DNA of 64,000 nucleotides from Sedimentisphaerales bacterium. Lineage in GTDB: Bacteria; Planctomycetota; Phycisphaerae; Sedimentisphaerales; SM23-30. Positions within the stretch are counted from its first letter, which is position 1; each line of letters opens with the position of its first letter. The stretch covers positions 512,001 through 576,000 of the forward strand of contig CAXXFK010000028.1 in the NCBI GenBank assembly GCA_963663965.2. Direction: 5' to 3'. Below the pieces are notes generated by a model. That model was not told where the DNA came from, searched no databases, and saw only the letters and a program-made list of their open reading frames with translations. Below, piece after piece: positions 1-64,000 of the stretch. A program made the translations under genes and the position numbers.

Positions 1-1303
1 TGATTTCGCCGGATTCGGTAAATTTGATGGCATTGCCCACCAGATTGATCATAATCTGGCGTAACCGGACCGGGTCGCCGATCAACTGGACGGGCATACC
101 GGGTTCGATAAAGGTGATCAGGTCGAGGTTCTTTTCTTTGACCCTGGGAATGAACATGCCCTGGACATCCCTGATGAGCGAATTCAGCGAGAACTCTTTG
201 AGTTCCAATTCCATTTTACCGGCTTCGATTTTCGAGAAATCGAGGATGTCATTGATCAGGCCCAGGAGGGTGTTGCCGGAGGAACGGGCTTTATCGAGAT
301 AATGTCTTTCTTTGTCATCGAGGCCGCAGCGTGAGAGCAGCTCGATCATGCCGAGGACGCCGTTCATGGGGGTGCGGATTTCATGGCTCATGGTGGCGAG
401 GAATTCGCTCTTGGCGCGGCTGGCTTCTTCAGCGGCGTCTTTAGCGAGGAGCAGTTCGTGAGTGCGTTCTTCCACCTGGGTCTGGAGTGTGGCGTTGAAG
501 GCATGTAAATCGCGGTCACGCTGAGCGATGGCTTTGCGCATAGTTTCGAATGAACGATACAGATGGCCGATTTCATCCTGGTGACGGTCTTCGATTCCGG
601 TTGAGTAATCGCCCAGCGAGAGTTTGTTGCTGGCCAGGACCAGGCGCATCAGGCGTGAAATCCAGGGCCGGATGCCGATCGTGATAATGACCATCGAGCA
701 GAGCAGGGCGATGGACAGCGTGATTGTGGTGATGATGGTCTGGCTGAGCTGCGACTGGCGCAGAGAGTCGATGGAGATCCCGACGATGACCTTGCCGATG
801 GATTCTCGTTCGGCGGCGGGTGTGGCCGGGTTGTTCGCGGGCGGATCGGCGGGATCGGACTCGGAAAAAAGTGACAAGCCGGTCAGATCGTCTGATTGGG
901 TTTGTTCCTGGAGCCAGACCTGACTCTGGCCGGTGACGAAGTCGCAACGGGGGCAATTGGGGTGCAAGGATGCTTCCCAGGATCGCCCTTCCTGCTCGGC
1001 GTGTGCCATTAAGCGGTCATGCTGATCGAAAATCGCAACGAAGTAAATGGATGGTTCGTTTAACAGTCCCTGGGCGAGGCGATCCAACTCGATCTGATTC
1101 TGGACGGCCAGCGCCAGTTCGCAGGCATGGGCCAGGTTGGCGGCGAGAATGTTGGCGTTACGGACCTGTTCTTGCTTCATTAAATGCCGGGTATAGAAAA
1201 TGGATATGGCGCTCATGGTGACCAACGACCCGGTGACGACGGTCATGACAATCATGAGAACTTTGGTGCGAAGATTTAAATTGACAATCCAGTTTTTGAT
1301 CAT
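1..1303 (-). CDS. Membrane sensor histidine kinase with HAMP domain (5' part; runs off the window edge)
   Basis: Hand translation from ATG at 1303: two hydrophobic segments, HAMP-like '[13 protein letters not shown]', H-box '[19 protein letters not shown]', N-box '[14 protein letters not shown]'. Absent from the ORF track because it has no stop in the window. Confidence 0.9.
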
Positions 1304-1305
1304 TC

Positions 1306-2241
1306 TTATCTCTTGAGGTCTTCAGGCTGATAGACAATATCCGCTTTTTTGATCATTTCTTTGGGCAGCGTAATGGACAGGCGTTCAGCGACGATCTGGT
1401 TTAAAACGATGTCATATTTGGAGATGGCAACAGGTGTTTTCGGCGCGTCATTTTTGATGATCTGTGTTGCCAGTTGGGCCGTTTGTATTCCGTGTTTGTT
1501 GAGATTGATACTGGTGCCCATCAGGGCGCCGGCTTTGACGAATCCGGAGGAGAAGCCGTAGACGGGGATTTTTTTTCGGATGGAGATCAGGAGCAACTGC
1601 TGGACAGTGGCGTTATTGAAAATAGCGGCTTCGGGGTAGGTCCAGACCAGGTCGATCGGACGTTCGTAGAGGTCCTGGATCGCGTCGGCGATGCCTTGGT
1701 ATTTTTTGTCATCCACGTTGACGGCTTCAATTTTCCAGTTTTTGGGGAGCTGTTTTTTGATATCATTGAGCAATTGCCGGCCGGCGGGAGTGGAATCCTG
1801 ATAAAGCAGGCCGATGGTTTGTGGGCCGGGCAGCGTATCGCCGATCAATTGGAGTTGATCTTCGATCGGAATTTCCATACTGACGCCCCAGACGTTGGGT
1901 GACTGGTCGAGTTTGAGTTCGGCCGGATCGGAGACCATACAAAAGACCAGCGGGCAGGCGTCTGAAGCGGTTTCTTTGAGGGCCAGGGCGGCTTTGGAGC
2001 CGACGGCGATGATGAGATTCTGGTTGGCAGTGAGGTTTTTCTGGTCTTTTTTGAGAGGATCGAGCAACTCGGTCTGGACCCGGTGGCCTGACTTTTTAAG
2101 CTGTTCTTCCAGGAGTTTGGCGGTTTGCTGATAGGGCGCTTCGGGTCCGCTGAGGGCCAGCAGAATATCGGCGGCCTGACAGGGGATCGCGATCAGCAAT
2201 AGCCCAAGAAGTATTCCTATTATTTTAATGGATAGTCGCAT
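1306..2241 (-). CDS. Secreted/periplasmic ABC-type substrate-binding-like protein (ABC_sub_bind-like)
   Basis: Signal peptide from MRLSIK (start reassigned to 2241); motifs 'IIAVGSKAA', '[10 protein letters not shown]', 'IGLLY', 'FVKAGAL', '[10 protein letters not shown]'. Confidence 0.75.
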
Positions 2242-2266
2242 TATTCTGTTACAGGTTTTATTCCCG

Positions 2267-4384
2267 TTAAAAGCGCATCTGGACGCGGCCGAAGAACGCG
2301 CGTCCCATGGTTTCGTGTCCGGTGAGCTGGCCATTTTCCAGAACAGGGTCATTGTCGCTATTGAGCAGATTGGAGATGCCGAACATCAATTCGGCACGTT
2401 CCTCCATAAAGGAGCGGGCCACGGTCAGATCGAGCCGATGGCTTTCGCTGGCGTTCTGGGAGAAGATACTATCGCTGGGCGTAAAGGTGGAAAAACGATA
2501 GCTGGAGTTCAGGGTCCAGTTTTGGGGCAGGAATAAGCGGCCGGTGAGCCCGCACTTATGTTTCGCCGGCAGAAAGGCCCGGACAACTTGATCTTCGCCC
2601 CGGTCACGGACCAGATCGTTATAAGCGTACCAAGCGGACAATTTACCCGCTTTTCTGGTCCAGGCCAGTTCGGTTTCCAGACCGTAGGTATCGGCGCCAT
2701 CGATATTATCCAGGATCAGAATTTGGCGTTGGACGGGTAAGCCCATTGTATCGGGCAGGAACCGTATGCCGATCAGGTCGGTCATTCTCTGGTAATACCC
2801 ATCGAGTTTGAAGAGCCAATCGCGGGTCAACTGTGCGGAGTATCCGGCTTCGATAGACCAGGTTTCTTCATTATTCATATCCTGGGCTTTAACCACGTTG
2901 AAGCCGTAGAGTCCTGCGGGGAAAGGAGCGGGCAGCGGCACGCGGCCGACAGTGGCCTCACGAAAAGCGACGGTGGGGGCGCGAAACGCTTTGGCTGTAC
3001 TTAAACGCAGGATGTGATTTTTTTCTTCATCGAGAGAATATAAACCCGTCATCCGGCCGGACCAATCCGCTTCGGTACCGGAATACCAGTCGCCACGCAA
3101 CTGGCCTTCCAAGACGAAGTGGTCGGTGATGGACCAACGGTCAATGACATAGGAACCAATCGATTGTTCGTGAATCCTGGTGTCGTCGAAACCTACTTCG
3201 ATCTCTTCCTGCCTATTGAAGGCTATTTGAGCCAGGCGGATATTACTACCCAGTGTGATCGCATGGTTTTCATGCTGAATGTTCAACTGGCCTTCGAGAT
3301 TATTATCGTAAACACAATAATGGTCGATCCAGTTGGGGATATGACTGCTCATGTCATAACTGGACCAACCGATCTGGCCGGTCACAGAGTCAGAAAAGGT
3401 ATGGGTGAGCCCGAGGGAAAGTGATCCGGTATGATGGCGATGTTCTTCCTGGGGGAAATAGGCCATCAGTTCGTAGTCACCGGTGTTATTGAAGGCGTAG
3501 CCCAGGCCGAAATCGAGTGTCGTGTCTTCGGTGGGGCGGTAGCTGATGCGGCCATCGTACATCCATTGGCGATTAAAATCCTGTGATATAAAATTATCGT
3601 TTTCGACAGTCGCATCGCTCGATTTTTGATCGGTATAGCCAATTGACTGGCGCCAGCTCCATTTGTCTTTCTGGTCGGACCAGCGGATGTGAGAATAGCT
3701 GTTGGTCCAGTGGTCGATGGATTCGGAGAATAGCCAACCCTGCCGGTCGCCGGGTTTGATGGTGATAATATTGATAACGCCGGTATAGGCGTTGGCGCCC
3801 CAGGCCGCGCCGCCGGGCCCACGTACAATTTCGATCCGTTCGATATCATCGATCAGGACCGGCAGGCGATGCCATTCGACGCCGCTTAAAGCGATATTAT
3901 AGACCGGTTTGCCATCCAACAGAACCAGGGTACGGTCCGAGAGGGTGCCGTGCATGCCCCGGACACCCACGCCGTACCGCAGGTTGTCCATCTTAAGGAC
4001 ATCGACCGCAGTATAGAATTGCAGGATTTCTGGAATGGAATTCAGGCCGCTGTAATGGATATCTTCGCGGGTGATGACGGTTACGGGAATGGATGACTGA
4101 CTGATGGGTTGGGCCTGCCGGGAGGCGGAGATCACCACCGGCATTTCCTGGAACAGGAGCAAGTCATTGGAAATCAGGGGATCGATATCCAAAGGCAAAG
4201 GCTGATCTGGAGTATTTTTGCCGTTCTCTGTCTGTCTGGTATTATCGGACAGCATCGGCGGAGTCTTGTTGTCATCCGGCCAGGCCAGTTGGGTTATCAG
4301 TAACAGGATTATGGTCGTGAACAAGCGGATTCTTTTGAAACCAGGACTGAAAAACGCCTTGCCAAGATTTGTCTGATTGCTCAT
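2267..4384 (-). CDS. TonB-dependent receptor (plug + beta-barrel)
   Basis: Plug motifs 'VISASRQAQPIS..VTVITREDI' and 'DIERIEIVRGPGGAAWGANAYTGVINIIT'; C-terminal Phe ('GRAFFGRVQMRF'). Confidence 0.9.
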   Translation of the reverse strand: MSNQTNLGKAFFSPGFKRIRLFTTIILLLITQLAWPDDNKTPPMLSDNTRQTENGKNTPDQPLPLDIDPLISNDLLLFQEMPVVISASRQAQPISQSSIPVTVITREDIHYSGLNSIPEILQFYTAVDVLKMDNLRYGVGVRGMHGTLSDRTLVLLDGKPVYNIALSGVEWHRLPVLIDDIERIEIVRGPGGAAWGANAYTGVINIITIKPGDRQGWLFSESIDHWTNSYSHIRWSDQKDKWSWRQSIGYTDQKSSDATVENDNFISQDFNRQWMYDGRISYRPTEDTTLDFGLGYAFNNTGDYELMAYFPQEEHRHHTGSLSLGLTHTFSDSVTGQIGWSSYDMSSHIPNWIDHYCVYDNNLEGQLNIQHENHAITLGSNIRLAQIAFNRQEEIEVGFDDTRIHEQSIGSYVIDRWSITDHFVLEGQLRGDWYSGTEADWSGRMTGLYSLDEEKNHILRLSTAKAFRAPTVAFREATVGRVPLPAPFPAGLYGFNVVKAQDMNNEETWSIEAGYSAQLTRDWLFKLDGYYQRMTDLIGIRFLPDTMGLPVQRQILILDNIDGADTYGLETELAWTRKAGKLSAWYAYNDLVRDRGEDQVVRAFLPAKHKCGLTGRLFLPQNWTLNSSYRFSTFTPSDSIFSQNASESHRLDLTVARSFMEERAELMFGISNLLNSDNDPVLENGQLTGHETMGRAFFGRVQMRF

Positions 4385-4758
4385 AGGTCGCTCTCTGATA
4401 AATAAATAAGTGGATGCCTTCGTTTCGTGACAGTTTTTTATAACTTAAATGATAACGGTGAATTACATATTTTTATGGGGGTGATAAGACACACCCGGCT
4501 ACTTTCTGTCAGGTAGACCTGAGAGTAAAAGCTTCTTATCGGACTTAGCCGATTACACGATAAAACATGTTGGCAATATCATGATATCTATTAGCTTATC
4601 GACTGGCAGGTGATTGAGATTGATGATAAAAAGCGCGATAATAGTTGTTTATATCCATCGGGCATGGCAAGGTGCGGTCGCCCGCATGAATAGAGACGCA
4701 AAGCATCGCGCCTCAACAAGCGGCCCAGCGAACATCTTTAATCGTCAAGGGCATAAAT

Positions 4759-4990
4759 CAGTGCCTCTGACAAAAAGGTTCTCGACTTGTAGCCGACCGC
4801 AAAGACATTACCGACGATATCGAGATTCCTGGAACCCAACATCGGCTACACCCTATTGCCATGGTTGCCAGCGGGGTGTTTGACTCTGGCGGCTTTTCCT
4901 TGAAGGCGGAGTCCCAACTTTGCCGACGACTTTTTCGCCCGGTCTCGTTACAAAAATCATTTTGTCAGGTACTCTTAGTCAGGCACTCTA
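4759..4990. mobile_element. Possible MITE-like element with degenerate terminal inverted repeats
   Basis: Left AGTGCCTCTGACAAAA vs right TTTTGTCAGGTACTCT followed by a second GTCAGGCACTCT; internal TGTAGCCGA/TCGGCTACA arms; no convincing ORF. Confidence 0.35.
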
Positions 4991-5022
4991 AACAGCCATT
5001 GACATGAGGGGTCAGGATATGG

Positions 5023-6318
5023 TTATAAATTCACTTCAAGGATAGTCAATTCAAATGAGCCCTGATCCAGTTCGTAGCCACCAATGCGGATGTAAATGGT
5101 TTGTCCGGCGTTCATGTACCAGGTGATATTTTCGACCCATTGTTCATCGCAGGCCAGTTCATTGCCATTACAGGCGTCATAAAGGGCCAGCGACGCATCC
5201 AGGCCGTTCTCTTCTGAAGGCGTCACGGTAAAATTAATGTTGGCAGATACCGGACTGGTGAACTTGTACCAGACGGCGTTGGAATCATCGAATTCCATCG
5301 TGACCGCGCAGGAGGAGATGGGACTGGTCCCGGCATTGTCATTGTCACCGGCGACGGTTCCGAAGTTTGAGACCGAAATGGCATTTTGACAGGTTGACCC
5401 ATCAGCCGGCAGAGCAGGCTCCAGCCAGAAAGACAGCATGATGGCAAAATCTTCGAGATTGACCCAGCCATCGCCATTAATATCGGCATCCGCGGCGGAA
5501 TAGGTCGTGGGTCCCCGATAGGTCGGGACCAAGCTGAATTCGTGCCAGGCTTCCGCCTGACCCATCCCGTTTTCACCGCTGATATTGACCTCGGTATGCA
5601 CTCCGACAAAAATCCCGATCACATCACCGATACGCGCCTGGAATTGAATGTCGGCGGCCCCTTCCTGAGTTCCGGGGATAAACTGATTAAGCGGGACGTG
5701 TTCCCAGACGCGAGAAATTTGAGGGGGCACAATTTTATCCGCAGGATTTAAAGCGACAACGATCCCCGAACCCGGATCATCGTAAGCCAGGAATCCGCCG
5801 TCACTGCGGGCTGTGACGGCGTTGCCAATCACAGAGGCATAGCCCTGCCAGGACAATTGGATATTGACCCGATCGCCCATCTGCTCGCCAGAATCGGGAA
5901 CAATCTTAAAAAACAACCCCGTGCTTTCGCCCGGCGAAACCCCAGCGGCTCCGGCATTCGTCATCGTACTCGCATCGCCAGCGCCGGTTTCGGCATAGGC
6001 ATAGCCATACACCGAGACTGACAGGCTGCCCGGTTCTTCCCCCGATTCATCAAAAAACATTTCGGAAAAAGCTTCGCAATAGGCCGTATCTTCCATGCCA
6101 TTGCTGACATCGGCGGACGTGCTGATAAAAACATCCGAGTCATTACTGCCGGCCATCCAATCCACCTGGATTTCGGAATCGTTTGCCGATTGAGAATCCG
6201 CCGCGACGCTTTGTGACTGGGCCCACATGGAACTCGAATCATAAACGATATGAACAGCAGAAACCCAGGCACACTCAACCAGAGTCAGTAACGCGATCAG
6301 TAAAAGTTGAATTTTCAT
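5023..6318 (-). CDS. Secreted protein with internal dockerin/EF-hand-like motif and C-terminal beta-sandwich (PPC-like) domain
   Basis: Signal peptide MKIQLLLIALL with AAGGAG upstream (start reassigned to 6318); 'DINGDGWVNLEDFAIMLSFWL'; C-terminal 'VWYKFT..LALYDAC..ELACD..YIRIGG'. Confidence 0.7.
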   Translation of the reverse strand: MKIQLLLIALLTLVECAWVSAVHIVYDSSSMWAQSQSVAADSQSANDSEIQVDWMAGSNDSDVFISTSADVSNGMEDTAYCEAFSEMFFDESGEEPGSLSVSVYGYAYAETGAGDASTMTNAGAAGVSPGESTGLFFKIVPDSGEQMGDRVNIQLSWQGYASVIGNAVTARSDGGFLAYDDPGSGIVVALNPADKIVPPQISRVWEHVPLNQFIPGTQEGAADIQFQARIGDVIGIFVGVHTEVNISGENGMGQAEAWHEFSLVPTYRGPTTYSAADADINGDGWVNLEDFAIMLSFWLEPALPADGSTCQNAISVSNFGTVAGDNDNAGTSPISSCAVTMEFDDSNAVWYKFTSPVSANINFTVTPSEENGLDASLALYDACNGNELACDEQWVENITWYMNAGQTIYIRIGGYELDQGSFELTILEVNL

Positions 6319-6383
6319 ATTATACATCTCCTTTGGTAAGAAACCATAGTTTGGACATTGATGTCCAGCGCCGAAAATATGAT

Positions 6384-7391
6384 TCAATAGACCTCACATA
6401 GCCATTGCATCGCCAATAACAGCATATCCTGAGAATCGACCCGGCTATCCAGATTGAGATCGGCCGGACCGCCGCTCTGCCCCCACTGGGGTGAAAACAG
6501 GTTGAAATCGAGCAGATTCACGCAACCATTATGATTCATATCCGGCGAACCGGTCGTCGAAGAGGCGGGAAACCCCGTTGCCAGATCGCCCCGTCCCGCA
6601 TTGAATTCCGGAAAAATGCCCAGATAGGATGTCGTTCGACTGAAAGCGTCAGCCAGGTCATACCGAAAGATATCATCGTTATCAATCCCGCTGTTATCAT
6701 TGCATTCAAACACATAGAGCCAGTCTGGTGTTTCGGAGGCAAACGCCGCACCTACAAAATATTGGGTATAGGGCGCGCTAACGGTGTCCTGATATTCCTT
6801 AGTCATCTGACCGGAACACAAATTGACATGATAAATATCATTGCTCAAAACCAGATATACCCCATGCCGATCATTAAAGGCGATATCGCCGCCGGCACTG
6901 ACGTCGGTAAAAGGCATATCGTCTAATGCTAATTTCAAGCAGGATACTTCCGTTTTCGTTTCCATGTCAATGGTCACCAGGAACCCTTCGAACAGATCCA
7001 GCGCCCAAAGCCGGTCAAAACGGTCAAAAGCCGCGCCAAAAAAACGGCGTTGAGGGAAAATAACCCCGTCACCGATTGTCTGAGCCGTCGCCGGATTCAG
7101 TCGATACAACACCGATTGGCCGGCGCTGCTGACATCAAAGCACCACAATCCCAGACTGTCCGAACAAGCCAGAGCATCCACCTGCATCTGAGTTTGAGTG
7201 TCGCTTTTCAAGACGGTTCCGATCAAAATCAGTTCAGCGCCGGAATCATTAAATTTATACAGGTAAACCGGGGTATTGAATTGCGTACCTCCGCCGCTAC
7301 GGGATTTAAGGCCGTATATTTCTTTTGCGGACAGAATAGACGCCATAAGACAGAGCGAAATATAAACCAATACTATCTTTTTCATGCTCAT
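6384..7391 (-). CDS. Secreted putative beta-propeller protein with C-terminal dockerin-like pair
   Basis: Signal peptide; 'GAAFD', 'GDIAF', 'GDLA' blade-like repeats; 'DMNHNGCVNLLDF..W' and 'DLNLDSRVDSQDM..WL'. Confidence 0.65.
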   Translation of the reverse strand: MSMKKIVLVYISLCLMASILSAKEIYGLKSRSGGGTQFNTPVYLYKFNDSGAELILIGTVLKSDTQTQMQVDALACSDSLGLWCFDVSSAGQSVLYRLNPATAQTIGDGVIFPQRRFFGAAFDRFDRLWALDLFEGFLVTIDMETKTEVSCLKLALDDMPFTDVSAGGDIAFNDRHGVYLVLSNDIYHVNLCSGQMTKEYQDTVSAPYTQYFVGAAFASETPDWLYVFECNDNSGIDNDDIFRYDLADAFSRTTSYLGIFPEFNAGRGDLATGFPASSTTGSPDMNHNGCVNLLDFNLFSPQWGQSGGPADLNLDSRVDSQDMLLLAMQWLCEVY

Positions 7392-7692
7392 ACTCTGTAA
7401 GCCGTTTGGTTAATTACCCATTAACGCTATCTGGAAACAGCCAACTCATAGTAAAACGCTCGTGAACGGTTATTAAATTATATCACCTGACATGAATTAT
7501 TGCAAGTGTGGAAACGATGAGAACAGGGGCCTTTGGGATTGTAAAATAGGGAAGATAGGGACATTGGGACAATTGAGTTTGAGTCAGACAAGATATAGAT
7601 CATACCCCGAACCTGGGTTTGTTCAGAGTGATATTGTATTGAAAGCAAGTTCATTTATTGAGAATTCTGATACTTTTTAATGGCGCGAAACA

Positions 7693-7877
7693 TTAAGGGA
7701 CCGTAAATAAATAACATCTTCATTTCTCATCCCAGCTTGCCGCCATCTTCAGCCGCTTCTCCATCGCGAAATCCTCGACATAGCATAACTATACCTGCGG
7801 TTTCGCTCAACCGGCGCGACTGAATCTGGCGACAAGCTGTGCGATAAATGCAGCATTTATTTATGGACGGCTTCTAA
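7693..7877. mobile_element. Long palindromic MITE-like element
   Basis: Nested inverted arms: AAATAAAT/ATTTATTT near the ends; 7733-7756 vs 7816-7839 match at 20/24; inner GCGAAA/TTTCGC and ATAG/CTAT. Confidence 0.55.
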
Positions 7878-8229
7878 TGAAGTTCATCAGCGAAAGTGTA
7901 TCGAAGCGATCAGACTCGACAGGGCCAGTTCAGACAGTCCGACCTTTAGAAGACAGGAAGGGTCCGTCAAAAATGGATGTCAATAGATGCATGAAAAACC
8001 GTATATTTATAGAATTTTTGTGGAAACCGGGCAAGGAATGTATTTTTCTTGATCCTGCAACAGTGAATCCGGTAACATTATCGATGTCGTTATGAGAAAG
8101 TGAGATAAACCGTTTAAAAGGGGAAATGTCAGATTTTATAAGAATAATAAGAGTTGTGCAGTGTGTCAGGCGGGATTAAAGAAATTTGCTGCAAATCAAC
8201 GAAAGATATTTTTTTAAGGAAGTTAACTC

Positions 8230-9885
8230 ATGAAGTGGAGACAAACGGGTATTTCATTTTTTACCTTTCGTATGCTGCTGATAACGATGGCGGGTACATT
8301 GTCGATTTCCAGTTTAACCACTCTTGCAAACGTCAGCCCAGTTTTACCGAAGGTTTTCATTGATACTACATATTCAGCGCCTGCAGGCAATACCATCCCA
8401 GTAAATTCAGGCGGGAATTTTCAGGCTGCTTTAAACAAGGCACAGCCGGGCGATACGATTGTGCTGGAAGCGGGCGCTACCTATACGGGAAACTTTACAC
8501 TACCCAACAAAACTTCGGGCATTGGATGGATTTACATCATTTCATCTGAACTGGATAAACTTCCGGGGCCCGGCAGGCGTATCAATCCGAAAGACGCATC
8601 CAATATGCCAAAAATAATGTCCGGCAATGTCAATGCCGCCATTAAAGCAGATCCGGGCGCCCATCATTTTAGATTTGCAGGCATTGAGTTTACCACGACC
8701 CATGCGAGCCCAGAGGTAGTTACCTATTCGTTGATTGATCTGGGTTATGCAGGGCAGGCCGACATTTCAGAGTGCGCAAATCACATTACCCTGGATCGCT
8801 GCTACCTCCATGGAACACAATATGGATCCATGCAAAGGGCCCTCATCGCCAATTCCGCTACGACAGCTGTCATCGATTCATATTTTTCTGAAATCAAGGC
8901 CTTGTGCCTTGAGGCTCAGTGTATTTTGGCGTATAACGGACCGGGGCCATTTAAGATTCATAATAACTATCTGGAAGGCGCAGGGGAAAATGTTATGTTT
9001 GGCGGAGCGGCTTCCAATGCTGCGTCCATGCTGCCTTGTGATATCGAAGTGACGAATAATTATTTTTACAAACAGAAATGGTGGATGAATGAGGTTCCCC
9101 GGCTTGAGCATCTTGAGCCCTGGCAGAGGCGCTACTGCATCAAAAACTTATTGGAGCTGAAAGCGGCAAAACGGGTTATGATCTCGGGAAACATATTCCA
9201 AAACAACTGGGCGCAGTCACAGAATGGCTACGCAATCCTTTTTACGCCGCGTGGGCAAAACCCCGCCTGTGCCCAATGGATTGTCGTTGAGGATGTTACA
9301 CTGGAGAACAATATCATTAAAGAGGTGGATCATGGCATCAATCTTCTCGGAACGGATGACCGCTTTCCGATGGTTCACGCAAAAAGAATCGCCATGAGAA
9401 ATAATCTGTTCCTGAATTTGGGCAATCAACTCCAGGTTTTGAGTGGCGCAGAGGATATCACTTTCGATCACAACACGGCTTTCCAGTCGCAGAGGATGCT
9501 GGTTTCGGGTGGCGCGCCTTCCCGCGATTTTGTTTACACAAACAACATTTCAAACATAGGAAACTATGGCGTTATCGGGACCGGTAAAGGGCAGGGTACC
9601 GCAACGCTAAGTTATTATTTTCCCGGGTGTGATTTCAGCAAAAACGTACTTATCGGAGGCGTTTCATCAACGTATCCGGCCAATAATTATTTTCCAGCCA
9701 ACATAAGCCGCGCAGGTTTTGCAGACTATGCAAATGGAGATTATCGATTGGCGGCACAGAGCGCTTATTGCAAGGCCGGTACTGACGGAGCCGATATCGG
9801 AGTTGATATGGATGTTATCGACGCCGCTACCAACGGCGTTGACGGCGATAGGGGATTTTTGAAGATGAATGGATTGGAACCCTGA
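8230..9885 (+). CDS. Secreted right-handed parallel beta-helix (pectin-lyase-like fold) protein
   Basis: Signal-like N-terminus; 'FQAALNKAQPGDTIVLEAGATY'; Asn-ladder repeats (IHNNYL, VTNNYF, ISGNIF, LENNII, MRNNLF, FDHNT); 'DGADIG' end. Confidence 0.7.
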   Translation: MKWRQTGISFFTFRMLLITMAGTLSISSLTTLANVSPVLPKVFIDTTYSAPAGNTIPVNSGGNFQAALNKAQPGDTIVLEAGATYTGNFTLPNKTSGIGWIYIISSELDKLPGPGRRINPKDASNMPKIMSGNVNAAIKADPGAHHFRFAGIEFTTTHASPEVVTYSLIDLGYAGQADISECANHITLDRCYLHGTQYGSMQRALIANSATTAVIDSYFSEIKALCLEAQCILAYNGPGPFKIHNNYLEGAGENVMFGGAASNAASMLPCDIEVTNNYFYKQKWWMNEVPRLEHLEPWQRRYCIKNLLELKAAKRVMISGNIFQNNWAQSQNGYAILFTPRGQNPACAQWIVVEDVTLENNIIKEVDHGINLLGTDDRFPMVHAKRIAMRNNLFLNLGNQLQVLSGAEDITFDHNTAFQSQRMLVSGGAPSRDFVYTNNISNIGNYGVIGTGKGQGTATLSYYFPGCDFSKNVLIGGVSSTYPANNYFPANISRAGFADYANGDYRLAAQSAYCKAGTDGADIGVDMDVIDAATNGVDGDRGFLKMNGLEP

Positions 9886-10186
9886 CAGACATGCATTCAG
9901 TTTGTGCCGTATTATCACCGGTTGTCGACAAATAGCATTGGGTGATTATAAGGGGGCATAAGGTTACCATTGGTTTGCGGTAAAATAATGAAAATTATTT
10001 TGAGAACCCGGTTAACAGGAGAGAGGGTGGTAATTGCTTGAATAGGTTGAAGTTAGGGATGGTTCGAGTCGATAGAGATTACCAGTTGAATTTTAGGTGT
10101 ACCCAGGTATCTGCAGGGGTATAATGAGGGGGTGTGTAATATGAGACTGCCGTGGCTGAAGGTTCCCTGCGGCCGGGGCGGTTTAG

Positions 10187-12874
10187 TTGGTTATGGGAAC
10201 GACTATGAGGAGTAAAGCCATGTGGGTCAGTGAGTTAAGATGGATGATGGCCATGGTGTTGATGGGTTTGATGGCAGGTGTCAGCCAGGGGGAAGGCCGG
10301 ATGGATGTTACTATCAATGAGGATTGGGTGTTTTACCGGGCGGATGTGGCCGGTGGAGAATTGGCCGGTCTGAACCAATCGGATTGGGAGGTGATCGATC
10401 TGCCGCATACGTGGAACGCGGTGGATGGTTCGGATGGCGGGAATAATTATTACCGGGGGATCGGGTGGTATCGAAAGTTTGTTACCTTGCCGCAGGAGTG
10501 GACCGGGCGGCGGATTTATATTTATCTGGAAGGGGCGGGCAAGGCGGCGGATGTGTATGTAAATGAGGTGTTGGTGGGACATCATGACGGGGCGTATGCT
10601 TCGTTTTGCTTTGATATCACGGAACAGGCGCATGCGGGAGCGGGGAATCTGATCGCGGTGAAGGTGAGTAACGCCAGTTCGCTGGATATCGCGCCGCTAT
10701 CAGGCGATTTTACGCAATGGGGCGGGTTGTGCCGGTCAGTGCGGCTGGTTGCTACCGATACCGTGCATGTGACGTTACTGGATTACGCATCGCCGGGGGT
10801 ATACCTGACACAGAGTAAGGTGAGTGAGGCTTCGGCTGATGTTGAAATCAAGAGTAAAATCCGGAACGCCGGTGGCAGTGAGCGGACAGTGTTGATACGG
10901 TCGCGGGTATTGGATCGTGAGCAGCAGGTGATCCAAACGGAAAAAGCCAGTCAGGTGGTTGCGGGCGGGGCGACGGTTAACTTTGTGCAGGATGTGACAC
11001 TGGCAAATCCGCGGTTGTGGAACGCGTGGATGGATCCGTATTTTTATACGGTGGTCGTAGAGGTGCTGCTGGATAATCAGGTGGTGGATCGTGTTGAGCA
11101 GCCGCTGGGTTTGCGTTATTACCATGTCGATCCTGACGGGGGGTTGTATCTGAACGGGTCGTATTTGGATTTGCATGGCGTGGCGATTCATGAGGACCGG
11201 GAAGGCAAGGGGCGAGCGATCAGCGATGCGGACCGCCAGCAGGATCTGGAGATCATGCGGGAGATGGGATGTACGTGGTTGCGGCTGGCGCATTATCAAC
11301 ACGCGGAAAAGATTTATGATCTAGCAGACGCGATGGGATTTGTGGTGTGGACGGAGATTCCGTTTGTAAACAGTATGAGTAGTACGACGTTTTTTCGTGA
11401 GAACTTGAAAGACCAGTTACGTGAGTTGATCCGGCAGAATTATAACCATCCTTCGGTGATGTTCTGGGGATTATTTAATGAGATCGCGACCGGGACGCAA
11501 TACGATACACTGGTGGGGGAATTGAACGCGCTGGCACATAGTGAGGACAGTACGCGTCCAACGACAGCGGCAACGAACCGGGGGACTTCGACAGTATTTA
11601 ACTGGATACCAGATCTGATTTCGTGGAATATGTACTGGGGCTGGTACAGCAATGAGGCGACGGAGATCGGGGGCTGGGCCGATTCGATCCACGCGGGCCG
11701 GCCGGGCGATGAGATCGGGATGAGCGAATATGGCGCGGGCGCGAGCATTCTGCATCATCAGGATGATCCACCGAAGCCGGCGAATACCGCGACGGGTTGG
11801 CATCCGGAAGAGTATCAGAATTATTTTCATGAGACTTACTGGCAGGCGTTACGGGTGAGGCCTTTTATCTGGAATAAGACGATCTGGAACGGATACGATT
11901 TTGGCGTGGACAGCCGCAATGAAGGGGACCGGCCGGGTATTAACGATAAGGGAATGGTGATCCGGGACCGTACGGTGCGGAAGGATGCGTTCTACTGGTA
12001 TCAGGCGAACTGGACGACGGTGCCGATGGTGTATATCAGCAGCCGGAGGTTTACGCCACGGCCGGCCAGTCCAGTGGCAGTGAAGGTATACTCGAATTGC
12101 GATGAGGTGGAACTGGTGGTAAATGGCAAGTCGAAGGGATTGCGTACAAGTTCGAACGGGCGGTTTGACTGGAGCGGGGTGGCGCTGCTGCCGGGGGCGA
12201 ATGAGATTATCGCGGTGGGGCGCAAGGGGGATATGATGGTGCAGGACAGCTGCGAATGGGAGCTGGATTATGATCCGATCGCTAAGGTGGAGGCGGTGAT
12301 GGCCAGCGATTATGAGAATATTCCGCCGGATCGGGTGAATCCGCCATCGTACGCGGTGGATAATAACCTGAGTACGCGGTGGGCGGTGGAAGACGCGGAT
12401 AATCAGCAGGATGAATGGATTACGCTGGACCTGGGGCGCAGCCGGGTGGTTGACCGGTTAAAAATGGCGTTTTACCGGGGCGCGGCGCGGGTGTACACTT
12501 TTAATGTGCTGGCATCGGATGATAACGCGACCTGGACGACCGTGCTGGCGGGGGTACAAAGCAGCGGGACGACTGAAGGTTATGAATATTTCGATATCCC
12601 CCGGACCTCGGCGCGGTATTTCCGGATTCATTCACTGGGTAACACTGTGAACAACTGGACGAGCTATTATGAAGTGGCGCTGTTATCGAAGCTGACCTGC
12701 GCGGAAGTCGTGCAGTATGGCTGGACGCTGGCAGGCGATGTGAGCGGGCCGGAGGGAGCGCCGGATTGTTATGTCGATCTTTACGATTTAAAGGTGATGG
12801 TGGATTACTGGCTGGACTGCAATGATCCGCAGGATGACAATTGTGCCATGAACTGGCCGGCCAATCGGAATTGA
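10187..12874 (+). CDS. GH2 beta-glycosidase (beta-galactosidase-like) with F5/8-type-C (CBM32-like) and dockerin-like C-terminal modules
   Basis: 'LPHTWN', 'YYRGIGWYRK', 'RLAHYQH', 'NHPSVMFWGLFNE', 'SEYGAG', 'NDKGMV'; 'AVDNNLSTRWA..WITLDLG'. True start probably 10205 or 10220. Confidence 0.9.
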   Translation: MVMGTTMRSKAMWVSELRWMMAMVLMGLMAGVSQGEGRMDVTINEDWVFYRADVAGGELAGLNQSDWEVIDLPHTWNAVDGSDGGNNYYRGIGWYRKFVTLPQEWTGRRIYIYLEGAGKAADVYVNEVLVGHHDGAYASFCFDITEQAHAGAGNLIAVKVSNASSLDIAPLSGDFTQWGGLCRSVRLVATDTVHVTLLDYASPGVYLTQSKVSEASADVEIKSKIRNAGGSERTVLIRSRVLDREQQVIQTEKASQVVAGGATVNFVQDVTLANPRLWNAWMDPYFYTVVVEVLLDNQVVDRVEQPLGLRYYHVDPDGGLYLNGSYLDLHGVAIHEDREGKGRAISDADRQQDLEIMREMGCTWLRLAHYQHAEKIYDLADAMGFVVWTEIPFVNSMSSTTFFRENLKDQLRELIRQNYNHPSVMFWGLFNEIATGTQYDTLVGELNALAHSEDSTRPTTAATNRGTSTVFNWIPDLISWNMYWGWYSNEATEIGGWADSIHAGRPGDEIGMSEYGAGASILHHQDDPPKPANTATGWHPEEYQNYFHETYWQALRVRPFIWNKTIWNGYDFGVDSRNEGDRPGINDKGMVIRDRTVRKDAFYWYQANWTTVPMVYISSRRFTPRPASPVAVKVYSNCDEVELVVNGKSKGLRTSSNGRFDWSGVALLPGANEIIAVGRKGDMMVQDSCEWELDYDPIAKVEAVMASDYENIPPDRVNPPSYAVDNNLSTRWAVEDADNQQDEWITLDLGRSRVVDRLKMAFYRGAARVYTFNVLASDDNATWTTVLAGVQSSGTTEGYEYFDIPRTSARYFRIHSLGNTVNNWTSYYEVALLSKLTCAEVVQYGWTLAGDVSGPEGAPDCYVDLYDLKVMVDYWLDCNDPQDDNCAMNWPANRN

Positions 12875-13023
12875 TGGCCAGCCAGTTCAGGTATACCCAA
12901 TGGGTATGAAAATTCCTGATCGCTCGCAAGATAAGTTCTTACTCGTGTAAAACTTATATTACGGCCCAGGGCCTTTTCAAATGTAAGCAGTATAAATTGT
13001 TATGCTATCGTTGCAGCGAATCG

Positions 13024-14796
13024 TTATGGCTGGTTGGGATAACGGGCCAGCAGGGCGTTCAGTTCGGTGCGATTAATGGGGAGCATGCTGCAATGTTTGG
13101 CGCCGTTGGGGGTGGAGACTTCGATTGGTTTGAAAGTTTTGAAATCGGTGGTTTCCCAGGCTTGCAGCGGGCTGTGGAAAGGATCGCCATAAATAATCCA
13201 TTTGTCAACCCCGACGATTTTGATAACTTCGGGTCCTTCGGTGGGCTTCTTTTCGTCTGAGAAGATAACTTTGCCATGGCCGTCGTTGGCGAATGAGTCT
13301 TTGGCGGGGTCGAGGCTTTTAACGACGGAAAGACGGTTGCCCATTTTGTCGTTGACATCGCCGGGTTTGTGGAAGCCGTAGTACATCCCGTTATGTTCAA
13401 CGATGGTGAGGTCGATATTGTGGATACCGATATCGTAGAAGACTTTCGAATGGGCCGGATCGATATTTTTCCAGTCTTTGGTAGTGAGGTAATAGAGGGT
13501 GTTGTGGCCGTTCTGGACAGAGGCCCAGTAAACGTAGAATAGGTCTTCGGCAGGCAGATAGAAGAATTCGGGCGCCCAGGCGCGGACTTTGTCGGGTGGG
13601 ACGACATCGATCGGACCGCCCTGCCAGTTGATCAGGTCGGTGGATTCCCAGTGGAAGATGGTGGGGAAGTCCCAGCCTTTGGTGTGGACGAGGTGGAACT
13701 TATCTTTGACGCGATTGACAAACGGATCACGGAGGCGGGCTTTGGGATCCATGACGGGTTGACCGTTATTGAGAGCGGTCCAGTGTCGGGCGTCTTCGCT
13801 GGTGGCGTAGAAGAGTTTTTCTTCGGGTCCGAAATAGGCCATCAGGTAGGCGAAGGCCGGTTCGAAGACATCGACGGGCAGGATATTGCCTTGGTCATCG
13901 AAGCGCATGGGCGAGATACAGGTTTCGCGGTTGTAACCGTTGCCATCGGGGATCTGGAATCGGTGGTAGGCGATGAACCATTCATCGCGGCCGGGGACCT
14001 GGACGACGGAATGGTGGCCGGCGGCTTTGACGATGCCTTTCTGTTTCAGGATGGGGTTGTTTTCGGCGGGAGTGAACGGACCGGCGGGTGTGGGGCCGGT
14101 GGCGTAATTGACGCAGTAGCGGGGATCGCGGGTGTCGAAGGAGGACCACATGAGGTAGTAGCGGCCGTTGCGTTTAAGAACAAAGGTACCTTCGTTATAG
14201 CCTTTGGGGGTGATGCGTTTGACTTGATCGGGCGGGTAGGAGATCATATCGTCGTTGAGTTTGACGACGTTGCAGTTGCCCTGGCCGAAGTAGAGCCAGG
14301 CGCTGCCATCATCATCGACAAAAACCATGGGATCGATGGTCTGGCAGCCGTAGGAGCCACGGGCGACCAGCGGCTTGCCGAGCGGATCTTTGAAAGGGCC
14401 GGTGGGTGTGTCGGCGACGGCGACACCAACTTGCTGTCTGGCAGAGAAATAGAAATAGTATTTGCCGTTTTTGGTGGCGATACAGGGCGCCCAGGCGTTG
14501 GCGTCGGCCCAGGTGAGGTCTTTTTTGAAATCAAGGATGACACCTTCGTTTTTCCAGTGGATCAGGTCGGTGGAGGACCAGCAGGAAAAACTGGAAGAAC
14601 CCCAGCCTTCGAAGCCATCGGTCGTGGGGTAAATGTAGTAAATGCCGTTGAATACGGCAATATGCGGATCGGCATGGGCGCCGGGCAAGGAGGGTGTGAT
14701 GTAAGATTCCTGGCCGAATCCGGGCAAGGTGAGCAGGCCGGTCAGGAGGAGGGCCAGGGATAGACAATGGGTGGTGTTTCGAGGTGTTCTTTTCAT
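13024..14796 (-). CDS. Bimodular GH43 glycoside hydrolase (two five-bladed propeller modules)
   Basis: 'HADPHI', 'AWAPC', 'IDPMVFVDDDG', 'NEG', 'GHHSV'; second module 'LRDPF', 'AWAPE', 'IDLT', 'EGP'. Confidence 0.85.
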   Translation of the reverse strand: MKRTPRNTTHCLSLALLLTGLLTLPGFGQESYITPSLPGAHADPHIAVFNGIYYIYPTTDGFEGWGSSSFSCWSSTDLIHWKNEGVILDFKKDLTWADANAWAPCIATKNGKYYFYFSARQQVGVAVADTPTGPFKDPLGKPLVARGSYGCQTIDPMVFVDDDGSAWLYFGQGNCNVVKLNDDMISYPPDQVKRITPKGYNEGTFVLKRNGRYYLMWSSFDTRDPRYCVNYATGPTPAGPFTPAENNPILKQKGIVKAAGHHSVVQVPGRDEWFIAYHRFQIPDGNGYNRETCISPMRFDDQGNILPVDVFEPAFAYLMAYFGPEEKLFYATSEDARHWTALNNGQPVMDPKARLRDPFVNRVKDKFHLVHTKGWDFPTIFHWESTDLINWQGGPIDVVPPDKVRAWAPEFFYLPAEDLFYVYWASVQNGHNTLYYLTTKDWKNIDPAHSKVFYDIGIHNIDLTIVEHNGMYYGFHKPGDVNDKMGNRLSVVKSLDPAKDSFANDGHGKVIFSDEKKPTEGPEVIKIVGVDKWIIYGDPFHSPLQAWETTDFKTFKPIEVSTPNGAKHCSMLPINRTELNALLARYPNQP

Positions 14797-15098
14797 AAAT
14801 GCCTTCTTTCATGAAAAATGGTTAGATAATCCAAATGAGTAAAAGTATATCGTAAAGGAGGTTTACGATAAAGTCTGGATAATGGATTGATTTTAAGCGG
14901 CTGGATAAATATAAATAAAACGAGGTGAGTAGCGGGTGTAACTGATTGCTATAAAAATGGTTATATCGGTTATGGTAATCTGGGGCCGGGGTGAGAGAAA
15001 AATTATTTCGAGGATTGAGATTTTTTTCTTACAAAAAGCGCTGTTTTTTTCAATAAGAACTGGAATGACATTATTCAACCCGAACAGTCTGGAGTCTT

Positions 15099-15626
15099 AT
15101 GACGCTCAGCGGCAAACAAAACGCGGATTTTTTGCGATTGTATCATAGTGTGCAGGGGCGGATTTATTCGTTTATCCTGGCCGTGGTGCATAATCGCAAC
15201 GATGCCGATGAGATATTTCAGGAGACGGCGGTCATTTTGTGGGAGCAATTTGATCAGTTTCGTGAGGGGGGCAGTTTTGGCGCGTGGGCGATCGGGATTG
15301 CCAAAAATAAGGTGATGGAATATCTGCGGGCGAATAAAAAGCTGAAGATGGTATTCGATGATCAGTTTTATCACCGAATCAGCGAAATTGCCCAGGACCG
15401 ACCAGTCAGCGGAGACGGTAAGATCGATACCCTGAATCATTGTATCGGGAAGTTGAAAGAGAACGATCGAAAGCTGCTGACGATGCGATTTCGTAAAAAT
15501 ATCGCGATCAAACAGATTGCGGTGGCAACCGGGCGTTCGGCCAACAGTTTATATAAGACGATGACCCGAATTCTGGTTTTATTGAGAAAGTGCATGCGAC
15601 AAACCACCATTATGGATAGCAGGTGA
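15099..15626 (+). CDS. ECF RNA polymerase sigma-70 factor (PVC-type)
   Basis: 'DADEIFQETAVILWEQFDQF..FGAWAIGIAKNKV'; region-4 HTH ending 'LRKCM'. Confidence 0.9.
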   Translation: MTLSGKQNADFLRLYHSVQGRIYSFILAVVHNRNDADEIFQETAVILWEQFDQFREGGSFGAWAIGIAKNKVMEYLRANKKLKMVFDDQFYHRISEIAQDRPVSGDGKIDTLNHCIGKLKENDRKLLTMRFRKNIAIKQIAVATGRSANSLYKTMTRILVLLRKCMRQTTIMDSR

Positions 15627-15627
15627 T

Positions 15628-17404
15628 ATGGATACCCGGTCAGAATTTGAAATTTGCGATCTGTTACTGCGATTGTTCGAGAACGACATCAATGACGTCG
15701 AATTAGCGCGGTTGAAGACCTGGTTTGAGACCGATCCGGGGGCGGCGGAGTTTTATTTGAGTTTCGTGGAGGATTACAGCACGATCGTTCGTGAAGGCGG
15801 GCGGCATCTGGAGCGTTTGACTGAGTCGTTAACAAAAAGTGACAGTGGTATCCATGGGGAGATTGTCAATGCGCTGGCGGAGATCAATCAGTGCCTGGAA
15901 CGGGGGAGTTCATCAGGAGAAACTTCTTCGGAAGAACTGAACGGAATTGACAACGATACAATTTTGCGAGACGTCGTGGAGCAGGATCTGGCGGATTCGG
16001 CCATTCGGGAAGCGATGGGGGATGACCCGGTTCAAGCTGGGAGTTCGGTATCGATCCGCAAACGGAAACCCATTACGAATCGGGATCGAATCCGGGTGTT
16101 GGGACGGATCGCCGCAATGATCCTGGCCTGTCTGGCGGTGATCTGGCTGGATCGCTGGATCATGCGGGAGAGCGCCAGCCATCCGCGACCGGTGCTGGCA
16201 TATCTGGATGACCAGATGGAAGCGAAATGGGACAAGTCACTGTGGCTGCCCCGGGCTAATGGGGAAATGACCCAGGACCGGTATGGCTTGTCGGAAGGGA
16301 TCGCCCAACTGCGTTTTGAAAATGGTTCGGAGGTGACCATCGAAGCGCCGGCGGAATGGTCACTGGACGCGAAAGACAGTCTGTATGTTTATCGCGGCCG
16401 GGTGTTCGCGACGGTACCGCGGGCCGGGATCGGGTTTTCGATTAATACGGACAGCGGCAAGGTGGTGGACCTGGGGACGGAATTTGGCGTTTCAGTGGAC
16501 GAGCGTCGTGAGATGGAGTTGCATGTGTTGAAGGGCAAGACGATGCTGGTTTCGGGCGTGGGGGATCGGGACCGTCAGAAGGCTTATCTGGAACAGGGCC
16601 AGGCCGTGGTTGTTACCACTGTGGGATCTGTGCGCCCGATCGATTTGAGGCGGGACGATTTTATCCGTTCGATCGATTCGAAGACCCATATGGTCTGGCG
16701 GGGCCAAACGAGGGTCAATCTGGCCGATTTGATAACTGAGGAAGGAGATGGTTTTGGCAGGGCGAATCTGACCGCGACGATCACTTATGATGGGGGCGAA
16801 CCGGTGGGGGAATCGGATCCGATCAAGAGAAATTCGCCATTCCGGCTTTTAACCCGATTTGTCATGCGTTGATGGTGTGTTTGTACCTAACCGCGGAAAC
16901 GGACCGGTGGTCATCAGTTCGTCGGGCCTTGAGTTTGAGGATTGTCCGAAAACCACCGGCGATTACAATGATTGTATTCGGAATGGGCAGTTTGGCACGG
17001 GCGATGGCATGATCGCCGGCCGGGCCTACGGGACGGCAGAAACACCGGCGATATTAATACACAGCAACGGTGGGATTACCTTCGATCTGGAGGCGATCCG
17101 GACGCAATATCCCTGGATGAAAATCGAGCGGTTTACCACCGAGGTGGGCGTCCAGACCAAACCGGAAACGGATGAAGGCTGGCAGGCCGATTTTTTTGTG
17201 CTGGTGGATGGCCAGGTGCGGTTCGAGAAGCGCTCGGTGCGTTCGGATGAATTGCATTCGGTCGTTGTGGCCTTGGATGGCGATTCTCGATTTTTGAGTC
17301 TGGTTATTACAGAAGGCAAGCCAAACGGAGCCGAGAGAGCGCGGCCAATTCATGGTGACTGGGGAGTGTTCGCTTTTCCGAGCTTACATTTTCAAAGACC
17401 TTAG
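15628..17404 (+). pseudogene. FecR-type anti-sigma factor with C-terminal NPCBM/NEW2-like domain, split by a +1 frameshift near 16853 (real or assembly error)
   Basis: ORF 15628-16872 (TM helix; FecR-like 'GFSINTDSGKVVDLGTEFGV') continues into ORF 16859-17404 ('VDGVFVP', 'HSNGGITFDL', 'FVLVDGQVRF', 'GDWGVF') if one base at 16851-16870 is removed. Confidence 0.75.
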
Positions 17405-17438
17405 TGAGATTATGATTGATTTGTCAAAAGGTACCGTT

Positions 17439-18224
17439 ATGAAGTTCAATGCTATTCAAAAACATGGTTTTACCTTGATTGAGTTGCTGGTGGTGATTTC
17501 GATTATTGCCTTGCTGGTCAGTATCCTGATGCCGGGTCTGGGACGGGCGCGTGAGAATGCCAAACGTACGCTGTGCGCCAGTAATCTGCGCAGTGTGGGG
17601 ATGTTGTTGAATATGTACGGCCATGATGAAAATGATACCTTGCCGGTTGCGTATTATAATGAAAGCCGCACCGGGGGGGCGGGGACCTATATGATATTCA
17701 AGGTGGATCCGGCGCTGCCCAGAAATGAACGGGTACAGGCCGCTTATAATCTGGCGCCATTGTGGCAGAAAGGGCTGGCGGAGAAATACGAGATTTTTTA
17801 TTGTCCCAGTCACCGGAACTCTCCGTTTGGTGTCGATGCTTATGAGGGGCCGGAGGGCTGGCCCACGGTTAATCCGGGCGTGCCGGGTGCGGTGAATCCA
17901 TCGAATCCGGGCATGATCCGGATCAGCTATTCGTATTTGCCGCAATCGAAGCGGACAAAGATGACAGTGGGATCGCAGGTCTTCGCGGGGATCGCCAAGA
18001 AGTTGTCGGAGACGCGAGCCGATCTGTCGATGAGTCTGGATGTGTTGCAGGCGCGGAAGTGGATGTCGCATTTGCAGGGGAAATACGCCGGTGCGAATCT
18101 GTTGTTTGGCGATATCAGTGTGCAATTCCGGCAAAACGACAAGGTTTTAAATGAAGATGATTATGGGAGTGATCCCATGAATGATCCGCTCTTATGGCGT
18201 ACGATTATTAAAGGTTTGGAATAG
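17439..18224 (+). CDS. Prepilin-type N-terminal cleavage/methylation protein (DUF1559-like)
   Basis: 'KHGFTLIELLVVISIIALLVSILMPGLGRARENAKRTLCASNLR', 'FYCPS', 'H..GANLLFGD'; start reassigned to 17439. Confidence 0.9.
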   Translation: MKFNAIQKHGFTLIELLVVISIIALLVSILMPGLGRARENAKRTLCASNLRSVGMLLNMYGHDENDTLPVAYYNESRTGGAGTYMIFKVDPALPRNERVQAAYNLAPLWQKGLAEKYEIFYCPSHRNSPFGVDAYEGPEGWPTVNPGVPGAVNPSNPGMIRISYSYLPQSKRTKMTVGSQVFAGIAKKLSETRADLSMSLDVLQARKWMSHLQGKYAGANLLFGDISVQFRQNDKVLNEDDYGSDPMNDPLLWRTIIKGLE

Positions 18225-18335
18225 CGTAAATCTCATGAGGGTCATCGCCCCCTTTAATCCCAATGATAGTATATTGTCGTTTTTCACAAAATGTTTACGT
18301 GGTATTAATGTATTACAAAGAAATGGAGTAGAATT

Positions 18336-20315
18336 ATGACGCATGACAAGATGAAATGGTTAACGAGAAGCCGTGGTATTCTGGTGGTATCCATGCTGTT
18401 GCCGGCGTTGGCTATCACGCCGAAACTTATGGCGGGGACGGTGACTGTGGATACCGGCGCTACCGGATCGCAATGGGAATGGACAGTGGATGATCCTGAT
18501 TTTGGGTCGTATACCGTTACCGTTTCGGGCGCGGCCGGACATGCCCAGAAGGATGGAACCTACTACTACCGGAACGCTTCGGAGAGCGGGGAAAACGATG
18601 ATGTCTATACCTGGACGATTTCGGGCTTGAATTCCAACGCGGTTATCACCCGTTTTGTGCTGGAATCGACCCGGATCGCGCCATCGGTGGGCAGCGGCAG
18701 CAACTGGAATTATAATCTGACCCTGACGGGCCCGGGTATGGCCGGGACGGTTTCTGACTATCGGCAATTAACCGGCGGGCTGGTATACGCAACCCCGGTG
18801 ATGTCGGTATTGGATATCTCATTTGGCAACGCGCCCTCGTTCGATCTGATCGTGGATGAATATTCGCCGTTTTCCACCCGTACGGTGGGAACGGAAACTT
18901 TTACGATTACGGCCGACTGGTCGCCGGATGTGGTGCCAGCCAATCCGGTTCCTGCGGATGGGTTGACCGACGTAAAAATTGCCGGTGGCGTGACGCTTCA
19001 ATGGGATGGCGCGGTGACACCCCCGGCCGGACTCAGCAAATATCTGTTGTATATTACCGATAATGGTACTGCCGGCGATCCAAACTTTTCAGGTGTCACT
19101 CCGATTGAAGTGGCTTTGGGCGCAGATCCGATTACTTACGGTCCGAAACCGATCGTTAAAGATAAAACCTACTACTGGCGAGTGGATCAGGTTGCCGATC
19201 CCAATTCCATTGCAGGCCGGGTGTGGTCGTTTGAAACGGAAAAATCCGTTCCAGTTATTATGAGTCAGCCTGAAAATGCCGTTGTGCCGATGTCGGAATC
19301 GGTTGCCTTTATAGTGGAGTTTGAAAGTTTTTACGCGCCGACGGTTACGTGGTACAGGAACAATGGTTTTGAAGATGCCTTAATTGCCGGGGGCGGTCAT
19401 TATACCGTTACGACTACTAATACAAATGGAATCGCTTATCAGACTGTACTGACGATCGACGCGGCTGAAGTGGGCGATACGGCTTATTATTTTTGCGTGA
19501 TCGAGAACGCTGCCGGTACTGACACCAGTGGTCGGGGACGTCTGATTGTACCGGCGATGGTGGCCTATTATCCGTTTGAAGGCACCCTGGAAGACAGTGC
19601 GGGAGAACATGATGGCAGTATGGTAGGCGGTGATCCGAATTTTGCCGCGGGTTTGCCGAATTTTGGCCAGGCGCTCGATCTGGAAAATACCGCGGAAAAA
19701 TATGTCGATCTGGGAGCAGACGCTCAGCCATCGGGCCTGACGCTGGAGACCGGGTCCGCTTCGTTCTGGTTTTTGATCGATGATCCTTCTGAAACCCGAA
19801 TTGGACTGATGGCGGTCCTGAATGATGGGGGTTATCAGCGGTTACAGATTGCTCTGGATAATAACCGTGGTTTTATAACCAACAAAGACGCAACTGGCGC
19901 TCAGATATATATTGTAGATGACAATGCGCTGGCCGCTAATGAATGGCATAACCTGATCGCAACCTGGACATTGCAAGAAGGGTTTACCTATAACCTGTAT
20001 GTCGATGGCAAGCTGATTCGCCAGGTGAGTATCAATTCCTGGGAGGTTGAGCCGTGGCACTATGGTATCGCGATTGGCGCGACGAATAACGCCGGAGCGG
20101 TTTCTAATTACTGGGATGGTCTGATCGATGAGGTGAAAGTTTATAACTATGCTTTAAGTCTGGAAGAAATCGCCGAGGAATGGTATGCCGGCAGTGGGCA
20201 GGTGACCTGTCTGGCCCCGCCGGCCTACGACTTGAGTGGCGATTGCATGGTAGATTTGAACGATTTTACCTTGTTAACCACTGAATGGCTGGTCAATGGC
20301 AACTGGCCGCAATAA
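18336..20315 (+). CDS. Secreted modular protein: unknown N-domain, 'TYYWRVD' module, Ig-like, LamG, dockerin-like tail
   Basis: Signal peptide; 'NPVPADG..TYYWRVDQ..VWSFET'; 'DTAYYFC'; 'VAYYPFEG..WHNLIATW..GLIDEVKVYNYALS'; 'DLSGDCMVDLNDF..WL'. Confidence 0.8.
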   Translation: MTHDKMKWLTRSRGILVVSMLLPALAITPKLMAGTVTVDTGATGSQWEWTVDDPDFGSYTVTVSGAAGHAQKDGTYYYRNASESGENDDVYTWTISGLNSNAVITRFVLESTRIAPSVGSGSNWNYNLTLTGPGMAGTVSDYRQLTGGLVYATPVMSVLDISFGNAPSFDLIVDEYSPFSTRTVGTETFTITADWSPDVVPANPVPADGLTDVKIAGGVTLQWDGAVTPPAGLSKYLLYITDNGTAGDPNFSGVTPIEVALGADPITYGPKPIVKDKTYYWRVDQVADPNSIAGRVWSFETEKSVPVIMSQPENAVVPMSESVAFIVEFESFYAPTVTWYRNNGFEDALIAGGGHYTVTTTNTNGIAYQTVLTIDAAEVGDTAYYFCVIENAAGTDTSGRGRLIVPAMVAYYPFEGTLEDSAGEHDGSMVGGDPNFAAGLPNFGQALDLENTAEKYVDLGADAQPSGLTLETGSASFWFLIDDPSETRIGLMAVLNDGGYQRLQIALDNNRGFITNKDATGAQIYIVDDNALAANEWHNLIATWTLQEGFTYNLYVDGKLIRQVSINSWEVEPWHYGIAIGATNNAGAVSNYWDGLIDEVKVYNYALSLEEIAEEWYAGSGQVTCLAPPAYDLSGDCMVDLNDFTLLTTEWLVNGNWPQ

Positions 20316-20341
20316 GCATGCATCCATTTCGTTCAATTCAG

Positions 20342-20384
20342 TAACCGATACGGGATGGGGCGAGGCTTCATCCCGTATTGGTTA
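20342..20384 (+). terminator. Strong intergenic hairpin (terminator or mRNA-stabilising stem-loop)
   Basis: TAACCGATACGGGATGGGGC-GAG-GCTTCATCCCGTATTGGTTA, about 20-bp stem with G-U pairs; no U-tract. Confidence 0.5.
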
Positions 20385-20428
20385 TCGTGAACCGAAAAAA
20401 GCATAAGTCATAACGGAGTCAAGCAGTT

Positions 20429-22015
20429 ATGGGCACTATCAATGACAACATCCGGACGGGGACGGTATTTCAATACCCTTTGCGAAACAGGCAACCCAAG
20501 ATGTTCTGCCGGGAATTTGTGTTCATATATGGAATTCTGGCGGGGATTCTGCTTGCGATTCCAGTTCTGGCCGGTGCAGAAAAAACGAAAGAAAGCCAAT
20601 CCACAAAAAGTGAGCTGGTTCGTTCATTGGAAGCTGTTTTTTATGCAGACAACTTTGCAAAAATTCCCAACCGGACATTCCAGGTTACTGATTACGGCGC
20701 TAAGGGGGATGGGGTTACGCTGGATACTGAGGCGATCCAGCGGGCGATCGATGCTGCCGCGGGATCGGGTGGAGGCGTGGTTCGCTTGAAACCGGGAGTC
20801 TATCTTTCCGGTGCGATCTTCGTTAAGAGTAATGTGGAATTACGGGTTGATGAAGGGGTGACGCTACGGGCGGTCCAGGATGACAGTCAGTATCCCCGGC
20901 TGCCCAGTCGGATTGCGGGTTTTGAGATGGTGTGGCTGTCGGCGCTGATCAATATTTATGAGCAGAGTAATGTGCGTATAACCGGGAAGGGGATTATCGA
21001 TGGCAATGGCAGTTACTGGTGGGAGAAATACTGGGGTACGGACCGCAAGGGCGGGATTCGAAAAGACTATGATCAGCGCGGTTTGCGGTGGGCGGCGGAT
21101 TATGATTGTGAGCGGGTGCGGGCGGTTGTGGTCTGGAAGTCCAGTGATGTGCTGTTGAAGGATTTTACCGTGCAGCGGTCCGGGTTCTGGACGGTTTCGT
21201 TGACTTATAGTGATCGTGTTTATGTGGATCATCTGACGATCCAGAATAATATCGGCGGATTCGGGCCCAGTTCTGACGGGGTAGATACCGATTCTTCCAG
21301 TCATATTCTGGTGGAAAATTGCGATATCGATTGCAATGATGATAATCTATGCATCAAATCCGGCCGGGATGCCGATGGCCTGCGGGTGAACCGACCGGCG
21401 GAATATATTGTCTATCGCAATTGCCTGACCCGGTCGGGGCATGGTTTGTTTACCCTGGGCAGCGAGACTTCCGGTGGTATGCGGCATATCGAAGTGTATG
21501 GTTTGCGCGCGATCGGGACCTCGACGGGGATTCGATTCAAGTCGGCCAAAGTGCGTGGCGGATTGATCGAAGAGATCAGTTTTCACGACATTGAAATGGA
21601 CACTGTGGAGAATCCATTTGTATTCGATTTAAACTGGAATCCATCGTACAGTTATCCGGAGATTCCCAGGGATATCCCGGAAGAGGAGATATCCGACCGC
21701 TGGCGGCTGATGACCCAGCGGGTGACGCCGCCCGAGCGGGGGATACCGGAATTTCGCAATATTACCATTTCTGAGGTATCGGTACGAGAGGGCGGCAGGG
21801 CGTTTTATGTGACGGCTTATCCTGAGAAGCCGATGCGAGCGGTGAACTGGAAGAATGTAACCATTGAGGCGAAATCCGCCGGGGAGATCCGAAATGCGGT
21901 TGACTGGCGCATGGAAAATGTTAAACTGCGTACCGCTGATGGGGCCAATGTCAAGCTGATCGAGTGTCGACAGGTTGAGCTGCCAGAAATGGCGGCGGAG
22001 AGAGATAAACGTTAA
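20429..22015 (+). CDS. GH28 polygalacturonase/rhamnogalacturonase-family protein
   Basis: 'YGAKGDGVTLDTEAIQRAID', 'SSDGVD', 'NDDNLCIKSG', 'GHG..LGSE', 'RFKS'. Start probably 20501. Confidence 0.9.
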   Translation: MGTINDNIRTGTVFQYPLRNRQPKMFCREFVFIYGILAGILLAIPVLAGAEKTKESQSTKSELVRSLEAVFYADNFAKIPNRTFQVTDYGAKGDGVTLDTEAIQRAIDAAAGSGGGVVRLKPGVYLSGAIFVKSNVELRVDEGVTLRAVQDDSQYPRLPSRIAGFEMVWLSALINIYEQSNVRITGKGIIDGNGSYWWEKYWGTDRKGGIRKDYDQRGLRWAADYDCERVRAVVVWKSSDVLLKDFTVQRSGFWTVSLTYSDRVYVDHLTIQNNIGGFGPSSDGVDTDSSSHILVENCDIDCNDDNLCIKSGRDADGLRVNRPAEYIVYRNCLTRSGHGLFTLGSETSGGMRHIEVYGLRAIGTSTGIRFKSAKVRGGLIEEISFHDIEMDTVENPFVFDLNWNPSYSYPEIPRDIPEEEISDRWRLMTQRVTPPERGIPEFRNITISEVSVREGGRAFYVTAYPEKPMRAVNWKNVTIEAKSAGEIRNAVDWRMENVKLRTADGANVKLIECRQVELPEMAAERDKR

Positions 22016-22032
22016 AAAAAGTCATAACCCCA

Positions 22033-24645
22033 ATGGCAAAAGTACCTATGAAGAAAGGGCAGGCAATGCATAAGAAGAATAATGTGGTGATATTCAGTCT
22101 TTGGATTATTGTACAATTACTGATTGTGGGTACAAACTGTCAGGGTGCGCCTGACTGGCCTTTGGAAGTGTCGATCCAATGCCGGCCGGGAACGTACTGG
22201 TGGGCGCCGGGCAGCGCCTTCGATCATGCCAGTATTGACTGGAATCTGGAGCAGCTGAAAGCGGGTGGGATCGGGACGGTGCATATTATTCCGATCTATG
22301 GCGCCAAGGGGTATGAAGACCAGTATATCCAGTATCTATCGCCGGAGTGGATGGCCATGCTGGATTATGTCGTAAAGAAGGCGGAGCAGATGGACATGCT
22401 GGTGGATATGACGACGGGTACGGGGTGGTGTTTTGGCGGGCCCGATCTGCCGCCGGCGTATCGTGACACGGTGGTTCGCTGGCAGGGAGTTGAAAAGGGT
22501 ATTGCTTACGCGGCCGGGATGAATGTGAAGCGGCCCGCTCCCGGGGGGGAAGGTCCGATGCTCAATCCTTATTCACCGGACGCCATGCAATATTATTTGC
22601 AGCGATTCACCAGCGCGTTCGAGCAATCCGGCAGCCGGAAGCCGCGCGCCCAATATCACGATTCCTTTGAATACAAGGGCGACTGGACCATGGATATGCT
22701 TGAACAGTTCAAGCGGCGGCGCGGTTACGATCTGGAACGGCATCTGGTGACTTTTTTCGGGAGCACCACTGACACCAACCGGGACATGAAGGCCCGGATG
22801 AAATACGATTATCGACGGACCATCAGTGATTTGCACCTGGAATCGATCGAATTGTGGACACAATGGGCACACGAGCAGGGTATGATCACCCGTAATGAGG
22901 CACATGGCTCGCCCTCGCAGTTATTGGATGTGTACGCGGCGGCGGATATTCCTGAGACGGAGATGTTCGGCGCGCCGGAATTCGAGGTGGCCGGTTTCCG
23001 GCGGGACCCACAGTTCTGCCGCGCGGGCGACAGTAATCCGCTGGTGATGAAAATGGCCTCGTCGGCGGCGCATGTCGCTCATCGGCCGGGGGCGCAGCTG
23101 GTTGGCTCTGAGAGTTTTACCTGGCTGCGTGAACACTGGCATGGGACGCTGGGCCAGATCAAGTTATCGTCGGACCTGTTTTTCCTGGCCGGGATCAATC
23201 ATTTGCTCTATCACGGCAGCTGTTATTCGGCCAAAGACGCCGCGTGGCCGGGCTGGTTTTTTTATGCTTCGACCAAGGCGGACTGGCGAAATTCGATCTG
23301 GCATGACATCCAATATCTCAATGATTATATTACCCGGTGCCAGTCGATGCTACAGGCCGGCGAGCCGGGCAACGATCTGCTGGTTTACTGGCCGATCCAT
23401 GATTACTGGATGAACGCCGAGGGCATGGCGCAGAAGATGACCGTTCATGGGGATGGCTGGATTACGGGGCAATCGCTGGGACGGTTTGGGATTATGTTGC
23501 AGGAAGAGGGATATTCCTTTGATTTTGTTTCGGATCGTATGCTGGAGACGCTGACATTTTCGGATGGTCGAATCCAGGCGGTGGGAGGGTGGTATCGGGC
23601 TATTGTCATTCCGGCATGCCAGTATATGCCGGCTGAAACCATGGAGCAGCTGGCTAAACTGGCAAACGATGGGGCTACGGTGATTTTTGAAGAGGCCTTG
23701 CCGGGCGATGTGCCGGGTTTGGATGGTCTTGCTCAACAACGGGCACAGTTTGCCGCCGGGAAGTCTGCGATTCAATCAAAAGCGATCATATCCAAGACGG
23801 TTTGTGAGACCCTGGCTGAATCTGGAATCATGGCTGAACCAATGATCAAGGCCGGGCTACACTGTATTCGACGACGGATCGATGGCGACACCTGGTATTT
23901 TATTGCCAACCATTCGGCCGACACTTTCGATCAATGGATAGGATTGGCGAATCCGGTAAAATCTGTCATTTGTTACGATCCCATGACGGGGCAATCCGGG
24001 GCACTGGCAGTACGACAAAGAAACAGGCAATCCCAGGTTTACCTGCAACTGGAATCAGGAGAATCCACCCTTATCCGTGGCAGTAACAGCAAAGTAACGG
24101 TGGCCGGCTGGAAATATCGGCAAACGGCCGGGCAGCCGGTGACGTTAGCGGGGAACTGGAAAATTGAGTTTGTCGAGGGCGGGCCCACCCTGCCGCAAAC
24201 CTATCATAGCGAATCGCTGGTCAGCTGGACCGAAGCGGACGATCCGGCAACAGACGCCTTTGCCGGGACCGCACGTTATACGCTGAGTTTTGAAATGCCG
24301 GCGACCCGGGCGGATGACTGGATGCTCGATCTGGGCGATGTGCGGGAGAGCGCCCGGATTCGAGTGAATAGTCAGGATGCGGGAGCTTTGGTGGCGTTGC
24401 CATTCCGGATGCCGATCGGCAAGCTGCTGCATCCGGGGACCAATACCTTGGAAGTCGAAGTGACCAATCTGACCGCCAACCGGATTCGCGCGCTGGAAAA
24501 AAGCGGGGCTGACTGGAAAATTATGCGCGACGCCAATATTGTCAACGTGAATTATCAGAAATTTGATCCGGCGAGCTGGCCGTTGGAGCTCTCGGGATTA
24601 TTGGGTCCGGTTCAACTCGTGCCGGCCCAATATCACCAGCCATGA
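22033..24645 (+). CDS. GH106 alpha-L-rhamnosidase-like protein
   Basis: 'PGTYWWAPGS', 'IPIYG', 'DMTTGTGWCFGGP', 'DSFE', 'DIPETE', 'LDLGDVRESA', 'SGLLGPVQL'. Confidence 0.85.
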   Translation: MAKVPMKKGQAMHKKNNVVIFSLWIIVQLLIVGTNCQGAPDWPLEVSIQCRPGTYWWAPGSAFDHASIDWNLEQLKAGGIGTVHIIPIYGAKGYEDQYIQYLSPEWMAMLDYVVKKAEQMDMLVDMTTGTGWCFGGPDLPPAYRDTVVRWQGVEKGIAYAAGMNVKRPAPGGEGPMLNPYSPDAMQYYLQRFTSAFEQSGSRKPRAQYHDSFEYKGDWTMDMLEQFKRRRGYDLERHLVTFFGSTTDTNRDMKARMKYDYRRTISDLHLESIELWTQWAHEQGMITRNEAHGSPSQLLDVYAAADIPETEMFGAPEFEVAGFRRDPQFCRAGDSNPLVMKMASSAAHVAHRPGAQLVGSESFTWLREHWHGTLGQIKLSSDLFFLAGINHLLYHGSCYSAKDAAWPGWFFYASTKADWRNSIWHDIQYLNDYITRCQSMLQAGEPGNDLLVYWPIHDYWMNAEGMAQKMTVHGDGWITGQSLGRFGIMLQEEGYSFDFVSDRMLETLTFSDGRIQAVGGWYRAIVIPACQYMPAETMEQLAKLANDGATVIFEEALPGDVPGLDGLAQQRAQFAAGKSAIQSKAIISKTVCETLAESGIMAEPMIKAGLHCIRRRIDGDTWYFIANHSADTFDQWIGLANPVKSVICYDPMTGQSGALAVRQRNRQSQVYLQLESGESTLIRGSNSKVTVAGWKYRQTAGQPVTLAGNWKIEFVEGGPTLPQTYHSESLVSWTEADDPATDAFAGTARYTLSFEMPATRADDWMLDLGDVRESARIRVNSQDAGALVALPFRMPIGKLLHPGTNTLEVEVTNLTANRIRALEKSGADWKIMRDANIVNVNYQKFDPASWPLELSGLLGPVQLVPAQYHQP

Positions 24646-26565
24646 ACGGGTAGCGAAGTAAAGAGTTCGCAGTCGATTGATACCCGTAATGGGCCCAATT
24701 CAACCTGGACGGTTGCCGATCCGGTGTTTGGCGATTATGAGGTGATCGTAGCCGTTGGCGCCGGAGATTACGCCCCGGCGTCCAACTGCACGAGTTGGGG
24801 CTCCTTTTATCGTAATAGGTGTACCGATCAGGAAGATGACGCGGTTATCAGCTGGTCGGTTAGTGGATTAAATCCATCCGCAGTGGTTAAAGAGTTTGAG
24901 CTGAACCTGACCCGGGTTGCTCCGTGTGTGGGCAGCGATAATGGAAGTTATTATTTGAGCTTGAGCGGGCCGGGCGCGACAGGCATTGTATCGCAGGAAC
25001 GAAGCAGCATGGATATTCTGGCTGATTTTGTTCCGGTAAATCCGCCTCTGTTGGTGGCTGACGAGTCGTTTGGTTATGAGCCGGTTTTCGAATTGGTAAT
25101 CGATGAACGGGAGCCGTTGACGACCAGAACGATCGGGGTATCGGGTTTTACGATAACGGCGGGTTGGAATACCGGGGTTGTGCCGGGTAATCCTGTACCG
25201 GAAGATGGGCAGAGCGAGGTACCGCTGGAGGTGACTTTCAGCTGGAGTGACGCGCCAGAACCTCCTGATGGGTTGACGGGATATTATTTTTATCTTGCTG
25301 AGGATATCCCGGATTTTAGCGGCTCAACGCCGCTTTTATTTATAAACAATACGAATCCCGTTAAATCAGGGCCGCTGAACCTTGAGAGCGATAAGACTTA
25401 CTACTGGCGGGTTGATCAGAGTATTCATCATTCGGATGCGGCCAGTCCGGATACTCGAGTGGGTCCAGTCTGGTATTTTACCACAAAAGAGTCGGTTCCC
25501 AAAATCAAGACATCTCCAGCCGGAGCGATCGTCAATCCCGGCGAGTCGGTCACCCTGGTCATTGATTTTGTCAGTATGTACTCGCCTCAGGTCAACTGGT
25601 ATCGAACGGATGGGATGGATCCCGTGGCTTTGGAAGATAATTCGCATACGGAGTTGAGGGTTGTGGACCTGGGTCAGGACAGGTATCGTACTACTTTGAC
25701 AATTCAGCCGGTGGCAGGGAGCGATAGCGGGTATTATTATGGCAGGGTTACCAGTATGTCGGGCGCCGCTGAGAGTGACCGGGCATTGATCCAGGCGCCG
25801 GATCTGGTGGCTTATTATCCGCTGGATGGGAGTCTGGCCGATTTGGCCGGGGGAAACAACGCGGTGATTTCAGCCGGCGTTCCGGTTTATGTCGACAGTC
25901 AAGGGGATTTGGGCCAGGCGCTCAAACTGGATGATACTGAGCCGCAATATCTTTCCCTGGGGCGTAATGGTCAGCCCTCTGGATTAACCTTGCTGAATGG
26001 CTCGGCTTCGTTCTGGTTTATGATCGATAATCCGCAGGACAGCCGGCCCACGTTAATGGGGATACTCAATGAAGGCGGCTATCAGCGGTTGCAGTTTTCG
26101 ATCAATTCCGGGCGGCCTTTTGTTTCGAATAAGGATGCTGAGGGCAGCGCATTCAGTATCTATCCCGATAGCGTGACAGTATCGTCCGGACAGTGGCATC
26201 ATTTTCTGGCAACCTGGGAATTTAAGGGGCTCTATCGCTTCAAGTTGTATTTCGATGCCCGGTTCGTGGGAGAAATCACCCAGGCGGATTGGCAGATAGA
26301 GCCCTGGCAATACGATCTGGTGGTTGGAGCGACCAATAATGCCGGGGAAATACTCAATAATTGGGATGGATTGCTGGATGAAATCAAGATCTACAATTAT
26401 CCGCTGACTGTTGAGGAAATCGCTTTGGAATGGCAGCAAGGGACGGGGGAGGTTCTCTGTCTGCATCCGCCACTTTATGATCTCGATAATGATTGCAAAA
26501 TTGATATGACAGATTTAATATTGCTGGCCGGAGAGTGGATATGCAATGGCAACTGGCCGCAATAA
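24646..26565 (+). CDS. Paralogue of the 18336 protein (N-domain, Ig-like, LamG, dockerin-like); no signal peptide, start unresolved
   Basis: Frame is open from directly after the GH106 TGA; similarity to the 18336 protein begins upstream of the GTG at 24724; both end NGNWPQ. Confidence 0.75.
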   Translation, partial: TGSEVKSSQSIDTRNGPNSTWTVADPVFGDYEVIVAVGAGDYAPASNCTSWGSFYRNRCTDQEDDAVISWSVSGLNPSAVVKEFELNLTRVAPCVGSDNGSYYLSLSGPGATGIVSQERSSMDILADFVPVNPPLLVADESFGYEPVFELVIDEREPLTTRTIGVSGFTITAGWNTGVVPGNPVPEDGQSEVPLEVTFSWSDAPEPPDGLTGYYFYLAEDIPDFSGSTPLLFINNTNPVKSGPLNLESDKTYYWRVDQSIHHSDAASPDTRVGPVWYFTTKESVPKIKTSPAGAIVNPGESVTLVIDFVSMYSPQVNWYRTDGMDPVALEDNSHTELRVVDLGQDRYRTTLTIQPVAGSDSGYYYGRVTSMSGAAESDRALIQAPDLVAYYPLDGSLADLAGGNNAVISAGVPVYVDSQGDLGQALKLDDTEPQYLSLGRNGQPSGLTLLNGSASFWFMIDNPQDSRPTLMGILNEGGYQRLQFSINSGRPFVSNKDAEGSAFSIYPDSVTVSSGQWHHFLATWEFKGLYRFKLYFDARFVGEITQADWQIEPWQYDLVVGATNNAGEILNNWDGLLDEIKIYNYPLTVEEIALEWQQGTGEVLCLHPPLYDLDNDCKIDMTDLILLAGEWICNGNWPQ

Positions 26566-26704
26566 ATAGATGATTATCCCGTTGTAGCAATCATGTGGAT
26601 GATATGCCGCTCCAAGGTTTTTTTGTTTTGCCGGCGCCAAGAGCGGCCGGGAAAACCATTTATTCCAACAGAAGTAATAACACATTTAGATCAGGATCGT
26701 TGCG

Positions 26705-28450
26705 ATGTTAAATAAGATTGCCATATCTTTATTCGTTAATCTATTAACCGGTTGGCTGGTGTTATCGGTTCAAGGTCAGTGGACGACTGAGACGATCGAT
26801 CGCGGGCTGATTGCCCTGGTGCAGGAAAACGGTGATGTCTACCTGGGGTGGCGGCTGTTGCAGAGTGACGCGGAGGGAATCGGGTTTGATTTGTATCGTC
26901 AGACGGAGGGTGGGCCGGAAGTCAAATTGAATAACAAACCGCTGGTGGAAACCTGTGATTTTGTCGATACGGCGGTGAATCTGAACCGGGCGAACCGCTG
27001 GCGGTTGTCGATCCATTCGGAAGGAACACATTCCGGGGACGCGACTGTTTCTTTAGCGGCTCATTCGCCGGCGCGACCGTATGTTGCCATTCCATTTCAG
27101 GGGGATTATGTCTGTAACCGGGTGGGGATTGCCGATTTGAATGGCGATGGCCGATATGATTATGTTATCAAGCAGCCCCGACAGATTACCGATCCGGGTG
27201 TCTGGAATAAAAGTGAGGCGACCTGGAAAATTGAGGCTTATCTGCATGATGGGACATTTTTATGGCGCAAGGACCTGGGCTGGAACATTGAGCAGGGGGT
27301 CTGGTATTCGCCCATGATCGTTCATGATTTCGATGGCGATGGCCGGGCGGAAGTGGCGGTGAAGACCTCGGTTACCGATGTGGATTATCGTAATCCGGAT
27401 GGGCATCCTCTGGCGGGGAAGGTGACCACCGGGCCGGAATACTGTTCGCTGCTGGATGGCATGACCGGGCGGGAACTGGACCGGGTTGACTGGATCGCGC
27501 GCGGCGAATTGGAGGATTGGGGGGATAGCAAGAATAATCGAGCAGCCCGACATCTGATGGGGGTGGCGTATCTGGATGGGAAACATCCCGCTCTACTGGT
27601 TTTGCGGGGCACTTATACCTTGATGCGGGTGGATGCCTATGTCATGAAAAACGGCAAACTGGCCTCGCTGTGGAAATGGAGCGGCGATAATGAAGATCCC
27701 CCGGTGCGCGGCCAGGGAATGCATGGGATGCTGGCGGCGGATGTGACCGGAGATGGCTGCGATGAAATTATCCTGGGTTCTGCCGTTCTGAAAGGGGATT
27801 CTTCATTGCTTTGGAATGTGGGATTGGGCCATCCGGATGCCTGTTATGTTGCCGACATTCTGCCGGAACGACCGGGATTGGAGATTTTATATGGTATCGA
27901 GCCCAAACGAAACAGCAATGCTATTTGCCTGGTGGAAGCACGGACGGGGAAAATGATCTGGGGATGTGATTTTGCCACGCAGCATGCCCATTCAGCGGGG
28001 ATGTTCGCGGATTTTATCGCGGATAATCCGGGTATGGAGTTTTATATTGGTGAAAAAGACAAAACTGCTTTCTGGATTCACAGCGCCGATGGGCGATTAC
28101 TGACGGAGGAAAACCTGGGGAATTTGAATCCCAAGGCATTGTACTGGGAATCCGGCGGAGTGAAACCCTACGCGATCAGCGGCCGGATCCAGCAATACCA
28201 TGGCAAAACCGTCGGGGGCTATCAGGGCGATATTCTGGCGGTAGCGGATATCCTGGGAGACTGGCGCGAAGAACTGATTACCACGGTACCGGGTGAATTA
28301 CGTATTTACAGCACCACGATTCCCGCGCAGGACCGGCGGGTGACCCTGATGCAGGATCCGGTCTATCGTTCCTATGTGGCGATGGTATCGATGGGCTATC
28401 TGTATCCGCCGCAGCTGAGTTATTACCTTGAGATTGCCAAGTCGAAGTGA
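26705..28450 (+). CDS. PL11 rhamnogalacturonan lyase (YesW/YesX-like)
   Basis: 'IDRGLIA..VYLGWRLL..GFDLYR', 'DLNGDGRYD', 'DFDGDGRAEVAVKT', 'RGTYT', 'DILGDWREE', 'LMQDPVYR'. Confidence 0.88.
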   Translation: MLNKIAISLFVNLLTGWLVLSVQGQWTTETIDRGLIALVQENGDVYLGWRLLQSDAEGIGFDLYRQTEGGPEVKLNNKPLVETCDFVDTAVNLNRANRWRLSIHSEGTHSGDATVSLAAHSPARPYVAIPFQGDYVCNRVGIADLNGDGRYDYVIKQPRQITDPGVWNKSEATWKIEAYLHDGTFLWRKDLGWNIEQGVWYSPMIVHDFDGDGRAEVAVKTSVTDVDYRNPDGHPLAGKVTTGPEYCSLLDGMTGRELDRVDWIARGELEDWGDSKNNRAARHLMGVAYLDGKHPALLVLRGTYTLMRVDAYVMKNGKLASLWKWSGDNEDPPVRGQGMHGMLAADVTGDGCDEIILGSAVLKGDSSLLWNVGLGHPDACYVADILPERPGLEILYGIEPKRNSNAICLVEARTGKMIWGCDFATQHAHSAGMFADFIADNPGMEFYIGEKDKTAFWIHSADGRLLTEENLGNLNPKALYWESGGVKPYAISGRIQQYHGKTVGGYQGDILAVADILGDWREELITTVPGELRIYSTTIPAQDRRVTLMQDPVYRSYVAMVSMGYLYPPQLSYYLEIAKSK

Positions 28451-28451
28451 T

Positions 28452-30691
28452 TCAAGCAGGCGCCGCCTTATTGTCCGATGCGGATTCTTCGTCGGGATTT
28501 TCGTTTTCAACGGGCATCTGGAAAGGGGCCAGACCGAGGTTCGTTTCAATTTTTTCGGTTAGAGAAGCCAGGCGACCCAGTATCCGGTAATAGAGCGTCA
28601 TCAGTTTATCGATCACTTCTTCGGTATTGGGAAACACGGCCATAAAATGGTGGTCATCACTTAAGGTACTGGTCGCATAGCCTAAAATGGTAGTGGGACC
28701 ACCGGCGTGTTCAAATGGATATTCAACTTTTTCGAATTTATCGAGAACGGCCTGAAGGGTTAGCCGGGTATTGGCTGAGCTGGATTCGAGAATCTGGTAG
28801 ATATTGCCCGCCTGGGGATTTTGCTGCAGAATATTATAAAAACTGATGGCCTGGAACTGGGTGAATTGCAGATCGATCAGGCGGGGGAATTCCCGTGTCA
28901 AGGGGGGCAGGGATTTCAACATGCGGGTGATCACTGAGTGCCAGTCAGGGTTGAGTTGGAGTTCTTTGCGTACATCGGGATGCAGCAGGAGTTCCAGTCC
29001 GAGAATCAGTCGCTGCGACATGAGGTGTGCGATGTGATCCATTGGCTTGCTTGTGAGTTCGATTTGTTCCTGAGTCACACAGATGGCTTCAAACGCGGCG
29101 GCGGAGGTGGCGGATGTCAAGTGGAATTTGTCGGCATTGATTCGTATGTTATTATCGAGCATTGATTTGGCGAATTTAAAGCGGGCCAGTTCGCCGCGCA
29201 GGACGTTAATCTTTTTTCCGGCGGCGGTGGCATCTTCGATTTGGGCCTGGATTTCATTGCGCAGATTGAGAAGCTTTAAAGAGGTCCGTTCGATATCCTG
29301 AGTGGTGTGGGATTCGACTGGATTCCAGGGTGACGGGATTGTGAATCCGGATCAGATTTTGAAAGAAACGGCGATAGGCATTAAAGTCTTCTTTTTGCGA
29401 ATTCTGGTCGGAGAGATAGGCATCGGTTGGAATGAGGTTTTCACCGGTAACATTCAGTCCAACCTGATCGCGGTAAAAATCTTTGGTCACTTCCCGAGAG
29501 AGGCGGTCCAGGTTGCGAAATAATTGGCTGGCGGGTTCCTGAAAGTGAAAAAGGCCGTCTGAATGGTAAGACAGGATTTGTTCGATCCGCTGGCGGTCGG
29601 AAGGATGGGTGTCGAACAGATGTGTTTTCTGGTGTGATTGACTGGTTGTCAGCTTTTTCACAACATCATCGGGCAGGTTATGGTAATTATAAGCGATGAG
29701 GGCCATCATGTTATCGCAGAGCCTTTGATCTTTCCAACTTTCCTGGAGATCCTGAATGGTCATGTGGGATGCCACCGCCAGGAGTGGCAGCTTTCGTAAA
29801 GCATCGGCATAAACCTCGGCGCCTACCGTATCGACGGCGCAACGGTCCGCGTCCAGTTCCATCTGGCGTAACATGAAACTGCTGACCATATGGCCAAGCA
29901 TCATCAAGCCCCACAAGATACGCCGGTTGAGCCAGACAAAGGCACGGGCGCCATTGGCGATTAATCTGATCCAGTGTGAATTGACCCCGGCCAATTGTTC
30001 GAGTTTGTCATCCCATTCATCCCGTTCGTAGACCAGGCGGTAAAACCAGTTATTGATCGATCGGACGATGAAAGTGAGTCGCATACTGGCGCCTTGAGAG
30101 AAATGGCCGAATTCATGAGCCAGGACCCCGGTAAACTGGCGCAGGTTAAAGGCGGTTGCCAACGGCAGGCCAATGGTGAGGACCATGTCATTGCCGAAAA
30201 AGCTGAGCAGGCCCCGGCGGAAACCGGCCGAGGCGTTTACCTCACAGGTTACTTCGATACGGGCAGGCATCGGCGCTCCGATTGAATCGCACAGCCATTC
30301 AATAAATTCAAACATCAGCGGTTCCGATTCGCGGGAAATCCGATAGGGATGGTAATGGTCCTTATGACGCGCGAACAGAGGTTTGATCATAAAGACAATC
30401 GCAATGATACCGACCAGAATCGGGGCGATATACAGCAAGCCATGACCTCCGACACTGCCGGAATCCTCAACTGCCGGCCCGTGGTTCATATAATACCAGG
30501 TTCTCCAGGCAATCAACAGGCACAGGGCCAGGTATATGAACGGCAGAATAATTGTGGTCAGGGTGATAAAGAAGATACCAATCCGGTAGAGGAAAGAGAG
30601 CGGCCGTTTTTTTCAGATCATATTCTTTAAATGGTTGAAGAAATGGATGATCTTCAATCGAAGGCTGGGTTCCTTGGGACTGGTTTGTCAT
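28452..30691 (-). pseudogene. M48 (HtpX/Ste24-like) membrane zinc metallopeptidase split by two +1 frameshifts
   Basis: 'VNASA', 'AHEFGH', 'ELDAD', 'THPS'. The three ORFs join by removing one base in the T7 run at 30607-30613 and one within 29254-29350. Confidence 0.8.
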
Positions 30692-30871
30692 AAAACCTCA
30701 CTCCCGGTTTTAATCTACAAAAGCACCGGACAGTTTTTTGAATGTTGCATGTTTGAGGAAAATTATTCAAGATACTTATATCTCTTCACTTAACTTGATA
30801 TTAATTTTGATTGATTTATAATTTTTGTCAAGTTGAAGTCTGAAAACATGCAGGCGTAGGTTGAAAATTAA

Positions 30872-30900
30872 TTGACAGATTCTAATTAACGGCTTAATAT
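30872..30900 (+). promoter_or_regulatory. Sigma70-type promoter of the IclR gene
   Basis: TTGACA-17 nt-TAATAT. Confidence 0.7.
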
Positions 30901-30933
30901 ATTCATATAAGGAATGCGAGTTTCATATATGAA
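30901..30933. promoter_or_regulatory. Tandem palindromic operator candidates
   Basis: Perfect palindrome TTCATATATGAA (30922-30933) and related ATTCATATAAGGAAT (30901-30915) directly after the -10 box. Confidence 0.5.
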
Positions 30934-31691
30934 TAAATATATTGTTCCAAATTTAAGTAAGGCCATGCAGATTTTGAAGCTGCTATCAGCGGCAGATGGC
31001 GGATTGAGCGCCCTTGAGCTGGAAGAACAGCTGGGAATGCCCCGGACGACGGTTTTTCGGATATTGAAAACCCTGATGTATGAGGGGATGGTGGAAAAGC
31101 GCAAGACCCAGTTTTATGCCGGGGCGGGTTTGTTCGAGATAGGATTGCATGCTTTGAGGGGGGCCCAATTGCGGGAAGCGGCGGTTCCGGTCTTGCAGGA
31201 ATTGACGGGGGCTACCAGTCAGAACCTCGCATCTGGCAATACCCAGTGGCTGGCATTCGTTGATATTGGAAGTATGTGACAGCCCGGCTCCTTTGCGTGT
31301 TGCATCACGTCCGGGAACGATGGCGGATTTGCACTGCTCGGCGACGGGCAAAATCTTCCTGACCTATTTATATCCCCAGCGCCTGGTGGAATTTATCGAG
31401 GTATTTAAACCGGAAATCAGGACGCCAAGGACACTGACCACATTGGAACAACTGCAACAGATGATTGAAGAGGTCCAGGAAAAGGGATTCGCGTGGGATG
31501 ATGAAGAATATCATCCGGGCATACGCTGTATGGCGGCTCCGGTATTCAATATGGAGCGGGAACTGGTGGCCGCAATCGGGATTACCGGTCCGGCGGAAAT
31601 AATGGGACGCCCGGAAGGTTTTACAAAAGCGAGAGAGGCAGTATGTAAAGCGGCCGCGCGGTTATCGTCGGCCCTGGGATATAAACAATGA
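30914..31691 (+). pseudogene. IclR/KdgR-family transcriptional regulator split by a +1 frameshift near 31223
   Basis: HTH 'LGMPRTTVFRILKTL'; effector domain 'LHCSATGK', 'GFAWDDEEYHPGIRCMAAPV', 'AAIGITGP'; removing one A gives 'ELTGATSQTSHLAIP'. Confidence 0.85.
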
Positions 31692-31771
31692 GAACGGGAG
31701 AATAGGAAGTTTGTATTTGTCTAAATCCAAAGCAGGATTTAATAAGTATTCTATAATAAAGGGAGTTTGTA

Positions 31772-33946
31772 ATGAAAAACATGATATTGATTGTACTGAT
31801 GCTGGTTTTAGTAACGACGGGTTGCATGGGGGCGCGGCCCATGCCGGAAGCGATGCAACCGGATCAGATCAAGACAGTGATGGGCAAGGTGGCTGACTGG
31901 CAGATTGCGAATCCCAGCAAACATCATCCGGCAGACTGGACCCATGGCGCGCTTTACGCGGGGATGACGGCCTGGGCGCAGATGGCCGATACCGATGACT
32001 ATTATCAGGCGTTGCTGAAGTATGCCGAGACGTGTAACTGGCAGCCGCACAAGCGGATTTATCATGCCGATGACCATTGTGTGGGACAGATGTATATCGA
32101 GATGTATAAAAAATATCGCGACCCCAAAATGATCGCCGGGATTCAGGAGCGGTTCGATTATATCCTGGCCAACCAACCGTCGCTGGAATTGAAGTTCGGT
32201 ATTAAAGGCGGACAGGATCGCTGGAACTGGTGTGACGCGCTGTTTATGGCACCTCCGGTCTGGGCCAAGCTGGCACGGGTCACCGGTGAGCAGAAGTATC
32301 TGGACTATATGCTGAAGGAATGGCAGGCGACGACCGATTATCTGTTCGATAAGGATGAGCATTTATATTACCGTGACAGCCGTTACTTTGAACAGCGTGA
32401 GGCCAATGGCAAAAAGGTATTCTGGTCGCGCGGTAATGGCTGGTCTTATGGCGGATTGGTGCGAGTTCTGGAAGAACTGCCTGAAGATCATCCTGCCCGT
32501 CCGGGTCTGATTGAGCAGTATCGTTTGATGTCGGCCAAGCTGATGGCGATTCTGCCGGAAGATGGCATGTGGCATTCGAGTCTGCTGGATCCGGTCAGTT
32601 TCCCGACGAAAGAAGCCAGCGGCAGCGGATTCCATTGTTATGGTCTGGCCTGGGGTATCAATCAGGGGTATCTGGACGAAAAGACTTATTTGCCGACAGT
32701 GATGAAGGCCTGGACGACTCTGGTCAGTTGCGTTCATGAGGATGGCATGCTGGGCTATGTTCAGCCGATCGGGGCTGATCCGCGCCAGGTTAAACCGGAA
32801 CAGACTGAGGTTTATGGCGTAGGTTCGTTCTTACTGGCCGGTAGTGAAGTTTATAAGATTGCGGTTCGTCAGGGAATGCGGGCGAAAAAGGTGGTAGTGA
32901 GCAATCCACTGCTTGCGTTTCGTGATAGTGAAACGATCGAGTTGCCCTGGAGTGATGCGGTTAAGGCTGTACCGGGTTTGAATAAGAATAATGTGGCCGT
33001 TTTTGAATTCAAGACCAATCGTCTGTTGACGACCCAGGTAGTCGAAGATGGTAAGAATTCTAAATTGCTCTGGCAGATTAATCTGGCTCCGGGCGAGAAG
33101 AAATATTACTGGATCATGAAGCAACCGGAAAATCTGGCCCGGCCGGAATCGACCTTGACGACTTTTGGCCGCTATGTCCCGGAACGCATGGATGATTTTG
33201 CCTGGGAAAACGATAAGATTGCGTTTCGGATGTACGGCAAGGCGCTGGAAGTGGAGACGGTGAGCAGCGGGATCGATGTCTGGTGCAAGCGTGTGGATTA
33301 TCCGGTAGTGAACAAATTCTATGAAACCGGCGATTACCATGAAGATCACGGCGAAGGTGGTGATTTTTATAAAGTGGGGAATACCCTGGGTTGCGGCGGA
33401 GCGGGAGTTTATGGCAAAGATGGCCAGGTGCATATGTCCAGAAACTTCCGTAAATCGAAGGTTGTTGCCAATGGTCCAATCCGGACAATTTTCGAATTGT
33501 CGTACGATCCATGGACCGTCGATGGCGTCGAACTCAGCGAGGTCAAGCGGGTCAGTATCGATCTGGGCTCAAATCTGAACCGGATCGAATCGCATTACCA
33601 GACGATAGCCGATCATTTGACCCTGGCGGCCGGAATCGTCACGGATAAGAAAACCGGTGAGTCGATTCTGACGCCCCAGGATGGCTGGATTGCCTATTGG
33701 GAAGATCTGGGTAAGATTGGCAGAGTGGGTTGTGGTGTGGTGTTCCCGCAGGGACCGGAGCTGACCGGAATCAATGCAGCCGGTCATCTGCTGCTGACCA
33801 GTACGCATCCGATGGATACTCCGCTGAGCTATTACGCAGGGGCCTGCTGGAATAAAGTTAAAGAATTTGACAACCTGACGAAATGGCTGGATTATCTCAA
33901 AGCCTTCAAGCAAAAGATTGACCATCCTGTTCAGGTCGAAATGTAA
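31772..33946 (+). CDS. GH105 unsaturated rhamnogalacturonyl hydrolase fused to a DUF4861-like domain; lipoprotein
   Basis: Lipobox-like 'TTGC'; 'HADD', 'WCDALFMAPP', 'FWSRGNGW'; C-terminal 'PERMDDFAWEND..RMYG', 'GIDVW', 'GPIR'. Confidence 0.85.
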   Translation: MKNMILIVLMLVLVTTGCMGARPMPEAMQPDQIKTVMGKVADWQIANPSKHHPADWTHGALYAGMTAWAQMADTDDYYQALLKYAETCNWQPHKRIYHADDHCVGQMYIEMYKKYRDPKMIAGIQERFDYILANQPSLELKFGIKGGQDRWNWCDALFMAPPVWAKLARVTGEQKYLDYMLKEWQATTDYLFDKDEHLYYRDSRYFEQREANGKKVFWSRGNGWSYGGLVRVLEELPEDHPARPGLIEQYRLMSAKLMAILPEDGMWHSSLLDPVSFPTKEASGSGFHCYGLAWGINQGYLDEKTYLPTVMKAWTTLVSCVHEDGMLGYVQPIGADPRQVKPEQTEVYGVGSFLLAGSEVYKIAVRQGMRAKKVVVSNPLLAFRDSETIELPWSDAVKAVPGLNKNNVAVFEFKTNRLLTTQVVEDGKNSKLLWQINLAPGEKKYYWIMKQPENLARPESTLTTFGRYVPERMDDFAWENDKIAFRMYGKALEVETVSSGIDVWCKRVDYPVVNKFYETGDYHEDHGEGGDFYKVGNTLGCGGAGVYGKDGQVHMSRNFRKSKVVANGPIRTIFELSYDPWTVDGVELSEVKRVSIDLGSNLNRIESHYQTIADHLTLAAGIVTDKKTGESILTPQDGWIAYWEDLGKIGRVGCGVVFPQGPELTGINAAGHLLLTSTHPMDTPLSYYAGACWNKVKEFDNLTKWLDYLKAFKQKIDHPVQVEM

Positions 33947-33985
33947 AATGTAAATCAAGATATTATTTCTAAAAATCAGGAGATA

Positions 33986-34819
33986 GTGATGCAAGTACGT
34001 TATACCCCCGATCCAGTGCGGTTTTGTCGCATGACCACACAGGAAATCCGGGATGAATTTTTGATCGAGACCCTGTTTGTTCCGGGCCAGATCGAGATGC
34101 TCTATTGCGATATTGACCGGACCATTGTCGGTTCGGCCGTTCCGACCGGCAGCGAACTGGCGCTGACCAGCGCGGATGAGTTGCGGGCGGATTATTTCTG
34201 TCAGCGGCGCGAACTGGGGATCTTGAATATTGGCGCGGCCGGGCAGGTGACTGTGGATGGTCAGGTTTATGAGATGGCTAACCTGGATTGCCTGTATGTT
34301 GGCCGAGGAGCGAAAAGGATCGTCTTTGCCAGCAACGATAAGGGGCAGCCGGCCAGATTTTATCTGTTGAGTTATCCGGCGCATAAGGAATTTCCCACGA
34401 CCCACGTGGCCCGGGCGGATTCCACCCCGGTGCAGCTGGGTTCGATTGAAGATTCCAATAAGCGGACCATTTACAAATGTATCCATCCGGATGGCGCCAA
34501 GAGCTGTCAACTGGTGATGGGTTTTACCCAGCTGGAATCGGGCTGTGTCTGGAATACCATGCCGCCCCATACCCATGAACGGCGGATGGAGGTCTATTTG
34601 TATTTCAATGTGGCGGAAGATGCCCGGGTGTTTCATCTGATGGGCAAACCGGATGAAACGCGTCATATTGTGGTGGCGGATGGCCAGGCGGTTATTTCGC
34701 CCAGCTGGTCCATTCACAGCGGTACCGGAACCCGCGCTTATACTTTCTGCTGGGGTATGGGCGGCGAGAACCAGGCCTTTGATGATATGGATCATCTTCA
34801 TATTGGACAATTGAAATAA
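33986..34819 (+). CDS. kduI: 5-dehydro-4-deoxy-D-glucuronate isomerase
   Basis: 'RRELGILNIG', 'WNTMPPHTHERRMEVY', 'SPSWSIHSG', 'MGGENQ'. Confidence 0.95.
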   Translation: MMQVRYTPDPVRFCRMTTQEIRDEFLIETLFVPGQIEMLYCDIDRTIVGSAVPTGSELALTSADELRADYFCQRRELGILNIGAAGQVTVDGQVYEMANLDCLYVGRGAKRIVFASNDKGQPARFYLLSYPAHKEFPTTHVARADSTPVQLGSIEDSNKRTIYKCIHPDGAKSCQLVMGFTQLESGCVWNTMPPHTHERRMEVYLYFNVAEDARVFHLMGKPDETRHIVVADGQAVISPSWSIHSGTGTRAYTFCWGMGGENQAFDDMDHLHIGQLK

Positions 34820-34895
34820 AGATGAATTTTGAATCAGAGGTGATAATAAGCGATTTGCTGAAACTGATGATTCAAATGTATGTGAGGAATATTTT

Positions 34896-35657
34896 ATGAT
34901 TCTGGATAAATTTAAACTGGATGGCAAGATGGCCATTGTCACGGGCGCTTCCCGTGGATTGGGGCAGGGTATTGCCCTGGGACTGGCTGAGGCCGGTGCG
35001 GATATCGCGCTGGTGGATGTACTGGATATGGCGGATAGTCAGGCCCAGGTTGAAAAGCTGGGGCGGCGTTGCATTGCCATTCAAGCGGATTTGAGCAAAA
35101 AAGAGTCGGTTGATCCCATCGTTACCCAGACGGTTGAGCAACTGGGTGGAATCGATATCCTGTTCAATAACGCCGGAATTATCCGTCGGGCGCCGCTGGT
35201 GGATTTTACGGAAAAGGACTGGGACGATGTGATGAATATCAATATCCGCACCCTGTTCTTTTTGAGTCAGGCGGTCGCGCGGGTGATGATCCAGCAGGGG
35301 CGCGGGGGCAAGATTGTCAATACGGCCTCCATGCTGAGCTTTCAGGGTGGAATCCTGGTCCCTTCTTATACGGCTTCCAAAAGCGCAGTGATGGGATTGA
35401 CCCGGCTGCTGGCAAATGAACTGGCTCCGCATCAGATTAATGTCAATGCCATTGCACCGGGATATATGGCTACGGACAATACCCAGGCGCTACGGGATGA
35501 TCCGGCGCGTAATAAAGCCATTCTGGACCGGATTCCGGCCGGGCGCTGGGGGACTCCGCAGGATTTACAGGGTGCGGCGGTCTTTCTGGCATCCGAGGCG
35601 GCTTCCTACTTACAGGGTTATACTATTGCGGTGGATGGCGGCTGGCTGGCCCGTTAG
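34896..35657 (+). CDS. kduD: 2-dehydro-3-deoxy-D-gluconate 5-dehydrogenase
   Basis: SDR 'TGASRGLG', 'NNAGIIRR', 'SMLSFQGGI.VPSYTASKS', 'VDGGWLAR'. Confidence 0.95.
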   Translation: MILDKFKLDGKMAIVTGASRGLGQGIALGLAEAGADIALVDVLDMADSQAQVEKLGRRCIAIQADLSKKESVDPIVTQTVEQLGGIDILFNNAGIIRRAPLVDFTEKDWDDVMNINIRTLFFLSQAVARVMIQQGRGGKIVNTASMLSFQGGILVPSYTASKSAVMGLTRLLANELAPHQINVNAIAPGYMATDNTQALRDDPARNKAILDRIPAGRWGTPQDLQGAAVFLASEAASYLQGYTIAVDGGWLAR

Positions 35658-35672
35658 TTGAGGAGATGGATC

Positions 35673-36773
35673 ATGTCTGGTATATCATTGAGACCGGAAT
35701 CAGATTGTAAGTATGATATTCTCTCACTGGGTGAAATCATGTTGCGGCTGGATCCGGGCGAGGAGCGTATCCATACCACCCGTACTTTTCGCGTATGGGA
35801 AGGCGGGGGTGAATATAATGTCGCGCGGGGTTTGAAGCGCTGCTTTGGTAAACGGGCCGCGGTGGTTACGGCGATTGTCGATAATCCGGTGGGCCGGCTG
35901 CTGGAAGACCTGCTCTATCAGGGCGGGGTCTCGCCGGAGTATATTCGCTGGATGCCGTTTGATGGTATCGGCCGCAAGACGCGGGTAGGCCTAAATTTTA
36001 CCGAGCGGGGTTATGGTGTGCGGGCGGCGGTTGGTTGCTCAGACCGGGCTAACAGCGCCGCTTCTCAGCTGAAGAAAGGGGATATCGACTGGGACCGGAT
36101 TTTTGGTCAGGATGGCGTTCGGTGGCTGCATACCGGTGGCATTTACGCCGGTTTGTCGCAGACGACACCGGATGTGATTATCGAGGCCATGACGGCGGCG
36201 CGCAAATATGGCACGATTATCTCTTATGATCTGAATTACCGGGCATCGTTATGGAAGGATATTGGCGGTAAGGAAAAGGCGATGGCCGTCAATCGAGAAA
36301 TTGCGGCCCTGGTGGATGTGATGATCGGCAATGAAGAGGATTTTTCCGCGTCGCTGGGTTTTGCCGTGCCCGGTCTGGATGAAGGCTGCTCTAAACTCGA
36401 TCCCGCCAACTTTAAGAAGATGATTCTGGAGGTGGTCAAGACCTTTCCTAATTTCAAGGCGGTGGCGACTACCTTGCGTCACGCTAAAACGGCAAGTGTG
36501 AATGACTGGGGCGCGGTGCTTTATATGGCTGGTGAGTTTTACGATGCCGATTTAAGAGAAGATCTGGAGATTCTGGATCGGGTTGGGGGAGGTGATAGCT
36601 TTGCTTCGGGCCTGATTTATGGCCTGATGGAGGGTAAGAGTCCTGTTGAATCGGTTAATTATGGGGCTGCCCATGGCGCTCTGGCGATGACCACGCCAGG
36701 CGATACCACTACTGCCAGTCTGGCCGAGGTGCAACGGGTTATGAAGGGCGCAACGGCGCGTATCAGCCGCTAA
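35673..36773 (+). CDS. kdgK: 2-keto-3-deoxygluconate kinase (PfkB family)
   Basis: 'GEIMLRL', 'SYDLNYR', 'DRVGGGDSFASG'; AGGAG before ATG 35673; directly follows kduID. Confidence 0.85.
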   Translation: MSGISLRPESDCKYDILSLGEIMLRLDPGEERIHTTRTFRVWEGGGEYNVARGLKRCFGKRAAVVTAIVDNPVGRLLEDLLYQGGVSPEYIRWMPFDGIGRKTRVGLNFTERGYGVRAAVGCSDRANSAASQLKKGDIDWDRIFGQDGVRWLHTGGIYAGLSQTTPDVIIEAMTAARKYGTIISYDLNYRASLWKDIGGKEKAMAVNREIAALVDVMIGNEEDFSASLGFAVPGLDEGCSKLDPANFKKMILEVVKTFPNFKAVATTLRHAKTASVNDWGAVLYMAGEFYDADLREDLEILDRVGGGDSFASGLIYGLMEGKSPVESVNYGAAHGALAMTTPGDTTTASLAEVQRVMKGATARISR

Positions 36774-36887
36774 GGTGGCCGGTCCAGCGCGATAAGAAGC
36801 CGGTTGCATTCCAGTTATGCATTTGATAAGATGTCTGACCTGGTTATCAGATGAGTACCAGGCAGACTTTTTTTATGGAGAACACCA

Positions 36888-37796
36888 ATGAAAACGTTAA
36901 GTGTATGTATTTGGGTTGCGTTGATGGGATTGTTAGTAGGTTGTAACCGGGTATGTTGTGAAGATATCAAAGATATTGTTGTGGAAGGGGCCCAGCTGAA
37001 GCTGATATCCGATGAATTTAAATTTACGGAAGGGCCGATTGCCGACAAGCAGGGCAATGTTTATTTTACCGATCAACCGAACGATCGTATTATGCTATAT
37101 ACGGTTAAGGGAGAAATGAAAACCTTTATGCAGCCATCCGGCCGGTCGAATGGTTTATATTTCGACCGTCAATGGAATCTGATCGCCTGCGCGGATGAAA
37201 AAACGGAGTTGTGGCGGATCGATATCAAGACGAAGAAGCATGAGGTGCTGGCGAAAGAATACAATGGGAAATCGCTGAACTCCACCAATGATGTCTGGGT
37301 GCGGCCTGATGGTGGGATGTATATTACCGATCCGTTTTACAAGCGGCCCTGGTGGGATTACGATCAAAAGCCGCAAGATAAAGAATGTGTCTATTTCCTG
37401 TCTAAAAAAGGTGAACTGAAGCGTGTGGTCGATGACCTGGCGCAGCCCAACGGAATTATTGGCACACCGGATGGCAAAAAGGTTTATATCGCCGATATCA
37501 AAGGCAATAAAACCTGGTCCTGGCGAATAATGCCCGATGGAACGCTGGTTGATAAAAATCTGTTCTGTGAAATGGGCTCCGATGGTATGACCCTGGATTG
37601 CTGTGGCAATGTTTATCTAACCGGCAGTAAAGGGGTAACTGTATTTGGCCCGGATGGCAAGAAGCTTACCCTGATAGAAGTCCCCAAGAGTTGGACGGCG
37701 AATGTGACTTTTGGCGGCCCGGAAATGAAGACGCTCTTTATTACCGCACAGACCGCGCTTTATACGATTGAGATGAATGTCTGTGGCGCCAGATAG
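36888..37796 (+). CDS. SMP-30/gluconolactonase-family lipoprotein
   Basis: 'LVGC' lipobox, 'FTEGP', 'SNG', 'YITDP', 'PNGI', 'SDGMTLD', 'NVTFGG'. Confidence 0.88.
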   Translation: MKTLSVCIWVALMGLLVGCNRVCCEDIKDIVVEGAQLKLISDEFKFTEGPIADKQGNVYFTDQPNDRIMLYTVKGEMKTFMQPSGRSNGLYFDRQWNLIACADEKTELWRIDIKTKKHEVLAKEYNGKSLNSTNDVWVRPDGGMYITDPFYKRPWWDYDQKPQDKECVYFLSKKGELKRVVDDLAQPNGIIGTPDGKKVYIADIKGNKTWSWRIMPDGTLVDKNLFCEMGSDGMTLDCCGNVYLTGSKGVTVFGPDGKKLTLIEVPKSWTANVTFGGPEMKTLFITAQTALYTIEMNVCGAR

Positions 37797-37841
37797 TTTT
37801 TTTCTGATAGCTTGTATATTGGCAGCCAGGCTACGGTCTGG

Positions 37842-39296
37842 CTATTTTTTTAATGGGGTCTGTTTGAGATTGTCCGGTGTTTGACGGGCTATTTGAATCT
37901 GCTGATGGAGGAGTGTTTTTAATTCTGTGATGGTGGATTTCTGGTCGGGGTCATCGATCAGGTTTTTCATCTCTGCCAGATCGGTAATGGTGTCGTAAAG
38001 TTCCGCGCCGTCCATGGCATTGGGGCCCCATTCGGTATAGCGATGGTGATCAGTACGGATGGTAAAATTGTTGCCCATCTGGGTGAGAGCTGCTTTTCGA
38101 GGTTTGATAGCGGGATTTTTGAGTGTGGGGACCAGGCTGTGGCCTGAGAGATAGGCGGGCGCGGGTAAGTTGCATAATTCCGCCAGGGTTGGATAGAAAT
38201 CGATCATCTGGGCCAGGGCCGGGGTTGACTGGCCGGCGGTTTTCATGCCAGGTACTGATATAATCAGAGGGACGTGGGTGGCATTGTCGTAGAGGCTCAT
38301 TTTCTGGTAGTGGCCGTGTTCACCCAGGTGATAGCCATGGTCTGAGGTAAAGAGGATGATGGTATTTTTATCCAGGCCGGTCTGACGCAGGGTATCGAGT
38401 ATGCGGCCCAGTTGTGCGTCGGCGAAGGTGGTGGAGGCGTAGTATGCCCGGATGGCCTGTCGGGCCAGATGGTCGGCCAGGTTAATTTCTTCTTTGTGAC
38501 GGGTTAGCGCGTTTCGGGCGGGCGCTGGGACCGTGTCGTAATAATTCTGGGGGATAGTTGGGACTTTTATCTGGTCGAGTGGGTATAAGTCGAAATATTT
38601 CTTGGGCGCGACATAAGGGGTATGGGGACGGTACAAGCCAACAGCCAGATAAAAAGGGGTTTTATCTTGCGCGAATTGCTCCAGTTGCTTGATGGCTTCG
38701 TTGGCGCCAATACCGTCGGTTTGTTCGATATCTTCGCCTTCAGCGGCCAGCCAGCTCAATGTGGCGCCGAACTGACCGGGCTTGAGGCTGAATATCGATT
38801 CTTCATCATCCTTATCGCGGCCGATGGGATTGAAGGTCTGGGTCCATGAGGCCGGGTCGTCGTGGCCGGGAGTCCCGATCGCTTTGGGCACATTGTAATG
38901 ATAGATTTTTCCGATCCGGGAACTGGTATAGCCGTGGTTGCGGAATAGCTGGGACAGGGTAGTCACATCCGGCAGGGTTTGACGGATATAAATGCTGTTG
39001 GCAGTGATCAGGGTCTGGGTGGGGTATAACCCGGTCATGAAGGAGGCGCGGCTGGGGCCGCAGAGGGGATACTGACAGTAGGCCCGTTCAAACCGCATAC
39101 CGGCTTTTGCCAGTCGGTCGATATTGGGTGATTGGACTAGCGGATGGCCGTAGCAGCCCAGGTCGCAATTGAGGTCATCACAGATGAGGAATAGGACATT
39201 GTATTTGGGCGTTTTTGCGGGCTGGGCATTAACCGTTGACAAAGTTGTGATAAAACCGATAATTAAGAAAAGGCCGATTTTGCTGATTCTGGTCAT
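37842..39296 (-). CDS. Formylglycine-dependent sulfatase (iduronate/choline sulfatase-like)
   Basis: 'NVLFLICDD', 'CGPSRASFMTG', 'GKIYH', 'RPHTP', 'SDHGYHLGEH'; start reassigned to 39296. Confidence 0.92.
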   Translation of the reverse strand: MTRISKIGLFLIIGFITTLSTVNAQPAKTPKYNVLFLICDDLNCDLGCYGHPLVQSPNIDRLAKAGMRFERAYCQYPLCGPSRASFMTGLYPTQTLITANSIYIRQTLPDVTTLSQLFRNHGYTSSRIGKIYHYNVPKAIGTPGHDDPASWTQTFNPIGRDKDDEESIFSLKPGQFGATLSWLAAEGEDIEQTDGIGANEAIKQLEQFAQDKTPFYLAVGLYRPHTPYVAPKKYFDLYPLDQIKVPTIPQNYYDTVPAPARNALTRHKEEINLADHLARQAIRAYYASTTFADAQLGRILDTLRQTGLDKNTIILFTSDHGYHLGEHGHYQKMSLYDNATHVPLIISVPGMKTAGQSTPALAQMIDFYPTLAELCNLPAPAYLSGHSLVPTLKNPAIKPRKAALTQMGNNFTIRTDHHRYTEWGPNAMDGAELYDTITDLAEMKNLIDDPDQKSTITELKTLLHQQIQIARQTPDNLKQTPLKK

Positions 39297-39435
39297 TTGA
39301 TCGCTCCTGAGAAGTTTAAATAAAACTGCGAGCACTTGGTACATACGATTAATCTGATAATTTATTGCATAATAGATATTACGGTGAGAAGAAAACGTAC
39401 TCAAAAATCCAAACTTGAAGGATTCGACAAACCAG

Positions 39436-40890
39436 ATGAAAGAAACACGCTATTTATTGAGGGTATTGTGCCTGATCACTGCGATGGTTGGACTTGCCAG
39501 CGGGGCTGATTCAAGCTTGCGACCTAATTTTGTGTTGATCATTGCTGATGATGTCAGTGTCAATGATATCGGATGTTATGGCCATCCAACCATTCGGACG
39601 CCTCATATCGATCAGCTGGCCCGTGAAGGTGCCCGGTTCGAGCGGGCATTTCTGACGGCCAGTTCGTGCAGCCCGAGCCGTTGCAGTATTATTACCGGGC
39701 GCTATCCGCATAATACCGGCGCACCGGAACTGCATATGCCATTGCCGGAGAACCAGATTCCATTTCCCGCCGTGCTAAAGCAGCAGGGTTATTATACCGC
39801 TCAGGCAGGCAAGTGGCATCTGGGAGAAAATGAGAATGTGACCGGCGCGTTTGACCGGCGCGAAGGCGGCGGGCCTGGCGGTGAGGAAAACTGGCTGGAG
39901 GTGTTACGGCAGCGGGATAAAACCAAGCCCTTTTTTCTATGGCTGGCATCATTTGACGCCCACCGGGGCTGGGATGATAAAAATACCATGAAGTCCTATT
40001 CGCTGGAGGAGATTCAGGTGCCGATCTACCTGGTTGATGACCGGCAGACACGCGCGGACCTGGCGGCTTATTATCGAGAAATTACCCGGTTCGATTATGC
40101 TATTGGTGAGGTTGTTAACGAACTGAAACAGCAGGGGGTATATGAAAATACGGTTATACTGGTAATGGCTGATAATGGCCGGCCTTTCCCGCGGTGTAAG
40201 ACCCGGGTTTATGACAGCGGGATGCAAACGCCGCTGGTGATCAGTTGGCCGGATGGTCTGCAAGACAAAGGCAAACCGCGCGGCGGTCTGGTGAGCAGTA
40301 TCGATCTGGCGCCGACACTGTTGGAACTGGCAGGTATCGAGCCATCCGATAGCTTCCAGGGGGTTTCAATCGCGCCATTGCTGAAAGATGGTCAGGCACG
40401 GGTAAGGAAGTATGTCTTTTCCGAACATAACTGGCATGATTACGAGGCACATGAACGTCAGGTCCGAACGGAACGTTATATGTATATCCGTAATGCCCGG
40501 CCGCAATTGATGAACCAGGGGCCGGCGGATTCGGTGCGGTCGCCGTCGCATGTGGCGTTGCAGTTGGGGCGAGACACGGGCAACCTGACCCGCGCACAGG
40601 GAGATGTGTTTCTGGCTCCGCGGCCGGATGAAGAGCTGTTCGACTGTCAGAATGATCCGGAACAATTGGTTAATCTGGCTGCTGATCCTGCCATGGCTGC
40701 GATTCTGAACCGTTTGCGCCATACACTGGACCAATGGCAAAAGGAGACATGTGATACCATTCCATTGCAGATCACCCCGGATCAGTTTGATCGTGAGACA
40801 GGAAAAAATAATGGTAAGGAATGGCAGCGGGAAACGACTCCGGGTAGTGAGCGACAGGCTGCCGAATGTAATCAAAGTGGTCCAATCTGA
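39436..40890 (+). CDS. Formylglycine-dependent sulfatase (sulfamidase-like)
   Basis: 'PNFVLIIADD', 'CSPSRCSIITGRYPH', 'GKWH', 'ADNGRPFPRCK'. Confidence 0.92.
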   Translation: MKETRYLLRVLCLITAMVGLASGADSSLRPNFVLIIADDVSVNDIGCYGHPTIRTPHIDQLAREGARFERAFLTASSCSPSRCSIITGRYPHNTGAPELHMPLPENQIPFPAVLKQQGYYTAQAGKWHLGENENVTGAFDRREGGGPGGEENWLEVLRQRDKTKPFFLWLASFDAHRGWDDKNTMKSYSLEEIQVPIYLVDDRQTRADLAAYYREITRFDYAIGEVVNELKQQGVYENTVILVMADNGRPFPRCKTRVYDSGMQTPLVISWPDGLQDKGKPRGGLVSSIDLAPTLLELAGIEPSDSFQGVSIAPLLKDGQARVRKYVFSEHNWHDYEAHERQVRTERYMYIRNARPQLMNQGPADSVRSPSHVALQLGRDTGNLTRAQGDVFLAPRPDEELFDCQNDPEQLVNLAADPAMAAILNRLRHTLDQWQKETCDTIPLQITPDQFDRETGKNNGKEWQRETTPGSERQAAECNQSGPI

Positions 40891-40965
40891 TGGTGGCGTG
40901 AACTACAAAATTATTACGGAGTTTGTGAGTAAATTTATAGCTGAACCAATATTAAGGAGTCTCAA

Positions 40966-41199
40966 ATGGCAAAACGCGCGAAGAAGAAACAGCGTGACGT
41001 GGTCAAGAATTATCCCATGAAACAATTTGTTGCCAAGTTGCGTCGACTGGCTGACAGTATCGAAGAGGGCAAGCGGTTTCGCATTCAGGTGGCGGGCGAA
41101 CGGGTGAGTATTCCACCGGACGCAACGATTAATATTGAACATGAACGTGAAGGGGATGCCGAAGAAGTTGAATTCCAGATTGTCTGGAAAAACGGCTGA
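40966..41199 (+). CDS. Small amphi-Trp-domain-like protein
   Basis: 'FVAKLRRLADSIE..FRIQVAGERV..IEHERE..EVEFQIVW'; AAGGAG upstream. Confidence 0.75.
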   Translation: MAKRAKKKQRDVVKNYPMKQFVAKLRRLADSIEEGKRFRIQVAGERVSIPPDATINIEHEREGDAEEVEFQIVWKNG

Positions 41200-41220
41200 C
41201 TTTGATAACCGCTAAACCAT

Positions 41221-41256
41221 AAAAAAGCCCTGTCGTCTGGCAGGGCTTTTGTTTTT
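41221..41256 (+). terminator. Rho-independent terminator (possibly bidirectional)
   Basis: AAAAAAGCCCTG-TCGTCTGG-CAGGGCTTTTGTTTTT. Confidence 0.85.
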
Positions 41257-41280
41257 GAGGGAGTGGAGGAGTTATAAAGA

Positions 41281-42150
41281 TAACAGCCGGATTATCCGCA
41301 GATGGATACAGATAAAAAATAAAAACTGGGTTAAGTTATTGAAATATAAAAAGATATAACGGAATACCCAGGGCGGTCAAGCCGCAACCAAAAGAAGAAA
41401 TAGTTCACACAAAGCCACCAATCCACCAAGATAAACAGCCAGTTAGACAGGATCACAGGATTGACAGGATTTAAGAAATGAGAATTGAGATAAAAATATA
41501 TCAGCCGATTCGACCGCAGATCCCGATGTACATCGGGACAGGTGGACGCAGATATAAAAGTAAAGAAAGATAGAACCACGAAAGGGACGAAATGCACGAA
41601 AGAAGAAAAAAACATTTTACCGTAAGGTAGTGAAGGGAGTGAAGAAATGGCCATTAAGCTGAAAGATTAACAGGCTTTTTTAGACAGGATCATCCCGATC
41701 CCGATGGCTCGGGATTTCGCTTTGCTCAATATCTGGGACTTTCAGCTCATTGACAGGATTTGAGAAAATGGATTTGATATCAAAATATAACAGCCATTTA
41801 ACATGAAGTTATTGAAGGGCATGAAGGGGGGGGGGAGGTGATAAAAAAGAAGATTTCACCACAGAGGAACAGCCGGAGTGGGGGGAAGATGGATGAAAAG
41901 GAATATGAGTTTAAAAGAAGGCAAGGAATATAACAGCCGGATGAACCACTGAGCCGCCTGCGGCTACACGAAGAGCGCCTGCGGCGCTGCACGAAGGTTA
42001 AGAAAAATATAACAGCCTTTTTAGACAGGATCATCCCGAGGGTTATCGGGACTTTCAGCTCATCGACAGGATTTGAGATTAAAGGGAATTGGAATAAGAA
42101 TATAACAGCCGAGTTCACCACGGAAAAACGCGGAAAGACGCGGAAGAAAG
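41281..42150 (+). repeat. Non-coding array of AACAGCC-anchored units with triplicated short motifs
   Basis: AACAGCC at 41282, 41434, 41789, 41868, 41932, 42011, 42104, variants at 41500 and 41669; triplets such as ACAGGAT x3, ACGAAA x3, TGAAG x3, CGGAA x3. Confidence 0.85.
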
Positions 42151-42379
42151 GCAAAAGGCAGGATGCAGGATTGGAAATTAGAAAGGCAGGATTCGTTTGT
42201 GGATTTTTTATTTTTGATGGCAATTGTTGGCTGATGGGGAGTGATGTGTTATGTGTTCAAAGTTTTACGGTGTTATGTTTGATAGTGCCTGGCTGTTGAT
42301 ACTGCTGAAGGAATGTGAATGATGGTGTGGAAGAAAACCTATTTAGATCAGCCCCGAGGTTTCGGGACTTCGCCTAGCT

Positions 42380-42435
42380 CAGCCCGCCTGAGGCGGATCT
42401 TCGACATGGGCAAAACAAGTTTTACCCATCCTACG
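42380..42435 (-). repeat. Left inverted arm containing a GTAG-type REP-like hairpin
   Basis: CAGCCCGCCTGAGGCGGATCTTCGA followed by CATGGGCAAAACAAGTTTTACCCATCCTACG. Confidence 0.75.
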
Positions 42436-42441
42436 TGACTG

Positions 42442-43752
42442 GTGTCTACCTTCGAATACGCGCCCGCCAAACAGCCCTCCGAACGAACCTTCTATTTCTG
42501 CCATACCGACCATCTGGGCTCCTCATCCATTATGAGCGACCGCGCCGGCGCCCTTGTCAATCAATATGGCTACCGGCCCTTCGGCGCCGATTGCTCACCG
42601 GCCTTCTCCGGCCTGACCCTCTCGCAACGCTTCACCGGCCAGAGTTACGATGAAGCCATCGGGCTCTACTACTATCAATCCCGCTATTACGATCCGGCCA
42701 TCGCCCGATTCATCCAGCCTGATACGATTTTACCCTCCTTCGGTTCTCAGGGCATTAACCGCTACAGCTATTGCTACAACAATCCGCTTAAATATACCGA
42801 TCCGAGCGGCCATGGTCCGGAATATGATCAAGCGGTTTCGAATAGTAGTCAGATGTTAAAAATCTATGGCGAAATGATTACAGATTCCGATGCAGGAATT
42901 CAGGCGAATATTGGTGCTTTTTTCCTTTCGATGTATCATGCTGTTACAATGGGGTTTGGTGGCGCAGCTCCTGCCATCCATGAAGGAATGGAAGGCGCCC
43001 GCGAACAGGCTGGTCAAGACTTTACTGGACCCGCTGGTTACGCAGTTCAGGGACTGTTATATGCTGGCGAAGGGTATGCTCGAACGATGGCTTGGGGTAG
43101 CGAAAAGTCTTTAGAAGCAGCCGTATTAGGTGGTCCGATTTCCGGTTTGTCTAAGGTCAGGTATGTAGGTACTGGATTGCAAGTTATTGGTGCAGGTGCA
43201 ACTACAGTTTATACCGGCCATAATATCTATAACCTTTCGACAGATCCAGATTATTGGACGATTGAGAATGTTCTCGATACTGGACTTTCTGGTGCAGGTT
43301 TATTATATTATGGCGATAAATTTGACAAATTTTTAATGAAAAAAGTCATCATTCCGTATAGAAAGGATTTGGCCACTACTTTTATGCGCGATGAGTTGAT
43401 GATACCAGAGGATATGATAGGGGGGTATATGGATGGAATTGACTTTAATCAGAAAGTCAGGATGGTAGAATTTGTAGGAGACGAACTTTTGGTGCAGTAT
43501 GTCAAAGAGTACGGTTTAGGCAGAGTAGGACGATTTTTTGCCTATCCAGGGACTTCACCAGACGAACTTGGAATAGCGCCTTATTTCCGCCGCATTCGTC
43601 AATTTAATCCTACACCCGGCACTAGAGCGTTGCAATCAACCGCCGCCCCGATAATTGATAAATGGTCTGTAAGGCCTTTTGAGTTTTCAACTCAAGGTGG
43701 CGGCACACAGATTATGAGTAATCCCAATTATTTCGAAATCATTCAGAACTAA
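42442..43752 (+). CDS. Orphan Rhs core remnant with C-terminal polymorphic toxin (Ntox46-like)
   Basis: 'HTDHLGS', 'RFTGQ', 'LYYYQSRYYDP..RFIQPD', 'NRYSYCYNNPLKYTDPSG'; tip 'GIDF..VQY..G.FF..PGT..LGI..LQSTAAP..D.WS..GGGTQ'. Confidence 0.85.
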   Translation: MSTFEYAPAKQPSERTFYFCHTDHLGSSSIMSDRAGALVNQYGYRPFGADCSPAFSGLTLSQRFTGQSYDEAIGLYYYQSRYYDPAIARFIQPDTILPSFGSQGINRYSYCYNNPLKYTDPSGHGPEYDQAVSNSSQMLKIYGEMITDSDAGIQANIGAFFLSMYHAVTMGFGGAAPAIHEGMEGAREQAGQDFTGPAGYAVQGLLYAGEGYARTMAWGSEKSLEAAVLGGPISGLSKVRYVGTGLQVIGAGATTVYTGHNIYNLSTDPDYWTIENVLDTGLSGAGLLYYGDKFDKFLMKKVIIPYRKDLATTFMRDELMIPEDMIGGYMDGIDFNQKVRMVEFVGDELLVQYVKEYGLGRVGRFFAYPGTSPDELGIAPYFRRIRQFNPTPGTRALQSTAAPIIDKWSVRPFEFSTQGGGTQIMSNPNYFEIIQN

Positions 43753-43764
43753 AAGGCTTGCGTT

Positions 43765-44100
43765 ATGGAACGAATCGAAATACTTAAAAATGCCCTTGCA
43801 GTATGGAATGAGTATGTTTCTTGCAGTCCAAAATTTTATCCATGGATTTCTAGAGATATATCATTCTTGATTGAAGTGGAACAAAGGCGTCTTAACGGTG
43901 AAAAGTCTTTGCAAAATGAAGAGGATGTGGAAAATTTGCTTGATTTAACTGGCCGTTCAAATCGACTCGGTCCATTTTCCGGAATAGCCGTTCATGATAT
44001 ATCAGATAATAATGTGTGTAGTTGTTTGATTGCTGTCCAGAATATCGTTCGAGAGATGGCGACTGATTTTAATCTAAACTATAATATTTTAGATGAATAA
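43765..44100 (+). CDS. Putative cognate immunity protein
   Basis: 111-aa acidic, AT-rich ORF 12 nt downstream of the toxin; assignment is by position only. Confidence 0.65.
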   Translation: MERIEILKNALAVWNEYVSCSPKFYPWISRDISFLIEVEQRRLNGEKSLQNEEDVENLLDLTGRSNRLGPFSGIAVHDISDNNVCSCLIAVQNIVREMATDFNLNYNILDE

Positions 44101-44133
44101 AAACTCAAGTTCCGTAGCCCGGGCATTTCTCGT

Positions 44134-44213
44134 CGTAGGATGAGGCAAATCTGTGATTTGCCCATGCCGCAGGTTCGCTTTAGGAGAATCGAAGATCCGC
44201 CTCAGGAGGGCTG
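44134..44213 (+). repeat. Right inverted arm containing a GTAG-type REP-like hairpin
   Basis: CGTAGGATGAGGCAAATCTGTGATTTGCCCATG ... TCGAAGATCCGCCTCAGGAGGGCTG; reverse complement of the left arm. Confidence 0.75.
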
Positions 44214-44296
44214 TTGATTATTGGCGTTTGTGCTGTGAATATGAAGGATGAGCAAGAAAGCATATTTGATTATTGCGGACTTGTTGAAAATTAAAA

Positions 44297-45044
44297 GGGT
44301 CAGGAACCTTTTTAGGTTGACATTACGCTGATATTGCGCCAGAATAGGCGGATCATGCCACGCTCTAAACGAAAAAGTTATGGCGGTTATCTTTACCATG
44401 TGCTCAACCGGGCAAATGGTCGGCTGCGTATATTTCGCAAGGCCGCCGATTTTGCGGCGTTTGAGGCCATCCTTGGCCAGGGCCAGGAGCGGACGGGAAT
44501 GCGGATCTGCGGGTATTGCCTGATGGGCAATCACTGGCATCTGCTGTTGTGGCCGCGGCATGACGGCGAGTTGTCGGAATATATGCGATGGGTGACGGTC
44601 ACGCACACGCAGCGGTATCACGCCGCCCGCCGCAGCGCCGGTACGGGCCATATTTATCAGGGGCGATTCAAGAGCTTTCCCATTCAGGGTCAGATTTATT
44701 ATGTGACGGCGCTGCGATATGTCGAAGCCAACCCCTTGCGGGCCGGACTGGTGACGGATGCGGCGGATTGGCCCTGGAGCAGCTATGGCCAGCATGTGGG
44801 CTGCGCCGGCCGGGATACGCCGATTACCCTGAGCGAGTATAGCACGCCGCTGCCGGAAAACTGGGATCAACTGGTACATGCCAATCTAAGCGAGAAGGAT
44901 TGCGAGCGTTTTCAAAACGCGATCCGGCGGGGCTGTCCGCTGGGGGATACGGACTGGTCAGAAAAGATCGCCGCCCAATTCGAATTAGAGTCAACACTCC
45001 GGCCCAGAGGAAGACCGAAGATCGACTTAAAAGGTTCCTGACCC
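44297..45044 (+). mobile_element. HUH Y1 transposase unit bounded by a perfect 16-bp inverted repeat
   Basis: GGGTCAGGAACCTTTT (44297-44312) and AAAAGGTTCCTGACCC (45029-45044). Confidence 0.75.
44355..45041 (+). CDS. REP-associated tyrosine transposase (RAYT-like, Y1_Tnp HUH)
   Basis: 'MPR..R..YHVLNRAN', HUH 'YCLMGNHWHLL', 'QGRFKS', catalytic Tyr 'RYVEANPLRAGLV..WPWSS', 'RGRP'. Confidence 0.9.
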   Translation: MPRSKRKSYGGYLYHVLNRANGRLRIFRKAADFAAFEAILGQGQERTGMRICGYCLMGNHWHLLLWPRHDGELSEYMRWVTVTHTQRYHAARRSAGTGHIYQGRFKSFPIQGQIYYVTALRYVEANPLRAGLVTDAADWPWSSYGQHVGCAGRDTPITLSEYSTPLPENWDQLVHANLSEKDCERFQNAIRRGCPLGDTDWSEKIAAQFELESTLRPRGRPKIDLKGS

Positions 45045-45129
45045 CTTAAAATCCGACTATCTAGCATAAGTAGTAAATTAAGAAGAAGGAACTATACTTC
45101 ATAAGCATTATGCCTAAAAATAGGCATCA

Positions 45130-45380
45130 GGGACAATCTGAAGCTGGATTCGGTGGGGCTGGCGGCGGATGTGGGCGCGATATTTGTACCGGTAGCGCCC
45201 GGCGGCGTGACTCTGTTTGGCCGGACGGTGAAAGTTTCGGCTAGAACGCTGCGCTATGCCAATCTCGGGATAAAGACCGTTCGTTATGCCGACAATGCCG
45301 TCAATCTGGCCCAGGCCGGTATCGGGGTGGAAGCCTATATGGACGGAGGAGCGGGTGCGGCTGGCGGCCGGTTCGATTAA
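45130..45380 (+). pseudogene. Probable fragment of a second Rhs pre-toxin region
   Basis: 'DSVGLAADVGAIFVPVAPGG' resembles Gly/Ala-rich segments that follow Rhs cores; no proper start, truncated. Confidence 0.4.
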
Positions 45381-45389
45381 AATAGTGTC

Positions 45390-45473
45390 GTCCCTGCGGG
45401 ACTTGTTGGAATGGGGGGATTGGGGATCCCGCAGTTGAAACTGCGGGCTATGAACTTATGTCCCTGGCGGGAC
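45390..45473. repeat. REP-like tripartite palindrome cluster
   Basis: GTCCCTGCGGGAC, CCCGCAGTTGAAACTGCGGG, GTCCCTGGCGGGAC. Confidence 0.65.
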
Positions 45474-45503
45474 TTTTATTGAAACCAATACATTGATTTT
45501 TGC

Positions 45504-45707
45504 TTGAGAGTGGTGAATTGGGATATCAGAGCGGATTTTGATAAGGAGCGGCGGGCGATGGAGAAGATCTGGAAGAGCCGGGAGAAACAGATCGAGACGG
45601 TGCTGGGGAACCTGGGCGGGATTGAAGGGGCGCTGCAGGGGTATTTGGGTACGAAGGCGCTGGGTGAAGGTGGGATTGCGATATTGGAGGGGATGGGAGA
45701 GGAATGA
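45504..45707 (+). pseudogene. C-terminal fragment of a DUF2130-like protein
   Basis: 'DFDKERRAMEKIWKSREKQIETVL..G.LQG..G' recalls the DUF2130 C-terminus; 5' part missing. Confidence 0.55.
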
Positions 45708-45725
45708 TCGGGAGGGTATGATAAC

Positions 45726-45751
45726 GGGCAATCACGGGGGATTGCCCCTAC
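45726..45751 (-). repeat. GTAG-type REP-like hairpin
   Basis: GGGCAATC-ACGGGG-GATTGCCC-CTAC. Confidence 0.65.
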
Positions 45752-45916
45752 AAAGGCTGGGCCGGCCGGTTATATTTCATTGTGAGTGGGGATAAAATCC
45801 ATTTTGTCGGGTAGTCTGGGATTTTATTGTCCAATTTCTGGTCGATAACAGAGTTATTAAGATAGATATAGTATAGAGGGGGGAAAGCGATTTCTTTTAA
45901 TTATATGGACTATCTT

Positions 45917-46016
45917 AGGGCGGTCAAGCCGCTAGCAAAGAAGAAATAGTTCACACAAAGACGCTAAGCCACAAAGATAAACAGCCGGTTTAACGCAAAG
46001 TCGCTGAGTCGCAAAG
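45917..46016 (+). repeat. Second copy of the 41370-41440 repeat plus a CGCAAAG-type triplet unit
   Basis: AGGGCGGTCAAGCCGC..AAAGAAGAAATAGTTCACACAAAG..CCAC.AAGATAAACAGCC shared with 41370-41440. Confidence 0.85.
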
Positions 46017-46173
46017 GGTGGGTAACCACCGGCAGCGTCAAAAGTTGACGTAAAGCGCTAAGCGATACAAGTTGTTGATTTGAAATAACCTATTGATACT
46101 GATGCGAAATAAACTAGCTAAGAACACAAAGAAATTATGGATTGTAGTACAAATAGCAAAGGTTTATGATCAA

Positions 46174-49100
46174 ATGAGAAAAACTGTGTTGGTGATCTGT
46201 TTAATGGGAAGTCTGATGATAAATGGCTTGTGGGGGGCCATTACTTATATTGACGCGGAACTGGGGAATACGACGGTTGATGGCGAGGCGCTGGCGGCGG
46301 GAGTCAATTATTCAACCAGTTATTCCACGCTGGAAGGGTTGTGGGGGTGGCGGACCAATCGGACGGATGTCAATGGCGGTGGGATCTGGGTAACGGATGG
46401 CGGGGCAGGCAGCGGGGAGGTGGATCGGGAAGAGACCGCGCCGCTGAAGATTGATATTACGCTGCCGGAAACAGGGGTTTATGATCTGTATGCGGTCATC
46501 ATGAATAATAACGGCGGCAGCGGGCATTGGGATGTCGGGGCGCGGATTGGCGAAACCGGATTTTTTACGACGTTTAACAAATATTCTGAGGAAATGACTC
46601 AGGCGGTGGCGTCGGATTTTGTGGGGAGCGTGAAAGTCTCGGGCAGTGGCGATGTGACCTTTAAGGTCAGGATTGGTCAATATACCGCCAGGGCCGCCAA
46701 TGAGAGTGTGAGCATCTATATTAATGGGCTGGATGGCTGGGATGGCCAGAGCGGGTTGGATCAGAGGACGCGTTTTGATGGGATTGGCTATGAAAAGGTG
46801 GCGGGCCTGATGCCCTGGGCGGTTAATGCGGGGCCGGTTGATGGTGATGAGAATGTGTTGGGAATCGATACGGTGTTGCGATGGCTGGCCGGGGAGGGGG
46901 CGTTGGGGCATAATGTTTATCTGGGGATGGATCGGGAGGCGGTGGCGTTTCGCAGTGACCTGGATGGGAGTCGAGAGGTTGATTGCGCGGATATGGCGAT
47001 GCTTGGGGTTGACTGGCAGAAAGAGGCGGGCGAGGTTATGGGAGGTGGGGCGGATATCGATGGATCGGGCGTGATCGATATGGGTGATCTGGCATGGGTG
47101 GCGGATGACTGGCTGGTGCGTGATGAAAGCAGTTTTGTGGGCGGTTTTTCCGCGGGAACGCCGGCGTATGATGCCGGGAAGCTTTTGCCGGATACAACCT
47201 ATTACTGGCGGATTGACGAGGTGGGTGAGCAGGCGGTTGCCAAGGGGGATGTCTGGGCATTCAAGACCTTCAAGGCGGATGGATTGACGGCCCGTATTTA
47301 TGACACGATCGATTTCAGCGAATTGAAGGTCACCCGGATCGATGGGCAGGTGAGTTTTGACTGGGGGGCGGGATCACCGGATCCTGCTGTGGGTGTGGAT
47401 ACCTTTTCCATTGCCTGGGAAGGCGGAATTATGGTACCGGAAAAAGGTGAGTATACGTTCTATGCCGGTTCCGATGATGGGACCCGCCTGTATGTGAATG
47501 ATATTCTGATTATTGACCAGTGGACCGATCATGGCTTGGTGGAAGCCAGTGGAGCGATCAAACTGCGGCCGGGAACGGTGTATCCTATCCGGCTGGAATA
47601 CTATGAGAATGCGGGATCGGCCGCGGTTTATCTGTTATGGTCGGGGCCGGGGATCAACAAACAGGTGATTCCCCGCGATTATCTTGCCTCATCGGTGACT
47701 GTGCCGCTGCCAGAGGATATCTGGGTGGTCGATCTGAACTCGATTCCAATGGAGATGCGGCTTTTGACGCTGACCCTGGAGGGACTGGTCGCCAAAGAGC
47801 AAGCGGCGATACTGGTGAAACAGGGAGGGCTGACTTCGTTGATCCGGGCGGATATGGAAGCGGAAGGGACGGTCTTTCATGATAATGCGTCGGTCTGGTG
47901 GCTGTTGAATAAATTCAGCGATTATATTGATGGACTGATTGTCTGCGGTTCGGATATGGCGAGTATTAACGCGGCGACTTCGCTGTGTGGACCGATGAAC
48001 GCGGTGGCCGTGGATGAGTCCATTTTAAGCCAGGTGCAGGGTCGGACGGGGTTGCCGGTACTGGCGGATATGAGAGGGATGGATGCCGCAACGGTTTATG
48101 GCAGCTATCAGGAACTGTTTGGGCATGAAATGGTTGTTGATGTGAACAAGGTGGATTTCCTGCGGGATATTGGCGTTACCCGTAATGCCATGACGTTCTA
48201 TCAAGTTGACTCGGCGACCCGGAAGCGAATTATTGGCGGATTGACCTCCCAGGGGATTGTGATGGGGTGGGGTAGTAACGCAGAGTATGGGTGGATAAAA
48301 GATCTCAGCCAGGTGAATGCCGGCGGGGTGCCGTCTGACTGGTCGAAAAATCTGTCGACGCTGTCGAAGCTTCCGGTGACTATTCCCAAGCCGCCGCGGA
48401 AGTATCCGGCTCCTGTGCAGGCGGGGGAACGCATTGTGGCCTTTTCCATGAGTGATGGGGATAATCTGCAGATTATGGCGGGGGATTATATTGTTAATGC
48501 CAAATATTTTGGGCATCCGGCGCGCGGGACCTTTCCTTTGTCGTGGGAATTTCCGCCGATGATGGGCGAGTTGATTCCCCGCGGGGTGCAATGTTACTAT
48601 AATGAGGCCAGCCGGGGTGAGAATCCTGATTGCTTTATTGCCGGGCCCAGTGGGGTTGGGTACGCGTTTCAACATTACTTGCCGAATCGCCGGGATTTTG
48701 CGACCCATACGGGGCAGGCGATGAAACGATGCGGGTTGACGGTGACGACCATGCTGAATGAAAATGATGTTTCGATGTCGAGCGCGTATGAATTGCTTGA
48801 CCGGCCGGAAGTTCTGGGTATTGTTTATAAGGATTGGGCTCCTTATAACCGTCGGCACGGCCAGATCTATTGGCACAATGGCAAGCCGTGTGTTTCCTAC
48901 AAATATTTGCTATGGGGTACTGACGCGGGAGATTCTGATAATCTGGGAGATTGGGAAACGGTATCAGCCGGTATTGCAGCCATGCCGGCGTCGCCGGCGA
49001 CGGACATGGGCAGTTACGCCCTGATTAACGCGCATGCCTGGTCGTTTGGGGAGGTTGGCGGGCCGATGCAGGCCATTATCAATACCATCGAGCTTTTACC

Positions 49101-49197
49101 GCCCAATACCCGGATTGTGACGGTGGAAGAACTGATTATTTTGTTGCGAAACAACTTTGGGGATCCTGTTGCGGAAGAGGAATATTTCGCGATGTAG
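46174..49197 (+). CDS. Secreted modular protein: dockerin-like pair, PA14 domain, GxGYxYP-type putative glycoside hydrolase
   Basis: Signal peptide from MRKTVL; PA14 'DTFSIAWEG..YTFYAGSDDGTRLYV..IRLEYYE'; 'SDGDNLQ', 'GPSGVGY', 'HAWS'. Confidence 0.8.
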   Translation: MRKTVLVICLMGSLMINGLWGAITYIDAELGNTTVDGEALAAGVNYSTSYSTLEGLWGWRTNRTDVNGGGIWVTDGGAGSGEVDREETAPLKIDITLPETGVYDLYAVIMNNNGGSGHWDVGARIGETGFFTTFNKYSEEMTQAVASDFVGSVKVSGSGDVTFKVRIGQYTARAANESVSIYINGLDGWDGQSGLDQRTRFDGIGYEKVAGLMPWAVNAGPVDGDENVLGIDTVLRWLAGEGALGHNVYLGMDREAVAFRSDLDGSREVDCADMAMLGVDWQKEAGEVMGGGADIDGSGVIDMGDLAWVADDWLVRDESSFVGGFSAGTPAYDAGKLLPDTTYYWRIDEVGEQAVAKGDVWAFKTFKADGLTARIYDTIDFSELKVTRIDGQVSFDWGAGSPDPAVGVDTFSIAWEGGIMVPEKGEYTFYAGSDDGTRLYVNDILIIDQWTDHGLVEASGAIKLRPGTVYPIRLEYYENAGSAAVYLLWSGPGINKQVIPRDYLASSVTVPLPEDIWVVDLNSIPMEMRLLTLTLEGLVAKEQAAILVKQGGLTSLIRADMEAEGTVFHDNASVWWLLNKFSDYIDGLIVCGSDMASINAATSLCGPMNAVAVDESILSQVQGRTGLPVLADMRGMDAATVYGSYQELFGHEMVVDVNKVDFLRDIGVTRNAMTFYQVDSATRKRIIGGLTSQGIVMGWGSNAEYGWIKDLSQVNAGGVPSDWSKNLSTLSKLPVTIPKPPRKYPAPVQAGERIVAFSMSDGDNLQIMAGDYIVNAKYFGHPARGTFPLSWEFPPMMGELIPRGVQCYYNEASRGENPDCFIAGPSGVGYAFQHYLPNRRDFATHTGQAMKRCGLTVTTMLNENDVSMSSAYELLDRPEVLGIVYKDWAPYNRRHGQIYWHNGKPCVSYKYLLWGTDAGDSDNLGDWETVSAGIAAMPASPATDMGSYALINAHAWSFGEVGGPMQAIINTIELLPPNTRIVTVEELIILLRNNFGDPVAEEEYFAM

Positions 49198-49460
49198 GCA
49201 AAAAAAAGGATAGGGGAAAATTTATGTGGTAGACCCATGCGGGGCGGACTAAGCTCGAAAATCCGGCCTTATAGGGGATGATTGGGGGGATCAGTCATTT
49301 GATAAGAGGGGATGGCGTTTATTCGGCCTGGTAAACTCCATATAGAGGTGATTTTAATGCATGGGTTGTTAAGAATCAATTTTCCGGGGGGGTATCGTAC
49401 TTGGTGTTGAAGAAAGTGGTTAATTCCGTTAAAAACCATGAATTTAATTGAAAATATGTA

Positions 49461-49489
49461 TTGACTTAAAGCGTTTGTTTCACTAATAT
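49461..49489 (+). promoter_or_regulatory. Sigma70-type promoter (distal)
   Basis: TTGACT-17 nt-TAATAT with AT-rich upstream region. Confidence 0.6.
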
Positions 49490-49494
49490 ATCTT

Positions 49495-49645
49495 TTCTCA
49501 ACTGAAGCGAGCGGCTGAACACGAGTAGCTGCGTTAGTGTAAGTTACTGTCTTTTCTGCGGTTAACACACTCGTAGCGTTCTGAAAATGGAATTTCAGAT
49601 ACGGCCGGTTCGTATGCCTGTGCAAGATGCGTTCGGGCATTTAAA
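49495..49645 (+). ncRNA. Candidate structured RNA or distal S10 leader
   Basis: GCGAGCGGCTG/CGGCCGGTTCGT, ACGAGT/ACTCGT, TCTGAAA/TTTCAGA and ATGCCTG/CGGGCAT arms between two promoter-like sites. Confidence 0.35.
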
Positions 49646-49672
49646 AATAATAATTAAATGTAAAATTTTCAG

Positions 49673-49700
49673 TTGACTATTATTACGAAAATGTTATCTT
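49673..49700 (+). promoter_or_regulatory. Sigma70-type promoter of the S10 operon (proximal)
   Basis: TTGACT-16 nt-TATCTT with extended TGn and AT-rich UP-like region. Confidence 0.6.
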
Positions 49701-49825
49701 TACGATTCTGCTAAATTTAGCGGACAGTACTTTACAGTATTAATAGTCAAGGTCAGTTACCCGTAAAGAGCGGTCAATTGGCCTGTTTTATTTAAGTAAC
49801 CCGCACTCAGATTAGGAGCTTCTCA

Positions 49826-50134
49826 GTGGAAGCCGAAAAAATCAGAATCAGAATGGAAGCTTACGATCATGGCGCTCTGGACGCTTCGGCGAAGGAGATT
49901 GTCGATCAGGCGCGCCGGACCAACGCGCGAGTCAGTGGACCGATTCCGTTGCCCACCCGAATCGAGCGTTATACGGTATTACGATCTCCATTTATTGACA
50001 AGAAATCGCGTGAGCAGTTTGAAATGAGAACGCACAAGCGGATTATCGATATCATGGAAGCCAATCCGCGTACCATCGAAGCGTTGAATCGCCTGGTGGT
50101 TCCGGCCGGCGTATTTGTGAAGATTCGTGTGTAA
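49826..50134 (+). CDS. rpsJ: 30S ribosomal protein S10
   Basis: 'GPIPLPT', '[13 protein letters not shown]'. Confidence 0.98.
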
Positions 50135-50229
50135 AGAGTGAAGAAATCCAAGCCAATAAATCGAGACGAGTTATTGGCTTTTTTGATCCGATTTTAAGTA
50201 GACCGTTACCTTGAGAGGTAAACATTATC

Positions 50230-50865
50230 ATGGCAATGATATTAGGCAAAAAAATAGGCATGACGCAGATATATGACGAATCCGGAACACTGGTTTCGGT
50301 AACCGTCATTCAGGCCGGCCCCTGTACCGTCACGCAGGTCAAGACCCAGGAAACCGACCAGTATGACGCGGTCCAGATGGGTTATGACGACGTGAAAGCC
50401 AGCCGCCAGAAGAAACCGCAGGTTGGTCATGCACAAAAGGCAAACAGCACCCCCAAACGTTTTGTCCGGGAAGAGCGTCTGAGCGCCCCGGCGAGCGTGC
50501 AACCGGGCGATCAAATCGATGTCAGTTTGTTTGAAGAAGTCAAGTTTGTCGATGTAACCGGCATCAGCAAAGGCAAGGGTTTCCAGGGCGTCATGAAACG
50601 TCACGGATTCAAGGGGATGGACGCTTCTCACGGTTGCGAACGCAAACATCGTCATCCTGGAAGTATTGGTTCGAATGCCGCCGGTCGTGGTACCGCACGT
50701 TGCGTTAGAAAAGGCAAGCGGATGTCGGGCCATATGGGATCGGTGCGTTGCACCAGCAAGAAACACAAGGTAATGGGTATAGACAAAGACAATAACCTGC
50801 TGATCGTCAAGGGTTCGATCGTCGGATCCAATGACGGTTATGTCGTGGTTAAACAATCGAGATAA
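50230..50865 (+). CDS. rplC: 50S ribosomal protein L3
   Basis: 'GKKIGMTQ', 'SKGKGFQGVMKRHGF', 'PGSIG'. Confidence 0.98.
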   Translation: MAMILGKKIGMTQIYDESGTLVSVTVIQAGPCTVTQVKTQETDQYDAVQMGYDDVKASRQKKPQVGHAQKANSTPKRFVREERLSAPASVQPGDQIDVSLFEEVKFVDVTGISKGKGFQGVMKRHGFKGMDASHGCERKHRHPGSIGSNAAGRGTARCVRKGKRMSGHMGSVRCTSKKHKVMGIDKDNNLLIVKGSIVGSNDGYVVVKQSR

Positions 50866-50876
50866 AAGTAAAAGAA

Positions 50877-51521
50877 GTGAGCCTTAATATGATCAGCTTA
50901 CCAGTATATAATAAAGACGGCCAGGAAATCGATCAGATCCAGATTGATGAAGCCGTTCTGGGCAGTTGGGTTCGGCCGGCGCTGTTGAAGCAGGCCGTTG
51001 TCATGTACCATGCCAACAAGCGTCAGGGAACGGTTGCGACCAAGAGCCGCGGCATGGTGGCCGGATCGACCCGTAAGTTATACAAGCAAAAAGGCACCGG
51101 CCGGGCGCGTGCCGGTATGATCCGCACCCCGGTCCGCAAAGGCGGCGGTGTGGCGTTTGCCAAGACCCCGCGCGATTTCAGCCAGCGGATGCCCAAGAAA
51201 CAAAGACGTCTGGCGCGAAATTCAGCGATACTGGCCAAGATGAAGGCTTCGAACGCGCTGGTGATTGACGTGCTGGAATTCGGCGCTCCCAGAACCAAAG
51301 AGTTCGCCACCATTCTGAAGAATCTGAAGATTGATCGCAGTTGCCTGGTGACGACCGATCAGTATGATGTGAATGTATATAAATCGATCCGCAACATTCC
51401 GCGAGTTACCTTGTTGGAAGTGGATCAGTTGAACGCGGGCGATATCTGCAACAGAAAAAAAATATTATTTACCCGTAAAGCATTGGAAGCGATCATCGCT
51501 CCGGTAAGCGTGGAAGCCTAA
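50877..51521 (+). CDS. rplD: 50S ribosomal protein L4
   Basis: 'RQGT', 'QKGTGRARAG', 'GGGVAF'. Confidence 0.97.
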   Translation: MSLNMISLPVYNKDGQEIDQIQIDEAVLGSWVRPALLKQAVVMYHANKRQGTVATKSRGMVAGSTRKLYKQKGTGRARAGMIRTPVRKGGGVAFAKTPRDFSQRMPKKQRRLARNSAILAKMKASNALVIDVLEFGAPRTKEFATILKNLKIDRSCLVTTDQYDVNVYKSIRNIPRVTLLEVDQLNAGDICNRKKILFTRKALEAIIAPVSVEA

Positions 51522-51556
51522 CCCCATAGCCGGAAGGCATCGCCAGAGGTATAACC

Positions 51557-51835
51557 GTGGATAAATATGAAGTAATAATAAAACCGTTGATCACAGAAAA
51601 GGCGACTTACCTGGCACAGGATCGGAATGCCTATTGTTTTCAGGTAAATACCAAAGCCAATAAGATGGAGATCAAACAGGCTGTCGAGAAGATCTATAGC
51701 GTGAAGGTGACCGATGTGCGGACCTCCAATCGCAAAGGGAAATCCCGGCGTCGCGGTTACAAGATGACCAAGACGTCCGATTGGAAAAAGGCCATCGTTG
51801 TTTTGCAGGAAGATCACGCCATTGACTTGTTCTAG
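51557..51835 (+). CDS. rplW: 50S ribosomal protein L23
   Basis: 'PLITEK', 'ANKMEIKQAVE', 'WKKAIV'. Confidence 0.97.
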   Translation: MDKYEVIIKPLITEKATYLAQDRNAYCFQVNTKANKMEIKQAVEKIYSVKVTDVRTSNRKGKSRRRGYKMTKTSDWKKAIVVLQEDHAIDLF

Positions 51836-51873
51836 ATCGTATAAGGGCAGCCCGAACTAACAGGATTTGATAT

Positions 51874-52725
51874 ATGGGAATCAAAATTTACAAACCAACC
51901 AGCAACGGCCGTCGTAACGCCTCGGTAAACGATTATGCCGAGATTACCAAGACGACGCCGGAAAAGACGTTGGTAAAGCGCATTAAGAAGCATGGCGGCC
52001 GCAACCATAGCGGCATGACTACCGTCCGTTTCCGCGGCGGCGGCGCCCGCAAGATGTACCGTGTTGTTGATTTTAAACGGCGCAAAGACGGTGTCACTGC
52101 CAAAGTTGTCGGCATTGAATATGATCCCAACCGAACCTGCCATATTGCTTTGCTGGAATACACCGATGGCGAAAAACGCTATATCCTGGCGCCGGCAGGC
52201 CTGCAAGTGGGTGAAGTCCTGGAAAGCGGCGAGAAGGTTGAGCCTAAAGTCGGCAATTGCATGCCGTTAAAGGCCATACCCGCCGGTATGGAAGTTCATA
52301 ATATTGAAATGAATCCCGGCCAGGGTGGCCGGATGGTGCGTTCCGCAGGGGCCTCGGCCCGCCTGGCCGCCAAAGAAGGCGCCTGGGCGCATTTGATTTT
52401 ACCGAGTGGTGAAATGCGAATGGTGGCGTCCGATTGCCGCGCGACGATCGGTCAGATCGGCAATTCGGATCATCAGCATGTGAAAATCGGCAAGGCCGGC
52501 CGCAAGCGTCATATGGGACGTCGCCCACATGTTCGCGGCAAAGCCATGAACCCGGTAGCGCATCCGATGGGCGGTGGTGAAGGCCGGGCCAATGGCGGAA
52601 GACATCCTTGTTCTCCCACGGGAGTGCTGGCCAAGGGCGGCAAGACCCGGGCCAAGAAGAAGAATTCGAACAAACGCATTATTCGCAGAAGAAAGAGTAA
52701 ACATTACGGACAGTTAGTTCTGTAG
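51874..52725 (+). CDS. rplB: 50S ribosomal protein L2
   Basis: 'IEYDPNR', '[17 protein letters not shown]'. Confidence 0.98.
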
Positions 52726-52743
52726 TTTCATAAGGATATACGC

Positions 52744-53010
52744 ATGAGCCGTTCAACGAAAAAAGGACCTTTTGTAGATGAGAACGTCTACACCAAGGTA
52801 ATGAAACAGGAAGAAGCCGGAAGAAAAGAACCGATAAAGACCTGGGCACGGCGTTGCACGATCGTTCCAGAATTTGTCGGCCACACCTTTATGGTGCACA
52901 ATGGCAAAATGTTTTTCAAAGTTTATGTGACAGAAGACATGGTAGGCCACAAGCTGGGCGAGTTCTCTCCGACTCGCGGATTTAAAGGACATAGCGGCGG
53001 CAAGAAATAG
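52744..53010 (+). CDS. rpsS: 30S ribosomal protein S19
   Basis: 'KKGPFVD', '[13 protein letters not shown]'. Confidence 0.98.
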
Positions 53011-53042
53011 CAATCATCTTATTGCAATGAACAGGTACAGGC

Positions 53043-53591
53043 ATGTTAAGTAACGAAAAATTAAATAGTAAATTACAAGACGCGAAGCTAAGTATGGAAG
53101 AGCTTGGCGAGCGTCTGAGCAACAGCCGGATCAAAGATCCCGTTTCTGCCGTTAAAAACTGGCAGCGTGGCTTGATGAAGCCATCGCCTCGGCAGGCCGA
53201 TATCGACCAGCTGGCCCAGGCGCTGGATTGTGAAAGCACCGATTTGATGTGCTGGAAAGCCTCGCACATGTATGCTCCGATCGCGCCGCGAAAATCGCGT
53301 CTGGTGGTTGATCTGGTTCGGAATTATCCTGTTCAGGAAGCCATGGATTTGTTGAAATTTGCTAACAAGCGCGCCGCGGTTTTTGTTGAGCAGGTTTTGC
53401 GAAGCGCCGTACAGAACGCGGTTGAGCAGAGTGAAGTCGATCCTGACCAGCTGTATATTTCAGAGGCACGGGTAGATGAAGGCGGCGTCCGCCGCGGCAC
53501 CCGCCGCTGGCGTCCGAAAGATCGCGGGCGCGCCGTTTCGTGGACCCGGCTAGCCAGCCATATCCATATAACCGTAGATCTCATACAATAG
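53043..53591 (+). CDS. rplV: 50S ribosomal protein L22 with ~70-aa N-terminal HTH-like extension
   Basis: C-terminal 'APRKSRLVVDLVR..VLRSAVQNA..VDEG..RGRA..SHI' and position between rpsS and rpsC. Confidence 0.95.
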   Translation: MLSNEKLNSKLQDAKLSMEELGERLSNSRIKDPVSAVKNWQRGLMKPSPRQADIDQLAQALDCESTDLMCWKASHMYAPIAPRKSRLVVDLVRNYPVQEAMDLLKFANKRAAVFVEQVLRSAVQNAVEQSEVDPDQLYISEARVDEGGVRRGTRRWRPKDRGRAVSWTRLASHIHITVDLIQ

Positions 53592-53621
53592 TGAAAGACA
53601 ACCCGATAATCAGGATAAATT

Positions 53622-54311
53622 ATGGGTCAGAAAGTATCGCCAATTGGATTTAGAACAGGTATCACCCTCGGCTGGAAAAGCCGCTGGTTCGCGCCCAAAG
53701 CAGCATATGGCACGTTCCTGGTGGAAGATCAGAAAATCCGCAAATACCTGGATAACCGTTTAAATCGAGTTCCGCCCTACGCGGCGCTTGCCAATGTTGA
53801 AATCGAGCGTACCCGTGATGAGGTTCGCGTGACGTTACATACCGCTCGTCCGGGTATCGTCATTGGTCCGAAGGGCCAGGAAATCGATAAACTTCGCGAA
53901 GAGCTGGAAGACCTGATCGATCGCAAGGTTACAGTTAATGTCACGGAGATAAAAACGCCGGAATTGAATGCCCAGCTGGTTGGCGAAGCGATCGCCGAAC
54001 AGTTAAAACGGCGCGCCGCCTTCCGTCGCGTGATGAAACAGAGTTGCGAATCCGCGATGGCCGCTGGCGCCAAGGGCGTTAAGATCATTTGTTCCGGCCG
54101 TCTGGGCGGCGCCGAACTGGCTCGCAGCGAAACCCAGATTCTGGGCTCTATTCCGTTGCAGACACTGGATGCGGATGTCGATTATGGACTTTCCATCGCC
54201 GTATGTACCTATGGCACCATAGGAATCAAGGTATGGATCTATCGCGGCATGTTTGGCGAGCAGATTGAAGTCAAGGAAACAGGTCGTAAAGGCGGCCGTT
54301 CAACTAACTAG
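53622..54311 (+). CDS. rpsC: 30S ribosomal protein S3
   Basis: 'MGQKVSPIGFR', 'ARPGIVIG', 'SGRLGGAE'. Confidence 0.98.
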   Translation: MGQKVSPIGFRTGITLGWKSRWFAPKAAYGTFLVEDQKIRKYLDNRLNRVPPYAALANVEIERTRDEVRVTLHTARPGIVIGPKGQEIDKLREELEDLIDRKVTVNVTEIKTPELNAQLVGEAIAEQLKRRAAFRRVMKQSCESAMAAGAKGVKIICSGRLGGAELARSETQILGSIPLQTLDADVDYGLSIAVCTYGTIGIKVWIYRGMFGEQIEVKETGRKGGRSTN

Positions 54312-54328
54312 TGTAAAGGAAGTGTCTC

Positions 54329-54748
54329 ATGGCTTTGATGCCGAAACGAGTTAAATATCGCAAATATCAGCGCGGCAGAATAAAAGGCAACGCCGGCCGG
54401 GGCAATTATGTCGCATTTGGTGAATTTGGAATTCAGGCATTGGAACCGGCCAAGATTACTGCCCGGCAGATTGAGGCCGGCCGAGTGGCTTGCACACACT
54501 TTCTGCATCGTGAAGGTAAAGTCTTCATTCGGATATTCCCTCACCGCAGCATATCCGCCAAGCCTCTGGAAACCCGTATGGGTAAAGGCAAGGGCGAACC
54601 CGATCAATGGGTCGCTCATGTTAAACCGGGCGTGGTTATGTACGAAATTGGCGGCGTTCCAGAAGATATTGCCCGTCAGGCATTTATGCGAGTGGCTCAC
54701 AAGATGCCGGTCCGTTGTCGCTTTGTAAAACGACGCCATCTGGGCTAA
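54329..54748 (+). CDS. rplP: 50S ribosomal protein L16
   Basis: 'RQIEAGR', 'RMGKGKG'. Confidence 0.98.
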
Positions 54749-54767
54749 CCGAACAGCGAGAAAAATT

Positions 54768-54971
54768 ATGAAGATCACAGAAATCAGAGAACGAAATACC
54801 GAAGAGCTGAACGATCAGCTAGAAAATATGAAAAAGAAACTTTTCGATTTTCGTACCGAATCGGCGACCCAGAAGCTGGAAGATCCGACGCAGATAACGA
54901 AAACCCGCCGAGATATCGCCCGGATCAAGACCGTATTGCGTGAACGCGAAATAGCGGAAAGTAAAAAGTAA
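54768..54971 (+). CDS. rpmC: 50S ribosomal protein L29
   Basis: 'RRDIARIKT'; operon position. Confidence 0.95.
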   Translation: MKITEIRERNTEELNDQLENMKKKLFDFRTESATQKLEDPTQITKTRRDIARIKTVLREREIAESKK

Positions 54972-54992
54972 TCCCGTAAACGGATAAGACTA

Positions 54993-55286
54993 ATGGCAGA
55001 GAATACTAGAAAATTACCGACGATGTTCCAGGGCCAGGTGACGAAGAAATCAGGCGACAAGACCATTCGCGTGGAAATGTCCTATCAGACCCGTCACCCG
55101 AAATATGGCAAATATATTAACCGACGGACAATTGCCCTGGTTCATGATGAGAACAACCAGTCGCATGTAGGCGATCGGGTTGAGATCTGTAAGTGCCGTC
55201 CATTAAGCAAGAAGAAATCCTGGAGACTGGTTCGAATCGTGCAACAGTCCGCAAGTAGTCAGGTGGAACAGGTAGAACAGGAATAA
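54993..55286 (+). CDS. rpsQ: 30S ribosomal protein S17
   Basis: 'HPKYGK', 'HDE', 'RPLSKKKSW'. Confidence 0.97.
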   Translation: MAENTRKLPTMFQGQVTKKSGDKTIRVEMSYQTRHPKYGKYINRRTIALVHDENNQSHVGDRVEICKCRPLSKKKSWRLVRIVQQSASSQVEQVEQE

Positions 55287-55293
55287 CGAATCC

Positions 55294-55680
55294 ATGATAC
55301 AGCAAGAAACGATAATCGATATAGCGGACAATACCGGCGCCAAGACCGCGTTGTGTGTCAAGGTGCTGGGTGGAAGCACGGCCAAGGGCAAGTTTACCCG
55401 GCGTACCGCTTCGGTAGGCGATGTGATAAAAGTCGCGATCAAGAAATCGCTGCCGACGACCAGCCTGAACCGTAAAAAAGTATACCGTTGCGTGATCATT
55501 CGCAGCGCCTATCCCGTCCGTCGCAAAGACGGCAGTTATGTGCGTTTTGATCGCAACGCCGGTGTTCTGATCGACGACAACAACAACCCGCTGGGAACGC
55601 GTATTTTTGGCGCGGTTGCCCGTGAGTTACGCGATAAACAATTCATGAAAATAGTTTCATTGGCATCGGAGGTAGTCTGA
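55294..55680 (+). CDS. rplN: 50S ribosomal protein L14
   Basis: 'ADNTGA', 'GTRIFGAVARELR'. Confidence 0.98.
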   Translation: MIQQETIIDIADNTGAKTALCVKVLGGSTAKGKFTRRTASVGDVIKVAIKKSLPTTSLNRKKVYRCVIIRSAYPVRRKDGSYVRFDRNAGVLIDDNNNPLGTRIFGAVARELRDKQFMKIVSLASEVV

Positions 55681-55997
55681 TGGCGAGTAGAATAAAAAAA
55701 GGCGATATGGTGGAAGTCATCTGCGGTGACGACAAAGGCAAGCGCAGAAAAGTCATCCGGGTCATACCGGAGCAGAACAAGGTGGTTGTCCAGGACGTGA
55801 ACACCGCGATGAAACACGTACGACCCTCCAAGAAAAATCCGCAAGGCGGACGTATCCAGATTGAGCGTCCCATTCATATCAGCAATGTGATGCCCATTAC
55901 CACCGGCAGCGGCGCAAAGGCGACCCGGATAAAGTATATCATAGACAATGGCAAAAAGGTCCGCATCGCAAAAGCAGACGGATCAAAACTCGACTAA
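55680..55997 (+). CDS. rplX: 50S ribosomal protein L24
   Basis: 'IKKGDMVEVICGDDKGK', 'PIHISNV'. Confidence 0.97.
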   Translation: MASRIKKGDMVEVICGDDKGKRRKVIRVIPEQNKVVVQDVNTAMKHVRPSKKNPQGGRIQIERPIHISNVMPITTGSGAKATRIKYIIDNGKKVRIAKADGSKLD

Positions 55998-56019
55998 CTA
56001 AAGATAAGGGCGTTTAAAT

Positions 56020-56562
56020 ATGACGCGGCTTGAAGCATTATATAAATCAAAGATCGTCAAATCGATGCAGGATGAATTCAAGTATCGTAATCCGATGCAG
56101 GTTCCCAAGCTGGAAAAGATCGTGATCTCCATGGGAATCGGCGAGGCCTCGCGCGATAAAAAGTTGCTGGAAAGCGCAGTAAAAGAACTGACCATCATCG
56201 CCGGCCAGCAGCCGGTGGTCTGTCCGGCACGCAAAAGCGTATCGAACTTTAAATTGCGTGAAGGCATGGAGATTGGCACAAAAGTGACTTTGCGTCGTGC
56301 CAAAATGTTCGAATTTCTGGATCGTCTGATCAGTCTGGCCATTCCACGTGTTCGTGACTTCCGTGGATTGAATCCGAAAGGATTTGACGGGAGAGGCAAC
56401 TTTAACATGGGTCTGACCGAGCAGATGGTATTCCCGGAAATCAATCCCGACAGTATCACCCGTACCCAGGGTATGAATATAACGATGGTAACCACGGCCA
56501 AGACCGATGAAGAAGCATTCAAGATGCTGACATTATTCGGAATGCCGTTTCGTAAGAATTAA
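56020..56562 (+). CDS. rplE: 50S ribosomal protein L5
   Basis: 'VPKLEKI', 'PRVRDFRG', 'FDGRGN'. Confidence 0.98.
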   Translation: MTRLEALYKSKIVKSMQDEFKYRNPMQVPKLEKIVISMGIGEASRDKKLLESAVKELTIIAGQQPVVCPARKSVSNFKLREGMEIGTKVTLRRAKMFEFLDRLISLAIPRVRDFRGLNPKGFDGRGNFNMGLTEQMVFPEINPDSITRTQGMNITMVTTAKTDEEAFKMLTLFGMPFRKN

Positions 56563-56587
56563 CCGAATCAATAACTAAGAGGAACGC

Positions 56588-56773
56588 ATGGCCAGTAAAG
56601 CGTGGATATTCAAAGCTGAACAGAAGCCGAAATATAAAGTAAGAGCCTACAGTCGTTGTCAGTTATGCGGCCGATCCCGGGCAGTCTATCGCAAGTTCAA
56701 AATTTGCCGTATCTGCTTCCGGACGCTGGCCAACGAAGGAAAGATTCCTGGCGTAAAGAAGACCAGCTGGTAA
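56588..56773 (+). CDS. rpsN: 30S ribosomal protein S14, zinc-binding type
   Basis: 61 aa with 'CQLC' and 'CRIC'. Confidence 0.97.
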
Positions 56774-56807
56774 CGAAATCAACAAAATTTTCTGGAGTAA
56801 GACCCCC

Positions 56808-57206
56808 ATGCATAGTGACCCGATCGCAGATATGCTGACAAGAATACGCAATGCGGTAAATGCCAACCAGCAAACCGTGATCGTCAAAGCCAGCCGTATA
56901 TGTGAAGGTATCGCCAAGGTGCTCAAAGAGCAGGGCTATATCGAGGATTATGATCGCATAGAAACCGCCTATAAGCAGGATAATCTTCGCATACAATTGA
57001 AGTACGGACCGCTTGGCGAGCGTATTTTTCGTGAGATCAAACGTCAGAGCAAGACATCCTGTCGTGTCTATAAATCCGTGAAGGATTTACCCCGGGTGAT
57101 GGGGGGGCTGGGTATATGCGTTGTCAGTACCCACCAGGGCGTGATGTCCGATACTGAATGCCGCGAGAAGAATGTTGGCGGCGAATTGATTTGTACCGTA
57201 TGTTAA
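56808..57206 (+). CDS. rpsH: 30S ribosomal protein S8
   Basis: 'DPIADMLTRIRN', 'GGELIC'. Confidence 0.98.
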   Translation: MHSDPIADMLTRIRNAVNANQQTVIVKASRICEGIAKVLKEQGYIEDYDRIETAYKQDNLRIQLKYGPLGERIFREIKRQSKTSCRVYKSVKDLPRVMGGLGICVVSTHQGVMSDTECREKNVGGELICTVC

Positions 57207-57235
57207 ACCACTAAACTCAGTTTGGATAAAATTCG

Positions 57236-57808
57236 ATGAGCCGTATAGGAAAAAAACCTGTAAAAGTTCCGAGCAGTGTCAAGGTAGACTTGAGTGGCGG
57301 ACAGATAACCATCAGTGGTTCAAAGCACAGTTTGAAGCTGGCTTTGCATGAGACGGTGGAAGTCAGCTATGACAGCGCAGCCCATGAAATTGCGGTATCC
57401 CGCAAGAGTGATGAAACCCTGGCGAAAGCGATGCATGGCACCACGCGCGCCCATATTGCCAACATGATCAAAGGCGTGACCGAAGGTTATGTCAAAAGTT
57501 TAAAGATATTTGGCACCGGCTATGGCGTGAAAGAACAAGGCAAACAGCTTCATGTGACAGTGGGCTACGCCAAACCGGCTGTTTTGCCCATCCCCGAAGA
57601 CGTTGAAATCGAAATCAAAGTGCCCAACGCCAAAGGCAATGAAGTTCCGGCTGAATTTTTCGTCAAAAGTCCCGACAAACAAAAAGCAGGTCAATTTGCG
57701 GCGCAGATCCGTAAAGTCCGTCCGCCAGAGCCTTACAATGGCAAGGGTATACGGTATGGCAATGAAGTGATCAAGCGCAAAGAAGGCAAAGCATTTGGCA
57801 GCGCATAA
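57236..57808 (+). CDS. rplF: 50S ribosomal protein L6
   Basis: 'MSRIGKKP', 'RPPEPYNGKGIRY'. Confidence 0.98.
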   Translation: MSRIGKKPVKVPSSVKVDLSGGQITISGSKHSLKLALHETVEVSYDSAAHEIAVSRKSDETLAKAMHGTTRAHIANMIKGVTEGYVKSLKIFGTGYGVKEQGKQLHVTVGYAKPAVLPIPEDVEIEIKVPNAKGNEVPAEFFVKSPDKQKAGQFAAQIRKVRPPEPYNGKGIRYGNEVIKRKEGKAFGSA

Positions 57809-57833
57809 TCAATAATACACGGATAAGTGAGAT

Positions 57834-58202
57834 ATGGACTCGAATAAATTTAAAGCACAAAAAAGACTGCGACGCAGATATCATGGTCGCAAGAAATGTT
57901 TTGGTGATCCACAGCGGCCGCGTTTGAACGTTTACCGTTCACTTCGTCACATGTATGCCCAGATCATCGATGATGAAAGCGGCAATACCCTGGTCGCCGC
58001 CAGTACCGGAGACAAGTCTCTGGAGGCCGAATGCAAAAATGGCGGCAATCGAACCGCCGCAGCGGCAGTCGGCAAATTACTGGCGCGCAAGGCACTGGAA
58101 GTGGGCATTCACCAGGTGAAGTTCGATCGTAATGGATTCAAATTTCACGGACGTGTCAAGGCGATGGCAGACGCGGCTCGTGAAGGTGGTTTAGTATTCT
58201 AA
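57834..58202 (+). CDS. rplR: 50S ribosomal protein L18
   Basis: 'RPRLNVYRS', 'FDRNG..HGRVKA'. Confidence 0.97.
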
Positions 58203-58223
58203 TTGTAAGAATTGGAGAACAGC

Positions 58224-58727
58224 GTGGCTCAATTAGCTGCACGAAAAAATCAGAATGTTGACGATAAGTCTTACGAAGACCAGGTCATCAAAGTATTCCG
58301 CTGCTCGAAAGTAGTCAAAGGCGGCCGGAATTTCAGCTTTGCGGCATTGGTGGTTGTGGGCAATCGTTCGGGTGAAGTGGGATTTGGTTATGCCAAAGCC
58401 AACGAAGTGCCTCCGGCAGTTGAAAAGTCCATCAAGGAAGCGCGTAAGAATGTTTTTACCGTTAGCCTGGATGGCTCGACAATCCCGCATGAAGTCATCG
58501 GCCGTTTCGGCGCCACCCGGGTAAAACTCATTCCGGCCAGTCCTGGTACCGGTGTGATCGCCGGCGCGACCGCCCGTGTTCTATTGGAATTAGCGGGTGT
58601 GCATGATGTGCTGACCAAGATTTATGGCAGCACGAATCCTAAGAATGTGATTAAGGCGACCATTAACGCATTGAAGTCGCTTTATAACCGCGAGCAGATA
58701 GCCGAGCTACGCGGAGTAAAACTTTAA
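58224..58727 (+). CDS. rpsE: 30S ribosomal protein S5
   Basis: 'KVVKGGRNFSF', 'GTGVIAG'; GTG at 58224 follows GGAG. Confidence 0.97.
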   Translation: MAQLAARKNQNVDDKSYEDQVIKVFRCSKVVKGGRNFSFAALVVVGNRSGEVGFGYAKANEVPPAVEKSIKEARKNVFTVSLDGSTIPHEVIGRFGATRVKLIPASPGTGVIAGATARVLLELAGVHDVLTKIYGSTNPKNVIKATINALKSLYNREQIAELRGVKL

Positions 58728-58754
58728 CCTCGCACGACAAGGAAGACCACAGCC

Positions 58755-59204
58755 ATGATGAATCATGAGATTACATCTCTGGTTGGCAAACATAAATCCA
58801 GAAAACGGGTTGGCCGCGGCCGCGGAAGCGGGCTGGGCAAGACCTGCGGAAAAGGACACAAAGGCCAGAAAGCCCGCGCAGGAGGCATGCCTCCGATCAC
58901 ATCGGAAGGCGGCCAGATGCCGTTGTTCCGTCGATTACCCAAGCGCGGATTTAATAACGCCAATTTTGCTACCCGGTATTCGATCATCAACGTCTCACAG
59001 CTCGAACAGTTTGATGAAGGGACACGCGTGGACGCCGGCTTGTTAAGCGAAGCCGGTTTGATCCGCAGCGACAAGGGCTTAGTGAAAATACTGGGCGATG
59101 GCGAATTGAATCGCAAGTTGACGGTAGTCGCTCATAAATTCAGCCGAAGCGCCGAGCAGAAGATCACCAGCGCCGGCGGCACCATCGAATTGATTAACCC
59201 ATAA
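58755..59204 (+). CDS. rplO: 50S ribosomal protein L15
   Basis: 'RVGRGRGSG', 'EGGQMPLFRRLPKRGF'. Confidence 0.98.
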   Translation: MMNHEITSLVGKHKSRKRVGRGRGSGLGKTCGKGHKGQKARAGGMPPITSEGGQMPLFRRLPKRGFNNANFATRYSIINVSQLEQFDEGTRVDAGLLSEAGLIRSDKGLVKILGDGELNRKLTVVAHKFSRSAEQKITSAGGTIELINP

Positions 59205-59220
59205 AAACGGCAGAAATAAT

Positions 59221-60585
59221 ATGGCAAGTACACTGATAGACATCTGGAATGTGAAAGAACTGCGGAACAAGATTTTGTTCACGTTGGCTCTGTTGGTGAT
59301 TTACCGGGTCGGATTTCATATCCCGTTGCCAGGTGTGGACCAGGCAGCCATGCAGGAAATCGTCAGTAAAGGCAATTCGTCCACTCCGTTTGGGCGAGTG
59401 GCCGACTATTTGCAGATTTTTACCGGCGGCACCCTGCGTCAAAGCAGTTTGTTCGGATTGGGTATTATGCCCTATATTTCGGCATCCATTATTTTCCAAT
59501 TGCTAATGACGGTGGTGCCTGCTTTAGAGAAGCTGGGTAAAGAAGGCGCGGTGGGACGTAAAAAGATCCAGGAATATACCCGGTATGCCACGGTTGGATT
59601 ATGTATTATCCAGGCGTCTTTTATTGCCGGATGGCTGAGAAGCCAGCATTTCGTATTGCCGGATGTAATGCGTGAACACTGGATGATGTTCTGGACAATG
59701 GCAGTGGTGGGCATGACCGCCGGGACCATCTTTCTGATGTGGCTGGGCGAGCAGATTGACGAATATGGGATAGGAAACGGCGTGAGTCTGATTATCATGG
59801 CCGGTATCGTTTCGCGCTTCCCGTGGGCCATTAATTATTTAATCGAAAATGCCGATCTATCCGCGGATGCCGCGACCGGATCGATTACCATACCGAAAAT
59901 ACTGTTTTTAGTTGTGGCTTTTGTGGGTGTGATTGCCGGATCGATTCTGATCACCCAGGCGCAACGGCGTATCCCGATCCAACAGGCCAAGATGACCCGC
60001 GGCCGCCGAGTCTATGGCGGTCAGAAACAGTATCTGCCATTGCGTGTGAACCACGGCGGCGTTATTCCGATTATCTTTGCCGTGACGCTGATGCAGATTC
60101 CATCCCTGGTGTTTGATTTTCTGGCCGGGCAGTTTAACAGCGTGGTGCTGGCCCGGATCGCCTCGGCGTTCGCCCCGGATGCTTACGTTTATAATGTACT
60201 TTATATCGCGATGATCTATTTCTTTGCCTTTTTCTGGACGACCGTCCAGTTCCAGCCCAAGGAAGTGGCCAATAATCTGCGGGACAGCGGGGCATTCATT
60301 CCCGGATTGCGTCCTGGCAAACGAACGGCTGAATATCTGGAAAAAGTGATGAGCCGGATCACCTATGTAGGCGCTGCGTTCCTGTCTTTAATCGCGGTCG
60401 TTCCCACCGTGGTCATGGTCTTTATGAAGATCCCATTCCTGATTACGACATTCCTGGGAGGCACCGGTTTGCTGATTGTGGTTTCCGTGTCACTGGATCT
60501 GGTGAACCGGATCGAAACCAATCTGATTATGAGAAATTATTCCGGCTTCATGGAAGGCGGACGTATTAAAGGAGCGCGCACATGA
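59221..60585 (+). CDS. secY: Preprotein translocase subunit SecY
   Basis: 'LGIMPYISASII', 'GIGNGVS', 'FIPGLRPG'. Confidence 0.98.
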   Translation: MASTLIDIWNVKELRNKILFTLALLVIYRVGFHIPLPGVDQAAMQEIVSKGNSSTPFGRVADYLQIFTGGTLRQSSLFGLGIMPYISASIIFQLLMTVVPALEKLGKEGAVGRKKIQEYTRYATVGLCIIQASFIAGWLRSQHFVLPDVMREHWMMFWTMAVVGMTAGTIFLMWLGEQIDEYGIGNGVSLIIMAGIVSRFPWAINYLIENADLSADAATGSITIPKILFLVVAFVGVIAGSILITQAQRRIPIQQAKMTRGRRVYGGQKQYLPLRVNHGGVIPIIFAVTLMQIPSLVFDFLAGQFNSVVLARIASAFAPDAYVYNVLYIAMIYFFAFFWTTVQFQPKEVANNLRDSGAFIPGLRPGKRTAEYLEKVMSRITYVGAAFLSLIAVVPTVVMVFMKIPFLITTFLGGTGLLIVVSVSLDLVNRIETNLIMRNYSGFMEGGRIKGART

Positions 60586-61235
60586 TCGTTATTTTTCTTG
60601 GCCCTCCCGGAGCCGGCAAGGGGACCCAGTGCAGTAAGATTGTCGAGCGTTATGGTTTGAACCATTTGTCCAGCGGCGACATTTTACGGCGCGAGCGTAA
60701 AGAAGGCACCGAGCTGGGAAAAAAAGCGCAATCCTACATGGATTCCGGCCAGCTGGTTCCAGACGATCTGATTGTCGCCATGATGATGAAGGAAATCAAG
60801 GCCGCACCGGCAGACAAGGGTGTGATTCTGGATGGTTTTCCAAGGACCATCGGTCAGGCCCGCGAGCTGGATGCCGCCATGCAAAAAGCCGGACAGAAAG
60901 TCGATGTTGTTCTGAATTTGATTGTCGATGACGCCAAGTTAGAAGAACGTGTCACCGGCCGGCGCAGTTGCGGACAATGCGGCAGCGCCTACCATGTGAC
61001 CTTCAATCCACCCAAAGTCAAAGATCAATGTGATAATGGCTGTGGACTGTTGACCCAACGTACCGACGATACTTCAGACGTTGTGCGTAATCGCATTGAA
61101 ACCTATCATGCCCAAACGGCCCCGCTAGTTGAATATTATAGCGCCCAAGGCAATGTTAAAGATATTGATGGAAATATTGAGATTAATCAAGTAACCGAGA
61201 GTATTTATCGAGTACTGGATGCAGTGCGATCTTAG
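60582..61235 (+). CDS. adk: Adenylate kinase with Cys-rich LID
   Basis: 'GPPGAGKGT', 'LDGFPR', 'CGQC..CDNGC'. Confidence 0.97.
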   Translation: MIVIFLGPPGAGKGTQCSKIVERYGLNHLSSGDILRRERKEGTELGKKAQSYMDSGQLVPDDLIVAMMMKEIKAAPADKGVILDGFPRTIGQARELDAAMQKAGQKVDVVLNLIVDDAKLEERVTGRRSCGQCGSAYHVTFNPPKVKDQCDNGCGLLTQRTDDTSDVVRNRIETYHAQTAPLVEYYSAQGNVKDIDGNIEINQVTESIYRVLDAVRS

Positions 61236-61241
61236 TATATT

Positions 61242-62021
61242 ATGGCAATAGCGATACGAACACAGCGCGAGATAGAAATGATTCGCGCCGCGGGACGCAT
61301 CGTGGCGCTCGTTCTTAAACAATTGCAAAAAGAAGCTGTTCCTGGTGTGACCACCGCACAGCTGGCCCAGATTTCGGATGATATTATTGCCGAACATGGT
61401 GCGATCGCCTTATTCAAGGGCGTTCCCAATCCGATGGGAAAGATGGATTTTCCCGCGAGCATTTGTGCCAGTATTAATGAAGAAGTGGTTCATGGGATTC
61501 CAAGTGACCGGCAACTGATAGAAGGCGATATCATCAGTATTGACTGCGGCACCCGGTTAAAAGGATACTGTGGCGATTCGGCCCGTACCTTTACCGTGGG
61601 ACACGTTGACGATGAAAAGCAGCGTTTGCTGGACATTACCGATGGGATGCTGGCTATTGCCGTCCGGCAATCCGCGCCCGGTATTCTCTGGAGTGAGGTG
61701 GCCGCCGCCATGCAAAAGCATGCTGAAGACGCCGGATTTGGCGTTGTACGGGAGTATGTAGGGCATGGCATTGGACGAAAGATGCACGAAGATCCCAAGC
61801 TGCCCAATTTTGTCAGCCAGGATCTGATCAAACACGATATTTTACTGCGAAAAGGAATGGTGCTGGCAGTAGAACCGATGGTAAACGCCGGCACGCATCG
61901 TGTGAAAACATTAAACGATGGATGGACCGTCGTGACTACCGACAATAAACCATCCGCGCATTTTGAACATACCATTGCCATTACCGAAAATGGCGCCGAG
62001 ATATTGACTCTGGCCGATTAA
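61242..62021 (+). CDS. map: Methionine aminopeptidase type I
   Basis: 'VVHGIP', 'GHGIG..HEDP', 'EPM', 'AHFEHT'. Confidence 0.97.
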   Translation: MAIAIRTQREIEMIRAAGRIVALVLKQLQKEAVPGVTTAQLAQISDDIIAEHGAIALFKGVPNPMGKMDFPASICASINEEVVHGIPSDRQLIEGDIISIDCGTRLKGYCGDSARTFTVGHVDDEKQRLLDITDGMLAIAVRQSAPGILWSEVAAAMQKHAEDAGFGVVREYVGHGIGRKMHEDPKLPNFVSQDLIKHDILLRKGMVLAVEPMVNAGTHRVKTLNDGWTVVTTDNKPSAHFEHTIAITENGAEILTLAD

Positions 62022-62060
62022 CCGGCCGGTGAGAGTGTGACAGTAAGAAAGAATTAGAAT

Positions 62061-62276
62061 ATGGCAAAGAACGATGCAATAAAAGTTGATGCGAAGGTAG
62101 TGGAAGCGCTGCCCAATGCCGTATTCAGAGTTGAATTGGAAAATGGACATATGATTCTGGCGCATGTATCCGGCAAAATGCGAATGCACTTTATCCGGAT
62201 TTTGCCAGGAGATACTGTGACTGTCGAATTAAGTCCTTATGACCTCACGCGAGGTCGTATCGTTCTACGCAAGTAG
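62061..62276 (+). CDS. infA: Translation initiation factor IF-1
   Basis: '[14 protein letters not shown]', '[10 protein letters not shown]'. Confidence 0.97.
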
Positions 62277-62298
62277 AAGATAATGAACAGGTGTTAAG

Positions 62299-62418
62299 AT
62301 GAAAGTAAGAAGTTCTGTAAAACGAATCTGCGAAAATTGCAAAATAGTAAAGCGAAAAGGCGTGGTGCGCGTGATTTGCAGCGCCAACCCACGTCATAAA
62401 CAGCGACAAGGTAAGTAG
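62299..62418 (+). CDS. rpmJ: 50S ribosomal protein L36
   Basis: Hand translation [39 protein letters not shown]; too short for the ORF track. Confidence 0.97.
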
Positions 62419-62430
62419 TGAGGACATATT

Positions 62431-62814
62431 ATGCCCCGTATTGCTGGTATAGATATACCGAACAACAAGCATATTTTAATCGCCCTGACTTATATTCAGG
62501 GAATAGGCCGTTATAACGCCCGTAAAATTCTGGAAGAGGCTCAAATCGCCGAGGCGACCAAAGCCAAAGATCTGACGGACGATGAGATCAGTAAGCTGGC
62601 CGGTATTATTGACCGTGGCTACGTGATTGAAGGTCAATTACGCCGTACCGTCGCTCAAAACATCCAGCGATTACGTGAAATTGCCTGCTATCGAGGTCTG
62701 CGGCATCGTCGCGGATTACCGGTACGCGGCCAGCGCACGCGTTCGAATGCCCGTACCCGCAAAGGTCCCCGAAAGACCGTTGCCGGCAAAAAGGGCGTTA
62801 AGGAAATGCGTTAA
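62431..62814 (+). CDS. rpsM: 30S ribosomal protein S13
   Basis: '[17 protein letters not shown]'. Confidence 0.98.
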
Positions 62815-62870
62815 TATTGAACTCTGTCAATACAACAGAATCGATCAAGATAACCTGACAGGAAATATAC

Positions 62871-63254
62871 ATGGCAAAACAAGGATCAAAAAAGCGTGTT
62901 AGACGCAATGTTGGCAAAGGGATCGTGCATATTAAAGCGACCTTCAACAACACCCTGATTACGATCACGGATATGAACGGAGAAACCCTGTGCTGGGATT
63001 CCGCCGGGACCATTGGATTCAAGGGATCACGTAAAAGCACCCCCTTTGCCGCCCAGCGGGCCAGCGAGAAATGCGCGAATACCGCCAAGAAATTCGGCGT
63101 CTCTGAAGTAGAAGTCCGAGTCAAAGGTGGCGGTTCCGGCAGAGAGTCAGCCATTACGGCGCTGCAATCCGCCGGCATCCGTATCGTATCGATTGAAGAC
63201 GTAACCCCGTTGCCGCACAATGGATGTCGTCCGGCAAAGCGTCGCCGTGTATAA
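62871..63254 (+). CDS. rpsK: 30S ribosomal protein S11
   Basis: 'RKSTPFAA', '[12 protein letters not shown]'. Confidence 0.98.
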
Positions 63255-63337
63255 GCAGCCTGGCTTGACAGGTCTAGACGATATCTGTACTTAAATCAGA
63301 AAAAATGTAATTATATACAGGAGCAAGATAAAACGAA

Positions 63338-63970
63338 ATGGCTAGAGATCTTGGACCCGTTTGTCGTATGTGCCGTCGTGAAAGCATGAAGCTCTTTTTA
63401 AAGGGTGACCGCTGCGAAACGGCCAAATGTCCGATCGAGAAACAGAATCGGAATAAGCCCCCAGGGATGCATTCCTGGCGTCGCGGGCGTGGAAGCGATT
63501 ATTCCCTTCGTCTACGTGAAAAGCAAAAAGTCAAACGTTATTACGGTGTACTGGAAAAGCAATTCCGTATCTATTTCCGCAAGGCGGAACGCGGGTATGG
63601 CAATACCGGCGAACAGTTGCTGATCCTGTTGGAACGTCGACTTGATAACGTGGTTTATAAGTTAAATTTTGCCGTCTCTCGTCGCAAGGCGCGTCAGCTG
63701 ATAGCTCATGGTCACATTTGTGTCAATGGCCATAAGGTTGATATTGCCAGTTATTTAGTCAATCAAGGCGATAAAATTACGGTGAGTGACAACGAAAAAA
63801 CCAAAAAGATGGTCAAAGAATATCTGGATTCCGAAGCCGGAGCGGCCGTGCAGTCCTGGCTGCAGGTTGAGGCCGCCAAGTTGGAAGGCACGATCGCCGC
63901 TTTGCCAGGTCGTGAGGATGTTCAGATCCCCATCGAAGAACAGTACATTGTAGAATTGTGTTCTAAATAA
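63338..63970 (+). CDS. rpsD: 30S ribosomal protein S4
   Basis: 'CRMCRRE', 'LREKQK', 'LERRLDNVV'. Confidence 0.98.
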   Translation: MARDLGPVCRMCRRESMKLFLKGDRCETAKCPIEKQNRNKPPGMHSWRRGRGSDYSLRLREKQKVKRYYGVLEKQFRIYFRKAERGYGNTGEQLLILLERRLDNVVYKLNFAVSRRKARQLIAHGHICVNGHKVDIASYLVNQGDKITVSDNEKTKKMVKEYLDSEAGAAVQSWLQVEAAKLEGTIAALPGREDVQIPIEEQYIVELCSK

Positions 63971-64000
63971 CCGTTATTAAGCGAAAAATCGTAACAATGA

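Follow-up and report, generated by a model that had tools for sequence, protein, structure and literature searches.

Long intergenic arrays of short repeats have been described as NIMEs, dynamic structures composed of dRS3 and RS elements for which growth by recurring recombination has been proposed; according to that account, NIMEs were not seen outside Neisseria (PMC1797815). Among REP, BIME and REPIN sequences each type of RAYT (TnpA-REP) enzyme has its own repeat type, of which numerous copies stand without a gene, and IS200/IS605 elements are oriented on the lagging-strand template (PMC6006769); an orientation bias of IS elements has also been reported (PMC3971601). The GxxExxY proteins (TIGR04256; PF13366, PDDEXK_3) are listed with the function 'Unknown' (PMC3424549), and a paper examined for the term GxxExxY mentions it in passing. 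Here we describe a repeat array at positions 41278–42150 (+ strand) of a 64,000-nucleotide stretch of DNA from a Sedimentisphaerales bacterium (the window). It is a real, previously undescribed variant of mosaic repeat arrays, and what is new is that only forward arms are stacked and that the arrays are strand-polarised, a polarity that hints at an unusual mode of chromosome copying. No description of such arrays, of the pairing of genes with arms, or of such skew in this lineage was found in the literature searched, which consisted mainly of open papers. In its gene content the host resembles a sulfatase-rich planctomycete of the class Phycisphaerae.

The array lies between the terminator of an Amphi-Trp gene (40966–41199), an intrinsic terminator-like hairpin at 41223–41250 (+) that forms its left border, and an orphan Rhs-core/Ntox46 cassette. 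Its phased motif units number about twelve, fall into eight classes and all lie on the + strand. The original prediction had proposed about nine co-oriented anchors, mostly of one exact sequence and mostly followed by a triplicated motif. Nine anchor-like words are indeed present, all on the + strand and spaced 64–169 nt apart (41282, 41434, 41500 (ATCAGCC), 41669 (AACAGGC), 41789, 41868, 41932, 42011 and 42104), of which just four read ATATAACAGCC exactly when inspected by eye. The triplets that it cited are also in place, namely ACAGGAT at 41447, 41455 and 41464, TGAAG at 41804–41826, CGGAA at 42121–42145 and ACGAAA, without an anchor, at 41578–41601. Several other 'triplets' proved to be doublets or to be split by hairpin inserts (41522–41538, 41694–41729, 41956–41985 and 42035–42051), and several units that are partial or lack an anchor had been overlooked (a CAAAG class at 41408–41430, TGAAG at 41622–41644, a CGGAA remnant at 41359 and a CAGAG remnant at 41860).

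Read from left to right on the + strand, the array starts with an anchor, a CAGAT doublet, a linker and the CGGAA remnant (41278–41364). There follow, at 41369–41470, a hairpin (41373–41385), the CAAAG-class triplet, the anchor at 41434 and the CAGGAT triplet (41447–41470); at 41492–41553, an anchor variant and a CAGAT unit with a CCCGA..TCGGG hairpin inserted at 41522–41538; and at 41577–41644, the anchor-less CGAAA triplet (41577–41601) and the TGAAG-class triplet. The unit at 41661–41759 has an anchor variant and CAGGAT repeats, with nested hairpin inserts in place of the middle repeat. It is succeeded by an anchor with a TGAAG triplet (41803–41826), a poly-G run, the CAGAG remnant (41860–41866) and the anchor at 41868 (together 41780–41874); by an anchored CGAAG unit with two small hairpins (41947–41996) and an anchored CAGGAT unit with a hairpin insert (42025–42072), which together span 41928–42072; and by an anchor, a CGGAA triplet (42120–42145) and a G/T-rich tail (42096–42354). 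Two minus-strand ORFs of 107 and 141 aa overlap the array; they are of low complexity and were judged spurious by eye.

To the right of the array, the cassette at 42380–44213 consists of the orphan Rhs-core and Ntox46 toxin gene (42442–43752) and a likely immunity gene (43765–44100), enclosed by REP-like inverted arms (42380–42435 and 44134–44213; 25 nt at 96%). Further on, at 45428–45474, the window carries an Acido-Lenti-1-like repeat that scores 30.9 bits, under the gathering score of 37; such motifs are split 6:0 in favour of the G-rich strand.

A BLAST search of the window array against its own genome (G000, whose contigs are designated C and a number) returned 240 rows, and class-specific patterns identified 33 arrays of 3–10 units, with 174 units in total, each array on one strand. 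The genome-wide recurrence of the eight motif classes was thereby established; one shuffled genome gave no cluster of at least three units. The window array ties for the longest of the 33. It has a block of about 500 bp (41749–42253, +) in common with the array at C10:244381–244925, at 82% identity and with unit order kept, and the inserted hairpins differ; the C10 paralogue of the unit at 41661–41759 aligns as a plain CAGGAT triplet. More generally, arrays have blocks in common that are arranged in different orders, and 30 of the 33 have distinct unit orders. Neighbouring units are of the same class in only 3 of 141 pairs, compared with 20.5 after shuffling, and the commonest module is CAGAT followed by CGGAA (21/141). 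These counts come from arrays that are not independent, since there are duplicated blocks on C11/C30 and C25/C40, and from a bin that is 5.4% contaminated. No neighbouring gene was common to the arrays among 86 scanned of the 139 ORFs beside 20 of them. Of 301 genomes of the class, 56 have stacked arms, and when genome contigs were searched for two stacked classes, 13 loci spread over several phyla came up. One arm pattern matches an Opitutales MAG (G031, the genome of L101) 443 times, far above the other genomes searched with it; the skew of this MAG is weak. A Cas9 gene (L017:5630–8800) lies about 0.8 kb past a nine-unit array (C33:82484–83307), probably by coincidence.

The repeats within a unit have a pitch of 8–10 nt, and their cores contain 25% C against 14% in the linkers. 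Cores are more highly conserved than linkers (0.92 vs 0.76; 0.87 vs 0.65) among copies that were gathered by their cores, which suggests constraint on these sequences. The folding score of the RNA was z = -2.6, and the five Rfam matches within 40800–46200 were all below cut-off.

The motif classes of the window triplets are the arms that bracket GxxExxY (PD-(D/E)XK) nuclease genes, a link that the original prediction had suggested. G000 has five such genes: two are bracketed by direct, anchored CGGAA units on both sides, one has direct TGAAG units, one has classical inverted arms and one has an inverted pair upstream. Two pieces of the window correspond to the flanks of one of them, the gene at C28:607951: 41862–41938 (+) to the upstream flank (90% identity) and 42096–42354 to the downstream flank (85%). 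In relatives the same arm classes, others than CGGAA among them, flank GxxExxY genes, mostly as inverted pairs. A scored arm is present in 29 of 35 GxxExxY rows, and on a protein tree of these rows (two duplicates among them) arm class clusters, with 17 changes against 24.4 when shuffled and none of 200 shuffles as low. The tree has a 100/99 split between proteins with G-ending and those with T/A-ending cores, the single exception being a fragment. That arm class tracks protein clade offers a testable specificity code for a large nuclease family.

A CAGGAT arm at C25:96248, and in its C40 duplicate, is followed by what translates by eye as a GxxExxY N-terminal stub. L099 contains a nested, two-sided palindrome of three classes, and partial palindromes of this kind occur in L094, L096 and L098; the L099 structure is a plausible two-sided ancestor of the stacks. 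At C25:96248–99296, C40:105662–107284 and C22:75721–77732, single arms come between small genes whose products resemble membrane proteins or lipoproteins, roughly one every 0.5–0.8 kb, in a manner resembling cassette arrays, the C25 and C40 blocks being duplicates. A four-helix-bundle (23S rRNA IVP) gene at C42:224568–224888 lies between inverted GCAAAAT-type repeats, forward copies of which are also found in arrays of G000 and of the relative G004.

Of 160 ends of alignments between arrays, 76 fall at a third repeat (9.6% expected); of 161 starts, 33 fall at an anchor (11.5% expected), a 1.8-fold enrichment. In the window, position 41470, the end of the CAGGAT triplet, is the terminus of 25 alignments, and across a CAGGAT triplet one and the same upstream flank is joined to several families of tails. 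Because alignment ends pile up at the third repeat and these swaps of flank and tail cross the triplet, crossovers appear to lie in the triplets.

The orientation of the arrays follows strand composition. With skew measured over ±40 kb, 32 of 33 arrays lie on the G-rich strand, and so do 29 of 31 pairs and 54 of 61 single units; of genes, only 435 of 747 favour that strand, and array orientation agrees with the upstream gene in only 17 and with the downstream gene in only 21 of 33 cases. Since orientation follows strand skew and not neighbouring genes, a transcript-based role for most arrays is argued against. Exact intergenic motifs are split between the strands 26:0, 30:1, 14:0 and 29:1, despite their C-rich cores, and array density climbs about eight times, from 0.09 to 0.76 per 20 kb, with rising third-position |skew|. 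A single array of the 33, at C10:78003–78333, stands against the regional skew. We also considered that mirror halves might be hidden downstream of the arrays; reverse arms are depleted there (20 vs 54 background), and the idea was rejected. In other genomes, one-sided arms follow flank skew in 6 of 7 cases (G001) and 5 of 6 (G017), and polarity is weak in G031 (11/16), G011 (1/3) and a class-wide sample (10/16). Neutral copying alone does not account for the constant placing of the forward arm on the G-rich strand.

The complete relative G004 (one 4.59-Mb contig) has the same one-sided, mixed arrays. By hand count 70 of 80 arms follow the skew of the surrounding ±1.5 kb, a measure that takes in the G-rich linkers themselves, and eight of the ten exceptions stand in inverted pairs or bracket a gene. 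The stacks, which are anchor-less, radiate from skew jumps. At nine sites (G004:C1 209768, 713747, 1617186, 1928261, 2270076, 2881590, 3818337, 4120014 and 4293782) there is a palindrome-rich head motif with three TGTACA-type palindromes, pointing outward. All nine heads are at upward skew jumps and none is at a sharp downward flip, with the skew flipping 0.5–3 kb behind the head. Six of these sites were at switches already seen; the other three were predicted, and proved to be two clear switches and one upward step. Neither dnaA gene of G004 (331.7 kb and 3997 kb) is at a head site. The head motif is a candidate initiation or initiator-binding site. As an origin conserved in the family it was rejected, being present in 1 of 31 genomes and at chance level in the congener G287 (6 matches vs 5 in the control). 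G287 itself has an ordinary two-replichore skew (20 samples) and largely paired or alternating arms, and G025 combines weak skew with many paired arms. A genome-wide linear sawtooth in G004 was also rejected: 138 bins gave rho = -0.74, but most of these had been chosen near arms or heads, and 17 unbiased gap-filling loci gave rho = -0.24 (permutation p = 0.18). Skew sampling with a G-rich probe motif comprised 21 points. Local jumps with a reach of roughly 50–300 kb, on a weak two-replichore background, fit G004 better.

In G000 itself there are 17 divergent and 9 convergent skew switches at thresholds that we set, 11 of the divergent ones with a contrast of at least 0.16, and neither dnaA gene (C22:55.5 kb and C17:22.5 kb) is at a listed switch. 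The strongest association with the switches is that of a 279-aa orphan gene, P0001 (for example L132:8138–8974, C12:80137–80976), present in 26 intact copies that are 89–96% identical. Judged by its variants (188 synonymous vs 70 non-synonymous), P0001 is under purifying selection. Its sense strand is C-rich, 6 of 21 scorable copies are at divergent switches against a background of 4%, and the 5–10 kb upstream are C-rich in 20 of 24 cases. The gene has a near-consensus promoter and a leader that is a mosaic of hairpin half-sites, and a short hairpin lies downstream. The family is very large, with 22,977 representatives, and has no name, nor do the Atlas matches carry one; P0001 gave no Pfam, PHROG or NCBIfam match and no PDB sequence match at E<0.1, and its predicted structure is all-helical, with no Foldseek match and just generic coiled-coil matches at Z<8. 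A terminase-small-subunit match in 1 of 89 P0001 relatives is weak (E=0.006) and serves as a lead only. As a universal cause of skew P0001 was rejected, as it was found in 8 of 31 genomes and, with this query, not in G004.

Judged from these sequence comparisons, our preferred reading, to which we give about an even chance (roughly 0.5), is that the arrays consist of relic forward arms and that these were spread by directional, fork-linked copying which set out from many local initiation sites. The window array itself is a composite in which forward ('left') arms of several GxxExxY-nuclease repeat elements are stacked, some of them carrying inserted small hairpin elements. Modules may have spread by ectopic recombination or template switching, with the triplet as the junction; if this copying took place at a moving replication fork, the copies would for that reason inherit its strand polarity. 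We infer that palindromic, two-armed ancestors would lose or flip the fork-distal arm wherever one fork direction dominates. The direction would be set by DNA synthesis from many local sites, visible as skew jumps, and not by oriC alone, and the array, as a record of fork direction, would be for the most part selfish or a by-product. Skew serves only as a proxy for fork direction, and polarity changes can also stem from gene transfer or rearrangement (PMC3269012).

A possible, though not favoured, alternative is that the arms are polar functional sites: the phased triplets would be bound by GxxExxY proteins that differ in specificity and that nick one strand or load machinery on it, prime directional synthesis and so help to cause the skew. 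The 8–10-nt pitch would place the repeats on one helix face, classes are collected rather than repeated, and cores keep their C. Third-position skew is, moreover, somewhat higher downstream of arrays (0.26, 0.22, 0.19) than upstream (0.20, 0.15, 0.16), with symmetric controls. This step is small, however, and in G004 the skew flips behind the head motif and not at each array. GxxExxY genes are found in 27 of 31 genomes searched (G000 counted), including the weak-skew G025, and the order bias may come from a few founder blocks.

A wider form of this idea is that some of these bacteria replicate, at least for part of the time, from many DnaA-independent sites carried on spreading repeats (the nine G004 heads; the 26-copy gene of G000), and that synthesis is directed outward from these by the stacked arms, at which one strand would be nicked or machinery loaded in a polar manner. 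We put this forward tentatively. If true, the chromosome of such a bacterium would have several origins by nature, and the sequences of candidate origins would already be in hand. Natural multi-site replication of one bacterial chromosome is an open question, and earlier claims of it rested on skew plots alone (PMC3269012). Here, the G004 jumps share one short motif away from dnaA, and the congener G287 has neither motif nor jumps. Were the jumps instead due to run-off replication or break repair, they would still reflect an undescribed force that reshapes base composition within a genus. A list of aberrant-skew genomes (10.1101/808410, Table S7) could bear on the skew claim.

We regard as unlikely a regulatory role for the arrays, as combinatorial operator or decoy sites before promoters or as templates for small RNAs. 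The near-consensus sigma-70 promoter module seen at P0001 occurs at 47 sites; an array or unit pair lies at most 1.5 kb behind 13 of these, in 11 cases at exactly 73 bp and with the module pointing the other way. The window array, though, lacks a promoter of this kind, and orientation is independent of gene direction. The RNA folding score speaks for such a role but probably reflects the inserted hairpins, and no Rfam family reached cut-off.

It had further been proposed that mini-elements insert serially at a defined target. This reading, with AACAGCC as the target and insertion in the way of integron cassettes, we now hold to be very unlikely. An extended anchor, AATATAACAGCC, does stand out from base composition, with 40 genome copies against 2.5 expected from an order-5 Markov model (16-fold), alignment starts are enriched at anchors, and at C25 and C40 single units are interspersed with some of the genes. 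The bare AACAGCC is not enriched (1389 copies vs 1449 expected), and the inverted 7-mers at 42291 and 44209 that had been drawn into the original prediction therefore mean little alone; the paralogous tail at C28:608349 has not kept the 42291 copy. Against serial insertion, AACAGCC precedes just 69 of 174 array units, it varies (AACGGCC, AAAAGCT) or is absent, the G004 arrays examined have other linkers and no AACAGCC anchor, junctions map to the triplets, and no tyrosine integrase was seen among the 86 ORFs scanned of 139 beside 20 arrays. AACAGCC is no more than a local linker, and on our preferred reading a lineage-specific one that is carried along.

Public contigs match 40300–41409, 41449–41706 and 41975–42518 without other letters, and a second sample covers 41648–41798; one contig has one G fewer at 41826. 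The array is in this way matched for the most part in pieces, none of those listed spanning it, and the sequencing runs behind them may be those of the source sample. The joints of the contigs match paralogous arrays and are uninformative on strain variation. No orthologous locus, empty or filled, was found in 30 relatives, G000 being the sole member of its genus there; the paralogous arrays inside G000 differ in unit order and inserts. That collapsed or mis-joined repeats make both the arrays and the skew flips is highly improbable: repeats do break assemblies, duplicated blocks exist and no contig spans the window array, but most of it is matched letter for letter, and mis-joins or inversions would give upward and downward flips whereas the G004 heads mark upward ones only.

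Of the known systems, CRISPR can be set aside, as had been predicted. The repeat families are only 61–83% alike with spacings of 64–430 nt, the window array lacks near-identical repeats of 23–50 nt with unique spacers of constant length, the best CRISPR match (E=0.97) is below cut-off, and there is no Cas protein among the seven neighbouring proteins scanned. Nor are there palindromic attC sites as in integrons, the units being non-palindromic direct triplets. NIMEs are alike in joining short constant motifs, variable spacers and opportunistic inserts. They differ in that dRS3 is one 20-bp inverted repeat, and no such repeats enclosing RS elements were found in the window array, which has eight non-palindromic classes that are direct, skew-oriented and each the arm of a nuclease clade. 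In REP/RAYT systems, too, one small nuclease gene stands between copies of its own kind of repeat, and copies without a gene are numerous. Here, by contrast, the arms are phased triplets without a hairpin and guide tetranucleotide, only the nested inserts being hairpins, and the partner is a PD-(D/E)XK and not an HUH Y1 enzyme; BIME units, moreover, are inverted pairs. REP-like hairpins are nested in the arrays, and a RAYT gene lies 2.2 kb from the window array. This RAYT-like Y1 transposase (44291–45050; gene 44355–45041; NF047646 below cut-off) has its own 25-nt inverted repeats and is not flanked by units of the window array. It has at least four near-identical copies in the genome, with arrays inside or after broken copies at C30:158–162 kb and on C11.

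Skew N-domains are known from mammalian genomes. Multi-origin skew patterns are found in archaea and yeast and have been proposed for a few bacteria (PMC3269012), and run-off replication is described in Bartonella (PMC2697382). With all of these our genomes share upward G-over-C jumps that lie away from dnaA and fade with distance; they differ in that each G004 jump, known from sequence alone, is marked by one conserved non-coding motif and those of G000 partly by the 26-copy orphan gene. As in replication-oriented mobile DNA, orientation would be set by replication and not by transcription, yet here there is no transposase gene, there are no defined ends, and the skew is local and of many domains instead of two replichores. 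The closest likeness in motif classes is to the flanks of GxxExxY genes, which have the same phased repeats; in relatives these gene-linked arms are usually inverted pairs, whereas the window array is gene-less and its arms are one-sided, mixed and polarised.

Follow-up and report, generated by a model that had tools for sequence, protein, structure and literature searches.

Why would a protein that lines the ribosome's exit tunnel for peptides carry a domain of the transcription-factor type? The window analysed here, a 64,000-nucleotide stretch of contig CAXXFK010000028.1 from a Sedimentisphaerales bacterium, holds between rpsS and rpsC an rplV gene whose product is 182 residues long. The first-pass annotation had read this product as ribosomal protein uL22 preceded by an N-terminal extension, a reading with which the open reading frame, Pfam and NCBIfam agree, and the strings that it had picked out as marks of an XRE/Cro-like helix-turn-helix (HTH), namely KLSMEELGERL, SAVKNWQRG and IDQLAQALDCESTDL, are present in the translation. 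Whole folded domains are seldom gained by core bacterial ribosomal proteins. Here one is fixed on uL22, which lines the tunnel and contributes to the site of nascent-chain enzymes, and it is conserved in an entire order of Planctomycetota.

Is the rest of the protein an ordinary uL22? The gene lies 32 nt from rpsS and 30 nt from rpsC in a standard S10/spc cluster, in the order uS10, uL3, uL4, uL23, uL2, uS19, rplV, uS3, uL16, uL29, uS17, uL14, uL24, uL5 (Table 1). Pfam Ribosomal_L22 (PF00237) matches residues 73-178 over nearly its whole profile (E 3e-28, 98.5 bits, cut-off 28), and NCBIfam TIGR01044 (rplV_bact) scores 88.4 bits, above its cut-off of 73.65. In the AlphaFold model the core forms an alpha/beta globular fold with a long beta-hairpin (strands 137-149 and 155-180). 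By Foldseek the core superimposes on the uL22 of solved ribosomes with a target-normalised TM score of at least 0.9 and an rmsd of 1.3-1.5 A, and the model of the whole protein matches the uL22 chains of solved 70S ribosomes alone. A whole-genome scan of the source genome, whose assembly is 94.6% complete, matched PF00237 once, and rplV is thus the only uL22 gene found there.

Table 1. Features of the rplV locus, numbered from the first nucleotide of the window
Feature	Position	Strand	Detail or evidence
rplV, HTH-uL22 fusion gene	53043..53591	+	182 aa + stop; ATG start, TAG stop
N-terminal domain of predicted cro/C1 (XRE) fold, residues 1-68	53043..53246	+	AlphaFold, Foldseek, VIA-align; HTH_3/HTH_31 matches of orthologues
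Codon M69, fusion junction and ancestral uL22 start-codon position	53247..53249	+	alignment with canonical uL22
M76, second Met of the junction	53268-53270	+	sequence
uL22 core including the tunnel beta-hairpin, residues 73-182	53259..53588	+	Pfam, NCBIfam, Foldseek
Two AGG triplets (-10..-8, -4..-2), Shine-Dalgarno-like, ahead of the M1 start	53033..53041	+	sequence
rpsS (uS19), upstream neighbour	52744..53010	+	PF00203, E 1.3e-36
rpsC (uS3), downstream neighbour	53622..54311	+	PF00189 and KH_2

What is the extension? AlphaFold predicts the whole protein with a pLDDT of 94.9 and a pTM of 0.86 (38-row alignment) and the domain by itself with a pLDDT of 90.9 (26-row alignment), placing helices at residues 4-14, 18-24, 33-41 and 51-60 and a short turn at 65-67; the pTM hints that HTH domain and core hold a fixed arrangement. 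Foldseek aligns the domain model with P22 c2, C.AhdI, SinR and DdrO at TM scores of 0.70-0.73 (0.62-0.73 when lambda cI is included) and assigns these domain matches a probability of 1.0, yet their E-values are only 0.02-0.3. Against representative structures, VIA-align aligned 59-69 of 72 residues and returned 21 chains at Z of at least 8, with a top Z of 9.9, and its first 39 rows are cro/C1-type domains as judged by their titles. The N-domains of HppE and MPnS lead this list (Z 9.8-9.9), controller proteins, DdrO, ImmR, SinR and P22 c2 stand at Z 8.6-9.1, and lower down come a chain of the Toxoplasma mitoribosome large subunit (Z 7.1), RodZ (2wus, Z 6.8) and a chain from a human 80S entry (Z 6.7). 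Helical models can commonly give Z values under about 8-13; what carries the fold call is therefore that these structural lists and the profile matches concur.

Those matches come mainly from relatives. The first 72 residues of the rplV product reach HTH_3 with an E-value of 0.025 and 15 bits, under the cut-off of 23, while at E<=0.01 HTH_3 is matched by 21 and HTH_31 by 23 of the 38 orthologues. The best match, at 3.6e-10, belongs to an orthologue (L020, genome G017) that scores 40.2 bits against HTH_3, above the cut-off. The XRE signature ..NW[EQ]xG...P.P...[DE][IV]..LA..L.V is found in the uL22 domain, and a profile of the domain searched against the PDB recovers ShTniQ chains (E 6.8e-5), the HTH protein 7t5u (8e-4) and SinR (0.01-0.03). 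The best ESM Atlas scores (0.75-0.76), which we treat as leads only, fall on generic HTH clusters and on a 182-aa Planctomycetota L22 cluster. With orthologue matches and fold prediction concurring, the proposed XRE/Cro-like HTH domain is upheld and its XRE-like pattern exceeds chance, the HTH_3 score of the product itself lying below threshold; modelling and profiles together support a five-helix cro/C1 (XRE)-type domain in residues 1 to about 68, fused in frame to uL22.

The domain departs from its superfamily at one point. A canonical XRE helix-turn-helix has a short turn between helices 2 and 3, and this connection (H2-H3) lies where repressors contact DNA. In the model it is enlarged to an eight-residue loop, residues 25-32, between helices 18-24 and 33-41. 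From reference position 25 to position 35 the rplV product counts 9 intervening residues; 18 orthologues have 11, five have 18-19 and one has 5, so that a loop of variable length takes the place of the classical tight turn. The connection thus measures 9-19 residues in 25 of 26 orthologues, loop insertions of 2-16 residues are tolerated among them, and the start of helix 3 varies as well. The canonical-looking exception is L020, with five residues; its 67-residue domain, with a canonical short turn, could either have kept the ancestral state or have secondarily lost the loop. The same long connection occurs in the N-domain of ShTniQ, from a type V-K CRISPR-associated transposon, whose match as best PDB hit of the profile extends over 50 residues. 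Unlike ShTniQ, the uL22 domain has no transposon context, and the likeness is confined to the HTH-like part; Pfam TniQ is absent from the 8 families matched by the 38 orthologues at E<=0.01.

Is the extension part of the translated protein? First noticed in this one gene, it recurs in 39 relatives of the order and in all seven genomes examined of a further family, f19. Stop-free matches to the full protein were found in 40 of 41 genomes, these being the source genome and its nearest relatives, and the genome that was missed is 70% complete. In the 39 matching relatives, which span the order's eight families, the match begins at query residue 1-25 and ends near 180. Among 38 aligned sequences M1, N39, W40 and P47 are invariant, and L2 (37 of 38 sequences), K6, L7, L21, P49, L57, L61 and W71 are conserved at 90% or more. 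We extracted 26 distinct orthologous genes. In 25 of these the frame opens just 0-14 codons before a conserved ATG-Leu start, while the start of the f19 gene was placed by hand at a GTG 10 codons in. In 22 of the 26 genes AGG, GGAG or GAGG occurs at -18..-4 relative to M1, and the gap from the rpsS stop to rplV is 19-168 nt in the 18 genes where it was measurable.

Selection on the domain was estimated by the Nei-Gojobori method from the five closest pairs. The domain comes out with a dN/dS of 0.12-0.23 and the core with one of 0.02-0.09, which indicates that the domain is under selection, though 3-6 times looser than that on the uL22 core. Pairwise identity matrices of domain and core correlate (r 0.59; 0 of 2000 permutations in a Mantel test), as expected under joint vertical descent. 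Together, these sequence comparisons show a fusion that is translated from M1, inherited vertically and held under purifying selection throughout the order and in one more family of Phycisphaerae.

Where was the domain joined? Canonical uL22 from 14 genomes of other families of the class begins M-[AP]-[WYF]-x-[AS]-x-[HW]-R, and M69 aligns with this start Met (MAWKATH..). Because canonical uL22 starts there, W71 corresponds to residue 3 of the ancestral protein and M69 stands at the ancestral start; judged from this alignment, the HTH domain is an addition directly before the old uL22 start codon. The annotation had held that the junction offers no Met with an obvious ribosome-binding site. Two Mets do exist, M69 and M76, both non-conserved; no AGG stands within 15 nt upstream of M69. 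Only three of 26 orthologues have Met in the M69 column, and an internal start therefore cannot be the general rule.

How widely is the fusion distributed? Within a sample of 151 genomes of the class, 20 of 20 genomes of the order, the source included, and 7 of 7 from f19 align from residue 1-13; one genome was unmatched, and in the remaining 123 the match begins at residue 35 or beyond. A domain-only query of 301 genomes of the phylum gave 12 matches at E<=0.01. Seven are strong and all come from the order, again including the source, three are weak and come from f19, and two are at chance level, one containing four stops and the other lying inside an 865-aa frame. In neither sample was the HTH extension seen outside the order and f19. 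Fourteen long open frames upstream of uL22 outside the order were considered and rejected, as they hold a Met at the canonical start and no upstream ML..NW. A search of genome contigs found 429 stretches that encode relatives, and the best 80 of the 429 all span residues 1 to about 178. Titles among these matches name Sedimentisphaerales, Phycisphaerae or Phycisphaerales, Planctomycetota, bins of 'uncultured Pirellulales' and one Candidatus Kuenenia MAG. The 'uncultured Pirellulales' labels (L065 and others) and the Candidatus Kuenenia stuttgartiensis label sit on HTH-uL22 of the Phycisphaerae type and look imprecise.

In a 23S rRNA tree of 10 genomes, families f19 and f15 are joined at support 100, and this pair is the sister group of the order (support 79). 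Family f15 is without the domain in the class sample; as it groups with f19, the domain would be dispensable in some lineages. To account for the pattern takes either a gain plus a loss or two separate gains. The common junction and the common loop insertion lead us to favour a single gain.

Does the domain exist on its own? A length-restricted search in which 8000 candidates were scored gave 4 short proteins, all of them frameshifted or truncated fusions. Among 1.84 billion representative proteins the domain profile matched 305 at E<=0.001. Matches consisting of a single stretch start at or near residue 1, and the three that were scanned with Pfam (P0129, P0130, P0178) all carry Ribosomal_L22; the six scanned multi-stretch matches are proteins with tandem generic HTH_3 repeats. 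Neither the 8000 scored candidates nor the scanned matches from the representatives include a stand-alone copy. Several of the tandem proteins (P0125, P0135, P0138, P0140, P0150), recovered through summed scores, consist of 7-12 HTH_3 domains in 525-1927 aa, and the longest, P0125 (1927 aa), additionally has HEAT repeats.

What could such a domain do on uL22? As the sole uL22 found in the source genome carries it, the domain would be a constitutive part of the 50S subunit, and every ribosome in the order probably bears an HTH domain near the peptide exit. Published structures suggest where it would lie. The proteins uL22, uL23, uL24 and uL29 are described as encircling the exit site (PMC5071890), and the globular part of uL22 is described as surface-exposed, forming with bL32 and rRNA a groove for the C-terminal helix of peptide deformylase (PDF) (bioRxiv 10.1101/2022.04.20.488877). 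In the C. acnes 70S ribosome, an N-terminal extension of uL22 is reported to anchor H2, H24, H46 and the tip of H19 (PMC10085706). From these surface, exit-ring and N-extension positions the domain is expected at the rRNA junction by the exit port. Its place would be on the solvent face, at the point of emergence of the uL22 N-terminus, beside 23S rRNA helices H2, H19, H24 and H46 and against or just above their junction, with the exit-port protein ring and the PDF-binding uL22/bL32 groove as neighbours.

The reading that we prefer, though with confidence no better than evenly divided, is that the HTH domain is a lineage-specific surface module that contacts 23S rRNA and has a stabilising or assembly role. 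It would stabilise the junction or help to assemble it, and would remodel the surface next to the exit port. The fold would be used on RNA, in the manner of the cro/C1 domain of EDF1/Mbf1 on the small subunit, and not as a dimeric operator-binding repressor. EDF1/Mbf1 is a known case of a cro/C1-type HTH that works on the ribosome, where it is described as clamped between rRNA h33 and h16 (PMC7486125) in a factor that eukaryotes and archaea have and that bacteria are stated to lack, and the uL22 domain may work alike. EDF1/Mbf1 is, however, a separate and transiently recruited small-subunit factor, whereas the uL22 domain is a covalent part of a large-subunit protein. Nor is there specific sequence kinship: the aMBF1 family TIGR00270 gives L020 18 bits, where the cut-off is 110, and has no match in the rplV product. 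If it is on the ribosome, the domain alters the surface by the exit port in these organisms and is an example from nature of a ribonucleoprotein recruiting a cro/C1 fold.

The composition of the domain fits nucleic-acid contact. Several basic columns are conserved (K6 97%, K8 74%, R11 68%, K38 63%, R42 68%, K46 68%), and the net charge of the domain, which ranges from -3 to +6, is positive in 21 of 26 orthologues; both features, read from the alignment, are consistent with such a role. The domain of the rplV product itself has a net charge of 0 and lacks K8 and R11, which is weak for an electrostatic RNA binder. Across 6 fusion-bearing genomes, 4 fusion-free genomes and E. coli, no indel of at least 3 nt was exclusive to either group, and this comparison thus gives no sign of co-evolving rRNA. 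Also against the rRNA-module reading, the pace at which the domain evolves is about 3-6 times that of the core, and f15 manages without it. A complex prediction that paired the core (73-182) with the N-domain (1-72), run without controls, gave a score of 0.15 against a mark of 0.32.

The 23S alignment has oddities of its own. Both copies in genome G031 (L114, L118) are about 3170 nt long, and the copy aligned has a 282-nt insertion near E. coli position 1872 that none of the nine other aligned Phycisphaerae 23S sequences shares; it may be an intervening sequence or an intron. The 23S rRNA of f19 (L116, L117) is only about 2733 nt; compared with the order and with E. coli it is shortened in several places, near E. 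coli positions 271-292, 347-356, 1429-1454 and 1576-1582.

Could the partner at the exit port be a protein instead of rRNA? The annotation had proposed a nucleic-acid or protein docking site near the tunnel exit. That proposal fits the published position of the uL22 N-terminus (PMC10085706) and comes close to the reading that we prefer, but is conjecture. A protein-docking role is the chief rival of the rRNA module, and we consider it conceivable but rather unlikely that the ribosome-borne domain serves as a platform for a nascent-chain factor (for example PDF, MAP, trigger factor or SRP) or a factor specific to the lineage. The cro/C1 fold does serve protein contacts or structure elsewhere, as in RodZ with MreB and in the N-domains of HppE and MPnS, and ShTniQ, whose N-terminal part is the closest match by sequence in the PDB, likewise has a long H2-H3 loop there. 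The domain of the rplV product is uncharged, and uL22 itself is described as helping to build the PDF site (bioRxiv 10.1101/2022.04.20.488877). PDF, the one gene examined for co-variation with the fusion, speaks against this reading: PF01327 has a single match in 60 of 61 genomes of the class, fusion or not, with no obvious difference in length. No gene was seen to co-vary, and any partner is at this point a candidate.

A further possibility, which we think decidedly unlikely, is that the domain retains nucleic-acid binding beyond the ribosome, either as a reporter of assembly acting on DNA or mRNA or as a built-in tether to DNA, mRNA or an exit-port factor. The tether, if true, would be a bacterial and covalently integrated counterpart of the EDF1/Mbf1 idea.

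The sequence upstream of rpsJ, the first gene of the cluster, contains elements of interest here. About 100 nt ahead of rpsJ stands a promoter-like site, TTGACT-16-TATCTT with a TG (49673-49700), and 7 nt after it an 18-bp palindrome, TCTGCTAAATTTAGCGGA, at 49707-49724. The gene upstream of the promoter-like site encodes an unrelated GxGYxYP/PA14 protein, for which reason 49673-49724 is probably the control region of the operon. In the rpsS-rplV spacer no inverted repeat was found at the settings used. Among 27 rpsJ-upstream regions (L130-L157), a set of overlapping 10-mers around GTTAGTGTAAGTTG and further ones, AGTTGGGCTG for example, are each repeated in 5-7; they are non-palindromic and might represent either a leader element under conservation or an upstream gene's end.

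Does free HTH-uL22 bind DNA or its own mRNA and repress the ribosomal protein operon, so coupling transcription to assembly? Feedback by free ribosomal proteins on expression is an established logic, and the fold and profile of the domain are those of operator-binding repressors: P22 c2, the 434 and lambda repressors, SinR, C.AhdI and DdrO share its five-helix fold (TM 0.70-0.73, Z 8-9). The palindrome begins 7 nt past the promoter-like site, and L020 retains the canonical short turn together with an HTH_3 match of 3.6e-10. We nevertheless judge moonlighting of this kind improbable. Unlike the XRE regulators, the uL22 domain has an enlarged H2-H3 turn (25 of 26 orthologues, with a variable start of helix 3), no recognisable dimerisation or oligomerisation module and no operator that we could find upstream of rpsJ, and it is fused to an essential ribosomal protein. 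No palindrome half-site is common upstream of rpsJ in 27 relatives, the best occurring in 3 of 27 and being AT-rich; the half-site of the source locus occurs at that locus alone among the 27 regions; and promoter-like sites show no enrichment, with 3 found where shuffles give 1.6 +/- 1.0. The DNA-level repressor proposed in the first-pass annotation thus finds no support in the half-site search, the turn or the search for a dimerisation module, although these tests are weak ones, since operators could co-evolve.

Might the domain instead do nothing? An HTH gene fused once to rplV could persist as a folded and functionally neutral appendage, and the faster evolution of the domain relative to the core, its absence from f15 and the tolerance of 2-16-residue loop insertions are what such a passenger would lead one to expect. 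Neutrality is contradicted by the dN/dS of 0.12-0.23, by the invariance of N39, W40 and P47, by the lack of any frameshifted or stop-bearing copy in 40 genomes and by the retention of the domain across eight families of the order, and we regard a passenger as very improbable. Least credible of all is a scheme of two products, with translation in this genome also or mainly from M69 to give a uL22 of normal length and the long form being minor or having another role: M69 aligns with the canonical start Met of the class, but Met is found in that column in 3 of 26 genes while M1-L2 is conserved, the 15 nt that precede M69 hold no AGG, purifying selection acts on the domain, and the rpsS-rplV spacer would grow to 236 nt.

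How does the preferred reading, an rRNA-contacting domain built into uL22, relate to known variants of this protein? The uL22 proteins of C. acnes and mycobacteria, chloroplast uL22c and the NCBIfam family NF008917 likewise carry extra sequence on a conserved uL22 core. Chloroplast uL22c is reported to have 89 extra residues, and chloroplast extensions are described as mostly extended and poorly resolved (PMC5071890); the C-terminal extension of M. smegmatis uL22 is described as disordered (PMC10085706). As far as these accounts go, the known extensions are tails or are unmodelled, whereas the extension here is predicted to be an autonomous folded domain of a transcription-factor superfamily. 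NF008917, an 'L22/unknown domain fusion protein', scores 59.4 bits against a cut-off of 526 on the rplV product and matches in the L22 part alone, at profile positions 11-107 of 311. A literature search, mostly at the level of titles and abstracts, found no published description of an HTH-uL22 fusion, although the HTH+L22 architecture was already visible through the Pfam labels precomputed in databases; NCBI names these proteins '50S ribosomal protein L22'. Extended uL22 proteins are familiar, and the new version added here bears a folded domain of the repressor type. The order Sedimentisphaerales has cultured members. Another lineage-specific extension of uL22, distinct from the HTH domain, occurs in family f12 (L159-L165), where the N-terminus is normal and 6 of 7 genes encode a K/R/A-rich C-terminal tail of about 20-40 residues.
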